DNA of 39,677 nucleotides from the UHGV virus genome UHGV-1472620. The stretch is one strand, 5' to 3'. How positions within the stretch are numbered: the first letter of the stretch is position 1; each line of letters opens with the position of its first letter. The DNA is from a virus. Of the stretch, positions 1 to 39,677 are shown piece by piece. The notes under the pieces are model-generated. The model did not search any database, was not told the DNA's origin, and saw only the letters and a program-made list of their open reading frames with translations. The position numbers and the translations under genes were made by a program.

Positions 1-17
1 AATCATTCCCACTCAAT
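1..17. repeat. attL core direct repeat AATCATTCCCACTCAAT
   Basis: Exact 17-nt identity with 39661-39677; may extend beyond the window edge. Confidence 0.8.
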
Positions 18-127
18 TATTTACGGATACCATAACCAATTGAGTGATAACATTTTTCCAAAGATGAATTTTTCTCGTACCGTTTTATATACCGTCACCG
101 GAAATCAGTACCATGAAAAATGCCATG

Positions 128-610
128 CTATCTGGTCAGGGTGTCGTACTGTTTTTCGCAGACTCTTCCGGCTTCGGCTGCCCGGTCAGCATACTCTGCC
201 AGTTGTCTATTTCTCTCGAGAGATTTGCTGAACACGTCGGCAAGCAAAACTCCGGTGTCTGCGGCTGACGACCCAGCGCCGACAATGGCGTTATAGTGCC
301 TGAGCTGCTCACGGATGGCAACGAGCTGTTGCTGCAACCGGCCAGCGCGAGCGGCAGCATCAAGAGCATCATTGCGCGCCTGGTCGATCCTCTGCTGCGC
401 TTCACGTTCATTGATCGATTTCTCCTGTTCGTAGTGCTGACGAATTCTCTCATCTTCGGTTTTGCGGTCTTCTTTCGCCTGTGCATACCCAGCGTCGTAC
501 TGACGACTGCCGTGCACATTCCAGGCAACAACTCCTGATATGACCAGAACAGCAAGCACCGCCATGATAATCAACTGTTTACGGTATGCTTTTACGAATG
601 ACCAGATCAT
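128..610 (-). CDS. Rz-like i-spanin
   Basis: N-terminal TM helix then charged coiled-coil region; last gene of lysis cassette; ATGA start overlap with endolysin stop. Confidence 0.6.
136..411 (-). CDS. Rz1-like o-spanin lipoprotein embedded in Rz in another frame
   Basis: Alternate-frame ORF inside Rz with basic n-region, hydrophobic core and lipobox LAGC ([26 protein letters not shown]); start codon uncertain. Confidence 0.5.
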   Translation of the reverse strand: MNVKRSRGSTRRAMMLLMLPLALAGCSNSSLPSVSSSGTITPLSALGRQPQTPEFCLPTCSANLSREIDNWQSMLTGQPKPEESAKNSTTP

Positions 611-1236
611 ACAGCCAGCACCTTACTGGCAGTGACGTACCGCGCGCGCCGGTCGTCGATGCCATTCCTGCCACCATTGATAATCAGAGTTACACGTGCA
701 ATATCGCCGGTATACTTCATGCAACCTTTGCTGGAGAAGAACCACGCCGCGCTACGAGCCGCGTATTCGTCCTGCGCCAACAGTTCAGGATTCTCCAGCA
801 GGTCCACTTTCAGGCCGTTTCCGCAATCACGATAGTTATTCAAACCGGTAATCTGGATAAGTCCGCGGCCACGGTAATTCCAGCCATCGCCGGGGGCATT
901 GTTCCCCATGCGTTTGCTGTACACCAGATTGGCAATCGCTCGCTGGCGCTCGAGTGGCAATGGTGGTTCACCAGCATGGCGACCCAGTGCATTAGCCTGC
1001 CCCTGAGTGAGACGCCCAGCCCGAACGAAGTTAGCCAGTCCGCTGACACTGTAGTTGAAATTCTCCTGCAACCTGGTGAAGCCCCCAGACTCATGCCCGA
1101 CTTGAGCAATAAACATTGCCTGATCTTCTGCTTTGCTGATACCAAACTCTTTCATCGCAGAAGTTATATGCGAGAACCAGCGTGCGGCCAGCGCCTCGCT
1201 AATACCAGCAGCTCGCTGGAATTGTTTAATCTCCAT
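607..1236 (-). CDS. Endolysin, glycoside hydrolase family 19 (chitinase-like) fold
   Basis: Motifs [23 protein letters not shown] and AARSAAWFF match GH19 signatures; ATG at 1236 is the internal Met of the 286-aa track ORF. Confidence 0.85.
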
Positions 1237-1534
1237 GTTTAGACCTCGATATTTTGAAAATCTGAACAACGTTACCGCGTGTTTTAATAACCGCGGCAAG
1301 CATGACAGCGTTGATAATGACCTCAGATAAATCCACAGCCATTGGCGTGCGTAACCAGATTGCATAGACGACACGAACAGGCATACTGGCCGCAGCAACA
1401 ATAAGGAAATAAGCAAGCCACCCTCCCCATCTTCGATGTTGAGAGCCGTTACGCCGGAATGTGACAACGCGAATTGCTATGCCAGTACAAATAACTGCAT
1501 TGGTGATAAGCAAAAAAAACTCATGCGTTACCAT
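1226..1534 (-). CDS. Holin-like membrane protein
   Basis: About 100 aa with three hydrophobic segments, immediately upstream of endolysin. Confidence 0.5.
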
Positions 1535-1934
1535 CGTCTTTTCTCCCCGGAATTAAATCGCGTGGATTGTCTGAACGGTGGTAGAGCCATATACCAATAC
1601 GCACAGCGACAATTGCTGACACGAATGCGCCAGCAGAGAAAACAATCCCTTTTTCAAAAGAGTCCTGCGTGATGGTAGGGATCAGGCTGGCTATGCCGAT
1701 AAGAATTGATGCTGCTGGTTTGTAGAAAAGAAGTCCACAGAGAAAGCTAAGCATCGATAAGAGTACGCGACGATGAATTGGGTACTCTACCGCAGAGGTA
1801 ACAAAAATTACCGCACCAGCAAGAGCACCGAGCGCCACCTCTGGCGGAACGCCTACGATAACTGCAGCAAGAGAGCTCACACTAAGCCATTGATTTAAAG
1901 AATCAGTAGTTAGATGGGCTGACATAATGAACAC
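1521..1934 (-). CDS. Small multi-TM membrane protein (second holin or antiholin candidate)
   Basis: 137 aa, several hydrophobic helices, first gene of lysis cassette. Confidence 0.4.
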   Translation of the reverse strand: MFIMSAHLTTDSLNQWLSVSSLAAVIVGVPPEVALGALAGAVIFVTSAVEYPIHRRVLLSMLSFLCGLLFYKPAASILIGIASLIPTITQDSFEKGIVFSAGAFVSAIVAVRIGIWLYHRSDNPRDLIPGRKDDGNA

Positions 1935-2154
1935 CGTTTATTACACATAACAATCTCCTTACTATTGAAGATTCACACATAATAAACCATTTAAGGATAA
2001 TAGTTACCTCAAAACGCTGTATTTCTACCTTCTACGGCAATGAAAATTTCGTTCAGAAAATGGTCTAGTGTACCTCTCAGTCACAATTAAAGAAGAAAGA
2101 AGCCGAACTTACTTCGTAATAAGCAAGCCGGCTACTAAGATTAATCCTCAATAT

Positions 2155-4911
2155 TTAGCTACTTTCAAGCATTGCAAGACGTGATTCTATTTTTTCGATT
2201 CTTCTACGCAAATAAGCTGACTCAAGCCATAAACACTGGTCAGTACGGATACCCCACCTATTTCCAGCCTTGCAAACCAGAGTTCGCTCTTCTGTTTCGT
2301 ATTCTTCTTCCATCTCAATTTCGACGCCATCCACAACTTTAGTGATCATCCTTACCGCCATCACTGGCGCGTATTTATCATCCCATTCATCGTAACAGAG
2401 AAGGCCAAATCTGGTTCCATCAATCCCATGCGCGAGGAAAGTGTCTCTCACTTGTTGTGCTATAACACCAAAATGCCAGCGGGCACCATCTCCCTTTTCC
2501 CTGACGGCATCAAGCCAGCGAAAAGCTACAATCCTGATATCTCCCCATGCATCCAGAATTGCATCACCTTCATAACCACGAGACATATACAAGCTGAGCT
2601 CACTTGTACTAATCGGTTCACTTTTTTCTCTACCATCTGATGTGTTTATCGAACCGTTCGCAGAATAAACCTGTGCCCATCTAAATGATGGTGCACCAAG
2701 AGATTTGCTGTTATCAATAATTGGTGAAAAATTACCTTTAATGGCAATATTTCCAGAGTCGCCGAATACATTAATAACTGCAGAGTCATCACCATGGTTT
2801 TTTACGCTTAAGTTTCTTGATGAAATATTTATATCTTTGTTATATCCACTAACATTAATCCATCTTTTACCATCAGTGTGATACCCGTAAATATTTCCGT
2901 CTGATTGTTCGTCAGGTGACTCTCTAAGAACAATAGCATCTGCTCCAGACGACCATTGTATTTTTGTATCTGTAGGCCTCCAGTTCTTTATAATGAACGA
3001 ACCATCAGTAAACTCCGTTTTTATTTGTCTATTGTCTACAAATGCGTCTCTTGGTTTAAACTCACTTGTGTTAACGCTGCTCTGAAGATCAGAAGCAAAA
3101 AATCTAAGATTTCCTGTATAACCCTGAGTCTCGGTCAGGTTATACGCAATCATAATTCCATTTTCAAACTCAGATGATGTTATTTTAACATCACGGCAAT
3201 CACCAAAAATGCAATTTCCTTTATCAAAGGTTGTTTGAGCTTTGAATTTATCAAACCTTAAATTACGAACAGGGAAACCATCAACCTCTAATGCAAAGGA
3301 TGCAGGAAGGCCAAAGTATTCTGATGGCTTACCTGATGTATGATCAAGAGTAGTGGCTACTGTATTCTCAAAAACAGTCCCGCTAAAATTATTACCAATT
3401 GACGGAAACCTGATTACACTTATTGTACCTTGTATTTCAGGAGAAATACCAGATAGTGTGATGTTAGTTCCATCAAATGATGCATCTGAATACGTATATA
3501 CTGATTCACTGCCAGCAATTTTAAACTGTTTAACTGAAGTTATTCTCATCGACTTTTTATGTTTAAATGTCACTGAGCTTTCAGTATTACTTACAAGATC
3601 AATCTGAGGGCTATTCCTTATCGCGATCCCTGACTGGACATAAACGTTATTAAAGTGCGTTTTTTCAGGATTTCCCTTCATTGAAAGGCTCCCGTCATTT
3701 TCTGTCAGTAGTAGTCCTTTTACCCTCCAATAGCCGACAATCTGTACGTTATCAATAACTGAATCACAGCTATCGTATACATGCAACCCTATATCCCAGT
3801 CATCACCCAATGAATAAGAATCAGGGTTATTGTATCCTTCAATACCATTTTTACTTACCATTATTCTCAGGTTGCGTAACTGTGATGCCCTGTTGATACT
3901 AACAGCTACGCTCATGGCTTTTGGTGTAGCAGGAGTAACACCTACAGAATCTTCATTTGTAAACTCAGTGAACTTACAAGATATCCCTTCAACAATTTTA
4001 ACTGGTCTTTCATTAGAGATGTTAAAAAAATATTTGTTTTTTTCTCCATCACCAGTAAATACAAGATGGGTTCCTTTACTCCAACTTTTTAATAATCTTT
4101 CAGGCGCTGGTCTATATGTATCCCAATAATCAATGCCATCACCAATTAATGACACTCCAGGAGGCACATCTATGTTCTTAGAAATCATCCATTTACCTGC
4201 AGGTATTCTAACGACACTTGCACCAGAATTTATCGCATTAATTAACCATTCAGACGCATCAACTTCAAAATTTAATGCAGCATATCTTTGCTCAAACGGA
4301 ACAAAATCAAGAGCGTTAACGTTATCCCGCATCTTATCCTGGAACGTTCGGTATACTGCTCCAGAACCATACTGAATAAACCAACCAAAACCACCAACAA
4401 CTCCGGCGATTGCAGCATCAACATAATTGCGCATTGATCGATTATTTACAGCATCCTGCTCAAATGATGGATCTGCAAGGTTAGAAATTTTGTTTTGCTT
4501 TGCATCGTAATATTTTGCAAGCAAAGATGGTTTCATCAATGCACGTCTGAACCACCCAAAACATTGCTGGATCAGCATCGTCAGGTAGTCAAAGGCATCT
4601 TCATGCACTTCGGGGAAAAATTTTCCCTGATTGCGAAGGTCTGTCTCCTGCACTACATCAAGCACACGATCTATCGTAATTCGCCATCCAGTAGCAAGCG
4701 GAGACGGAAGAACCACAGAACCGCCACTATAAGTGCCCGCCCCAGTTACCGTATAACCGGTATCCAGAACCAATTCTGTTACGTTTCCGTTCAGATCAGA
4801 CACCTGAACAACCAGGTCTGATTTTCTGAAAATTCGAAAAGTATACGGAAACGATGTCGTAACGCCGTTACCGGTGTATTCGTTGTGGTCAACTTCGGTT
4901 GAGACCGTCAT
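2155..4911 (-). CDS. Tailspike / tail fibre with C-terminal intramolecular chaperone (peptidase S74-like) domain
   Basis: 918 aa; C-terminal SDGREKSEPI ... HFGVIAQQV pattern typical of self-cleaving chaperone domains; AT-rich central region. Confidence 0.8.
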   Translation of the reverse strand: MTVSTEVDHNEYTGNGVTTSFPYTFRIFRKSDLVVQVSDLNGNVTELVLDTGYTVTGAGTYSGGSVVLPSPLATGWRITIDRVLDVVQETDLRNQGKFFPEVHEDAFDYLTMLIQQCFGWFRRALMKPSLLAKYYDAKQNKISNLADPSFEQDAVNNRSMRNYVDAAIAGVVGGFGWFIQYGSGAVYRTFQDKMRDNVNALDFVPFEQRYAALNFEVDASEWLINAINSGASVVRIPAGKWMISKNIDVPPGVSLIGDGIDYWDTYRPAPERLLKSWSKGTHLVFTGDGEKNKYFFNISNERPVKIVEGISCKFTEFTNEDSVGVTPATPKAMSVAVSINRASQLRNLRIMVSKNGIEGYNNPDSYSLGDDWDIGLHVYDSCDSVIDNVQIVGYWRVKGLLLTENDGSLSMKGNPEKTHFNNVYVQSGIAIRNSPQIDLVSNTESSVTFKHKKSMRITSVKQFKIAGSESVYTYSDASFDGTNITLSGISPEIQGTISVIRFPSIGNNFSGTVFENTVATTLDHTSGKPSEYFGLPASFALEVDGFPVRNLRFDKFKAQTTFDKGNCIFGDCRDVKITSSEFENGIMIAYNLTETQGYTGNLRFFASDLQSSVNTSEFKPRDAFVDNRQIKTEFTDGSFIIKNWRPTDTKIQWSSGADAIVLRESPDEQSDGNIYGYHTDGKRWINVSGYNKDINISSRNLSVKNHGDDSAVINVFGDSGNIAIKGNFSPIIDNSKSLGAPSFRWAQVYSANGSINTSDGREKSEPISTSELSLYMSRGYEGDAILDAWGDIRIVAFRWLDAVREKGDGARWHFGVIAQQVRDTFLAHGIDGTRFGLLCYDEWDDKYAPVMAVRMITKVVDGVEIEMEEEYETEERTLVCKAGNRWGIRTDQCLWLESAYLRRRIEKIESRLAMLESS

Positions 4912-5015
4912 GTTAAATCTCCAGATAGTCGCAGCACCCGTTGCGCCGCATATCTGGTTATTCTATTACCTGGAAAACCACATATGGATAGAAAGGCTGT
5001 AAATACGAATAGATA

Positions 5016-5030
5016 TTACCTTTCAGGTAA
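5016..5030. promoter_or_regulatory. Operator-like palindrome TTACC-N5-GGTAA
   Basis: TTACCTTTCAGGTAA, about 75 bp upstream of ATG 5107. Confidence 0.55.
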
Positions 5031-5106
5031 TTTGCAAAACGTGCTGGATAGCAAACAAATTATTTGCTACTGTATAAATATACAGTTATTGCATGGAGAA
5101 GATAAG

Positions 5107-5364
5107 ATGCAGCGGTATCACTATCCACTGGAAGACGGATTTACCGAAAGGATTCACACGCCGGGAGGCGTCAGGTCACTGGTGGAGGGATCGCACTTGA
5201 TGAAATTACTCCGGGATCTCGATAAGGATGGATTTAATGTCGATGGCCCACTTGCCGAACTGACTGCACTGATTAACTACGTCACCAGCTCACAGATGTC
5301 TATGCAGGATCTGCAAACACATCTCGACTATTGTGCCGAACAATTACGAAAACAAACCACATAA
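5107..5364 (+). CDS. Stand-alone paralog of the antirepressor C-terminal domain
   Basis: RIHTPGGVRSLVEGSHLMKLLRDLDKDGFNVDGPLAELTALINY...DLQTHLDY aligns with C-terminus of Bro-N protein 6819-7511; start chosen downstream of the operator. Confidence 0.5.
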   Translation: MQRYHYPLEDGFTERIHTPGGVRSLVEGSHLMKLLRDLDKDGFNVDGPLAELTALINYVTSSQMSMQDLQTHLDYCAEQLRKQTT

Positions 5365-5370
5365 AGAAAA

Positions 5371-5386
5371 GGCCGCGAAAGCGGCC
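5371..5386. terminator. Hairpin GGCCGCGAAAGCGGCC between convergent genes
   Basis: Perfect 6-bp GC stem with GAAA loop between stops at 5364 and 5388; identical hairpin at 8716-8731. Confidence 0.55.
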
Positions 5387-5387
5387 A

Positions 5388-5894
5388 TTAACAGTCGTAA
5401 AATTCTGGGTCCCACAAACTTGCATCGCGCGGCATGGATTCTAACTTTTTCAGCCGCAAAATTCTGTCACACTCGACAACTAATTTTTGCTTCTGCTCGT
5501 CAATTTCTACTGTCTTATGCGCTGGTTCATCCCAATAATCCAGAAGGAAGGCATGGCGTTCAGATGTGACCAGATAAATCACATACACGTCACTGGTTGG
5601 GATCTTTTTATGCTTGTTAGTGGTCTTGTCTTTCTTCCCAGACGCCCAGTTTTTCCAGCATTGTTCCGTACCGCTCTCACCAAACTTGTCAGTATAGTTT
5701 CCGATGTTTAAGTGAACGTGGCGTATGTGATATTCCAGCATCTCTTTCGGTGGATCTCGAAACAGAGTGTCCTTTCCGAAATCCTTATGATGACCGTAGC
5801 GCCAGTGATCTATGAACGCGTTTTTGATAGGTATTAGCTCAGGGTCCTTCCCAAAAATTCCAGGGTGAACCAACCCCTGGAATTTATTCGGCAT
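5388..5894 (-). CDS. Toxin-like protein A, paralog of 7954-8466 (possible YafO-like family)
   Basis: Shares HWRxGHH, GKDTLF, VHxNIG, CTEQCW and YWDxPAH motifs with protein B; ATG overlaps upstream partner stop by 11 nt. Confidence 0.6.
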   Translation of the reverse strand: MPNKFQGLVHPGIFGKDPELIPIKNAFIDHWRYGHHKDFGKDTLFRDPPKEMLEYHIRHVHLNIGNYTDKFGESGTEQCWKNWASGKKDKTTNKHKKIPTSDVYVIYLVTSERHAFLLDYWDEPAHKTVEIDEQKQKLVVECDRILRLKKLESMPRDASLWDPEFYDC

Positions 5895-6399
5895 CGTCGT
5901 AGAGCTCCTGAGCCATGTCTTCAGCAGTGCGTGCAAACATCCTTCGAGAAATTGCATGCGATTTTTCAACAGACATCTTTGGTACTTCTCGCATTACAAC
6001 CTCATGTGACGCTGTAGGCTTAAAAGATGACTTATAATACCGCTTTATCATCTCAACTAATTGCTGCTTATCCTTGGAGCGTCCAGTTTCGATTAGCCTT
6101 GACTCGTAAGGTCGCATTATATTCGTTTGACATGAGGCACGATGAAGCTTATCTGCCAAGATTCCTTCAAAAGATGTGCCCCGGATTTTTAACAATGCCT
6201 CATGCTGGTCGTATTCAGTGATGAACATAACCGGGTATTTTTGCTCAACTTCTTCATCATGAATCCTGATGGCATTGGCAGTTGCTATGGCAGCAGCATA
6301 AGCGGCTGCTTCAATCACCATCTTTTTCTCTTTTTCTTTTTCAGACTTTTTCAAGGTCAAGCGTCTATGCCTCATCGCTGCAACTCTCTTCGTGTTCAT
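5884..6399 (-). CDS. Upstream partner of protein A (antitoxin-like), basic N-terminus and acidic C-terminus
   Basis: Overlaps A start; ends ELYDDAE; track ORF starts at TTG 6411, ATG at 6399 preferred. Confidence 0.5.
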   Translation of the reverse strand: MNTKRVAAMRHRRLTLKKSEKEKEKKMVIEAAAYAAAIATANAIRIHDEEVEQKYPVMFITEYDQHEALLKIRGTSFEGILADKLHRASCQTNIMRPYESRLIETGRSKDKQQLVEMIKRYYKSSFKPTASHEVVMREVPKMSVEKSHAISRRMFARTAEDMAQELYDDAE

Positions 6400-6536
6400 G
6401 GGCACCCCCAACTACCTCTAGGGTAAACATTCTATCGAAAGTATACGCATACTGGCAAAAAAATAGGCAGGCATTTTCTGAAATGGGATCAATCAAACCA
6501 CATAGGGTTGAAATAACGTGAGTTATGCATTTATTA

Positions 6537-6551
6537 TTACCTTTACGGTAA
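6537..6551. promoter_or_regulatory. Operator-like palindrome TTACC-N5-GGTAA
   Basis: TTACCTTTACGGTAA in divergent intergenic region between A' and Bro-N gene. Confidence 0.55.
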
Positions 6552-6818
6552 ATTTACATCGCACTCCTCTTGTGCCATAGTAATCGGGCACTGGCAAAAT
6601 CCAGTGCCGGGATTGGTCTCCCGGATTACTACAGAGGCACATATGCCGCATAAGCGGTTTTTTTATGTGTAAAGCGCACCTATTCTATGGTGGGCTGTGT
6701 GGGGGCACCGAAAGGTGCGCCGGGTTCCTTTGTAGCCGGTAAGACCAACTCTGCACAGTTCACCACCATCTGATTGGTCTCAGCGGTGGTGATTAACCTA
6801 ACTACAAAGGTGATCGCC

Positions 6819-7511
6819 ATGAATACCAAACCTTCCATCTTTTCCTTTGAGTCATCCTGCCAGATCCGTATGTTCATGATTGACGGAGAACCTTGGTTTG
6901 TCACCAAAGATGTGTGCAATGCTTTGAATATTGATGTTACACAAGCGAGAAAACTTGATAAAAAAGGCTGGAACAAAAAGGGGCTGTATTCAATACAGAC
7001 CCCTGGTGGAATACAAGAACTATCCATCGTTTCAGAATCAGGTCTCTACATCCTTATTCTGCGTTGCAAAGAGGCAATGACTGAGGGAACGAGAGCATTC
7101 AGATTTCTTGAATGGGTTACAGGTGAGGTTCTTCCTCAGATCCGCCGCACCGGAAGTTACATTAAAAACTCGCTCCCGCAGGAAGAACGCATAAAGATGG
7201 TTGCCGACCAGGTAGCCAACGCCACGGCGTCAGCAGTGATGCAGGCAATGAAGATAGAGAACAAAACCTACAGTGCCCCGCTGAAGCCCGGCTACCGCAG
7301 TCTGATTCATTCTCCGTCTGGTGTTCTCGGCCTGACGGAGAACTCACTGCTGATGAATCTGCTGAACCAGTTGCAGGACGACGGGCATGATGTATCGGGC
7401 GCGGCGGCGGAACTGACCACCATGTTCTGCTACATTGTCGGTGTGAGCAAATGCCTGCGTGATATCCAGACGCACGCGGAGTACATCAACGACAAGGCAG
7501 GGTTCTTCTGA
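6819..7511 (+). CDS. Antirepressor with N-terminal Bro-N domain
   Basis: N-terminal FESSCQIRMFMIDGEPWFVTKDVCNALNI ... SESGLYILILRCKE resembles Bro-N/Ant; AAGGTGA Shine-Dalgarno before ATG 6819. Confidence 0.75.
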   Translation: MNTKPSIFSFESSCQIRMFMIDGEPWFVTKDVCNALNIDVTQARKLDKKGWNKKGLYSIQTPGGIQELSIVSESGLYILILRCKEAMTEGTRAFRFLEWVTGEVLPQIRRTGSYIKNSLPQEERIKMVADQVANATASAVMQAMKIENKTYSAPLKPGYRSLIHSPSGVLGLTENSLLMNLLNQLQDDGHDVSGAAAELTTMFCYIVGVSKCLRDIQTHAEYINDKAGFF

Positions 7512-7583
7512 CGGGCGGTGGCACAGGGATGTGCCTTTAAATAATTCTGTACAGATTGCAGACCGGGGGTGAATAGCGTACTA

Positions 7584-7598
7584 TTACCTTAAAGGTAA
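7584..7598. promoter_or_regulatory. Operator-like palindrome TTACC-N5-GGTAA
   Basis: TTACCTTAAAGGTAA, 43 bp upstream of B' start. Confidence 0.55.
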
Positions 7599-7640
7599 AC
7601 CTGTTTTTATTTTATACCTGTAACTTACCGGAGATTAAAG

Positions 7641-7967
7641 ATGACAAAACTTGGATTCGTGATGAGAGGTCCGGTAAGAAGCGGAACTCATGCAAAGCGT
7701 AGCAAGAGTCGTATTTTTACTGGTAAGGTTGTAGCACGTAAATCAGCTATTGGCTCGTTCAATAGTGAAAATGCGGCATTGCGCCATATTTTTATCAGCA
7801 CAAAGCCAAGAGCATCCGCTGATGTGCATACAATGTCTATTCCTATCACAAAGAATATAAAGCGGATAAAAAAGCTCTCATCTGCAGAATCAAAAGAGAT
7901 ATCTTTCCGCCAGCTTAACTCATTAGAAACGCATATGAAGGAAGAGGAATTCGATGTTTTTGAGTGA
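7641..7967 (+). CDS. Upstream partner of protein B (antitoxin-like), basic N-terminus and acidic C-terminus
   Basis: 108 aa, ends KEEEFDVFE; stop overlaps B start by 14 nt; GGAG Shine-Dalgarno before ATG. Confidence 0.5.
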   Translation: MTKLGFVMRGPVRSGTHAKRSKSRIFTGKVVARKSAIGSFNSENAALRHIFISTKPRASADVHTMSIPITKNIKRIKKLSSAESKEISFRQLNSLETHMKEEEFDVFE

Positions 7968-8466
7968 GTATAGCGGGAAGGTTATACCTACTGGTGAGTT
8001 TAAAACTGATGACTTTCTGATTTCGCTAAAAGATGCTTTTAAACAACACTGGCGTCATGGTCATCATCCTGATCTGGGAAAAGATACTCTTTTTGAAAGA
8101 CCAGAGGAAGTATTAGGCTTCCATCTCAGAAAGGTTCATGTCAATATTGGTGAATATGCATCATATTCATACTCATGTACTGAACAGTGTTGGGATGAGT
8201 GGTCATATGGATTGATTGATGAACAAGGAAATTACAGGCCAAAACCAACCAGTAACGCATATCTCATATATGCAGTCAATGAAATAAGAGATGCAGCCTT
8301 ACTAGCTTATTGGGACCCGCCCGCACACACCAAAGCTAACGCAAAAGTTTGGATGGATTCCGTATTGAATTTCACAAAATTATTTCATGAACGAACGAAT
8401 ACAGCTCCACTTAGTAGAAATGTTTATCCGTGGGATTATTCGTACAAATCCAAAAAGCCTGCATAG
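7954..8466 (+). CDS. Toxin-like protein B, paralog of 5388-5894 (possible YafO-like family)
   Basis: Motifs shared with A (see above); strong GAAGGAAGAGGA Shine-Dalgarno; AT-rich coding region. Confidence 0.6.
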   Translation: MFLSEYSGKVIPTGEFKTDDFLISLKDAFKQHWRHGHHPDLGKDTLFERPEEVLGFHLRKVHVNIGEYASYSYSCTEQCWDEWSYGLIDEQGNYRPKPTSNAYLIYAVNEIRDAALLAYWDPPAHTKANAKVWMDSVLNFTKLFHERTNTAPLSRNVYPWDYSYKSKKPA

Positions 8467-8547
8467 TAGTTTTTTATGGACGAAACAAAAGTCAGTGCTA
8501 CACTCATTGACGCCACATTGAGGTGGTTTATAGATGGAAATTTCACA

Positions 8548-8709
8548 ATGAAAAAAGCATTTGCTGCACTGTTCGTTTTGTTGTCTCTGGTAGCTTCAAC
8601 TCAGGCCTTTGCCGGTCGTTGTCAGCACGACAGCGATACTGCCGCTGACGGCTCCCGCTGCGGTGGGCGTTCTGCGGATTCCCGCCCGGGCGGCGGTGGC
8701 ATTCGTTAA
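8548..8709 (+). CDS. Small secreted peptide (signal peptide plus about 30-aa Cys/Gly-rich mature part)
   Basis: MKKAFAALFVLLSLVASTQAFA signal-like N-terminus; track ORF begins at 8476 but signal peptide favours 8548; weak Shine-Dalgarno. Confidence 0.35.
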   Translation: MKKAFAALFVLLSLVASTQAFAGRCQHDSDTAADGSRCGGRSADSRPGGGGIR

Positions 8710-8715
8710 AAACAA

Positions 8716-8737
8716 GGCCGCGAAAGCGGCCTGTTTG
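8716..8737. terminator. Hairpin GGCCGCGAAAGCGGCC plus T-tract
   Basis: Same hairpin as 5371-5386, followed by TGTTTG; sits between convergent stops 8709 and 8739. Confidence 0.6.
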
Positions 8738-8738
8738 A

Positions 8739-9590
8739 TCACTGTGCAGTTTTCGCTGATCGATTTTCAGCTCTAAATTCAAGAACCGTTTCAATATTTC
8801 TTTCCTTCAGCATATCAATAACATTTTTATTCATTTGACTATCACTGGTTAATAACTGGTAAACGTTGCTTCTCTCTTTATCAGAGTTTTCTTTAACAGC
8901 TGCTTTGCATGCCAAATGCTTATTGAAATTTTCTACATCGCTAGTACAGGAATTTACGGCTGCTGATGAAATATCAGACGCTGAAGAAACACCATCATCC
9001 AAACGTTTTATAGCATTTTCTATACATGAGTTAAGGGAATAAACGACAACTGAGCGATACCCTTCAGACGCACACCATTCTAAATTTCTTGAAGGATCGA
9101 GTGGTTTTACTTCGCTGGATTGAATTAACTTGTCAAAAACTGACTTATATTCAATCTGTTTTTTATCTATAGCCCATACTTCAGTAGCTGATTTATAATT
9201 CCCCGTATGCCTATTAACATCAAATCCATGCTTTATAAGCAAATCTGCCCATGAAAGATTTATTGATTCATTGTTATGAGGCCATTTTCCTGTCAGAACC
9301 GCCCCCATAGACCCCATATATCCGCCATATGATGGTATAGCACCATGGCTCAGTAACTTCTCAGCAACCACAGGGCAATTAATTACATAAGAGGCGTAAA
9401 GCCCATTCCATAAAGCCCCTCTATAGTAATCGCCACGATTAGGTTCTTTTAAGTCGATAGCCTTTGATAATTGTTCACACGTTTTGCATGCATCAAAGTT
9501 ATCCTTATTGCATTGCAATGAACTGGCAGCTGTAGGATTTACAGAGACTATTGAAAGCACTATGCCAAAAAACAAATTTATTTTTTTCAT
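8739..9590 (-). CDS. Secreted or periplasmic protein of unknown function
   Basis: N-terminal signal peptide MKKINLFFGIVLSIVSVNPTAASS; AT-rich; start abuts stop of 1129-aa virion protein (TAGGATG). Confidence 0.6.
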   Translation of the reverse strand: MKKINLFFGIVLSIVSVNPTAASSLQCNKDNFDACKTCEQLSKAIDLKEPNRGDYYRGALWNGLYASYVINCPVVAEKLLSHGAIPSYGGYMGSMGAVLTGKWPHNNESINLSWADLLIKHGFDVNRHTGNYKSATEVWAIDKKQIEYKSVFDKLIQSSEVKPLDPSRNLEWCASEGYRSVVVYSLNSCIENAIKRLDDGVSSASDISSAAVNSCTSDVENFNKHLACKAAVKENSDKERSNVYQLLTSDSQMNKNVIDMLKERNIETVLEFRAENRSAKTAQ

Positions 9591-9591
9591 C

Positions 9592-12500
9592 CTATTTCAT
9601 CTGCTCTTCAACTTTATTTAGTAATGGTGATATCGCCCACAGATTCTGAAAAGGTAGCATTTTACGGACAGCGTGGGTTTGCTGGCTGTCAAATTCTCCG
9701 TTAAGTACACCATTTGCAACCGTCGCGGCATCACCGCCAAGATCAAAGGTAGGACCAAGTAAAGCACCAATAGCATTACGACTCTGAAACCTTGATACCG
9801 GAGGCGCACCAAACATCGCGCCAAGACCAAACCTACCGCCGCTTATGTTCTCAACGGTATTCAGCGGCTCAGAGAGCCAGCCAAGCATTCCGCCCCGGTC
9901 GATCCCCTCTTTCACAAGGTTATTCCAGCTGTAGTCGATATCGCGACCGCTTAACTTCTGTTTCATCATATAGACCATTGAGCCAAGCGCAATCGTGCCA
10001 AGCGCACCAAGATAGAATGCAGCATCGCCCTGCTGGATACCAGATACCAGCACCCTGTTATGCTGTGCGAAGATAAACGTTTTGAACTGCGTGATCATCT
10101 TCCAGCCTTCTTTACTAAAAAACAGCGGTGTATCACCTACGCCAGGCGTTACAATCACTGAGTCTACATCTTTCAGCACTGCAGACTGGAAAATCTCTCT
10201 AGCGAAACGGTCATCCCACAGATGACTATGCCCGGTTAACAGCCCGTCCATATCCTCTCCGTGCTTCCCGAATTGCTCCCCGATTCGGCGCAGAACATCT
10301 TCATTGATGCCGACCTGTGCCATCTTCCGCATTTCACTTTTGGAGAGCGTGCCACCAGCAGAAACTTGGCGAGCCGCGTCAAGTATCCTCGACTGCACTA
10401 TCATCCCGGACCATGATTTAAGTGCGCTGTTCCACTGATTCATCAGCGTCCAGTTACCGAATTTCTGCGTCATCCAGTTCAGACCTCGCTCAGCGGCGCT
10501 TCTCCGGCTATAGGGGTCAGTAAGATCCGCTATAGCCTTTGTACGCGTAGACAGGACATAATCAAGCCCAACGGCCATTTCTCGCAAATCCCTGGTTGCA
10601 ATTTTCACTGAGTCCATATTTTTAAGCATGCTTACCATTGGTCCGAGAGATTTTCTCAGGCCATGCTGCATCATCGGTCGCATCAGATCAGTTGCAGCGG
10701 AGACAGTCATTCCACCAAGCAAACGGAGGAAGTTAATATTCCTAGCAACTCGCCCGGCACGAACAAAGAAACTGCGTGGATCTTGAGGTGCGCCGTAAGT
10801 ACCAAGCAGTCGATCACGCATAGCCGTAATATCCCTAATATCAGCCTCCCGTTGCTTCTCAAGAGCTGCACGTCGTTTAGGTGTTTTAGCCTCTTTTATT
10901 AGCCGGGTATATTCCTCACTAACCTGACGGATTTGCTCCCCCATATCTTTACGGCCAAACTGCGCAGTCAGCTCAATTTCTGGCGCCACCTGCCGGAGAT
11001 AACTTTCCATGATGTAGTTAACATCTGATTCAAGAAAATCTTCTATACGCTCATCAGGAATAAGCAGCGTTCGGCTTTTAGTGAAACCAGCCCGACCAAC
11101 GAGTCTCTCTGGGATAATATCGGCTGGTACAAGCCCGGAAGGTGCGCCTATTATTTTATTCACGATCTCGTCAGCAGCGTCCTCTGCTTCCTCTCGGGAT
11201 AGAGGCTCCATCTGCTTCAGTGCTCGTTCGCGGCTTGCATTCAGCCTTGTGGTTGAATTTGCCCGTTTTTGCAGTCGGCGAAGCTCAGAACGATATTTCC
11301 GTGGATTATCCAGCAACTCCATATGGCGCTGATAGACAGGAAGCTCACTCTTTGCCTGCGCTATATCATCAAGGCGTGTTTTAAGGTCAGAGCTTTCTTT
11401 CATCATTCTTGCCTGAAGTTTTTCTGATGAAGTCTCGGCCAACTCTTTTTCTATTCTTGTAAGACGCGCCTGTGTGTCAGTCTCCTGAGATATAAGCTTA
11501 TTTCGTTTATCCAGTTCTTCCATGAGTAGAATTTTTTTACCAGACCATTTCTCCGCTTCAGCGATTTCACTAGCGAGAGCATCAGCGCGCGGTGCTGATT
11601 CCTCTGCAGTTTTTAGCAATGAATTTATCCTTTCAATTCGCTGACCTGCTTTGTCAGCACCTTTGGCACTAATCCCTTGTATCCAGTTGGCAATTCGCCC
11701 TCTGAATTCAGTGCGGTCGGAAAGTATCTTATCGAACTTATAAATGCGGGGAAGATAACTTTTCGCCGTCACGACATCGATATCCTCAGGAAGGATCCCC
11801 AGTTCCTGCATACGGGCTTTTGTGGTCTCGAAAATGGGGCGGATTCTGGCGGCTGCTTGTGAAACCTCAGGAATATCACTCTGATCACCACGGCGCATAG
11901 CCATGCCAACAGCTTCATTGAAATCAATAAAGTTCATCCTCTTCACGCCGCGGTCGCTAACAGATTTGCTGTACTGCTGGTAAGCATCACGAGTAGCTTC
12001 CATCTGCTTATAAAGCATGGCGTCGTATTGCTTAATCTTAGTCTCGACTGCCGTAAACGTAGCCAACCCCTCATCATTTTTGGCGAAGAAATAGTTATTT
12101 TCGGCAAGCTGCTGGTTAATCTGACGGGAAACAAGAGATGGTGATTGCGCCAAGCGGCCAGCAGGAGTGACACTCAACGTTTTGTTAGCAAGTCCAAGTC
12201 CAGCGAGCTGTTCCTGATCGAGTGTGGTATTGAAAACCTGAGCTGCACCAATGCTTTGAGGAGAATCCATACCTCGCAAATGATTACCTACTGAGTTAAC
12301 CACTGCCTCGCGCGCGCTAGGTCCAGCAAGTAGCTGTGCACCAGCACCAAGGATCCCACCAACGAGAGCATCAACAACAACGTTCGATACGCTCTCCATC
12401 GGTGAGCGAGCTTCCTGAGTGGCCTGCAATGCGGCCTCTGAAGCAACACTGCCAGCAGCATTGGCTAAAGCAAAACGTCCGGCTGTTTCTGCAATACGAC

Positions 12501-12981
12501 CGCCACGAACGACAGCGCCGAACGGAATAAACATAGAAATCGCATTGAATGGATCTGCTAATCTCATTGCTACAGAAGAGACTGTACCAGCAAATCCCAA
12601 GCCTGAATTGTATTCCATGTCAGCTCTCTGCTGATCGATTCGATGTTTAATTGCCATTGTTTCTTCAGGCGAACCGGAGTTGATAAACGAATCTGCAAAA
12701 TCTTCATAGCCTTTAATATCTGCTGCATCGTTATCAAATGGGTTATATCCTTCAACCCTGTCAAACTGACTGAAAGGAGCACTGGCAATAAAGCTACCCA
12801 GCGTGTTATCTATACGAAATGCTGCTTGTCTAGACCTTTGAACGCGTTGATCACTGGTAAATGGGTTCACAGCAGAAAGCAAAGAAGGTGTTTCCATATA
12901 GAAATTACTGTCATCAGGTGCTGCTATTTGCTGAATATCCTCGCCAAGCAACTCTTTAGGATCCTGTTCATATATCGGCAT
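9592..12981 (-). CDS. Very large internal virion / ejection protein
   Basis: 1129 aa with long charged coiled-coil centre and Gly/Ala-rich N-terminus; position in late operon. Confidence 0.7.
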   Translation of the reverse strand: MPIYEQDPKELLGEDIQQIAAPDDSNFYMETPSLLSAVNPFTSDQRVQRSRQAAFRIDNTLGSFIASAPFSQFDRVEGYNPFDNDAADIKGYEDFADSFINSGSPEETMAIKHRIDQQRADMEYNSGLGFAGTVSSVAMRLADPFNAISMFIPFGAVVRGGRIAETAGRFALANAAGSVASEAALQATQEARSPMESVSNVVVDALVGGILGAGAQLLAGPSAREAVVNSVGNHLRGMDSPQSIGAAQVFNTTLDQEQLAGLGLANKTLSVTPAGRLAQSPSLVSRQINQQLAENNYFFAKNDEGLATFTAVETKIKQYDAMLYKQMEATRDAYQQYSKSVSDRGVKRMNFIDFNEAVGMAMRRGDQSDIPEVSQAAARIRPIFETTKARMQELGILPEDIDVVTAKSYLPRIYKFDKILSDRTEFRGRIANWIQGISAKGADKAGQRIERINSLLKTAEESAPRADALASEIAEAEKWSGKKILLMEELDKRNKLISQETDTQARLTRIEKELAETSSEKLQARMMKESSDLKTRLDDIAQAKSELPVYQRHMELLDNPRKYRSELRRLQKRANSTTRLNASRERALKQMEPLSREEAEDAADEIVNKIIGAPSGLVPADIIPERLVGRAGFTKSRTLLIPDERIEDFLESDVNYIMESYLRQVAPEIELTAQFGRKDMGEQIRQVSEEYTRLIKEAKTPKRRAALEKQREADIRDITAMRDRLLGTYGAPQDPRSFFVRAGRVARNINFLRLLGGMTVSAATDLMRPMMQHGLRKSLGPMVSMLKNMDSVKIATRDLREMAVGLDYVLSTRTKAIADLTDPYSRRSAAERGLNWMTQKFGNWTLMNQWNSALKSWSGMIVQSRILDAARQVSAGGTLSKSEMRKMAQVGINEDVLRRIGEQFGKHGEDMDGLLTGHSHLWDDRFAREIFQSAVLKDVDSVIVTPGVGDTPLFFSKEGWKMITQFKTFIFAQHNRVLVSGIQQGDAAFYLGALGTIALGSMVYMMKQKLSGRDIDYSWNNLVKEGIDRGGMLGWLSEPLNTVENISGGRFGLGAMFGAPPVSRFQSRNAIGALLGPTFDLGGDAATVANGVLNGEFDSQQTHAVRKMLPFQNLWAISPLLNKVEEQMK

Positions 12982-15731
12982 TATTTGCCCCCTGCGTATA
13001 TATTGCTCGGAAGGTAATTGGCTGAACCATAACCGAATGGTTTGGTCAGATCTGGAGGAGTATATCCATCTTTATTGCTGAACTGCGGCAGCGGATTGCC
13101 TTCTCTCCGCACTCTAGCCTCATCAACACGCTGTTGCTGGAACTGAATGGTTTGCCTGTACATTGGAGATGTCAGCTGATCCGGCTTGAAACGAACAGGG
13201 AGACCATTTTCTCCAATATAATTTCTCGGTTCTATCGCTCCGTTTGCGTCAGGCTGTAAAACCATAACAGCATAACTCCTATCCCTTGCCGTAAGGCCAT
13301 CAGAAACAAGTATTAAGTCCGTATCACTGCGAGGACCGCCAAAGGATTTTGATTTAAGCTCGCGTTTTTCCTGCTCCCACTGCCCCTGTATCCAGTTACC
13401 AGCACCATTATTTACTCCGTACAATGCCTCAGGTGCATACTTCATAACCTCTGCTTTGCCATTAACCGTAGAAACTCCCCAGGTGGTTCTGATCATGGCA
13501 TTGGTCATTTTCTCAGCCTGTTCTGCATCGCCACCTGTCTGTACAAAGTTAGCATCGTAAATTGTCTGGTAATCTCGCTGATAGGCCGCATTTGATTTTC
13601 CTGGATCGGTAATATCCGGAGACCACGAACCAAAGGAAGTCAGACTGCTGGCGTTATTTTGTGCAGCAGTTGCCCTCGCCGCGACATATTTTTTGTCTCG
13701 CATGGCAGTGGAAAGCATCTGTTTCATTCGGTCATCCTGTTGGAAAACCTGGCTGTAAGCCATATCAACAGCCTTATCCTCCGGCATGCCAGCGCGGGAA
13801 TAATCGTAAACCTTGCCGTAAAATGCCATCGTACTTTTATCAAGTGTTGCCGCTGCCGCCGGATTATTATCGAATAACTGACCGTAGAATTTTGCCATCG
13901 GGACAACCAGCGCAGGATCTCTTGATGTTGCTCCACTGTTAAGCATTGTTTTAACCTGAGTTGGTATCATGCCGCTTTTAGTTGTGACGGTGACCAGTGT
14001 ATTGATGCTCTGCGGATCAGATATGGAAAACGAAGGCGCGATATCCTGCGCGAAATAACGGTCTACCGCTGCCTGATTGTTTTTGTCGTTCGGGTCCAGC
14101 GGGAAGTTATTTTGCATTGAAGACACGAACCTGTTTCTTCCCTGCTGAATCTCCCACTCCCTATCCATCTCTTTAAATTTGGCCTGCATTTTCTCCCAGC
14201 GTTGCTGGTTAGCTGCAAATCCAGGAGTGTTTGGATCCTGTGGACGTAAACGTTCAAGAATGTCTTGTCGTCCTTCTGGAGTGAGGTCTTTAGCGGCACC
14301 AATGACACCTCCATATTGTATCTGCGCCTGCATATCCTTCCACTTCATAGCGCCAATGCGCGGACCATTGGCCCGGATAAAATCGTCCTCAGAAGGTAAC
14401 TTCTCAGGTTTCAATCCTTCATCAAGGGCTGAATATGCATCTTTAACTACGGTGCTAAGCTGGTCCGCATACTGCTGGCGGTACTGATTTCTCAGCTCAT
14501 TAGCCTGCCTCAATGCCTGTATTTGCATTTGAGGGCTCATAGCGTCAAATGCCGCATTGCCCGTATAACGCTTAGGTGAATCAAGGTTAGTTAGACCAAG
14601 GGCTGCCGAGATACCAGTTTCAAGCTGTTCGGTGCTATAAGGCATACTGCCATTTTCGTGTTTAATAATCCCAGCACATAAAGCAGCTAGTGTCTTTGGG
14701 TTAGAGATATCAAGCTGATCATTCTCCCCAACACCAAGCTCACTACACAATGCCCTAATATAAGCATCAGTATTATTACCATCACTAGCCGGAGCATAGC
14801 GATTAACAATCTCGCTAACGGTGTCATAGCCTTGACGCTGGTAAGACAACATATTTTTACCCAACGCGCGGATTCCATGCTCAGGGGTAGCAAACGTTGC
14901 AAAACGTCCATCGCTACCGATCTGACCTTCCCACGGGTTAGATTTGCTCGCTTCAATATTACCAGGGTTATTATTACGTAAACCACGAGCATCCAATGAA
15001 TTACCATGTGATATTGCACGACTCACACCATCAAGATCCCCTGGCTCTCCATTAACCTGAAGAAACTCGTTGTATTTTTGAGCGATATTTCCTATCCATG
15101 CTTGCTGCCCCATTTGTTCCTTGAGCTGAGTTTTCTGCTGAACACGCCACTCATCAGGAAGCCCATGCGCATCAGCGTATTGATCAATAGATTCAAATCG
15201 CTGCTTGGCTAAATCGACAAATGCTTGGTTATCGCTATATAGCCCCGCAGACTGAGTGACAGCCAATGCATTTCCTGACAAATACGTTTGATCTTGGAAT
15301 TGCTGAAACTGCCCAACTTCATATCGACGTGCCTGATTGTAATAAGACTGCATAGACTGCTGGAGTTGAAAGGATAATTTATTCCTTTCCTCACTTTCAG
15401 GAATTGAGCCTAATAATGCCTGAGCCCTTTCCTGCATATTTTTCATAACAGCGTCACTCTGACCAAGAGCGTTTTTACCCTGTTTAGAAATCAGCCCATT
15501 TTCAGGGTTGTTAATCTGGTCATCTGCAAATTGGTTAAATTGCAGTAACGCCTCCTGGGCCATAGCAACATTCGCTTTCTGCCTGGCTTCACCATATGCC
15601 ACCGCATACTGATCTGCGACATTCGCCAGCACCTGACCTGCTTGAGGAACATCGAAGGTCTGAAAACCACCGGTTTGCACACCACGACTTTGCACCTGGC
15701 GTCCGGATGTAGTAGGAACAACAGGCATCAA
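12981..15731 (-). CDS. Large internal virion protein
   Basis: 916 aa, Gln-rich, follows small hydrophobic core proteins in late operon; function inferred from size and position only. Confidence 0.65.
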   Translation of the reverse strand: MMPVVPTTSGRQVQSRGVQTGGFQTFDVPQAGQVLANVADQYAVAYGEARQKANVAMAQEALLQFNQFADDQINNPENGLISKQGKNALGQSDAVMKNMQERAQALLGSIPESEERNKLSFQLQQSMQSYYNQARRYEVGQFQQFQDQTYLSGNALAVTQSAGLYSDNQAFVDLAKQRFESIDQYADAHGLPDEWRVQQKTQLKEQMGQQAWIGNIAQKYNEFLQVNGEPGDLDGVSRAISHGNSLDARGLRNNNPGNIEASKSNPWEGQIGSDGRFATFATPEHGIRALGKNMLSYQRQGYDTVSEIVNRYAPASDGNNTDAYIRALCSELGVGENDQLDISNPKTLAALCAGIIKHENGSMPYSTEQLETGISAALGLTNLDSPKRYTGNAAFDAMSPQMQIQALRQANELRNQYRQQYADQLSTVVKDAYSALDEGLKPEKLPSEDDFIRANGPRIGAMKWKDMQAQIQYGGVIGAAKDLTPEGRQDILERLRPQDPNTPGFAANQQRWEKMQAKFKEMDREWEIQQGRNRFVSSMQNNFPLDPNDKNNQAAVDRYFAQDIAPSFSISDPQSINTLVTVTTKSGMIPTQVKTMLNSGATSRDPALVVPMAKFYGQLFDNNPAAAATLDKSTMAFYGKVYDYSRAGMPEDKAVDMAYSQVFQQDDRMKQMLSTAMRDKKYVAARATAAQNNASSLTSFGSWSPDITDPGKSNAAYQRDYQTIYDANFVQTGGDAEQAEKMTNAMIRTTWGVSTVNGKAEVMKYAPEALYGVNNGAGNWIQGQWEQEKRELKSKSFGGPRSDTDLILVSDGLTARDRSYAVMVLQPDANGAIEPRNYIGENGLPVRFKPDQLTSPMYRQTIQFQQQRVDEARVRREGNPLPQFSNKDGYTPPDLTKPFGYGSANYLPSNIYAGGK

Positions 15732-16294
15732 TAACCTCCTATTTTGAATCGGGAGTCAGAATTCATAAAACCTGAGTTAGATAACATTGGCGTGTTTCCT
15801 TGCTTACTAATCGGATTGATACTTCCGCCACCCAACTTATATGCACCGTATGCTTTTAGTGGTGCCGTTAACAAAGTGCTGGTCATCGATGATTTAGCAG
15901 CCGACTGAGCAGCAGCCCCCTGTGCCTGAGCATTCATTCCCTGAACCTGATACCCATATGCCTCACGCTGAGCATTATTCACTGTCGTTAACGCATCAAG
16001 AGTGCCGAACTGAGCATTATCCGCAAAAACGTCAAGAGCTGTTCCGCTACTTAATTCCGCACCGGTAGCCCCCATAGTGGCCGCCGCAGTGCCTGAGCGT
16101 TGACGCATTTCACGACGACGCTGATCCGCTTCAATATTCCCACGATTGATTGAATCCTGTGCCTGAGCTTCAGCAATTTCAGCATTCCGATCAGCTATGG
16201 CTGACTGGTATTTTGCCTGCTTGCTCTGGCTGTACATTGACGCGGCTGTGGATGCCACTGTGACGGCAACCAAAGCGATGGCTGGGTTACACAT
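15728..16294 (-). CDS. Internal virion protein (hydrophobic N-terminus, Ala/Gln-rich)
   Basis: 188 aa; coupled to neighbours in structural operon. Confidence 0.5.
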   Translation of the reverse strand: MCNPAIALVAVTVASTAASMYSQSKQAKYQSAIADRNAEIAEAQAQDSINRGNIEADQRRREMRQRSGTAAATMGATGAELSSGTALDVFADNAQFGTLDALTTVNNAQREAYGYQVQGMNAQAQGAAAQSAAKSSMTSTLLTAPLKAYGAYKLGGGSINPISKQGNTPMLSNSGFMNSDSRFKIGGY

Positions 16295-16758
16295 TATTTT
16301 CTCTCCATGTGAAATCTGTGGAAATTAAGACCAAGAGCACCATAAGGCGCGGCTTCTTCAAGCCTGAATCCAAGCCAGTGCAGCCATGCTTTGGCAACAT
16401 GGTTTCGCTCGTCGACATAGTTTTCCAGGCGCGGATAAACTGCCAGCATCTGCTGCAATACAGGTCGGCAGTGGCGAAGAAATGTCTTCTGATATTTTTC
16501 AATACGGCTGGTTCCGACCAGCCAGGGCGTACCATTGCCACCGATCATTGACGCCGGAGATACGCCAAACATGGTTACCAGTTCTCCGTTCGCAAATCCT
16601 GACCAGGCCATAGTCGCAGTGCGAAGACCAACACGCAGCGCATCTTCGGTAGTCATCAGCGATACCGCATACAGTTCGTCAATATCAGCCTGACGAACAT
16701 CCGGCAAAATCATCTGAAGATGCTCTTCGGTGGCGGGAATAATTCGAACCTCGATCAT
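16294..16758 (-). CDS. Virion-associated protein of unknown function
   Basis: 154 aa ORF tightly coupled between tail and core genes. Confidence 0.45.
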   Translation of the reverse strand: MIEVRIIPATEEHLQMILPDVRQADIDELYAVSLMTTEDALRVGLRTATMAWSGFANGELVTMFGVSPASMIGGNGTPWLVGTSRIEKYQKTFLRHCRPVLQQMLAVYPRLENYVDERNHVAKAWLHWLGFRLEEAAPYGALGLNFHRFHMERK

Positions 16759-19229
16759 CAGAATCCCCCAACAGTAAGGCGAGGAATAACGGCAAGAACA
16801 GACAGCGGCAACGGGTCAAGCTGACGGATTCTTACACGTCCGTTTTTGCCCCAGTTACTGTCCAGTTTCACTTCTACTTTTCCGGTAGCGTCATCAACAG
16901 GATCATCGTAGAACTCGAATTCACGCTGTGGATATTCGTACCATTTACCGCCGGGCGTAGTCGCCCAGATGCCGCGACTGGCATTCACAACCAGAGTAAC
17001 GGACGGGATCACCAGTTTTTTGTCCAGCAGCGTTTCCTGTCCGTTAATGTTGATATCCAGTGTTTCGAATTCAGCAGTTATTGGCAGGCCGATGTGCACT
17101 ACAGCCCCCGGAGATTCCAGCGTGACGGCACCTCCGGAAACCACTTTCTGTGGTTCCACGTTCGCATCAGAGAGAATGTTTACGGCCTGGCCTTCAAGAT
17201 GAGACAGGCCTCCAAATGTCCGGCGCGCCATCTGCCAGTTCGTGGTGGCCACACTCCTGAGGGATGGCGGGACGTTCCTGTTAGCACGAACCACTACAGC
17301 GGTATTGCTGGTTACAGAAATAATGTCGCAACGTAATTCTTTTGACACTTCATCGCCAGTATCAGGATCAGTTCCGGTATAAGGGAACTGTAGTTGCGCG
17401 CCGACATCACTACTGGTGAAGTACGCACCACCAGAAACACTGATTGTATATTCCGCACGGTAATCCCATTCACCAGAACCACCAGTGATGGTCATCGTTC
17501 TGTCAGACGTATTTCTTCCATCATAGCTAAGGCCAGAATCAACAAAGAAAGCATCTTCATCGCTGATAAATAAACGGCTGGACAGCCGCTCGATGTATCT
17601 CACTGTTTGCCCGTTAACGGTTCGGTTAACGACGAAATACACCGCATCTTCATTTCCTTCGCTGATACTGCATGTGCTTTCATATTTTCCGGTACTGGAC
17701 TGTGGTGCCCATGCAAAAACCTGTTGATCACGCAAATAGGTCATCACCAGTAATTTACCGTCATCACGAATGCAGAAGGCGCTGGAGTAAGGGACAATAG
17801 AGAAGCACCAGTCAACGATGCTGTGCTTCTGAAAAAGATGATTAGCAAGGATGGTCAGGTCGTTCCCCTGATAGCCGTCAACATCGAATGAGTAGGCCAG
17901 ATCACGGACAACACTGCCTTTCTCCTGGACGAACAGAGCAATATTCGCCACAGCAATTGGTGGGACGTTGCTTGAGCCATTTGATCCCTGAGAGCTGAAT
18001 GCAAATGATGATGGGGTTAACACTTTGTTCTGGTCGCCGGTGATGACGTACTCACCTCCGGAAGTCAGCGCCACCAGAGAGCCAACATCAATCAGGTGAC
18101 GGATCTCATTAACCTGACGCCCGGCATAGGTGTAGATAATTCTGTCGTCATCCTGCGTAGGATTGCTTTTGCCAAAATCCTTATAATCCCCGGTACGGCT
18201 GGCCCAGATAGTCTGAGGGAACGCAGTCGATGCGGCGAAGTAAAGACGTTGTTGATAATAAACAACAGTGCCAGGATAACCATTAACACTGTTCCAGGCA
18301 TATTTAGCCCATTTATAGCTGGCATTATCCTCGCCAACGACCTGCGAAGGGATATAGGAAATCACCTCGGCAGTTGCAGTAGTTCCATTTGCAGCAGTGA
18401 TACGGGCAATGCCAAAACCACTGTGCAGATATTCCCACTCAATGCCAGTATCATCATCACCGGATCCGCCCCAGCCATCCCATGATGTGCCTTCTGTATG
18501 CGAAGGGCGCAAAGTGCCTGTTTTGCCTGCTGTAACGGCGCGATAGTAGTTACTGTCTGCACGGCGAATATCGCCAATCGACGTACTCTTACTGGTTTCC
18601 CATACCGGCACTGAATCCACTGCAGGCTGTTCCAGATAGAACAATTTGCCTACCTGCTCCGCGCCAAAAATAGAGGCGCTTGCCGTTAACGTAATTGTCC
18701 CGGTGCTGGCGCTGGCATAAACCGTCACTGACTCGTCAATATTGATATCTTCAAATGGCCCGTTCTTCGTTACCACATCAACCAGTTGCCAGTTGTCATG
18801 CGCGTAGCGGCGCAACTCTTTCGGCGGGTATGCCGGGTGAACCAGCGTAAGCACGTCGGCGCTTTGCGTGAATTTAATTCGGAACAGATCGGCTTCAGTA
18901 TATGGCGTGGCAATTTCATAAATAACATTGCTGCTGTTCAGCACCAACGCACCATCTTTGATAACGCGCATGTACTGGTGCCCGAACTCCAGAGCATAGG
19001 TCTGAACCGTCGAGAACTGGAACGGGATCAGGCGGCATTTCCGATTTGGGTATTTGGCGGCACCAACAAAACGCGTACCAGGTCGATTCTCAACGCCGCC
19101 ATACTGCCGCACGATAAAGTTATCGCACTTGCGCAATGCCACCTGGTACTTCGCCATGTCGATACGACCGTACAACGACGGTCCAATCTCACCACCGGCA
19201 AAGCTGGGCTGGATCCAACTGATAGCCAT
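16758..19229 (-). CDS. Tail tubular protein B-like (nozzle)
   Basis: 823 aa directly downstream of adaptor-like gene; role inferred from size and gene order in podoviruses. Confidence 0.6.
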   Translation of the reverse strand: MAISWIQPSFAGGEIGPSLYGRIDMAKYQVALRKCDNFIVRQYGGVENRPGTRFVGAAKYPNRKCRLIPFQFSTVQTYALEFGHQYMRVIKDGALVLNSSNVIYEIATPYTEADLFRIKFTQSADVLTLVHPAYPPKELRRYAHDNWQLVDVVTKNGPFEDINIDESVTVYASASTGTITLTASASIFGAEQVGKLFYLEQPAVDSVPVWETSKSTSIGDIRRADSNYYRAVTAGKTGTLRPSHTEGTSWDGWGGSGDDDTGIEWEYLHSGFGIARITAANGTTATAEVISYIPSQVVGEDNASYKWAKYAWNSVNGYPGTVVYYQQRLYFAASTAFPQTIWASRTGDYKDFGKSNPTQDDDRIIYTYAGRQVNEIRHLIDVGSLVALTSGGEYVITGDQNKVLTPSSFAFSSQGSNGSSNVPPIAVANIALFVQEKGSVVRDLAYSFDVDGYQGNDLTILANHLFQKHSIVDWCFSIVPYSSAFCIRDDGKLLVMTYLRDQQVFAWAPQSSTGKYESTCSISEGNEDAVYFVVNRTVNGQTVRYIERLSSRLFISDEDAFFVDSGLSYDGRNTSDRTMTITGGSGEWDYRAEYTISVSGGAYFTSSDVGAQLQFPYTGTDPDTGDEVSKELRCDIISVTSNTAVVVRANRNVPPSLRSVATTNWQMARRTFGGLSHLEGQAVNILSDANVEPQKVVSGGAVTLESPGAVVHIGLPITAEFETLDININGQETLLDKKLVIPSVTLVVNASRGIWATTPGGKWYEYPQREFEFYDDPVDDATGKVEVKLDSNWGKNGRVRIRQLDPLPLSVLAVIPRLTVGGF

Positions 19230-19834
19230 CAGGACAACCTCGCAATGGTAAACTCGTCAACCGGTGGCTGTGGTTCCTGTGATTCATTCTGGCTATGCGA
19301 GCCAGCACTAAGAATCACGCGATTGTACATATTGAGGGCAAACGTACCGAGGTCTGCATTCCCAGTCAGCGCCATGTTAATAGCTGCCGCAAGACGCCAA
19401 GCCAACGCCTCCATAAAAATGGCATCAAACATGTTCACATCTGTAACGCGAGAGACATACTTGAGCCATGCCTGCGGCTGGTCTGTGTAGATCAATTTTC
19501 CTGTTCCGTTGGTGTCTGCACCAACTTCGTACTGAACACGCATTGCTGCTGTTGGATTGCGTACACCAGGAAGCATAATTTCAGTAATGCGCAGACAATC
19601 GGACGGGTACTGATACGCATATTCCCAGTCAGGCGGTGGATTGCTCGTATCTGCAAGCGCCACGCGTTTGGTAGCAAAGTTCCAGTCAAAATCAGAAAGC
19701 ACAGCATCACGGCAGGCCTCAAAGTGCAGCGAACATTCCCCCGCTTCCTTGCTGGCTTCCGTCAGGCTGTTAATGCTGCGGCTGTTGCCAATATTGGACA
19801 GCGCACGATTACAGATCTCTACTACAGAGGCCAT
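19229..19834 (-). CDS. Tail tubular protein A-like (adaptor)
   Basis: 201 aa; position between head genes and the 823-aa tail gene. Confidence 0.5.
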   Translation of the reverse strand: MASVVEICNRALSNIGNSRSINSLTEASKEAGECSLHFEACRDAVLSDFDWNFATKRVALADTSNPPPDWEYAYQYPSDCLRITEIMLPGVRNPTAAMRVQYEVGADTNGTGKLIYTDQPQAWLKYVSRVTDVNMFDAIFMEALAWRLAAAINMALTGNADLGTFALNMYNRVILSAGSHSQNESQEPQPPVDEFTIARLS

Positions 19835-20163
19835 TACTCACCCCCATTGCCGTACAGAGTTTCAGCCGCTGATTTTTCTACATCCCCGGAAACAGGAGCG
19901 ATCGCCATATCAGTGATCTGCAGATCGGCGCTGCGATTAACACCATCGTCAGTTTCTCTGGCAGACAGGCCTCGAATAACAGCCTTTGCAGTTATCATCA
20001 CTTCTGTTCCGACGCCCTGAGGTTGCGCCTTCAGCTTATTCAATGTGTCGTTATTAAGAGTGATGCACAGCCCCCACGGGTATTCATCGCGAGTTCTGGT
20101 TTCTCCGCTCTCATCCTGGTAGCTGTCAGTGCCGGTTTTGAGGTTTACGAGTTCCATATACAC
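19834..20163 (-). CDS. Small head-tail region protein
   Basis: 109-aa ORF coupled in late operon. Confidence 0.4.
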   Translation of the reverse strand: MYMELVNLKTGTDSYQDESGETRTRDEYPWGLCITLNNDTLNKLKAQPQGVGTEVMITAKAVIRGLSARETDDGVNRSADLQITDMAIAPVSGDVEKSAAETLYGNGGE

Positions 20164-20207
20164 TCCTGCAATAAAGGGGCCGAAGCCCCTTGTCGGATTC
20201 GCGAGGC

Positions 20208-20552
20208 TTACACGCCCAGTTCTTTACGCTTATCTGCGATCTTCTCGCGGAGCGTTTCGGCTTTGGCGTTATGGTGTGGCTTCTCGTTAAAGAGCAATTC
20301 GTACTCTTCACGGAGCTTATCCAGTTCACCATCATCTGACACATCGTTGATGATTTTGGTGCTGGTTGCTGCCATAGACACCTTTCCTGCTACCTTTGCT
20401 TTTGCCTGTCTGGCTGCATCGTTAACAGGTTCCAGTGCGCTACCAGGCTCACCTTCGTATTCGATTTCTGCCCCCTCCGGCCACAGTGTGTTATGGATAT
20501 GAGAGAGGCGCAGAACGCGGTATCTTGGTTTCTCACCTGACATCGATATCAC
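20208..20552 (-). CDS. Small head-associated protein
   Basis: 114-aa ORF after capsid genes. Confidence 0.4.
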   Translation of the reverse strand: MISMSGEKPRYRVLRLSHIHNTLWPEGAEIEYEGEPGSALEPVNDAARQAKAKVAGKVSMAATSTKIINDVSDDGELDKLREEYELLFNEKPHHNAKAETLREKIADKRKELGV

Positions 20553-20553
20553 C

Positions 20554-20991
20554 TTAACCAGTTACTTTTGAGCGGATCGGATACGGCGTATTGGCATCAA
20601 CATCAAGACTGATACCAGCAGTGAATTCGCCAGCCGTTAGTGGGCCAGTTGCGACGGAGTAGTTAACACGCAGATATCGCTGAACACCGGCAGGCACCTT
20701 TGCAGAAACAACTCGTTTACCTGCTGTCATGGCGGTCTTTGCCAGTGCGCCACTATCATAAATAGTGGTCCATGAGCTGTTATTCTCACTCGTCTGCAAC
20801 TGGATGTTTACAGTTGCATCACCGCTTGCCGCGGCGGCTGTGTTAACCAGCGCCCAAAACTCAAGCGGGTAACCCACGCCGATATCACGACGTTTTCCGT
20901 CAATTGGACCGAGATCGATTACGTCAGTAGAAGCCGCGGTATTCGTAACCGCCTGAGCTTCGGAGAACATCAACAGTTTGTCGGTGATCAT
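20554..20991 (-). CDS. Putative capsid accessory / decoration protein
   Basis: 145 aa, Thr/Ala/Gly-rich, immediately downstream of major capsid gene. Confidence 0.45.
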   Translation of the reverse strand: MITDKLLMFSEAQAVTNTAASTDVIDLGPIDGKRRDIGVGYPLEFWALVNTAAAASGDATVNIQLQTSENNSSWTTIYDSGALAKTAMTAGKRVVSAKVPAGVQRYLRVNYSVATGPLTAGEFTAGISLDVDANTPYPIRSKVTG

Positions 20992-21042
20992 CTTCTTTCT
21001 CCATTAGTGGGTCTGTTACGATCCACAGGTTAATAACAGGCG

Positions 21043-22035
21043 TTACACCACGCGGGCTTCTGTTTCCAGAAGCGCATCAGTTTCACGGATTGGTACACCA
21101 CGGAATGAAGTCCACCACTCGCCTTCTGTCTCTTTTACGCTGATCGCCAGAGATGTTTTCTCCAGAGATTGCAGATCAAGAGCCTGGCCTACAGTGCGGT
21201 TCATGTAGAACACCGGGCGACCCATGCCACGATTTGGAATGCGATGCAGTGCTTTAACCATCAACTTCGCAATATTTGCGGCAGAGGAAGGTTCTGAAAG
21301 ATTGCTGACATCGATGTTTGCAATGCGAACAACATAACGCCAGTCACGCAGAGCAAGTCCGTTGTCCCATTTGTAATGGGTACGGTAGCCTTCGTACTTG
21401 CCGCCATTCGCATCTTCCAGTGTCACCTGGCCTTTATCTTCCATCTGGATGCCAGCCTTCTGCCCTTTCGGGAAGATGCCATGCACGGTGTTTTCGCCCC
21501 ACACCACTAACCAGATTGAGGTGTTATCTGTACCCGTGCCACCAGCATCAATGATGTTCTGAGCATTACCCGCAGACAGGCTGGAATAGCGGGAGGACAG
21601 TCCCATAAACTGCTGAGGGTTAACGCTGGAATCACCATAAAACAACGTCTGCGCCATCTGCTGATTCATCGCTTCAATAAATGCGCGGTCTTCAGACAGG
21701 CGGAATTCGGCGGTATTACCGTTCAGATCAGCCAGTGACTTATCGACTTCAGCATAGGTTTCCAGCATTCCAACGGAATCGGTGACCTGCACTGTGGTTG
21801 ATTTGCTTGGCTGTACGCCATAGTTCAGCAAACGCCAGGTGGCCGAAGGTAAACCAGAACGAATGGTGGTTCGGTGTCCGGTAGGAAGGTTCCCTTCGAC
21901 AAAAGGCATATCCTGAAGGATCGGGTTAGTTTGACCGAGAAGCTCGATAATCTTATCGACTTTCCCGTTTGGATCGACGCGCTTACCCCAGTCAGCCAGC
22001 GTTAGCGCAGTTAAGCCTTTAACAGCCATTGTCAT
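21043..22035 (-). CDS. Major capsid protein
   Basis: 330 aa directly after scaffold-like gene in canonical order. Confidence 0.7.
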   Translation of the reverse strand: MTMAVKGLTALTLADWGKRVDPNGKVDKIIELLGQTNPILQDMPFVEGNLPTGHRTTIRSGLPSATWRLLNYGVQPSKSTTVQVTDSVGMLETYAEVDKSLADLNGNTAEFRLSEDRAFIEAMNQQMAQTLFYGDSSVNPQQFMGLSSRYSSLSAGNAQNIIDAGGTGTDNTSIWLVVWGENTVHGIFPKGQKAGIQMEDKGQVTLEDANGGKYEGYRTHYKWDNGLALRDWRYVVRIANIDVSNLSEPSSAANIAKLMVKALHRIPNRGMGRPVFYMNRTVGQALDLQSLEKTSLAISVKETEGEWWTSFRGVPIRETDALLETEARVV

Positions 22036-22043
22036 TTCCTCTC

Positions 22044-22745
22044 TTATTTGCCATAGAGCACTTCGGCCGCACTACGCTGGCCTTCATTACCACCGGTGAC
22101 CATGCCATCTTCAGACATCGCCTTTCCGATTTTCACGAACGTTTTGACCAGATCAGGGTGATTACCCAGCCCGGTGGTGTTCAGATATTCTTTGAGCTCA
22201 GGTGTCCCGAACTGGTCAAGCGCACGCTGTGCGGCGCTAAGGTTAGAAATCAACTTGTCGCCACCGATTTCTTTGTCAGCTTTTACATCCGCAGCCCACT
22301 GCTCGGTTGTTTTCTGCCAGGCTTCTGCCTGGCGCTGCTGAACACCTGCCAGAATCTTCGGATAAGCATCAACCAGCTTTTGCGCTTGCTCGTTGGTCAG
22401 GTTAAGTCCTCGCGCCACAGGCTCGAATTCCTTCAACGCTTCTGTATCCAGCTCTACGCCTTCGGCAGCCTGAAACTCGTACTTCTCAGGCGCACCCTCT
22501 GGTTTATTGCCGTCCTTTTTTTCATCCTGCTTATCGTTTTCAGGCTTTTTGTCATCAGCAGGTTTATCGCCATCAGCAACAGGTTGTGGCTTATCACCTT
22601 CCTGTTGTGATGGATCACCAACTGGAGCATGGTTATCACCTGCAGGCGCTGATGGTTCTGACGCAGCCGGAGCTGCTCCACCATCGACTGGTTGCTCATT
22701 GCAAAGACGGCGATACAGCAAACGCTCAAATAAATTCATGATCAC
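22044..22745 (-). CDS. Scaffolding protein
   Basis: Acidic, Pro/Ala/Lys-rich low-complexity N-terminal half then helical region; between portal and capsid. Confidence 0.55.
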   Translation of the reverse strand: MIMNLFERLLYRRLCNEQPVDGGAAPAASEPSAPAGDNHAPVGDPSQQEGDKPQPVADGDKPADDKKPENDKQDEKKDGNKPEGAPEKYEFQAAEGVELDTEALKEFEPVARGLNLTNEQAQKLVDAYPKILAGVQQRQAEAWQKTTEQWAADVKADKEIGGDKLISNLSAAQRALDQFGTPELKEYLNTTGLGNHPDLVKTFVKIGKAMSEDGMVTGGNEGQRSAAEVLYGK

Positions 22746-23038
22746 TCCTGTTCACTGGCCTCTTTGGCCATCTTCAAATACTGTTCAGGGCAATGCGCCA
22801 TAACGCGCTGAAACAGTTCCAGCGCCAGATTGCGTTGCCCCTCATTAAATGCCATTGCCATAGCGTCCATCGGTGAGATAGCGGAAAACACACGGCCTTT
22901 CTCCAGCACCGACCAGACAACGCGACGCCCCTGTTCACTGCTCATGACAAAGCGAATGTCATCAATTTCACGCTGCGCCATGTCACGTTGCTTACGGGCG
23001 TTTTCTTCTTTCAGTTGATCGTCTTCGTAATCTGTCAT
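22742..23038 (-). CDS. Small head assembly protein
   Basis: 98 aa, start and stop overlap neighbours. Confidence 0.45.
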   Translation of the reverse strand: MTDYEDDQLKEENARKQRDMAQREIDDIRFVMSSEQGRRVVWSVLEKGRVFSAISPMDAMAMAFNEGQRNLALELFQRVMAHCPEQYLKMAKEASEQE

Positions 23039-24714
23039 TGTGATTGCCCACCCTGACCACTAACTGCATTCGCCATAGCTGACAAAACACTCGGATCCGA
23101 AGTTTTAGCTTCGCTTAGCGTCTTGGCACCCTGTGCCGCCGCCATCCCCATCGCCATCATTTGTTGCTGCTGTTGCTGCTGTGCCCGTTGCTGGCGAGCC
23201 TGCTCAACCTGTTCCTGCGGAACAATGACGGTTGGAGACACTCCGGACATATCAGCGAATGCATCGATCGCCTGATCAACGTTGAGTTTGTCGAGAGCTT
23301 CTGGTTTCGCTTGCGCAAGTTGACCAATGAAGTTAACCGTGGACGCCAGACTGGACAGGCCGATAGACTTCTGCGCCTGAGCCATGACGGAAATGTATTC
23401 GACCTTCAGGGGCATACCTTCCATCGCGTCAGGCGGTGGCGGCAGCATGTTTTTACGCACCATCATCGAGAAAGCGCGGTCAATGAGAGGGTTAAGACAT
23501 TCGTCGTTCAGACGCTCCAGAACCGGCCCCAACATCAGAAGTTTTTCTTCTTTCATTTCGATCACCGCTTCAACAGGCATCGAGCGGGTATTGATGTTCT
23601 GCAACATCATGAACAGATCGACAAAGTAGGCGCTGTTAATGATTTGACGAGTGTCCTGAATGTCTGCTACCAGATCTGCTGTACTGGGGTTAACCAGATA
23701 AGCAGGCCTGAAACCATCCTGACCAGTAATCTGATCGATATACGTGATGTCGCCAGGAAGAAGGGAGGCGCGCTGATTCTTGAGGGAAGTCGGAGCAACC
23801 ATCGGCGGATTGGTGGCTTTATCAATCAACTGCGACTTGCGCTTCTGGAGAAGCTGCAATGCCTTAACAGGTCCAAGCGCCAGCATACCCGGGCATGATG
23901 ATCCATAAACATCTTCGCCATTAACTTCCCAGCGCGGAGCCATAATTGGAAACTCATCAAATCCGGACTCACGCAACAACTTGTCGTTATCGCCACCAAC
24001 CTCGTAATAAACCGATTTGAATGGCTTGTTCTTGCTATCCAGCTTCGATGTATCGCGGTCAATGTTCGGGTAAACCGAATGCATCACGTCAATCCACTTC
24101 TCGTAGGTGCCGCTTTCCCACATGCTTTTTACGGATTCGCTGACGTTATTTAGCCCGAACTCCTGAACAAGCTGACGAACAGTCATAGAGAACTTGCGAA
24201 AACAGGTGTCCACACTGCCACGAGGTGAGTTAGCCAGGTAGTAACTGCCTATCGGGAATGGCATTGTGCGAATGATGTCCTCGTCATCCTCCAGCACCGC
24301 CATTGCACCAGTGCTGTATGTGCCGAGGCTTCCGTATAACTGCGGAAGAGACTGGTAGAGATTCGACTTATTGAACATATCGTTCATGCGGTTCTGCACC
24401 GCCTCAAGCCACAACTTAACAGGGCCATAATCCATCATTTCAGGATCTGGCGTAGCCAGGCGAAACCACGGACGCGCGGGGCTTGTGATGCCTGACATCA
24501 TGCCGCTGGCGAGAGTGCGCGCCGCCATAGTCCCGGTCGAATCAATAATGCGTGTATTGCGTCGATCGTTACGGTTGACCTCAGAAGTCAGAAAGCGGGA
24601 ACCACGCGGGTTGATGTAATCACTCAACTCGCGCCAGTGCGGCTCGAACGACTGACGCTCGCTTTCAAGTTGTGCGAACTGTTTGTTCAATCGCTCTTTA
24701 GTTGTTTCCGCCAT
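23035..24714 (-). CDS. Portal protein
   Basis: 559 aa with Gln-rich C-terminus; first large gene of head module; GGAG Shine-Dalgarno before ATG 24714. Confidence 0.8.
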   Translation of the reverse strand: MAETTKERLNKQFAQLESERQSFEPHWRELSDYINPRGSRFLTSEVNRNDRRNTRIIDSTGTMAARTLASGMMSGITSPARPWFRLATPDPEMMDYGPVKLWLEAVQNRMNDMFNKSNLYQSLPQLYGSLGTYSTGAMAVLEDDEDIIRTMPFPIGSYYLANSPRGSVDTCFRKFSMTVRQLVQEFGLNNVSESVKSMWESGTYEKWIDVMHSVYPNIDRDTSKLDSKNKPFKSVYYEVGGDNDKLLRESGFDEFPIMAPRWEVNGEDVYGSSCPGMLALGPVKALQLLQKRKSQLIDKATNPPMVAPTSLKNQRASLLPGDITYIDQITGQDGFRPAYLVNPSTADLVADIQDTRQIINSAYFVDLFMMLQNINTRSMPVEAVIEMKEEKLLMLGPVLERLNDECLNPLIDRAFSMMVRKNMLPPPPDAMEGMPLKVEYISVMAQAQKSIGLSSLASTVNFIGQLAQAKPEALDKLNVDQAIDAFADMSGVSPTVIVPQEQVEQARQQRAQQQQQQQMMAMGMAAAQGAKTLSEAKTSDPSVLSAMANAVSGQGGQSQ

Positions 24715-24728
24715 TTCAATGACTCCGG

Positions 24729-24935
24729 TTACTGACCAAGCAGCGTTTTACCGCTGGTATTAGCGGTTGATGTGTCGCCCTGAGAACCGGTAAGCAGCGT
24801 AGAACTACGACCAGCAGCAGCGCGACGGCGACGAGTTTCTTCGTCTCGGGCATCAACAACGGCGGAATCCTGCTCCTGTGGTGCTGCCTGAACTTCTGGT
24901 GTTGCAGGCACTGATGGTGAGCTACCCATGCACAT
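24729..24935 (-). CDS. Small ORF upstream of portal
   Basis: 68-aa ORF ending 15 nt before portal ATG; low complexity. Confidence 0.3.
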   Translation of the reverse strand: MCMGSSPSVPATPEVQAAPQEQDSAVVDARDEETRRRRAAAGRSSTLLTGSQGDTSTANTSGKTLLGQ

Positions 24936-25025
24936 ATCAATGACTCCGTACGCAATTAAATTATTACCAATTTAACCACATATGATTTATTTATCGTAGG
25001 CAGTTGACATTTAACGCGCGAATTA

Positions 25026-25040
25026 TTACCCTTCGGGTAA
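25026..25040. promoter_or_regulatory. Operator-like palindrome TTACC-N5-GGTAA
   Basis: TTACCCTTCGGGTAA upstream of portal/head operon. Confidence 0.5.
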
Positions 25041-25362
25041 CAAAAAAGTTCATTCCGGTTACTAACCTGACTGGCTTGTCGTTAAATTGAACAGGTGGAG
25101 TGAGCTTTTATTTTGAGCAGTACGGCGTATGGCACATGCGACGATAGCGGTCTGGATACGTTTAAGGGGCACCCTACCTTGCTCGGGCAAACGAACCAGG
25201 TAGCCGGAATGTGCAAGTCGAGCGGTTTTATTCCGCGCACGGGGATTCACCATCCCGGCGATTCGGTGTGACGCCTCGGAAGAGACGAGGGTACAACGAT
25301 GAGAGCATTTATGGAGCCGCGACAAAGTGTGGCGCCTTAACAGGCTAAGTGCTCTCAGCGTT

Positions 25363-25439
25363 GTGGCATTAGCTCAGTTGGACAGAGCAACCGCCTTCTA
25401 AGCGGTTGGTCGCAGGTTCGAATCCTGCATGCCACACCA
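25363..25439 (+). tRNA. tRNA-Arg, anticodon UCU
   Basis: Cloverleaf folds by eye: acceptor GTGGCAT/ATGCCAC, D-stem GCTC/GAGC, anticodon stem ACCGC/GCGGT with loop CTTCTAA, T-arm GCAGG-TTCGAAT-CCTGC, encoded CCA. Confidence 0.9.
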
Positions 25440-25637
25440 GAATCACGCCTAAGGACCGTGATGCCAGAAGTTCCAGGGGCTTGGCGGTGATGGTTTCCCT
25501 TGAAGGACTATCACCGCCCTTTTTACAGCAGGACGCCATTGCGATGACTTCATGCTGTAAACCCGTACAGCCACGGAAGGCATAACTCATTGCTTCCAGT
25601 TCGCCCGGTTCGCCGGGCATTTTTTTAAGGTGAGATT

Positions 25638-25994
25638 ATGAACGACCAGCAAATCGAAAAAGAAATCGTTGAGAAAGGCAAAACCGCTCCGCGAGTTACG
25701 CCTCAATATATCGAAAGCATCATTCTTGAAGAGCATTTCTTTACTGCTTATGACGGCATTCGTGCTGCCAATATGGGCGTTGGCGATTCATGGACAGCGC
25801 ATAAATCTACAGACCTCCTGACTTTCTGCGTATTGGTACTGAAGAATGGCTTCACCGTCACCGGAGAGAGTGCCTGTGCAAGTCCGGAAAATTTTGATGC
25901 AGAAATTGGTCGGAAGATTGCCCGGCAGAATGCTGTAAACAAAATCTGGATGCTCGAAGGTTACTTGCTGAAGCAGAAGTTAAGCGAGCAATAA
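25638..25994 (+). CDS. Small conserved phage protein (resembles the N4 gp49 / Sf6 gp66 family by recollection)
   Basis: 118 aa with strong AAGGTGAG Shine-Dalgarno; on + strand inside the minus-strand late region. Confidence 0.55.
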   Translation: MNDQQIEKEIVEKGKTAPRVTPQYIESIILEEHFFTAYDGIRAANMGVGDSWTAHKSTDLLTFCVLVLKNGFTVTGESACASPENFDAEIGRKIARQNAVNKIWMLEGYLLKQKLSEQ

Positions 25995-25998
25995 CACC

Positions 25999-26010
25999 GT
26001 GACATGTCAC
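25999..26010. promoter_or_regulatory. Perfect 12-bp palindrome GTGACATGTCAC
   Basis: Identical to 28264-28275; sits just after the stop of 25638-25994. Confidence 0.5.
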
Positions 26011-26014
26011 AAAC

Positions 26015-26042
26015 AGCCAGCCGATGAGCTGGCTTTGTTTTA
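26015..26042 (+). terminator. Intrinsic terminator
   Basis: Stem AGCCAGC / GCTGGCT with loop CGATGA then TTGTTTTAT. Confidence 0.65.
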
Positions 26043-26084
26043 TCCTCACCAGAGGATATCAACGACATTATCCCCACCAGCGGA

Positions 26085-27560
26085 TTAAGCATAGGGATCG
26101 TAATCTGTGATGGCCTTGCCTTGCTGGTTCTGCTGACCGGGAATTCGCAGACGCTTCGACACAGGGAACGCAAACGTCAGCAGTAGCGCATCGCCTTTAC
26201 CAGGAGAACGCCCAAGCCGCTCTTTGATATCTTCCTTCGGTTCGATAACGATTTTACCGTCCACTCGAACTTTGTACTCTGCCGCCGACAGGTCGTCCGC
26301 TGTTTCATGGTCATCCAGCATGCCGCCAAGCCTCAGCCATGTCTTGCATGAGTTGAACATCTCCCCACGCTTGTTGAGCATCTGCGGGTCAGTAGACGCG
26401 CCACCGAACGGAACAAGTTGCCATGTACGACCCCAGCCGTCACCGATTGACTTCAAACCGGTTCCGTAACCAAAGTCGATGAACACCGCGTCAGCCTGAT
26501 ACTGGTCTTCAAAGTCAGCGATACGCTTCGCCATAATCAGATCGTCGGTAGTCTTGTTTCCAGTCCACAGCACCTTACTGTGTAGCCCCTGCCGCAGGTA
26601 TATCACAGCGTCATCAACGCCGGAGTATGCCGGGTCAACGCCGATTATCACCGGAGCATGTGCAACCTGCGCAGCGGTTACCACCCGTTTTATTGCCTCG
26701 TCAGTAAGACCGGTAGGGATAAACTGCAATTCAGATGCATCAGGGAATATGCCACGCACACGGATTTTAACGAAGTCGCTGTCTTCCCCGTAGTCATCAA
26801 CCCATTTCTGCAACTGCTGTTTGTTGGTACCTTCCACCGTCCGACTGTCAATCTGCGCAGTTTTCCAGCGGTGTTTATACTTGCGGAAACATTCACGGAA
26901 ACGTCCGGTATTACGCGTCGGGTTTCCGAACGCCACCCAGATAATCTCAGTGTCTTCGTCCGTTAGCGCACCCTCGGCAACTTCCCACACCAGATCCGCA
27001 ATGTTCGACGCTTCATCGAATACCACGATGATGCGTTTGCGCTCATTGTGTAATCCGGCGAATGCCTCAGTGTTGTGCTCAGACCAGGGGATTGCGTCAG
27101 CTCGCCACCGCTTGTCGTGCCCAGGGTCATTGCTGTACATCGCGGTAGCGGTACAGGTAAACCAGTCTTTCGTGATAGCAAGGTTCGACCACTTGATAAT
27201 TTCCGGCCAAGTCTTCGTTCGTAGCTGGTTGTCGGTGTTGGCGGTCACCACGACCTTACAATCCTCGCAAGTGGACATGCCCCAGTTGATCAGCATTGAG
27301 ATGAATGCGGATTTACCAATACCGTGACCAGAAGCGCGTGCCAGCATAAGCGGCTGATAGCGCGTCTCTGGATTCTGCAGGTGATCACGTATCTCTCGGA
27401 ACGCATCAGCCTGCCACTGACGTGGGCCGGTGGCATGTGCCAGTTCAGTCCCCTCTTCCCCCCACGGGAACGCATAGAGGGCATAGCCAAGCGGATCGTG
27501 AGTGAACCCTGCAATATCTTCGATTAACTGCTCTTCAGGAGATAACACTGCATCTGTCAC
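26085..27560 (-). CDS. Terminase large subunit
   Basis: 491 aa, Walker A-like GHGIGKS, overlaps terS stop. Confidence 0.9.
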   Translation of the reverse strand: MTDAVLSPEEQLIEDIAGFTHDPLGYALYAFPWGEEGTELAHATGPRQWQADAFREIRDHLQNPETRYQPLMLARASGHGIGKSAFISMLINWGMSTCEDCKVVVTANTDNQLRTKTWPEIIKWSNLAITKDWFTCTATAMYSNDPGHDKRWRADAIPWSEHNTEAFAGLHNERKRIIVVFDEASNIADLVWEVAEGALTDEDTEIIWVAFGNPTRNTGRFRECFRKYKHRWKTAQIDSRTVEGTNKQQLQKWVDDYGEDSDFVKIRVRGIFPDASELQFIPTGLTDEAIKRVVTAAQVAHAPVIIGVDPAYSGVDDAVIYLRQGLHSKVLWTGNKTTDDLIMAKRIADFEDQYQADAVFIDFGYGTGLKSIGDGWGRTWQLVPFGGASTDPQMLNKRGEMFNSCKTWLRLGGMLDDHETADDLSAAEYKVRVDGKIVIEPKEDIKERLGRSPGKGDALLLTFAFPVSKRLRIPGQQNQQGKAITDYDPYA

Positions 27561-28153
27561 TGATTACCATCCTGACGTTCTTTGAGTCGCTTCCTGGCTG
27601 CCGCTATGCGATCAGCAATTGTCACATTCACATTAACATCCAGGCGCTCTTTGAACGCGTTGACGTCGACGTGCTTACCGATAAGCTCGAGGTTCTTCAC
27701 CTTGTCAGGCCATTTAATTTTTTTGAGGATTGTCTCTATCGAATCCTCGTTCATGTTCATGATGGTCGATGACAGATCAAAGCCGCTAAGCGTAGTGCGC
27801 CAGATTTTCGGCCACTCGCGGATTGGCTTAAGGCTCCCATCGTCGTTGAGGATGTCGATCACGTCCATCTGGTCGATCTCCACCAGGCGCATGAGAACGT
27901 AATCAGCACTGACGCGCATTCGTTTGTTGCGCTCCTCCATCAGCTCGGCAATCCGTTTTTGAATGCGTTCATCGCGCATCATGACACTGGCTTTAACTGC
28001 CGCTGTATTTGGGGAGAATCCTGCGTTAATCGCTGCCTGAGTCTGGTTTTCAGGCGTTTTGATGTATGACTGGCAATAAGCCTCCTGCATTGCTGTTAGT
28101 GGCTTAAATTGCGTTGATTTGCGTTTATAGGTTTTAGGTTCAGCAGGCATCAT
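27557..28153 (-). CDS. Terminase small subunit
   Basis: Upstream of and overlapping terL; start placed at ATGATG 28153 rather than the TTG 28231 used by the ORF track. Confidence 0.7.
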   Translation of the reverse strand: MMPAEPKTYKRKSTQFKPLTAMQEAYCQSYIKTPENQTQAAINAGFSPNTAAVKASVMMRDERIQKRIAELMEERNKRMRVSADYVLMRLVEIDQMDVIDILNDDGSLKPIREWPKIWRTTLSGFDLSSTIMNMNEDSIETILKKIKWPDKVKNLELIGKHVDVNAFKERLDVNVNVTIADRIAAARKRLKERQDGNQ

Positions 28154-28194
28154 AACCACCGTGGTAATAGTTACCGTTGTGGTAATAGTACCAT

Positions 28195-28222
28195 GCAAAA
28201 TAAAGCCGCCATAGTTGGCGGC
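28195..28222 (-). terminator. Intrinsic terminator upstream of terS (tR'-like)
   Basis: On minus strand GCCGCC-AACTAT-GGCGGC followed by TTTATTTTG. Confidence 0.5.
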
Positions 28223-28263
28223 AGTATTCAAAACCCATCAAATTCATCATGCATAATCTACTC

Positions 28264-28275
28264 GTGACATGTCAC
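28264..28275. promoter_or_regulatory. Perfect 12-bp palindrome GTGACATGTCAC (late promoter / regulator site candidate)
   Basis: Identical to 25999-26010; contains GTGACA -35-like hexamer on both strands. Confidence 0.5.
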
Positions 28276-28613
28276 ACTATTAATTTCGTTTCATGCCAGC
28301 CTTTAGTCACCCAGCATTGCGAGTCACCATTACACGGGCATGAATTAACGGGAACTCTCTCGCCGCACTTACCGCAAAGTTTTCTGCTGATCGATTTTAT
28401 ACGCCCGCGCACACGTGCATCATCCTGGCGGATCAGCAGCGCGATGTACTCGGCCATTTCATAGGGATCGCGACTAGGGCGCCGGGCGGCGCAGTTCCGC
28501 GCCAGCATTTCAATTTCCTGAGCATCAAGCACAATTTCCAGCTTACACACACCAGATGCAGCTTGTCTGGCTCTCTGAGCGGCTTTGCGCTCTGCTGCTG
28601 ATTTAGCCATCAA
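28272..28613 (-). CDS. Small Cys-rich protein, candidate late-gene regulator (Q-like antiterminator?)
   Basis: 113 aa, C-terminal CGKCG ... CPCNGDSQC zinc-ribbon-like cluster; last early gene before terS. Confidence 0.4.
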   Translation of the reverse strand: MMAKSAAERKAAQRARQAASGVCKLEIVLDAQEIEMLARNCAARRPSRDPYEMAEYIALLIRQDDARVRGRIKSISRKLCGKCGERVPVNSCPCNGDSQCWVTKGWHETKLIV

Positions 28614-28884
28614 TATTTACCTTTATCGCGAACACCTTTACCGGTTTATCACCGAAGTGGGGATGTGTGATTGTCTTGATTTCATATCCGTCATACTGGA
28701 CGTTAATTCTGCGGCTGGAGTCGTCGCGCTTCGGATATCCCTTTGTGATAATCAGGCGGTCATACTCCCGGAACATAATTCGCTTATTCCAGTAGTCATT
28801 ACACAGGCGATACTCTTCCGTTTTCTCTCCGCGAATCATGGCATCGAAGTATTCACCTTTAACGGCAAGTTGCAGGTTAGCCAC
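28603..28884 (-). CDS. ASCH/DUF3850-like small protein
   Basis: VKGEYFDAMIRGEKTEEYR pattern; GTG start with GCAAGGAG Shine-Dalgarno. Confidence 0.5.
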   Translation of the reverse strand: MANLQLAVKGEYFDAMIRGEKTEEYRLCNDYWNKRIMFREYDRLIITKGYPKRDDSSRRINVQYDGYEIKTITHPHFGDKPVKVFAIKVNIDG

Positions 28885-29236
28885 GGTTAACTCCTTGCTG
28901 TGTGGCGTCGAGTAATAAATCCCACAACCGCTGAGAGCAATTTCCGCATGTACAGCGTTGACCCACAACGTTTATCGCGTTGCTGATTTCCGGCGTTACC
29001 TGTTTAGGAACCATAACCCAACCATCCGGAGTTACCGGAGAGTTGCCATCCAGCGCGTTCAACTTGTAAGCCTGGCTTACAGGTTCTGCACTATCAGCTT
29101 CGCGCCGCTTCTGTAGCTCTGCTGCCATCGCTCTCACGACTTCAACTGGTGCCCTTGCAGCAAACTCTATGTTGGTGATCAGCTCATTAAGATATTGCTC
29201 GCTGGGATACTGTTTCTTATTGGTAATAGTGGTCAT
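28877..29236 (-). CDS. Hypothetical early protein
   Basis: 119-aa ORF coupled to neighbours. Confidence 0.45.
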   Translation of the reverse strand: MTTITNKKQYPSEQYLNELITNIEFAARAPVEVVRAMAAELQKRREADSAEPVSQAYKLNALDGNSPVTPDGWVMVPKQVTPEISNAINVVGQRCTCGNCSQRLWDLLLDATQQGVNRG

Positions 29237-29239
29237 GTG

Positions 29240-29527
29240 TTAGTCCTCATCCACTTCAACGCCATCTTTCAGCGTGATGCCGTGCCAATCATCAGCCCAA
29301 CTGGTTAGCCCTGGCGCATCAATGCTAGGCATATAGACGCTTGCAGTGTGGTAGCCCTTATCGTTATCAATGCTGGCAACGTGCTCGCCGTTGTATGCGC
29401 TCAGCGTGTCCAGGACGCTATAAAACTTTCCTCCGGCTGCCCTGAAATCCTTTACAGCCTTCACAAGGCGATTCCACGCTTTTTCCTGTTCTGGCGTCAG
29501 GTCGATTAATTCCTGCAAAGTTGCCAT
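29240..29527 (-). CDS. Hypothetical early protein
   Basis: Start placed at internal ATG adjacent to stop of upstream gene. Confidence 0.4.
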   Translation of the reverse strand: MATLQELIDLTPEQEKAWNRLVKAVKDFRAAGGKFYSVLDTLSAYNGEHVASIDNDKGYHTASVYMPSIDAPGLTSWADDWHGITLKDGVEVDED

Positions 29528-29528
29528 A

Positions 29529-30152
29529 TCACTCTCCTTTGATGCGAATGCCAGCGGCGCGCTCGGATTCACTTTGTTCCCAAAACCACTTGTGAAGCTC
29601 CATAAGCTTTTCGTCAATCGGTGCATATTTGCGATTAAAGTAGGCCTGAGCATCTTTCTCAGATTCGTCCGGCAATTCGCCAGGGCCAAACAGTGTGTTA
29701 TAAATCCATGCCAGTCCGCTCTTAGCGTCGCCAGTTGCCTGCCATTCGATAATCGCAGCCTGCATGACCAGAATGTTTTTCCCGATTAACAGGTCCAGTT
29801 CTTTGAACCGGTTGCGGATGTATGCATTCTCGCTTTGTAATTCAGCGTTGCGCTTCTCTGCGGCTTCCAGCTCAACTCGCAGCTTCCCAACCGTAAGCGC
29901 AATATCCTCGTTCTCCTGGTCACGGCGTTTTATGTATTGCTGGTTTCTTTCCCGTTCATCCAGCAGTGCCAGCACCGTTTCCGGGCCGGTCAGCAGTTTG
30001 AAGTTGTTAATCGCATCAATATCAACATCGCTATCTTTAAGCTCCTTTTCGCTTAACAAGTCATCATCGGCTGGCAACGTTAACAGGCGTTCCATTGCCG
30101 GAATTGCGCGTTCTGCCGCTTCACGCAGTGCCTGATAGTCAATCTTGCTCAC
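29529..30152 (-). CDS. Coiled-coil early protein (possibly ead/Ea22-like)
   Basis: 207 aa, highly charged helical; family call from recollection only. Confidence 0.45.
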   Translation of the reverse strand: MSKIDYQALREAAERAIPAMERLLTLPADDDLLSEKELKDSDVDIDAINNFKLLTGPETVLALLDERERNQQYIKRRDQENEDIALTVGKLRVELEAAEKRNAELQSENAYIRNRFKELDLLIGKNILVMQAAIIEWQATGDAKSGLAWIYNTLFGPGELPDESEKDAQAYFNRKYAPIDEKLMELHKWFWEQSESERAAGIRIKGE

Positions 30153-30682
30153 TGGTTGCCTCCTTTGCGAAGCTTCGCCGCAAAATCAGCCGCAACCTCT
30201 TTGACCATATTGGATAGCGGAGTGCCACCTCCGAATTTTTCTGAGAACATCTCTACCCCCTGCGCCCGTACTTCAGCCAGGAAAGCATCGGTGGCTGGGG
30301 TTTCGATATCGTTAATTTCAGGAAGAATCTCTTCCCATGTAGCGATATCGCCATTCAAATGCCATCCGGCAATTCCACTGGAGTTATCCGCAACACTCCG
30401 AACGGCTTCAATAGCTTCATGCATTGCCGCATTCTCCGCCGCCAGCGCCGAAAACTTCTCGTGTGCCAACTTAACAGCCGAATCAGCCTGCTTAATTGAC
30501 TCAATCGCTTTCTGCTGGTCTTCGGCCATCGCATTAGCACGCACCAGTTGCACTTCCAGTTGCGTTGCCAAATCGCTGATCAGCTTTGCCACACTGCGCA
30601 TATCAACGGCACCACATTCTGCTTTCAGTTCCGAAGCCATCTCATGCCCGGCGGCAACTAACCCTTTGATATTACTTTCCAT
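30149..30682 (-). CDS. Hypothetical early protein, Ala/Glu-rich helical
   Basis: 177-aa ORF overlapping next gene start. Confidence 0.45.
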   Translation of the reverse strand: MESNIKGLVAAGHEMASELKAECGAVDMRSVAKLISDLATQLEVQLVRANAMAEDQQKAIESIKQADSAVKLAHEKFSALAAENAAMHEAIEAVRSVADNSSGIAGWHLNGDIATWEEILPEINDIETPATDAFLAEVRAQGVEMFSEKFGGGTPLSNMVKEVAADFAAKLRKGGNQ

Positions 30683-30743
30683 CTTTACCCTCGCTTATCC
30701 ACATAACTTATTGATTACATTGATAACTAAAAAGATCGTCGAT

Positions 30744-31088
30744 TCAGAACTCTTCGATGTTCCAGCCACCACCTGCTTTCTTTGGTTTAACCGTTACCCC
30801 GATGATTCGGAACGGATACTGATCTGCGGCGACTTTGGTTTTCACCCTGGCGTCGTCGGTCCAGAAACCTTTCACTTCGTGCAGTTCCATCTCGCCGGTG
30901 GCGAGCATCACAGCAAAATCTGGCGTATAGAACGTGTTGTCAGCTAACCGCAGCTTGATACCCTCAAATCGATACCAGACGATTTCTCCTGCACGTTTAC
31001 GCAACTCAAGGTGCTGGCAATACGCAGATTCTGTTTTGTTCATCTGGCCTGTTTTGAGTCGACCAAGAGCCTGTATCTGTTTTCTCAT
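30744..31088 (-). CDS. PD-(D/E)xK nuclease-like protein (VRR-NUC / DUF1064-like)
   Basis: YTPDF ... ELHEVKG motif arrangement; downstream of replication genes. Confidence 0.5.
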   Translation of the reverse strand: MRKQIQALGRLKTGQMNKTESAYCQHLELRKRAGEIVWYRFEGIKLRLADNTFYTPDFAVMLATGEMELHEVKGFWTDDARVKTKVAADQYPFRIIGVTVKPKKAGGGWNIEEF

Positions 31089-31153
31089 AATTTACCCCTG
31101 AGGTAATTAAAAACCACATAAGACACGAAATCAATAGAGTTTAGAATACTTTG

Positions 31154-31168
31154 TTACCCAGAAGGTAA
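31154..31168. promoter_or_regulatory. Operator-like palindrome TTACC-N5-GGTAA
   Basis: TTACCCAGAAGGTAA between P-like gene and nuclease-like gene. Confidence 0.5.
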
Positions 31169-31205
31169 CTATCAAGGCGTAAAAAAATGCGCTATCGCGC
31201 TGGTA

Positions 31206-32006
31206 TTACTTGATAAATCCTGCCGCCTTTCCCCGCCTGTATTCCTCCATCAGCCACTGTGCCGGTGTTATTCCCCCCAATGTGGCGGCGTTAGGCATAC
31301 ACCCGAAACTTCGCCCTGGTGGATGGTAAACGTCTCTCCCTGTGTCCGGAGGCGTACTCATGGGTTCTGGCTTTGCCTGTATGCTGATCACCGGATCGGG
31401 TATCTGCTGTCCGGAAGCTACCTTTTTCGCCCAATCATCGAGCAGCCTGCGCGCGTGTTTCTCAACCTCAATCTCGCTAAGCTGGCGCTGATACATTGCA
31501 CGGCGGGTATCACATACGACCCAGTACATAACCGGATGTCGCCACGGGAATCTTTCGGGACCACCAGGATATAAACTTTTTTCCTTGCTGTACCGGTGAA
31601 ACTCCGCCATCACATCGTCAATGGTGACGCCAAGAACCATCTTGCTGTCTTTACACCACTTGATGAATTGCCCTGGCGACGGCCAGAACGGAGATTCACT
31701 GGCGCGGGCGTGGCGCATACCAGCAGAAACCTGTTCACGGGTTCGGATCCCCCCTTCGGCAAACGCAGCAATCCACTGCTGTTTTGCAGCAACTTCCTGC
31801 TCTGGAGTCTTCAGGTTGGTTACTACTGCCGCCGGAAACAGTTGTTTCAGCTGTTTGAAAAGGGCATCAACAAGCCTCTCTGCTGACATGTTCACCACAT
31901 TGTCATTGTTGACGTACTGATGCTCATAACCTGACATGCGAGAAAGGGCTTCTCCGTCACGGTTTTGTATCGCGGTAAAAACGTTGTTCACAAGAAATCC
32001 TCCCAC
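31206..32006 (-). CDS. Replication protein P-like (helicase loader)
   Basis: REQVSAGMRHARASESPFWPSPGQFIKWCK aligns with lambda P (EQVNAGMRVARRQNRPFLPSPGQFVAWCR) as recalled. Confidence 0.75.
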   Translation of the reverse strand: MGGFLVNNVFTAIQNRDGEALSRMSGYEHQYVNNDNVVNMSAERLVDALFKQLKQLFPAAVVTNLKTPEQEVAAKQQWIAAFAEGGIRTREQVSAGMRHARASESPFWPSPGQFIKWCKDSKMVLGVTIDDVMAEFHRYSKEKSLYPGGPERFPWRHPVMYWVVCDTRRAMYQRQLSEIEVEKHARRLLDDWAKKVASGQQIPDPVISIQAKPEPMSTPPDTGRDVYHPPGRSFGCMPNAATLGGITPAQWLMEEYRRGKAAGFIK

Positions 32007-32803
32007 GCTTCAGGGCTGTTCCAGTGCGGAACGTTGTTATCAGGTAATGTTGATTGCTTCTGTCTGCTAATCTGCAGCCGCCTTGCCAGCTTCTGCTCCC
32101 ACTGTGCCTGATGGTATGCCTTACCCTCAGCCATCCAGTAAATTCTGAACTCTGCAAGCTCCTGTGCCGTTGGCAGACTGTCCAGGTAGATCCCCTGCAA
32201 TGAGCTTTTCCGAAGAAAGTCATCTGATGGCTGCCATTGTTCATGCATGACAAATTTGCCTAATTGCCCTGGCCCACCAGGAGGAACAAAGTTATTCATC
32301 ACGGCGTTGTTTGCGCCGGGGTCATGAGGCACAGAATCCCCGCTTTTTGTCCTGCTCTCCCTCTCTTGGTTAAATGACTGGTTATATGACTGGTTCTGGA
32401 TCCCGTTTTTGGGATCATTCAACATCCCGTTTTTGGGATCATTCAACATCCCGTTTTTGGGTATATTCCCGTTTTCGGTAACATTACCGTTTTCGGGTTC
32501 ATTACCCCCTTCCCGGTTGCCTTTAATGTTCCCGTTTTTGGTTATATTAAGAGAGAAAACCCGCACTCTTTTCGTCGCACCCTTTCTCTCTCCGGTATCT
32601 GAAATAAGCCCCATTTTCATGAGCGATATAAGCCCGGCCTGCACGGTTTTTTTATTCAGGCAAGTGTCTTTAACGAGGCGTTCTATGCTGGGGTAGCAGA
32701 GGTTATATTCATCGGCTCTGTCAGCCATCGAGAGCAGTATGAGCTTTAATGACGAGCTACCTGGATCTGTCTCCCAGGCCCAATCTGTTGCATGTCTGCT
32801 CAT
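31988..32803 (-). CDS. Replication initiator O-like
   Basis: N-terminal HTH-like domain, Asn-rich repeat linker encoded by the iterons, then C-terminal domain; immediately upstream of P-like gene. Confidence 0.7.
   Translation of the reverse strand: MSRHATDWAWETDPGSSSLKLILLSMADRADEYNLCYPSIERLVKDTCLNKKTVQAGLISLMKMGLISDTGERKGATKRVRVFSLNITKNGNIKGNREGGNEPENGNVTENGNIPKNGMLNDPKNGMLNDPKNGIQNQSYNQSFNQERESRTKSGDSVPHDPGANNAVMNNFVPPGGPGQLGKFVMHEQWQPSDDFLRKSSLQGIYLDSLPTAQELAEFRIYWMAEGKAYHQAQWEQKLARRLQISRQKQSTLPDNNVPHWNSPEAWEDFL
32373..32550. repeat. Origin of replication iterons inside O-like gene
   Basis: Direct repeats TCCCGTTTTTGGGATCATTCAACA x2 (32401-32448) plus at least four degenerate CCGTTTT(T/C)GG copies and ATGACTGGTT x2. 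Confidence 0.75.
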
Positions 32804-32818
32804 GATTAATCTCCGCTA

Positions 32819-33019
32819 TCAGCTTGAATGTTGTGGGGAGGAATTAATCATGATCTGCTTAATCTCTGCCCTGATGCGACGGTTTGATTCCATAGTGCAC
32901 TCAACACAGTGTCCGTTGTAAACCCAGCGTTCACTGTCATGTCCGTGCTTACATGGTTTTCCGGTGTAGTAGCGTTTAAGTCCGCGCTTTGCGGCATCAA
33001 TACGTGTAATAATTTCCAT
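32819..33019 (-). CDS. Small zinc-finger protein
   Basis: CKHGHDSERWVYNGHCVEC cluster; between Cro-like and O-like genes. Confidence 0.45.
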   Translation of the reverse strand: MEIITRIDAAKRGLKRYYTGKPCKHGHDSERWVYNGHCVECTMESNRRIRAEIKQIMINSSPQHSS

Positions 33020-33099
33020 GGTAAGCCCTGTTATTAGTATTGGGATTACGGTCATTTTGTGCTGACACAAAAAAAAGATCAACCAGATTTGGTTTTTTA

Positions 33100-33114
33100 T
33101 TACCTTTGAGGTAC
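33100..33114. promoter_or_regulatory. Operator-like palindrome (one mismatch)
   Basis: TTACCTTTGAGGTAC. Confidence 0.4.
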
Positions 33115-33169
33115 GAATAGATATGAAAAGACCGCCGGATGGCGGTCTACAGAGGGTTGTGGATGGATA

Positions 33170-33400
33170 TCATGAGTAGAAGAAGTATGCCAGTTCTGCT
33201 TTTGAGCGCAGCCATTGTCTTGTTTTACAGGCTTTAAAAAGCCCATTCATCAATACCTTACCTGGCATTTTGCGCTTACCTGTTAAGTGAGTCTGGATAT
33301 AGTGACTCGTCGTTCCGGCTTCCTGTGCGAAGGCTTCACGCTCATCCGGAGTAAGTGCAAGCCAGTGCTTTTTGAAATCGAAATGTCCGTTATCGCTCAT
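33170..33400 (-). CDS. Cro-like regulator
   Basis: 76-aa ORF divergent from repressor; first gene of minus-strand early operon. Confidence 0.5.
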   Translation of the reverse strand: MSDNGHFDFKKHWLALTPDEREAFAQEAGTTSHYIQTHLTGKRKMPGKVLMNGLFKACKTRQWLRSKAELAYFFYS

Positions 33401-33436
33401 AGCTATTGCCTGATATTTATTTCAGATAATAAATAT

Positions 33437-33499
33437 TCACCCATAAGGTAACAAAAATCAAGGATAGTTACCTATGAGGTGCATTTACCTGTTGGGTAA
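33437..33499. promoter_or_regulatory. Immunity region operators (three sites)
   Basis: TCACCCATAAGGTAA, TTACCTATGAGGTGC and TTACCTGTTGGGTAA between divergent Cro-like and repressor genes. Confidence 0.65.
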
Positions 33500-33554
33500 T
33501 ATTGCTTTAAATTGAATCATCTACTGATTCATATATGAGGCGATTTTCCAGAAA

Positions 33555-34139
33555 ATGAAAAGTATCCAGGACGTCCGCAGGCAAAATCTCAACGACTTGA
33601 TCGACCGTGAATTCAATGGTGTTCAGACGCGGATGGCAGAAAAACTTGGAACTCAGGCAAATCTGGTAAACCGCTGGGCTCTTGGCAAGAAGGTTATCGG
33701 CGACCAGGTTGCGCGAAAAATTGAAGCTGCCGCCAATAAACCCCGTAACTGGCTTGATATCGATCGCTCGCTTTCTCAGGAAGGTTTTCAGCCTGTCGGC
33801 CCAAGCGACATTGGTCAGCTGGCGGCTCACAACCTGGAACGCTGGATGAGCGAAAGCCGCGACCTTTCAACGCAGGGAAAACTTCACCGCGCATCCGGCG
33901 TCGCCCAGGTGACAATCAGTCGCCTGTTAAACAATGAGGTCAGCGTTTCCATTTCCACCCTGGAGAATGTTGCATCCGCATTCGGGCGTCACGGATATGA
34001 ACTACTGATTCACCCGCACGACCCTGCGACTATCAACTATGACCGCTCGCGCTACGCATTGTTACCCGAAACCGAGAAAGCAAAGATCGAAAGTTACATT
34101 GAATTTGTCATCAACCAGAACGAAAAAAGCAAACAATAA
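33555..34139 (+). CDS. Prophage repressor with tandem HTH domains and no peptidase domain
   Basis: Two Cro/C1-type HTH-like segments; no Ser-Lys autopeptidase region seen. Confidence 0.7.
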   Translation: MKSIQDVRRQNLNDLIDREFNGVQTRMAEKLGTQANLVNRWALGKKVIGDQVARKIEAAANKPRNWLDIDRSLSQEGFQPVGPSDIGQLAAHNLERWMSESRDLSTQGKLHRASGVAQVTISRLLNNEVSVSISTLENVASAFGRHGYELLIHPHDPATINYDRSRYALLPETEKAKIESYIEFVINQNEKSKQ

Positions 34140-34159
34140 AACTATATTTTTCAGTAAGT

Positions 34160-34186
34160 AAGCCGCCTCATGGCGGCTTTTTTATT
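34160..34186 (+). terminator. Intrinsic terminator after repressor gene
   Basis: AAGCCGCC-TCAT-GGCGGCTT then TTTTATT. Confidence 0.7.
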
Positions 34187-34196
34187 GCCAGATAGA

Positions 34197-34273
34197 TTAC
34201 CTTACGGGTAATTTTTTTAACTCATATCTATTGACACCAAACCAAATAAGCATAATTATTACCTCAACGGTAA
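34197..34273. promoter_or_regulatory. Early-left promoter region with two operator palindromes
   Basis: TTACCTTACGGGTAA (34197-34211) and TTACCTCAACGGTAA (34259-34273) flanking a TTGACA -35-like hexamer at 34241. Confidence 0.55.
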
Positions 34274-34292
34274 CAGACCGAGGTAACAAGTT

Positions 34293-34445
34293 ATGCAGTG
34301 GAAAATCATCAACGGTTGGTACTGCGTTACTGCATGCGGATTCATGAGCTGGAAGTTCCGCACCTTACAGGAAGGCATTAAGTGGGCTTTCGTCAGCAAA
34401 GAAGCTCGCGATGTAGCCAACGATAATGAGATATGGGAGGGCTGA
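34293..34445 (+). CDS. Small ORF (50 aa), first gene of early-left operon
   Basis: GAGGT Shine-Dalgarno before ATG; stop 2 nt before next ATG; not in the ORF track. Confidence 0.3.
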   Translation: MQWKIINGWYCVTACGFMSWKFRTLQEGIKWAFVSKEARDVANDNEIWEG

Positions 34446-34447
34446 TA

Positions 34448-34747
34448 ATGAACGTTAATCAGCAGAAAAATCTTCAAAAAATCATGCTGGCATTCGACAA
34501 GGACTACCGCCTGTCAGAACAGCTATATGACCGACAAGTTGAACTGATTGAGAGCATCCGACTTCATCAACTGTCCTCAACTTTCGACGTTGTAACAGGC
34601 AAAGGCGTTCGTCAGGAAGTGCTGGAGGCTGCTAAAGACAGCCCTGAGTTCGAAGAACTGATGGATGCCTACCGGCGCGAGGCAATGGCAATTATAGCGC
34701 GCTGGGATCTGGCGGATCAGCTTGATGGGCAGAGGGACGCGGCATGA
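34448..34747 (+). CDS. Hypothetical early protein
   Basis: 100 aa from ATG 34448; overlaps exonuclease start. Confidence 0.45.
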   Translation: MNVNQQKNLQKIMLAFDKDYRLSEQLYDRQVELIESIRLHQLSSTFDVVTGKGVRQEVLEAAKDSPEFEELMDAYRREAMAIIARWDLADQLDGQRDAA

Positions 34748-35643
34748 TGCGGAACGCTGGAATCATGGATAGAACAAAATACATCGGAGGAAGCGATGTT
34801 GCAGGGATTCTTGGAATTAGCCCATGGCGCACCCCGCTTGAGGTTTATCTGGATAAGGTCCAGCCACGTGTCAAACCAGTAGACCAAAGCAAGCAGAAAG
34901 TTTTCACGCGTGGCCAGCGTATGGAGCCATACGTAATAGACCTGCTTTCTGAGGAAACAGGGATGGAAATCGTTCATCGCGGAAACCGCTATATCCACCG
35001 TGATTACGATTTTATTGCAGCTGAGATCGATGCAGAAGCAGCGTCAGGCGAGAACATTGAGATCAAAACAGTTAGTCCGTTCAAGGCCAAAGAATGGGGA
35101 GAAATCCAGACAGATGCAATTCCTGTGCATTACACGGCCCAGGCCATGCACGGGTTGATGGTTACAAACAAACAGGTATGCGTTTTCGGTGTGCTTATCG
35201 GTGGCGACGACTTCCGAATCTATCGGGTTGAGCGTGATGAAGAAACTATCCAGGCGATCTTAGAAAAAGAAATCGCTTTCTGGGACCGAGTGAAAAATCT
35301 TAACCCGCCGGAAGCTACCAGCGTAAGCGATGTATCGCTGATGTTTGAGAAAGATGCCGGGACAAGTATCGAGGCTGACGGAAAGGCACTCGCACTATTC
35401 AACGATCTACGAGACATGAAATCACGCAGAAAATCACTGGAAGAAGAAATAGCTATATCAGAAGAGAAGCTGAAGATGTACATGCAAGAGCACTCAGTCC
35501 TGACCCTGGACGGAAAGCCGCTCTGCACATGGAAATCTCAGATCAGCAACAGATTCGACCAGAAGCTATTCCAGTCAGTACACCCTGAGTTATTCGAAAA
35601 ATTCAAAACAACAACGACACAACGCGTCTTCAGAATGAAGTAA
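34744..35643 (+). CDS. YqaJ-like recombination exonuclease
   Basis: N-terminal GGSDVAGILGISPWRTPLEVY pattern; immediately upstream of RecT. Confidence 0.75.
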   Translation: MMRNAGIMDRTKYIGGSDVAGILGISPWRTPLEVYLDKVQPRVKPVDQSKQKVFTRGQRMEPYVIDLLSEETGMEIVHRGNRYIHRDYDFIAAEIDAEAASGENIEIKTVSPFKAKEWGEIQTDAIPVHYTAQAMHGLMVTNKQVCVFGVLIGGDDFRIYRVERDEETIQAILEKEIAFWDRVKNLNPPEATSVSDVSLMFEKDAGTSIEADGKALALFNDLRDMKSRRKSLEEEIAISEEKLKMYMQEHSVLTLDGKPLCTWKSQISNRFDQKLFQSVHPELFEKFKTTTTQRVFRMK

Positions 35644-35652
35644 GGAGAAAAA

Positions 35653-36675
35653 ATGTCTATCAATGCACTTAAGGCAGCGGCTACCGGTAACCAAGTTGCA
35701 CATCATAATGAGAAACCAACAACTCTGGCCGGACTTCTGGCAGACCCAAAAATTAAAGCTCAGATGGCTTTGGCACTTCCAAAGCACATGACAGCAGACC
35801 GTCTGGCGCGCATAGCAACCACAGAGATCAGAAAGGTTCCAAAACTTGCATCATGCGACCAAGCCAGCTTCCTGGGGGCAATTATGCAATGTGCCCAATT
35901 GGGTCTTGAACCAGGCGGAGCTCTTGGACACGCTTACCTGATACCGTTCGACAAACGCCAGAAAGTAAATGGAAGATGGGAAACCGTATCTACAGAAGCA
36001 CAGCTGATTATCGGCTATCGCGGAATGATTGACCTTGCCCGCCGCTCTGGGCAGATCCTGAGTATCTCGGCTCGTACCGTACATACAAACGACAAATTCA
36101 GCTACTCATACGGCCTGGAAGAAACGCTCGAGCATTTACCTTGCGAAACAGGTGACCGCGGAGAATTAACGCACGTTTACGCCGTTGCACGACTGAAAGA
36201 TGGCGGAGTCCAATTTGAAGTTATGAGCCGGGCAGACGTTGAGAAAGTTCGTGCACTGAGCAAAGCCGGTAGCAGTGGCCCATGGGTTGATCACTTCGAT
36301 GAGATGGCTAAAAAAACAGTAATTCGCCGACTGTTCAAATATCTTCCTGTTTCTATTGAAATGCAGAAGGCTGTTGTTATGGATGAGCGCGCTGAAGCTG
36401 GACTTAGCCAAGATAACGCAGCTGTTATCACTGGTGAATATTCCGTAGTTGACGATGAGCGTCAACACCTGTCGCCAATTTCAGATTCAGAACGAGAAGA
36501 AGCTCGAGAATATATCATCGCGATACTTAATAGCCTGGATCCATCTGCTGAAGATGCAAAAACGATGTTCAAGCGCGCTGAAAATGAAATTAACACCATG
36601 GCTGAAAAGCTCGGTGATGAATATCACCAAAAATTCATGATGACGCTTAACGATATGCGTCCAGAATTCGAGTAA
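35653..36675 (+). CDS. recT: RecT-family single-strand annealing protein
   Basis: 340 aa with RecT-like N-terminal region; paired with exonuclease. Confidence 0.8.
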   Translation: MSINALKAAATGNQVAHHNEKPTTLAGLLADPKIKAQMALALPKHMTADRLARIATTEIRKVPKLASCDQASFLGAIMQCAQLGLEPGGALGHAYLIPFDKRQKVNGRWETVSTEAQLIIGYRGMIDLARRSGQILSISARTVHTNDKFSYSYGLEETLEHLPCETGDRGELTHVYAVARLKDGGVQFEVMSRADVEKVRALSKAGSSGPWVDHFDEMAKKTVIRRLFKYLPVSIEMQKAVVMDERAEAGLSQDNAAVITGEYSVVDDERQHLSPISDSEREEAREYIIAILNSLDPSAEDAKTMFKRAENEINTMAEKLGDEYHQKFMMTLNDMRPEFE

Positions 36676-36724
36676 CCACCACCGCGGCGCCACGTGCGCC
36701 GCACTGCAACCAAGAGAGGTATTC

Positions 36725-36973
36725 ATGAAAGGTGCATTAGGTAAGAAAGAACTCCTGGCGGTGGTGCCACTGTCATGGAGCACTATCGACCGTATGGAGC
36801 GCGCAGGGGAATTTCCTAAACGCTGGTATATCACCGATAAACGCTGCGCATGGAACCGTGATGAAGTTGAGCGTTGGCTTGATGAACGTCAGGCAGCAAG
36901 CCCGGCAGAGTTCCAGGGTAAAAAGCCTCCTGTTCAGCAACGTGTATATCGTCCCGTGAGCAACGCTGCATGA
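36725..36973 (+). CDS. AlpA/excisionase-like HTH regulator
   Basis: 82 aa; GEFPKRWYITDKRCAWNRDEVERWL pattern; GAGAGG Shine-Dalgarno. Confidence 0.55.
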   Translation: MKGALGKKELLAVVPLSWSTIDRMERAGEFPKRWYITDKRCAWNRDEVERWLDERQAASPAEFQGKKPPVQQRVYRPVSNAA

Positions 36974-37082
36974 GTGCGCTGCTAAGGCACTGGAGCAAAT
37001 GGTCAGGATGGTACTTATTCCTGGCCTCTGTTTCAGCATGGCTTTATCTGCTGGCATTAATTTTCAGAGAGGGTTGGATTAA

Positions 37083-37382
37083 GTGAGAAAGTTAAGCCGA
37101 CTTGAAAAATATCACATGAATAAGGTTTCAATGCGCAGTCCGTCAAAGATTGTCGCCGTTACTCCTGCGGCGATAGAGATCGAAAAACGCGCGATTGAAA
37201 GAGAGAAAAAAGGGCAATTCCGCATTGCCGCTCACCTTTGGCTTCAGTGTATGGATGTTGCTTCTGGTGATGTTGAACGTGCAAGGATCGCGGTTCGCAG
37301 GGACCAATGTATCACAAAAGGTAACGGCCTTCGCCGTGGCGACTATAGCGGCATAGGATGTTGTGGGGTGGTTTATGACTAA
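37083..37382 (+). CDS. Hypothetical protein
   Basis: 99-aa ORF ending at methylase start. Confidence 0.35.
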   Translation: MRKLSRLEKYHMNKVSMRSPSKIVAVTPAAIEIEKRAIEREKKGQFRIAAHLWLQCMDVASGDVERARIAVRRDQCITKGNGLRRGDYSGIGCCGVVYD

Positions 37383-38025
37383 GAAATACACACTAATCTA
37401 TGCAGATCCACCCTGGGTATACCGGGACAAAGCCGCAGATGGTAATCGCGGTGCCGGTTTTAAATATCCGGTTATGAGTGTGCTGGATATCTGCCGCCTT
37501 CCTGTGTGGGATTTGGCCGATGAAAACTGTCTGTTGGCCATGTGGTGGGTGCCAACACAACCACTCGAAGCACTAAAAGTTGTTGAAGCCTGGGGATTCC
37601 GTCTGATGACGATGAAGGGCTTCACGTGGATAAAATGTGGTAGTCGACAACCAGATAAACTGGTTATGGGTATGGGACACATGACTCGCGCCAATAGTGA
37701 AGATTGCCTGTTTGCGGTAAAGGGAAAACTACCTACGCGCATTAATGCAGGGATCGTTCAGTCATTTACCGCACCGCGGCTTGAGCATTCAAGAAAGCCA
37801 GATATCGTTCGTGAAAAACTTGTGCAATTATTAGGCGATGTTTCTCGCATTGAACTGTTCGCCCGCCAGACGTCTCATGGCTTCGATGTTTGGGGTAATC
37901 AGTGCGAAGACCCGGCAGTGCAACTACACCCTGGATACGCGTTGGATATTGGCGGATTAACAAATGCATTCAGCAATGCTCCGCTGTCACCAACAGACAT
38001 CCAGGGGCGGGAGCGTGCTGCATGA
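37363..38025 (+). CDS. MT-A70-family DNA N6-adenine methyltransferase
   Basis: Catalytic DPPW motif (IYADPPWVY) near N-terminus. Confidence 0.8.
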   Translation: MGWFMTKKYTLIYADPPWVYRDKAADGNRGAGFKYPVMSVLDICRLPVWDLADENCLLAMWWVPTQPLEALKVVEAWGFRLMTMKGFTWIKCGSRQPDKLVMGMGHMTRANSEDCLFAVKGKLPTRINAGIVQSFTAPRLEHSRKPDIVREKLVQLLGDVSRIELFARQTSHGFDVWGNQCEDPAVQLHPGYALDIGGLTNAFSNAPLSPTDIQGRERAA

Positions 38026-38216
38026 ACAGGGCATCACCAGCAGATTTAAGAAAATGCCTTGAAACTGCAAACATGCTTGCACACAGCGGGATCAGGTTTG
38101 TTCCAATTCCCGCTGTCACTGATGCTGAATTTGCAACACTGTCAGCAATATTCGAAAACAAAATTGAATCACTGGCAGCAGAAGCAGAGATGGAAGAAAA
38201 TCAGCAGAACTATTAA
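38022..38216 (+). CDS. Small hypothetical protein
   Basis: ATGA overlap with methylase stop; 64 aa. Confidence 0.35.
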   Translation: MNRASPADLRKCLETANMLAHSGIRFVPIPAVTDAEFATLSAIFENKIESLAAEAEMEENQQNY

Positions 38217-38219
38217 ACG

Positions 38220-39470
38220 TTATTCCCCCGCCATCCACTTCTCAAACTTCGACGGGGAGAACGGAATCAGATCCGTATGCTCCCCGTCAATCCATGAATC
38301 AATCATATCGGCCCACTGCTGCAACATGTAGGCGCGCTGTCTGGCGTATTCCGCTTTGTTATATACGGCGCGCACACCTTTCTGCTCATGTGCCAGAGCC
38401 TTTTCAATCCAGTCTGAAGGATAACCAGCCTCATGCAACAACGTACTGGCTGTACGGCGCATATCATGTACAGTGAAGTCCTGAATATGCTCACCATCTT
38501 CATTTATTATTTTCACCGTTCTGTCGATCAGAGAGTTCAGCGCGGCATTAGATAATGGCTTCCGGATATTGTAACGACCAGGAACCAGATATTCACTTCC
38601 ACCAGCGCACATCTGCAACCCGACCAATATATCCTGTGCCTGTTTAGGCAGGTAAATAACGTGCGCCCGGCTTCCCTTCATGCGGTCTGGAGGAATTGTC
38701 CATGTCCATTTTTTAAAATCTATTTCATCCCACGTTGCATTGGTGAATTCGCCCTTACGAACCATAGTGATAAGCACCAGTTTTAAAGCCATTTTCATAG
38801 TGCCCATAGCACCAATGGCATCCAGCGTGCGGAAGAACAGGCCAATTTCTTCTGGTGTCAGTGTTCGCTCTCGTGGTTTAAATATGGCGATAGACGAAGG
38901 TTTAATGTCAGCCGCAGGATTAAACAAACCATGACCACGGTCATTGGCGTGACGGTATACGCTACTGATGATCTCCCTGGCCTGCACTGCTGTTGCCCGG
39001 CCACCGCGTTCGACAATCCGGTCACACAAATCACGAACCATCGATGTGGTAATTTCAGCCATCATTTTATTGCCAAGAACCGGAAGTATGTCACGGTCGA
39101 TCACCGCCTGTTTCATTGCGCGGGTACTGTCAGCCAGGATGACGTGTTTCATATAACTGTCGGTATGTACCGCAAACGTCTCGGCACCACGAATCTTTTT
39201 GATACCGTCACGTTTAGCCGCAGCCGGTGACTGGCCTGCTTTAAGCAGCTTCTTTGCAGCAATCAGTTCTTCTCGCGCTTCTGCCAGGCTGATACCGTCA
39301 CGCCCATACTGCCCGATTACCAGTGTTTCGCGGCGACCGTTGATACGGTAGTCATAGCGAAACGAGACCGTGCCTGACGTAAGCACAGCTACATACAGCC
39401 CGTCACGATCGGAAACCTTGTACAGTTTGTCCTGCGGCTTGAGGTTTTTTAATTTTGTATCGGTAAGCAC
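38220..39470 (-). CDS. int: Tyrosine integrase
   Basis: 416 aa; C-terminal HDMRRT and downstream Tyr region typical of phage integrases; adjacent to attR. Confidence 0.9.
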   Translation of the reverse strand: MLTDTKLKNLKPQDKLYKVSDRDGLYVAVLTSGTVSFRYDYRINGRRETLVIGQYGRDGISLAEAREELIAAKKLLKAGQSPAAAKRDGIKKIRGAETFAVHTDSYMKHVILADSTRAMKQAVIDRDILPVLGNKMMAEITTSMVRDLCDRIVERGGRATAVQAREIISSVYRHANDRGHGLFNPAADIKPSSIAIFKPRERTLTPEEIGLFFRTLDAIGAMGTMKMALKLVLITMVRKGEFTNATWDEIDFKKWTWTIPPDRMKGSRAHVIYLPKQAQDILVGLQMCAGGSEYLVPGRYNIRKPLSNAALNSLIDRTVKIINEDGEHIQDFTVHDMRRTASTLLHEAGYPSDWIEKALAHEQKGVRAVYNKAEYARQRAYMLQQWADMIDSWIDGEHTDLIPFSPSKFEKWMAGE

Positions 39471-39512
39471 AATTCACCCGTATAGAAACCATTTTCATGA
39501 CGGCATGAGAGT

Positions 39513-39527
39513 ATACCTTTAAGGTAA
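39513..39527. promoter_or_regulatory. Operator-like palindrome upstream of int (one mismatch)
   Basis: ATACCTTTAAGGTAA about 45 bp upstream of int ATG. Confidence 0.45.
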
Positions 39528-39580
39528 TACCGTCACCTGTACCGACGAAAAATATGGTGTAGAGTGAATAGAAATGAATA

Positions 39581-39616
39581 CATAAAAACAAAAACCCTCT
39601 GTAAAAACAGAGGGTT
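39581..39616 (-). terminator. Intrinsic terminator reading leftward from attR
   Basis: Hairpin AACCCTCTG-TAAAAA-CAGAGGGTT; on minus strand followed by TTTGTTTTTATG. Confidence 0.6.
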
Positions 39617-39660
39617 AAATTAGTATCTGAATAGGAATGAGTTGCTATGAGTTAGCTGTT

Positions 39661-39677
39661 AATCATTCCCACTCAAT
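39661..39677. repeat. attR core direct repeat; reverse complement encodes IEWE-stop (likely guaA 3' end)
   Basis: Exact copy of 1-17; reverse complement ATTGAGTGGGAATGA = I E W E stop. Confidence 0.8.

What the first reader, a model, noticed from the sequence alone, without database searches (positions are those of the whole stretch)
25999..28275. Identical 12-bp palindromes bracket the terminase genes, each next to a terminator
GTGACATGTCAC occurs at 25999-26010 and 28264-28275, an exact 12-mer repeat unlikely by chance in 40 kb. The upstream copy overlaps the stop of the Cys-rich 113-aa gene and is followed on the minus strand by a terminator just before terS. That is the promoter / terminator / late-gene layout expected for antitermination-controlled late genes, with the Cys-rich protein as a candidate Q-like factor. 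The second copy lies beyond terL next to another hairpin and could be a second entry point for the portal-to-tail operon.
Basis: partly seen in the sequence, partly recalled or inferred. Interest (0 to 1): 0.5.

Follow-up and report, generated by a model that had tools for sequence, protein, structure and literature searches.

The report
Phage regulator's conserved DNA-binding site
The two identical 12-base palindromes are real and are copies of a short DNA motif (GTGAC-NN-GTCAC) that travels with one family of small zinc-binding phage proteins across very different phages, so they are most likely that protein's binding sites at operon boundaries, not a lambda-Q-style late promoter.

Summary
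Observation confirmed. GTGACATGTCAC occurs exactly twice (25999-26010, 28264-28275); 0 of 100 shuffles give two copies. The window is a phiV10/epsilon15-like podophage with late genes on the minus strand. One copy contains the TGA stop of the 113-aa Cys-rich gene and lies 41 nt before a strong terminator ahead of terS. The other lies 4 nt beyond the hairpin after terL, at the 3' end of an opposite-strand accessory gene.

The 113-aa protein belongs to PHROG 536. It has an RHH-like N-terminal half and four invariant Cys. GTGAC-N2-GTCAC follows this family: 79/79 close relatives carry it on the stop codon. So do N15, phiKO2, a Yersinia P2-like phage, Pantoea AH07, a Vibrio phage and a 33%-identical homolog. 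Genomes with the gene hold 1-3 copies where about 0.03 are expected; P22 has none.

The protein-site link is therefore strongly supported. The Q-like antitermination model is not:
- there is no Q homology;
- the family co-occurs with true Q genes;
- the promoter-like hexamers lie in and just before an 8-codon remnant of a deleted ORF;
- a different conserved motif sits directly upstream of the portal operon and the tailspike gene.

Best reading: a cognate operator acting as a gate at transcription-unit boundaries. Whether it blocks or permits passage is unresolved.

The parts
28264..28275 (.). Palindrome copy 1, GTGACATGTCAC (GTGAC-N2-GTCAC element). It contains the TGA stop of the 113-aa gene and lies at the early-operon / packaging-gene junction.
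   Evidence: Present at this position in 79/79 testable close relatives. The equivalent element lies on the stop codon in N15, phiKO2, Yersinia vB_YenM_56.17, Pantoea AH07, Vibrio 10N.237 and L220.
25999..26010 (.). Palindrome copy 2. It lies at the convergent junction between terL (minus strand) and the opposite-strand accessory-gene slot: 4 nt after the accessory gene's stop and 4 nt before its terminator hairpin.
   Evidence: Exact within 140 nt of the terL stop in 53/80 relatives, point-mutated in 8, replaced by other sequence in 18. It is a precise junction for at least 7 cargo gene types.
28272..28613 (-). Gene for the 113-aa Cys-rich protein ('p113'), a PHROG 536 member. It has an N-terminal basic arm plus an RHH-like beta-alpha-alpha region and a C-terminal 4-Cys (C80, C83, C92, C100) zinc module. 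It is the presumed binder of the palindrome.
28197..28222 (-). Intrinsic terminator (GCCGCCAACTATGGCGGC + TTTATTTT) between the palindrome and terS.
   Evidence: Folds. Equivalent terminators 23-24 nt after the palindrome in diverged relatives L050 and L102.
28228..28254 (-). 8-codon ORF remnant (MHDEFDGF*) of a 70-aa ORF that is intact in 30/79 relatives. Its start overlaps the promoter-like hexamer CATGAT; the -10-like TAGATT lies just upstream of it.
27557..28150 (-). terS (Terminase_2).
26085..27560 (-). terL (P1 PacB-like).
26015..26043 (+). Hairpin AGCCAGCCGATGAGCTGGCT + TTGTTTTAT. It is a strong terminator for the + strand accessory gene. On the late (minus) strand the T-tract is weak.
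25638..25994 (+). Accessory ('cargo') gene, Phage_gp49_66 family. Its stop is 4 nt before palindrome copy 2.
   Evidence: The same family in other phages is not followed by the palindrome.
25363..25439 (+). tRNA-Arg (TCT), in the same opposite-strand insert as the accessory gene.

Best explanation
The two palindromes are copies of GTGAC-N2-GTCAC (with flanks, two inverted 7-bp half-sites, Y-GTGAC-N | N-GTCAC-R). This is the cognate recognition element of the p113 protein family: about 112-aa phage proteins with a basic N-terminal arm, a ribbon-helix-helix-like domain and a C-terminal four-cysteine zinc module.

The protein, made as the last gene of the early operon, most likely binds this DNA as dimers on the two half-sites.

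In this phage one site is built into the regulator's own stop codon, at the junction between the early operon and terS-terL. The other lies at the far boundary of terS-terL, where it meets an opposite-strand accessory-gene slot. Both sites lie on the outer side of the two strong terminators that bracket terS-terL. An incoming polymerase (early-operon polymerase on the minus strand, accessory-gene polymerase on the plus strand) therefore meets the site first and the terminator second.

I read the pair as a boundary 'gate' that controls passage of transcription (or ribosome loading) from one unit into the next. I lean towards negative control (roadblock or occlusion, assisting termination and insulating terS-terL), not Q-like antitermination.

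Shown:
- the repeat is non-random;
- the motif co-occurs with the protein family over wide evolutionary distances;
- its preferred position is on or next to the family gene's stop codon;
- its other positions are just before terS, Q, mor/gemA and xis, or next to terminators.

Inferred:
- direct binding by p113;
- DNA as the target, not RNA;
- the sign of regulation.
For: (1) Non-randomness. The window has 2 exact copies, with 0/100 shuffles reaching 2. Counts of GTGAC-N2-GTCAC against shuffle means of 0.01-0.03 per genome: window 2, ZX5 3, N15 3, Vibrio K308 3, AH07 2 (no shuffle reached these) and Yersinia phage 1 (reached in 4/300). P22, which lacks the gene, has 0.

(2) Link to the protein, in loci chosen by protein similarity only.
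- 79/79 close relatives carry the site on the stop codon.
- The same holds in N15 (36% identity) and phiKO2, Yersinia P2-like phage (42%), Pantoea AH07 (58%), Vibrio 10N.237 (37%) and L220 (33%). In Vibrio VPHZ6 the site starts 2 nt after the stop.
- Nine representatives at 30-44% identity carry 8 sites in 49 kb, where 0.05 are expected.
- C-terminal tails of different length run into the site's TGA.

(3) The site goes with the regulator, not the cargo. gp49/66-family genes in mEpX1, STGO-35-1 and SCNJ1-C lack it.

(5) Half-site sequence is invariant from Vibrio to Escherichia while the central 2 nt vary. The RNA mini-hairpin is only -2.9 kcal/mol (z = -0.05). This fits base-specific reading of duplex DNA better than an RNA structure.

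(6) Positions favour gating or negative control.
- 19-23 nt before the terS ATG in K308 and L223.
- Over codons 2-5 of a true Q gene in L073/L114.
- Abutting the Shine-Dalgarno sequence of the next gene in N15, L012, L019 and 30/79 Uetakeviruses.
- Just before gemA/mor in Mu-like L224.
- Before xis in AH07-type phages.
- Inside repA in N15.

(7) The portal operon and the tailspike gene have their own conserved promoter-like motif. terS-terL can therefore be an insulated unit bounded by site plus terminator on both sides.
Against: - In Uetakeviruses every site is followed within 0-41 nt by a strong terminator in the direction of that terminator. No sigma-70-like promoter was found between the terminator and terS. 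Both points fit a positive read-through role as well as, or better than, a roadblock.
- A roadblock directly in front of an efficient terminator looks redundant.
- Copy 2 is dispensable: it is lost or mutated in about a third of relatives.
- Some family members have no site within 3 kb (L221, L222, Aeromonas phage).
- How repression would be relieved to allow packaging-gene expression is unexplained.
Confidence: 0.55

Rival explanations
1. Positive control by antitermination. p113 loads onto RNA polymerase at the palindrome, either Q-like at a promoter or promoter-independently. It lets the polymerase read through the terminator before terS, switching on packaging and late genes. Other copies act at other terminators.
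For: - Layout is regulator gene - site - terminator - terS. The same order, with 23-24 nt spacing, is seen in diverged relatives L050 and L102.
- In Uetakeviruses every site precedes a strong terminator by 0-41 nt on the strand where that terminator is strong.
- No obvious sigma-70 promoter lies between the terminator and terS.
- No Q or N homolog is known in this genus, and p113 is the last early gene.
- A promoter-like GTGACA-18-CATGAT overlaps the site.
Against: - No homology to Q families. The family coexists with true Q genes.
- The promoter-like segment is not conserved: CATGAT overlaps an ORF remnant, and in 30/79 relatives an intact 70-aa ORF occupies this position.
- In many lineages the site abuts a start codon or Shine-Dalgarno sequence with no terminator (K308 terS, the Q start, N15 gene 47).
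- For copy 2, read-through of the accessory-gene transcript would run antisense into terL.
- The fold resembles RHH repressors.
- A separate conserved promoter-like motif serves the portal and tailspike units.
Confidence: 0.2
2. An RNA-level operator. The palindrome acts in the mRNA as a small hairpin on the regulator's stop codon, directly upstream of the next gene's ribosome-binding site. p113 (arginine-rich N-terminal arm, zinc module) binds it to control translation initiation, coupling or stability of the downstream cistron. Known parallels (from memory) are Mu Com on mom mRNA and coat-protein/RegA-type translational repressors.
For: - Sites lie in transcribed 3' UTRs or intercistronic regions and very often directly abut a Shine-Dalgarno sequence or start codon. 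Spacings: 9-12 nt to the ATG in N15, L012, L019 and Uetakeviruses with the extra ORF; 19 nt in K308 (twice); over codons 2-5 of Q.
- The stop codon is embedded in the element.
- The N-terminal ERKAAQRARQ arm is conserved.
- A palindrome gives the same RNA from either strand.
Against: - The hairpin is weak and no better than shuffled sequence (-2.9 kcal/mol, z = -0.05).
- Stem bases are invariant without any compensatory change, while the loop centre varies. This is the opposite of typical protein-RNA hairpin operators.
- The fold resembles DNA-binding RHH proteins.
- Sites next to terminators at convergent junctions (copy 2, the ZX5 third copy) have no downstream cistron.
Confidence: 0.12
3. 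A recombination or module-boundary element. The palindrome is a hotspot or site at which accessory genes and modules are exchanged. Its conservation reflects that role, possibly promoted by p113, and not transcription control.
For: - Homology between relatives breaks exactly at the palindrome.
- At least 7 unrelated or diverged cargo ORFs in the terL-distal slot all end stop + 4 nt + palindrome.
- At least 7 different genes precede the palindrome plus terminator at the ZX5 third-site position.
- Many different modules follow the p113-linked copy.
Against: - The same cargo family elsewhere lacks the palindrome, so cargo genes do not carry it as cassettes.
- No duplicated site flanks inserted genes (for example, the extra 70-aa ORF has only one).
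- No recombinase is associated with it.
- Any conserved functional patch between variable segments will look like a junction.
- Sites inside coding regions (Q start, repA) are hard to explain this way.
Confidence: 0.07
4. A chance repeat or neutral relic with no function.
For: Copy 2 is dispensable in many relatives.
Against: - 0/100 shuffles reach two copies.
- The motif is 70- to 170-fold enriched in family-bearing genomes and is positioned on the stop codon in at least 6 independent lineages.
Confidence: 0.01

Closest known systems
Lambda-type Q antiterminators with qut/QBE inside PR' followed by tR' (Pfam Phage_antitermQ PF06530, Phage_antiter_Q PF06323)
   Same: The gene order is regulator, then DNA site, then terminator, then late genes. 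A zinc-binding small protein is encoded immediately upstream of its site.
   Different: - No sequence or fold similarity.
- No conserved promoter or pause element at the site.
- The family coexists with genuine Q genes, and one of its sites even overlaps the start of a Q gene.
- It often lies far from late genes.
Phage P1 Lpa and its late promoters (9-bp inverted repeat centred at -22 plus a -10 box; gene order lpa-LPpac-pacA-pacB)
   Same: - A small regulator gene lies directly upstream of PacA/PacB-type terminase genes, with a short palindrome just after its stop.
- phiV10 terL is PacB-like.
- In the window a -10-like TAGATT starts 3 nt after the palindrome.
   Different: - Lpa (150 aa, no Cys) is unrelated to p113.
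- The P1 box is AAGTTACTT-like.
- The -10-like element is not conserved among relatives.
- Many sites have no room for a promoter.
RinA/Ltr-type late activators of Gram-positive phages (bind upstream of terS; a terminator separates rinA from terS; PMC3152322)
   Same: The regulator gene lies immediately upstream of terS, a terminator separates them, and the regulator-specific DNA region lies next to the regulator gene.
   Different: - A different protein family; p113 has no Pfam match.
- The p113 site also occurs away from terS.
- Activation has not been shown.
Ribbon-helix-helix repressors binding short repeated sites, e.g. P22 Arc/Mnt and omega of pSM19035 (7-bp WATCACW heptads in direct or inverted arrays; recalled from memory)
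   Same: - The predicted fold class matches.
- Two inverted 7-bp units with a TCAC-containing core fit the way omega dimers occupy adjacent heptads.
- Small size and an N-terminal arm are shared.
   Different: - p113 adds a C-terminal four-Cys zinc module.
- Its operator lies on its own stop codon instead of at its promoter.
- No structure or binding data exist.
Phage Mu Com (zinc-finger translational activator of mom whose RNA target lies at the com/mom junction; recalled from memory)
   Same: A small zinc protein whose target lies at the 3' end of its own gene, directly upstream of the next cistron's start.
   Different: - Com binds RNA and is unrelated in sequence.
- The p113 element is a DNA-type palindrome with a weak RNA fold.

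Membership tests
Lambda/82/21-type Q antiterminator system | Protein homologous to a Q family (PF06530, PF06323 or Q82-type) | tested here: not met
   No Pfam hit for p113 or for 13 diverse homologs, even at E up to 10. No NCBIfam hit. The Q gene of L073 scores 1.5e-48 in the same kind of scan.
Lambda/82/21-type Q antiterminator system | Binding element embedded in a sigma-70 late promoter, with a promoter-proximal pause and a terminator downstream | tested here: not met
   A 9/12 promoter-like match overlaps the site and a terminator follows. However, the -10-like hexamers lie in and just before an ORF remnant, and in 30/79 relatives an intact 70-aa ORF occupies this position. Pausing is not testable here.
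Lambda/82/21-type Q antiterminator system | Acts as the phage's late-gene switch (one Q-type regulator per phage) | tested here: not met
   Family members coexist with true Q genes in L073, N15 gp40, AH07 and L221.
Ribbon-helix-helix (RHH/MetJ-Arc) DNA-binding proteins | Beta-alpha-alpha fold forming a dimer with a two-stranded sheet | tested here: inconclusive
Ribbon-helix-helix (RHH/MetJ-Arc) DNA-binding proteins | Binds short direct or inverted repeats near the genes it controls | not testable with these tools
   Co-occurrence of GTGAC-N2-GTCAC with the family is strong. Binding itself needs EMSA, footprinting or ChIP.
P1 Lpa-type late promoter activation | Protein homologous to Lpa | tested here: not met
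   BLASTP of p113 against P1 Lpa gives a best E of 0.27 over 7 residues.
P1 Lpa-type late promoter activation | Palindrome centred near -22, at a fixed distance from a -10 hexamer, upstream of each late unit | tested here: not met
   The window has TAGATT 3 nt after the site. The spacing and hexamer are not conserved. There is no palindrome upstream of the portal, tailspike or lysis units.
Integron-like gene cassettes (attC at the 3' end of each cassette) | The palindromic site travels with the cassette ORF and is recombined by an associated integrase | tested here: not met
   The gp49/66 cargo family in three other phages lacks the palindrome. Inserted ORFs are not flanked by two sites. No integron integrase is in the window.
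N/nut-type RNA-based antitermination | A stable boxB-like RNA hairpin recognised through its loop, with stems that covary | tested here: not met
   The hairpin is -2.9 kcal/mol, z = -0.05. Stem bases are invariant and loop bases vary across lineages. RNA binding itself is not testable here.

The most novel reading that the evidence does not exclude
The p113 family plus GTGAC-N2-GTCAC is a portable, self-contained developmental 'gate'. A small RHH-zinc regulator has its operator built into its own stop codon. The module is inserted at the end of early operons in podo-, sipho- and myophages (P2-like, Mu-like, N15-like, lambdoid, epsilon15-like). It times or limits entry into the next stage by acting directly in front of terS, Q, mor, xis or antirepressor genes. 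This would be an undescribed, widely shared layer of lysis-lysogeny or late-gene timing control, possibly working by roadblock-assisted termination or by promoter-independent antitermination.
Probability: 0.3. Interest if true: 0.75.

Novelty: new variant of a known kind. Interest (0 to 1): 0.58.

Why it matters
The late-gene switch of epsilon15/phiV10-type podophages is, as far as I know, uncharacterised, and nothing on it turned up in the searches run here. PHROG 536 proteins are annotated only as 'hypothetical' or generic 'transcriptional regulator'.

The data here give that family a precise, testable 12-14 bp target. They also show that the same protein-site pair sits in front of stage-switch genes (terS, Q, mor/gemA, xis) in very different temperate phages of Enterobacterales and Vibrio.

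That makes a simple set of experiments possible: EMSA, and a site-mutant phage that keeps the stop codon. These could reveal a common timing or insulation device. The result would improve annotation of prophage regulatory regions. It would also inform engineering of phiV10-type reporter phages, where accessory-gene slots bounded by this site are natural insertion points.

Tried and rejected
- Promoter reading. The consensus scan gave one 9/12 match at the site. Comparison with relatives showed that its hexamers lie in and beside a non-conserved ORF remnant, so this reading was rejected.
- P1 Lpa analogy. The synteny lpa-pacA-pacB and the -22 palindrome looked attractive. The proteins are unrelated and the geometry is not conserved.
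- Packaging site. The phiV10 record starts inside the palindrome, but that start looks arbitrary or restriction-site based. N15 is a cos phage whose sites lie far from cos. Rejected.
- Invertible segment or cassette (attC-like) idea. No invertase is present, cargo genes elsewhere lack the site, and inserts are not flanked by two sites.
- Host transcription-factor sites (CRP, LexA and others). No match from my own recall of their consensus sequences. This was not tested computationally.
- Literature. Full-text searches for the palindrome and its variants found nothing relevant. The ZX5 paper does not treat it.
- Frequency in the host chromosome. This could not be measured with the tools. Chance expectation is about 0.3 copies of the 12-mer per 5-Mb genome.
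Full report
**What the window is**

The window matches phiV10/epsilon15-type podophages (genus Uetakevirus) at about 95% identity over the region of interest. Its gene order follows that of annotated phage ZX5.

Late genes run on the minus strand in this order:
- a block of small early genes ending in a 113-aa Cys-rich ORF (28613..28272; 'p113');
- terS (28150..27557, Terminase_2);
- terL (27560..26085);
- a plus-strand insert with tRNA-Arg(TCT) (25363-25439) and a 118-aa Phage_gp49_66 gene (25638-25994);
- a small gene, then portal (24714..23035) and the virion genes.

**The observation**

GTGACATGTCAC occurs at 25999-26010 and 28264-28275 only. None of 100 dinucleotide-preserving shuffles gave two copies. 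Relaxing the pattern adds no further site.

The copy at 28264-28275 contains the TGA stop of p113. On the minus strand it is followed after 41 nt by GCCGCCAACTATGGCGGC + TTTATTTT (28222-28205), then by terS.

The copy at 25999-26010 lies 4 nt after the stop of the plus-strand 118-aa gene. It lies 4 nt before AGCCAGCCGATGAGCTGGCT + TTGTTTTAT (26015-26034), a good terminator for that gene. On the late strand the same hairpin follows terL and has only a weak T-tract.

**The protein**

p113 has no Pfam or NCBIfam match. It is a full-length member of PHROG 536, labelled 'transcriptional regulator'. The big protein collection holds 694 clusters at 90% identity, nearly all unnamed proteins of Enterobacteriaceae. 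There are 146 clusters at 50% identity.

An alignment of 14 diverse members shows an invariant basic arm (R9, K10, Q13, R16). It also shows a pattern compatible with strand-helix-helix and four invariant cysteines: C80, C83, C92, C100.

I take the protein to be an RHH-like DNA binder with a C-terminal zinc module. This is an inference, not a demonstration.

**The motif follows the protein**

I fetched eighty IMG/VR loci by similarity to p113, not by the motif.
- 79 of 79 testable loci carry the palindrome on the stop codon.
- 56 carry exactly one further copy within 10 kb each way, in nearly all of them just past terL. Of these, 53 lie within 140 nt of the terL stop.
- None has a copy in the 10 kb of early genes upstream.

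More distant homologs were found by tblastn or HMMER alone. They show the same arrangement with a variable central dinucleotide:
- N15 gp46 (36% identity) and phiKO2 end in GTGACTGGTCAC;
- a Yersinia P2-like phage (42%) ends in GTGACGCGTCAC;
- Pantoea AH07 (58%) ends in GTGACCTGTCAC;
- Vibrio 10N.237 (37%) ends in GTGACAGGTCAC;
- Vibrio VPHZ6 has the site 2 nt after the stop;
- L220 (33%) ends in GTGACTGGTCAC.

The protein's C-terminal tail varies in length, yet keeps ending in the site's TGA. In Mu-like L224 the ORF reads through, but the site sits at the homologous position.

Whole genomes carrying the gene hold 1-3 copies against shuffle means of 0.01-0.03. P22, which lacks the gene, has none. 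Nine representatives at 30-44% identity carry 8 sites in 49 kb, where 0.05 are expected.

Conversely, the gp49/66 cargo family in three other phages is not followed by the palindrome. The element therefore belongs with the regulator, not with the cargo.

This co-occurrence across podo-, sipho- and myophages of several genera is the main result.

**Where the sites lie**

In Uetakeviruses I see three positions:
1. On the p113 stop, followed by a terminator and terS. In 30/79 relatives a 70-aa ORF comes first.
2. After terL, at the 3' end of a variable opposite-strand cargo gene. At least seven different cargo ORFs, including a Tad2-like anti-Thoeris protein, all end stop + 4 nt + palindrome + terminator.
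3. In ZX5 and many IMG/VR contigs, on the stop codon of the last gene of the virion operon, directly before its terminator. The window has that terminator but not the palindrome.

In each case a polymerase travelling in the direction for which the neighbouring terminator is strong meets the site first, 0-41 nt before the hairpin.

In other lineages the site lies:
- 19 and 23 nt before the terS ATG (Vibrio K308, L223);
- over codons 2-5 of a genuine Q gene in lambdoid prophages (L073, L114; PF06530);
- against the Shine-Dalgarno sequence of the next gene (N15 gene 47, L012, L019);
- before xis (AH07 type);
- before gemA/mor (L224);
- upstream of the N15 antirepressor operon, and inside N15 repA.

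The common denominator is the boundary between an early operon and a gene set belonging to the next developmental step.

**Why the Q-like model is not supported**

Five points count against it:
1. p113 has no Q homology and an RHH-like fold.
2. Family members coexist with true Q genes. One of their sites overlaps a Q start codon.
3. The only promoter-like match (GTGACA-18-CATGAT) is not conserved. CATGAT overlaps, and the -10-like TAGATT lies just upstream of, an 8-codon remnant (MHDEFDGF*, 28254..28228) of the 70-aa ORF found intact in 30/79 relatives. In those relatives the site is about 227 nt from the terminator and directly abuts that ORF's ribosome-binding site.
4. In several lineages there is no room for a promoter between the site and the next start codon.
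5. The second copy is a poor 'entry point'. It is 1.07 kb upstream of the next late gene, across antisense tRNA and cargo. It is mutated (GTGATATGTCAC, GTGACATGCCAC, GTGACATGTCAA) or replaced in about a third of relatives.

Instead, an exact 18-specified-base motif, CATATGTGGTT-N5-GGTAATA, lies 26 nt upstream of the portal-operon leader gene (24984-24962). It also lies 52 nt upstream of the tailspike ATG (4986-4964), with 0/100 shuffles reaching two copies. It is conserved in 67/80 relatives and in Klebsiella-type cousins, and is absent from unrelated phages. This is a better candidate for late promoters.

The P1 analogy was also examined: lpa-LPpac-pacA-pacB, with a palindrome at -22. Lpa is unrelated to p113 and the geometry is not conserved.

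**DNA or RNA**

The half-sites GTGAC/GTCAC are invariant from Vibrio to Escherichia without any compensatory change, while the centre varies. The RNA mini-hairpin is weak and no better than shuffled sequence (-2.9 kcal/mol, z = -0.05).

With flanks the element reads as two inverted 7-bp units. From memory, omega-type RHH repressors occupy adjacent heptads in this way. I therefore favour duplex DNA as the target. An RNA or translational role cannot be excluded, because so many sites touch ribosome-binding sites.

**Mechanism, and how sure**

I am fairly confident (about 0.7) that GTGAC-N2-GTCAC is the cognate cis-element of the p113 family and that both copies in the window are functional instances.

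The direction of control is open.
- For negative control (roadblock or occlusion that assists termination and insulates terS-terL): the RHH-type fold; sites over start codons and inside genes; the harmlessness of a block at the cargo-side site; and separate promoter-like motifs for the other late units.
- For positive control (read-through): the consistent site-then-terminator order in Uetakeviruses, and the absence of a recognisable promoter between the terminator and terS.

I lean to negative control. Overall confidence in the combined statement is 0.55. I give 0.2 to an antitermination role.

A recombination-site role would explain the sharp mosaic junctions. It fits poorly with cargo genes lacking the site elsewhere and with sites inside coding regions (0.07).

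**Novelty**

Full-text searches for the palindrome and its variants found nothing relevant. The family has no curated name.

Phage-encoded DNA-binding regulators with palindromic operators are a known kind. New here are the specific family-motif pair, the operator embedded in the regulator's own stop codon, and its recurrence in front of terS, Q, mor and xis across unrelated phage types. I class it as a new variant of a known kind, of moderate to good interest, and directly testable.

Noticed in passing
window 24962-24984 (-) and 4964-4986 (-): Exact repeats of CATATGTGGTT-N5-GGTAATA lie 26 nt upstream of the small gene that leads the portal operon and 52 nt upstream of the tailspike ATG. None of 100 shuffles gave two copies. 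The motif is conserved in 67/80 Uetakevirus loci and in Klebsiella-type relatives, and is absent from N15, K308, AH07 and P22. They are candidate late promoters or activator sites.
   Followed up: partly
window 28161-28192 (-) and 1998-2008 (-): Direct repeats GGTACTATTACCAC and GGTAACTATTACCAC lie between the terminator and the terS ATG. GGTAACTATTA recurs upstream of the lysis cassette. They are partly conserved in diverged relatives L050 and L102. They could be a second promoter class, a terS leader element or a packaging-related site.
   Followed up: partly
window 28228-28254 (-); L132 10350-10560: An 8-codon ORF (MHDEFDGF*) is the remnant of a 70-aa ORF (MPKIRYDLED...YDEFDGL). That ORF is intact between the palindrome and the terminator in 30/79 relatives. 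A similar tiny ORF, MKYEFDGF*, occupies the terL-distal cargo slot in L134, L153 and L178.
   Followed up: partly
window 25638-25994 (+) and equivalent slot in L125-L204: The opposite-strand slot after terL is a hot spot for accessory genes. It holds at least 7 ORF types, including gp49/66-family proteins, a Tad2-like (PF11195) anti-Thoeris protein and a 139-142-aa family of unknown function. All are bounded on one side by the palindrome plus terminator.
   Followed up: partly
window 8548-8735 (+): A 53-aa secreted peptide gene (MKKAFAALFVLLSLVASTQAFA...) is followed by the same hairpin (AAGGCCGCGAAAGCGGCCT) that adjoins the third palindrome of phage ZX5. In the window, however, the palindrome and the ZX5 gene next to it are replaced by a different gene (8739-9590).
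   Followed up: partly
L001/L004 (phiV10 NC_007804.2 ends): The phiV10 reference record begins inside this palindrome (GTAACATG|TCAC, one mismatch). It annotates terS as 224 aa from a TTG, an ORF that runs across the terminator hairpin. This is probably an over-extended start.
   Followed up: no
L006 6283-6370: A LexA-box-like TACTGTTTAAATATACAGTA and a umuD-like gene are inserted immediately after the p113-linked palindrome. Phage Chlobot is annotated the same way.
   Followed up: no
L011, L016, L021, L073, L114, L123: In lambdoid prophages the exact palindrome forms codons 2-5 (MRDMSQ) of a Phage_antitermQ gene. L114 has three sites within 5.2 kb around Q. L073 also carries a p113 homolog with GTGACCTGTCAC on its stop.
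   Followed up: partly
L207 (N15) 28550, 33237, 39269: N15 holds three copies of the same 12-mer GTGACTGGTCAC. One is on the gp46 stop, one lies between the repA operon and the antirepressor operon, and one is inside repA. About 0.04 are expected.
   Followed up: partly
L172 12049-13982: terL is split by an insertion of about 1.9 kb in one IMG/VR relative.
   Followed up: no

Follow-up and report, generated by a model that had tools for sequence, protein, structure and literature searches.

How does a temperate phage whose repressor lacks an autocleavage domain leave the lysogenic state when host DNA is damaged? The question is raised by a 39,677-nt stretch of viral DNA (UHGV-1472620, hereafter the window), which is a prophage of E. 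coli of the phiV10/epsilon15 type (Uetakevirus), a common type of temperate podophage. Prophages of the phiV10 type are inducible by DNA damage despite a non-cleavable repressor: mitomycin C raises the titre of phage ZX5 from 1e7 to 1e9 PFU/mL, and phiV10-species prophages show a 21- to 47-fold rise with a DNA-damaging microcin. A sequence-only reading of positions 33437-34273 had proposed that induction is driven by an antirepressor. Our analysis predicts that this region is the lysis-lysogeny (immunity) switch and that it very probably works as the Rep/Ant system of Salmonella phage SPC32H (Kim & Ryu 2013 J Virol 87:11775; Kim et al. 2016 PNAS 113:E2480; PDB 5D50 and 5D4Z). The mechanism of such a switch is already known from that related phage, and the earlier outline was correct and not new. 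The precedent it invoked, some Salmonella prophages, holds in its logic, although the closest system is the homologous and structurally solved SPC32H pair.

The repressor was analyzed for its domains. The rep gene has the length of the annotated phiV10p40 (585 nt), and its product departs from that protein at a single C-terminal residue. The Pfam search returned HTH_3 at aa 106-147 (E 1.2e-9) and, more weakly and under the gathering score, a Cro/YdaS-like HTH at aa 20-61 (E 3e-4); Peptidase_S24 gave no match at E<=1. BLASTP aligned Rep with SPC32H Rep end to end (43% identity, E 1e-53). Because phmmer aligned 5D50_A over residues 1-190 (E 3.5e-42), no stretch long enough for an S24 domain is left in the protein. 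The other structure, 5D4Z (E 3.6e-20), is of a construct that begins, from the alignment offset, at about Rep residue 92. The whole chain thus aligns to a solved non-peptidase repressor, no domain with the Ser-Lys dyad and cleavage site of S24 was found in it, and the claim that it carries no LexA/CI-type peptidase stands. Inactivation of Rep by RecA-stimulated self-cleavage, as in lambda CI, P22 C2 and LexA, would fit the inducibility of close relatives by DNA damage. With the three domains of SPC32H Rep, a solved structure, covering all 194 residues, and with a LexA-controlled antirepressor present, we consider this explanation practically discounted.

Alignment to SPC32H Rep suggests three domains: a DNA-binding HTH at the N terminus (~aa 1-72; 53% identity), an HTH_3-like one for dimerisation in the middle (~aa 89-150; 33%) and one for tetramerisation and Ant binding at the C terminus (~aa 151-190; 45%). 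SPC32H Rep has the domain order DBD-MDD-CAD, the middle domain serving dimerisation, and oligomerises by a p53-like tetramerisation domain (PMC9986798). Its tetramer-interface residues F187 and F190 align with Y181 and F184 of the window Rep. Both of the HTH-like segments noticed earlier are seen, but the second would, by this homology, correspond to the dimerisation domain and not to a second DNA-binding one. An antisense ORF overlapping rep (33507..33830) had no family match and was treated as spurious.

The five palindromes reported earlier around rep, three between rep and the Cro-like gene (OR) and two downstream of the rep terminator, before the early-left operon (OL), were all recovered (Table 1). 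The span that had been singled out has the first OR and the last OL palindrome as its exact ends. Their interpretation as operators is well borne out by the numbers: TTACC-N5-GGTAA occurs as 10 perfect copies in the window against 0.01 expected, none of 100 shuffles reached 10, and no other 5+5 palindrome is as frequent in any of the five Uetakevirus genomes examined. The window, phiV10 and SPC32H all carry it at syntenic OR and OL positions, and we take these copies as candidate Rep sites. SPC32H has the OR triplet at 34390/34407/34437, and the OL pair, 62 bp apart centre-to-centre, is equally spaced in phiV10 and SPC32H. The OR operator closest to the Cro-like gene overlaps the -35/spacer of a rightward promoter-like site (33454..33426, -), the promoter-proximal OL operator begins at the last base of the early-left -10, and the left half of the OR operator closest to rep could be the -35 of the rep promoter (TTACCT-17-TAAATT). 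The Cro-like protein itself matched phrog_35, "transcriptional repressor" (E 5.6e-13). No change of operator tracking Rep divergence was seen among five Uetakevirus genomes, because all five share the TTACC-N5-GGTAA core and the NLVNRW block of the Rep recognition helix, both of them invariant across the genus.

Table 1. Features of the switch and of related loci in the window. Operators are candidate Rep sites; mismatches are to TTACC-N5-GGTAA.
Feature	Position	Strand	Basis or remark
ant, 85-aa small antirepressor, SPC32H Ant homologue	5107..5364	+	tblastn, phmmer, phrog
LexA box TACTGTATAAATATACAGTT (20 bp)	5068..5087	.	core CTGTATAAATATACAG, 5070..5085
Operator, divergent ant/tailspike intergenic region	5016..5030	.	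epsilon15 equivalent annotated "protein_bind repressor"
Operator, 1 mismatch	6412..6426	.	2 nt downstream of -10 of promoter-like site 6458..6429 (-)
Promoter-like site TTGAAA-18-TATTAT, head of isrK-C4-BroN unit	6508..6537	+	
Operator, perfect, abutting the Bro-N-unit promoter-like site	6537..6551	+	palindrome scan
isrK-type RNA element with a1/b1-like C4 target hairpins, terminator at end	6588..6664	+	
Intrinsic terminator of isrK element	6645..6658	+	
C4-type antisense RNA (P1/P7 immI type)	6683..6770	+	Rfam
C4 target CTACAAAGG over Shine-Dalgarno	6802..6810	+	last base 8 nt before Bro-N ATG
Putative second antirepressor, 230 aa	6819..7511	+	Bro-N aa 16-106, Ant-like C-terminal domain ~aa 147-228
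Operator, perfect, upstream of accessory gene pair 7641..7967 / 7954..8466	7584..7598	.	
Operator, perfect, upstream of portal/head operon	25026..25040	.	epsilon15 equivalent annotated 2931..2947
Two adjacent operators, small-terminase gene head	28153..28167 (1 mismatch), 28171..28185 (perfect)	.	epsilon15 equivalent 12..27
Operator pair, perfect, 62 bp apart, gap between replication genes and DUF1064 gene	31092..31106 and 31154..31168	.	
Operator-like site, 1 mismatch, just beyond terminator after Cro-like gene	33100..33114	.	syntenic with phiV10 33112
Terminator after Cro-like gene	33148..33129	-	
Cro-like small regulator, 76 aa, first gene of rightward early operon	33170..33400	-	
OR operator closest to Cro-like gene, TCACCCATAAGGTAA, 1 mismatch	33437..33451	.	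palindrome scan
Middle OR operator, TTACCTATGAGGTGC, 2 mismatches	33468..33482	.	palindrome scan
OR operator closest to rep, TTACCTGTTGGGTAA, perfect	33485..33499	.	palindrome scan
rep, 194-aa repressor, predicted non-cleavable	33555..34139	+	Pfam, phmmer to PDB, BLASTP
Intrinsic terminator of rep transcript, 8-bp stem then T run	34160..34179	+	annotated terminator in phiV10
Upstream OL operator, TTACCTTACGGGTAA, perfect	34197..34211	.	palindrome scan
Early-left promoter-like site TTGACA-17-AATTAT	34231..34259	+	
Promoter-proximal OL operator, TTACCTCAACGGTAA, perfect	34259..34273	.	palindrome scan
Operator, 1 mismatch, ~43 bp upstream of integrase gene (38220..39470, -)	39513..39527	.	

At least nine more operator copies were found in the window beyond the five OR and OL sites; these, and the small LexA-controlled ant described below, had been missed by the sequence-only reading. 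The copy between ant and the tailspike gene probably lies between the -35 and -10 of the leftward promoter of the latter (TTGCAA-16-TATCTA), and the promoter-like site 6458..6429 (-) heads a leftward accessory gene pair (5884..6411 / 5388..5969). A putative promoter, TTGCAG-17-TACTAT, ends at the first base of operator 7584..7598. Dispersed repressor sites are already annotated in the epsilon15 GenBank record, where one equivalent of the 31092/31154 pair is called "repressor," and the site before the integrase gene has syntenic partners in phiV10 (26870) and SPC32H (26960). An operator-like site at 1787 (1 mismatch) falls within the first ORF of the lysis cassette, has no syntenic partner and is probably due to chance.

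What could remove an intact Rep from these sites? The 85-aa product of ant is 88.4% identical over 85 aa to the "ant" product of SPC32H (KC911856) by tblastn and matched PDB 5D50_E by phmmer (E 3.1e-47) and phrog_450 (E 2.4e-47), while no family was found for it in Pfam or NCBIfam. A tblastn search of 50,697 phage records at E<=1e-3 retrieved no more than 35 records, all of phages of Escherichia, Salmonella, Klebsiella or Enterobacter; those that could be identified are of the Uetakevirus type. Located 20 nt upstream of the ant start is TACTGTATAAATATACAGTT, which agrees at 18/20 positions with the E. coli LexA consensus; from the promoter hexamers that we infer, the box would overlap the ant -10. 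The motif CTGTAT-N4-ATACAG has a single match in the window, CTGTATAAATATACAG, against 0.04 expected. The looser CTGT-N8-ACAG with at most one mismatch is not enriched there (18 found vs 14 expected), and its other perfect matches, at 3890, 21013 and 25555, are without the AT-rich centre and TA flanks. The box aligns with that of SPC32H, in the same place before ant, and both CTGT/ACAG arms are kept in 5/6 Uetakeviruses with a varying centre, the left arm of BUCT711 being ATGT. Phages SPC32H and SPC32N show two base differences only, one of them in the CTGT arm of the equivalent box; this SPC32N mutation reportedly renders Ant constitutive, and SPC32H is said to be SOS-inducible via the small Ant.

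These elements suggest a circuit in which Rep would bind the 15-bp TTACC-N5-GGTAA through its N-terminal HTH, dimerise through the middle domain and tetramerise through the C-terminal one. Bound to the three OR and two OL sites, it would shut the divergent early promoters, and from the further copies it would probably silence the transcription units whose heads carry them; one tetramer may pair operators 62 bp apart. By analogy with SPC32H, Rep, having no S24 domain, would remain uncleaved upon DNA damage. Host LexA would instead occupy the near-consensus SOS box over the ant promoter, and its RecA-stimulated cleavage would allow Ant to be made. Ant tetramers would then bind the C-terminal domains of Rep dimers and break the DNA-binding tetramer, taking Rep off DNA and opening lytic growth. 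For SPC32H, the DNA-bound form of Rep is described as a tetramer that is broken when a tetramer of Ant binds two Rep dimers (PMC9638917). Non-cleavage, Ant-Rep binding and tetramer disassembly are carried over from that homologue, and the binding of Ant to the window Rep is extrapolated because this Rep is only 43% identical to the characterised one.

Induction by an antirepressor is therefore the best-supported explanation, as had been proposed, but it most likely proceeds through the small Ant and not through the Bro-N protein that had been put forward as the SOS-linked factor. The latter does have the makings of an antirepressor: Pfam found Bro-N (E 1.8e-13), its C-terminus matched phrog_450 (E 4.8e-37), and over 74 aa it shares 42% identity with Ant (E 2e-15). 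In the ZX5 paper, the sole functional study of a near-identical phage, the proteins overexpressed were the repressor and the Bro-N protein rather than the small Ant; with the Bro-N orthologue in excess, the titre of the lysogen fell ~1000-fold and rep mRNA dropped by 75%. A search for a LexA box upstream of this gene, as the earlier reading had advised, found none; the only good box in the window lies before ant, and the sole CTGT-N8-ACAG match in the Bro-N leader (6695..6710, 1 mismatch) has a G+C-rich centre and falls inside the C4 RNA. The Bro-N promoter-like site abuts a Rep operator instead, and the ribosome-binding site of the gene is complementary to the C4 RNA of its own leader. The gene is also missing from SPC32H and epsilon15, the former reportedly SOS-inducible through its small Ant. 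An SOS-responsive role of the Bro-N protein behind induction is, on these grounds, highly unlikely.

The leader of the Bro-N gene was recognized by Rfam as an isrK element (RF01394, 74.7 bits, gathering score 50) followed by a full-length C4 RNA (RF01695, 78.6 bits, gathering score 45); c4-a1b1 (RF03163) scored 39.9 bits at 6575..6627, below its gathering score. In phiV10 and Tyrion, too, C4 precedes the Bro-N gene, and in SPC32H both are absent. The target CTACAAAGG can pair over 9 nt, without a mismatch, with the C4 apical loop CCTTTGTAG, and a second target, TTGGTCT, gives a 7-nt match at ~6775..6781. In phiV10, the loop CCTTTTAG pairs with target CTAAAAGG and TACGCCAA pairs with TTGGCGTA, with compensatory changes in both. 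C4 targeting was judged by this exact loop/Shine-Dalgarno complementarity and the compensatory phiV10 change rather than by duplex energy, as the full-length C4/Bro-N-leader duplex (-42.4) was not discriminating against shuffled targets (mean -33, sd 4.7, minimum -48.3). We see no icd-like ORF here, since C4 pairs through its loop with the Shine-Dalgarno of the Bro-N gene itself, and the 48 nt from the C4 end (6770) to the Bro-N ATG (6819) are too short for one. Given the Rep operator and the C4 pairing, the Bro-N gene should stay silent in a lysogen until Rep is already gone.

We propose that the Bro-N::Ant-like protein may be an SOS-independent second antirepressor, held down by Rep and the C4 antisense RNA. 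It could act beside the small Ant as a conditional antirepressor, either as a feed-forward latch derepressed after Ant removes Rep or as a P1/P22-style anti-immunity factor used during infection or superinfection, a role we judge plausible at slightly less than an even chance. Such a role is consistent with the confinement of the Ant-like C-terminal domain to phages with this Rep type, with the Rep operator at the promoter, with an isrK/C4 leader laid out like the P1 immI operon, with the ZX5 phenotype and with the phiV10 GenBank record, where p23 is already a Bro-N "anti-immunity protein." Against it, the phiV10 gene is split in two (p23, p22), whereas that of the window is intact, and the split implies that the protein is dispensable for a viable phage. 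A broader proposal, which we hold only tentatively, is that phiV10-type phages grafted a P1-style immI module onto an SPC32H-type switch. Two paralogous Rep-binding antirepressors would then read different inputs, Ant reading LexA and DNA damage and the Bro-N fusion, doubly locked by the Rep operator and the RBS-masking C4, firing only after Rep falls or on infection. If true, the fusion would serve as a latch that cannot be reversed, or as a weapon with which to overcome the immunity of homoimmune prophages already resident. We found no description of a two-antirepressor circuit of this kind in the literature accessible to our search.

The layout of this module resembles P1/P7 immI (c4-icd-ant1/2), in which ant is kept silent by C4 RNA together with the primary repressor (PMC8198154). 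In both, C4 and a1/b1-like targets precede the antirepressor gene in one transcript, the promoter is under the primary repressor and the C4 loop pairs with the ribosome-binding region. The window differs in having no icd-like ORF, in a Bro-N::Ant-like fusion presumably aimed at an unrelated repressor and in belonging to an integrating podovirus rather than a plasmid prophage. With lambda CI, P22 C2 and LexA, the switch shares divergent rep/cro genes, three OR sites, OL before the early-left promoter and SOS-inducible lysogeny; in contrast, Rep has no S24 domain, would form tetramers in a p53-like manner and would be inactivated by protein binding and not by proteolysis.

The closest match remains SPC32H, which has the same genus, gene order, full-length Rep homology, an Ant 88% identical, the same place of the LexA box, the same operator core with three OR sites and OL sites, and dispersed syntenic copies. 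The window departs from it in carrying another Rep allele, in operators that favour T or C, not A, at the sixth position, in two clear OL sites instead of three, and in the added Bro-N::Ant-like gene with its isrK/C4 leader and two accessory gene pairs. PADLOC gave no match for the accessory genes adjoining the Bro-N module. The SPC32H authors are said to regard Ant as structurally distinct from Tum/Gifsy-type antirepressors. We detected no sequence relation of Tum, GfoA or GfhA to Ant, the presence of 186 and Gifsy in the 50,697-record collection being unconfirmed. The likeness to Tum of phage 186 and to Gifsy/Fels-2 lies in a non-cleavable repressor inactivated by a small LexA-repressed protein (PMC7380047; for the LexA-controlled antirepressors of Gifsy/Fels-2 prophages, Lemire et al. 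2011, PMC3121763).

As the mechanism is published and the structure solved for a homologous phage, the discovery value of these results is small, the one modestly new angle being the second, antisense-RNA-controlled Bro-N::Ant-like antirepressor. Their value for annotation is that a LexA-controlled ant accounts for how such prophages, with no cleavable repressor, respond to drugs and bacteriocins that damage DNA. The small ant, its LexA box and the C4/isrK leader are unmentioned in the records of the phiV10/ZX5/TL-2011b group and in the ZX5 paper, and ant is labelled "hypothetical protein" in most phage records. The phiV10 GenBank record already lists phiV10p40 as a putative repressor with two HTH motifs. 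The immunity region is 97-99% identical in nucleotide sequence to the phiV10 / vB_EcoP_ZX5 / TL-2011b group and was present in 539/5426 complete E. coli genomes (about 10%), where the repressor is named merely "helix-turn-helix domain-containing protein."

The repressor (Rep) is homologous over its full length to the repressor of the Salmonella phage SPC32H (43% identity, E 1e-53), with residues 1-190 matching PDB 5D50 chain A (E 3.5e-42) and the C-terminal part matching PDB 5D4Z. The sequence-only reading had described a repressor with two HTH-like segments and no LexA/CI-type peptidase region, and our Pfam search agreed with it on both points: in the 194-aa protein it placed a Cro/YdaS-type HTH at aa 20-61 and a stronger HTH_3 match at aa 106-147 (E 1.2e-9), and it detected no Peptidase_S24 domain. 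Repressors of the SPC32H type are said, in secondary accounts, not to be cleaved. According to published descriptions (PMC9986798), SPC32H Rep binds DNA through its N-terminal domain and dimerises through its middle domain, and its C-terminal domain serves both for tetramerisation and for binding of the antirepressor. The tetramer interface is formed by F187 and F190, which align with Y181/F184 of the window Rep. On this domain layout and the alignment, what looks like a second HTH is the dimerisation domain rather than another DNA reader. An NLVNRW block in the N-terminal domain was invariant across six Uetakeviruses, which fits the invariant operator core.

That operator, the 15-bp palindrome TTACC-N5-GGTAA, occurs 10 times without mismatch in the window, where 0.01 copies would be expected, ruling out chance, and its core was the top palindrome in each of the five genomes scanned. 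The three copies proposed between rep and the Cro-like gene (OR) and the two proposed before the early-left operon (OL) were recovered at their places, and the palindrome is not confined to the immunity region, most transcription units having a copy at their head (see table). Syntenic copies are found in phiV10 and SPC32H, and both the OL pair (34197/34259) and the post-replication pair (31092/31154) keep an identical spacing of 62 bp in the window, phiV10 and SPC32H. The OL copy at 34259 begins on the final -10 base of a promoter-like site, TTGACA-17-AATTAT; at the early-left promoter PL and at 6537 the final base of the tool-called -10 is also where the operator starts, as it is at 7584 for a promoter read by hand. 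Dispersed repressor sites are already known: the epsilon15 GenBank record labels the equivalent sites 'protein_bind: repressor' and cites 5d50_A for the epsilon15 repressor.

Features of the switch and of the dispersed operators (window coordinates)
Feature	Position	Remark
Operator	5016	ant/tailspike gene interval
LexA box TACTGTATAAATATACAGTT	5068..5087	only good box in window
Operators	6412, 7584	heads of two accessory gene pairs
Operator	6537	Bro-N unit
isrK	6588..6664	Rfam 74.7 bits, above gathering score; in 270-nt Bro-N leader
C4 antisense RNA	6683..6770	Rfam 78.6 bits, above gathering score; in 270-nt Bro-N leader
Operator	25026	portal operon
Operators	28153, 28171	small terminase
Operators	31092, 31154	past replication genes
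Operator	33100	past terminator of Cro-like gene
Cro-like gene	33170..33400	76 aa; divergent from rep; phrog_35
OR operators	33437, 33468, 33485	1, 2 and 0 mismatches to TTACC-N5-GGTAA, respectively
rep	33555..34139	+ strand; ORF, 194 aa
rep terminator	34160..34179	
OL operators	34197, 34259	both perfect; past rep terminator
Operator	39513	ahead of integrase gene

A second short element was noted in the window. The 9-mer TATGTGGTT has five perfect copies, all on the - strand (4976, 5355, 6496, 24974 and 31112; ~0.3 expected from length alone), four of them in intergenic control regions near operators; the one preceding the portal operon is inside a ~50-bp block kept in 5/5 genomes. The 9-mer may belong to a late promoter or serve as an activator site. 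The tailspike 5' leader (4955..4990) carries a block, CATTCTATTACC...AACC..ATATG.AT, with invariant runs in six Uetakeviruses and diverging flanks.

The sequence-only reading was right in its general idea of a repressor that is not cleaved and of induction driven by an antirepressor, but it placed the SOS link on the Bro-N protein rather than on the small LexA-controlled Ant. The LexA box that it suggested looking for does exist in near-consensus form (CTGTAT-N4-ATACAG, 1 match in the window vs 0.04 expected), but what it precedes, by 20 nt, is the 85-aa ORF 5107..5364 and not the Bro-N gene. The product of this ORF shares 88% identity with that of the SPC32H gene annotated as ant and, in PDB, hits 5D50 chain E ('Anti-repressor protein', E 3e-47). 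When the region between tailspike and ant was aligned for six phages, five had both CTGT/ACAG arms intact around a variable centre; BUCT711 has ATGT as its left arm. Exactly two bases, at positions 19960 and 20147, separate the genome of SPC32H from that of its variant SPC32N, one of them within the ant LexA box, in a CTGT arm, and the other in tailspike codon 5; the former agrees with the result of Kim & Ryu 2013, who reportedly found that the SPC32N LexA-box mutation makes Ant constitutive. phiV10-type prophages do respond to DNA damage, with a ~100-fold rise for ZX5 with mitomycin C and a 21- to 47-fold rise for phiV10-species prophages with a DNA-damaging microcin. Secondary accounts describe one Ant tetramer binding two Rep dimers and breaking the DNA-binding Rep tetramer (PMC9638917), and a review of Salmonella prophages places the SPC32H-type system among LexA-controlled antirepressors (PMC7380047). 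The window switch is a textbook case of a system characterised before; what is modestly fresh is only that the LexA-controlled Ant occurs alongside a C4-RNA- and Rep-controlled Bro-N::Ant-like paralogue.

This latter protein (ORF 6819..7511) has its Bro-N domain at aa 16-106, and its C-terminal 80 residues fall in the PHROG of Ant (phrog_450, E 4.8e-37). With 42% identity to Ant (E 2e-15), the C-terminal domain (within 7236..7508) is by sequence a paralogue of Ant. In the phage collection the Ant-like domain, standalone or fused, was found only in this type of Escherichia, Salmonella, Klebsiella and Enterobacter phages. Because of this domain and its confinement to one phage type, the Bro-N protein is plausibly a second Rep-binding antirepressor. 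When its ZX5 orthologue was overexpressed, the lysogen titre fell; phiV10 carries the gene in two pieces.

The Bro-N gene is controlled differently from ant. The last base of a promoter-like site, TTGAAA-18-TATTAT, is also the first of the perfect operator 6537..6551. Downstream, the C4 apical loop CCTTTGTAG is exactly complementary to CTACAAAGG (6802..6810), spanning the Bro-N gene Shine-Dalgarno, and a second C4 element, AGACCAA, pairs with TTGGTCT; both pairs are compensatorily changed in phiV10 (CCTTTTAG with CTAAAAGG, TACGCCAA with TTGGCGTA). isrK and C4 were found in phiV10 and Tyrion, both of which have the Bro-N gene, and SPC32H lacks the gene and both RNAs. In the P1 immI operon, ant is silenced jointly by the primary repressor and a C4 RNA (PMC8198154), and the leader region of the Bro-N gene (6508..6819) shares this layout of a repressor operator at the promoter and a C4 RNA. 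Since the leader holds no LexA box, the promoter carries a Rep operator and the layout is like that of P1 immI, the Bro-N protein is an unlikely SOS trigger and may be a latch after derepression or an anti-immunity factor.

Two accessory gene pairs, 5388..6411 (-) and 7641..8466 (+), flank the Bro-N module; SPC32H lacks them. An operator-bearing promoter heads each pair, and each pair ends in a phrog_1651 protein, these two proteins being paralogous; 7954..8466 shows weak YafO-toxin similarity (E 7e-4), and PADLOC gave no match for either pair. They could be toxin-antitoxin-like or defence cargo, silent in the lysogen.

The stretch 32800..34800 is 97-98% identical to Escherichia phage phiV10 and its relatives, among them PAS61, O157 typing phages 9 and 10 and ZX5. 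The gene order is that of epsilon15-like podophages (genus Uetakevirus), running from the lysis genes to the integrase, i.e. in prophage order. Of 5426 complete E. coli genomes, 539 carry the 901-bp immunity region at 95% identity or above; strain FDAARGOS_1257 has an identical copy (100%). A tRNA-Arg gene (anticodon TCT; 25363..25439, +) lies between the terminase and portal regions; one is annotated at the equivalent place in SPC32H, and Rfam finds a tRNA there in phiV10. Between tailspike and lysis cassette phiV10 has an O-acetyltransferase gene; in window 1934..2155 no ORF reaches 90 aa, and no operator copy precedes the lysis genes, so these may share a transcript with the tailspike gene. 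In the window (34744..36675), exonuclease (34744..35643) and RecT (35653..36675) are two ORFs, whereas the original phiV10 record annotates one fused 'recET' gene.
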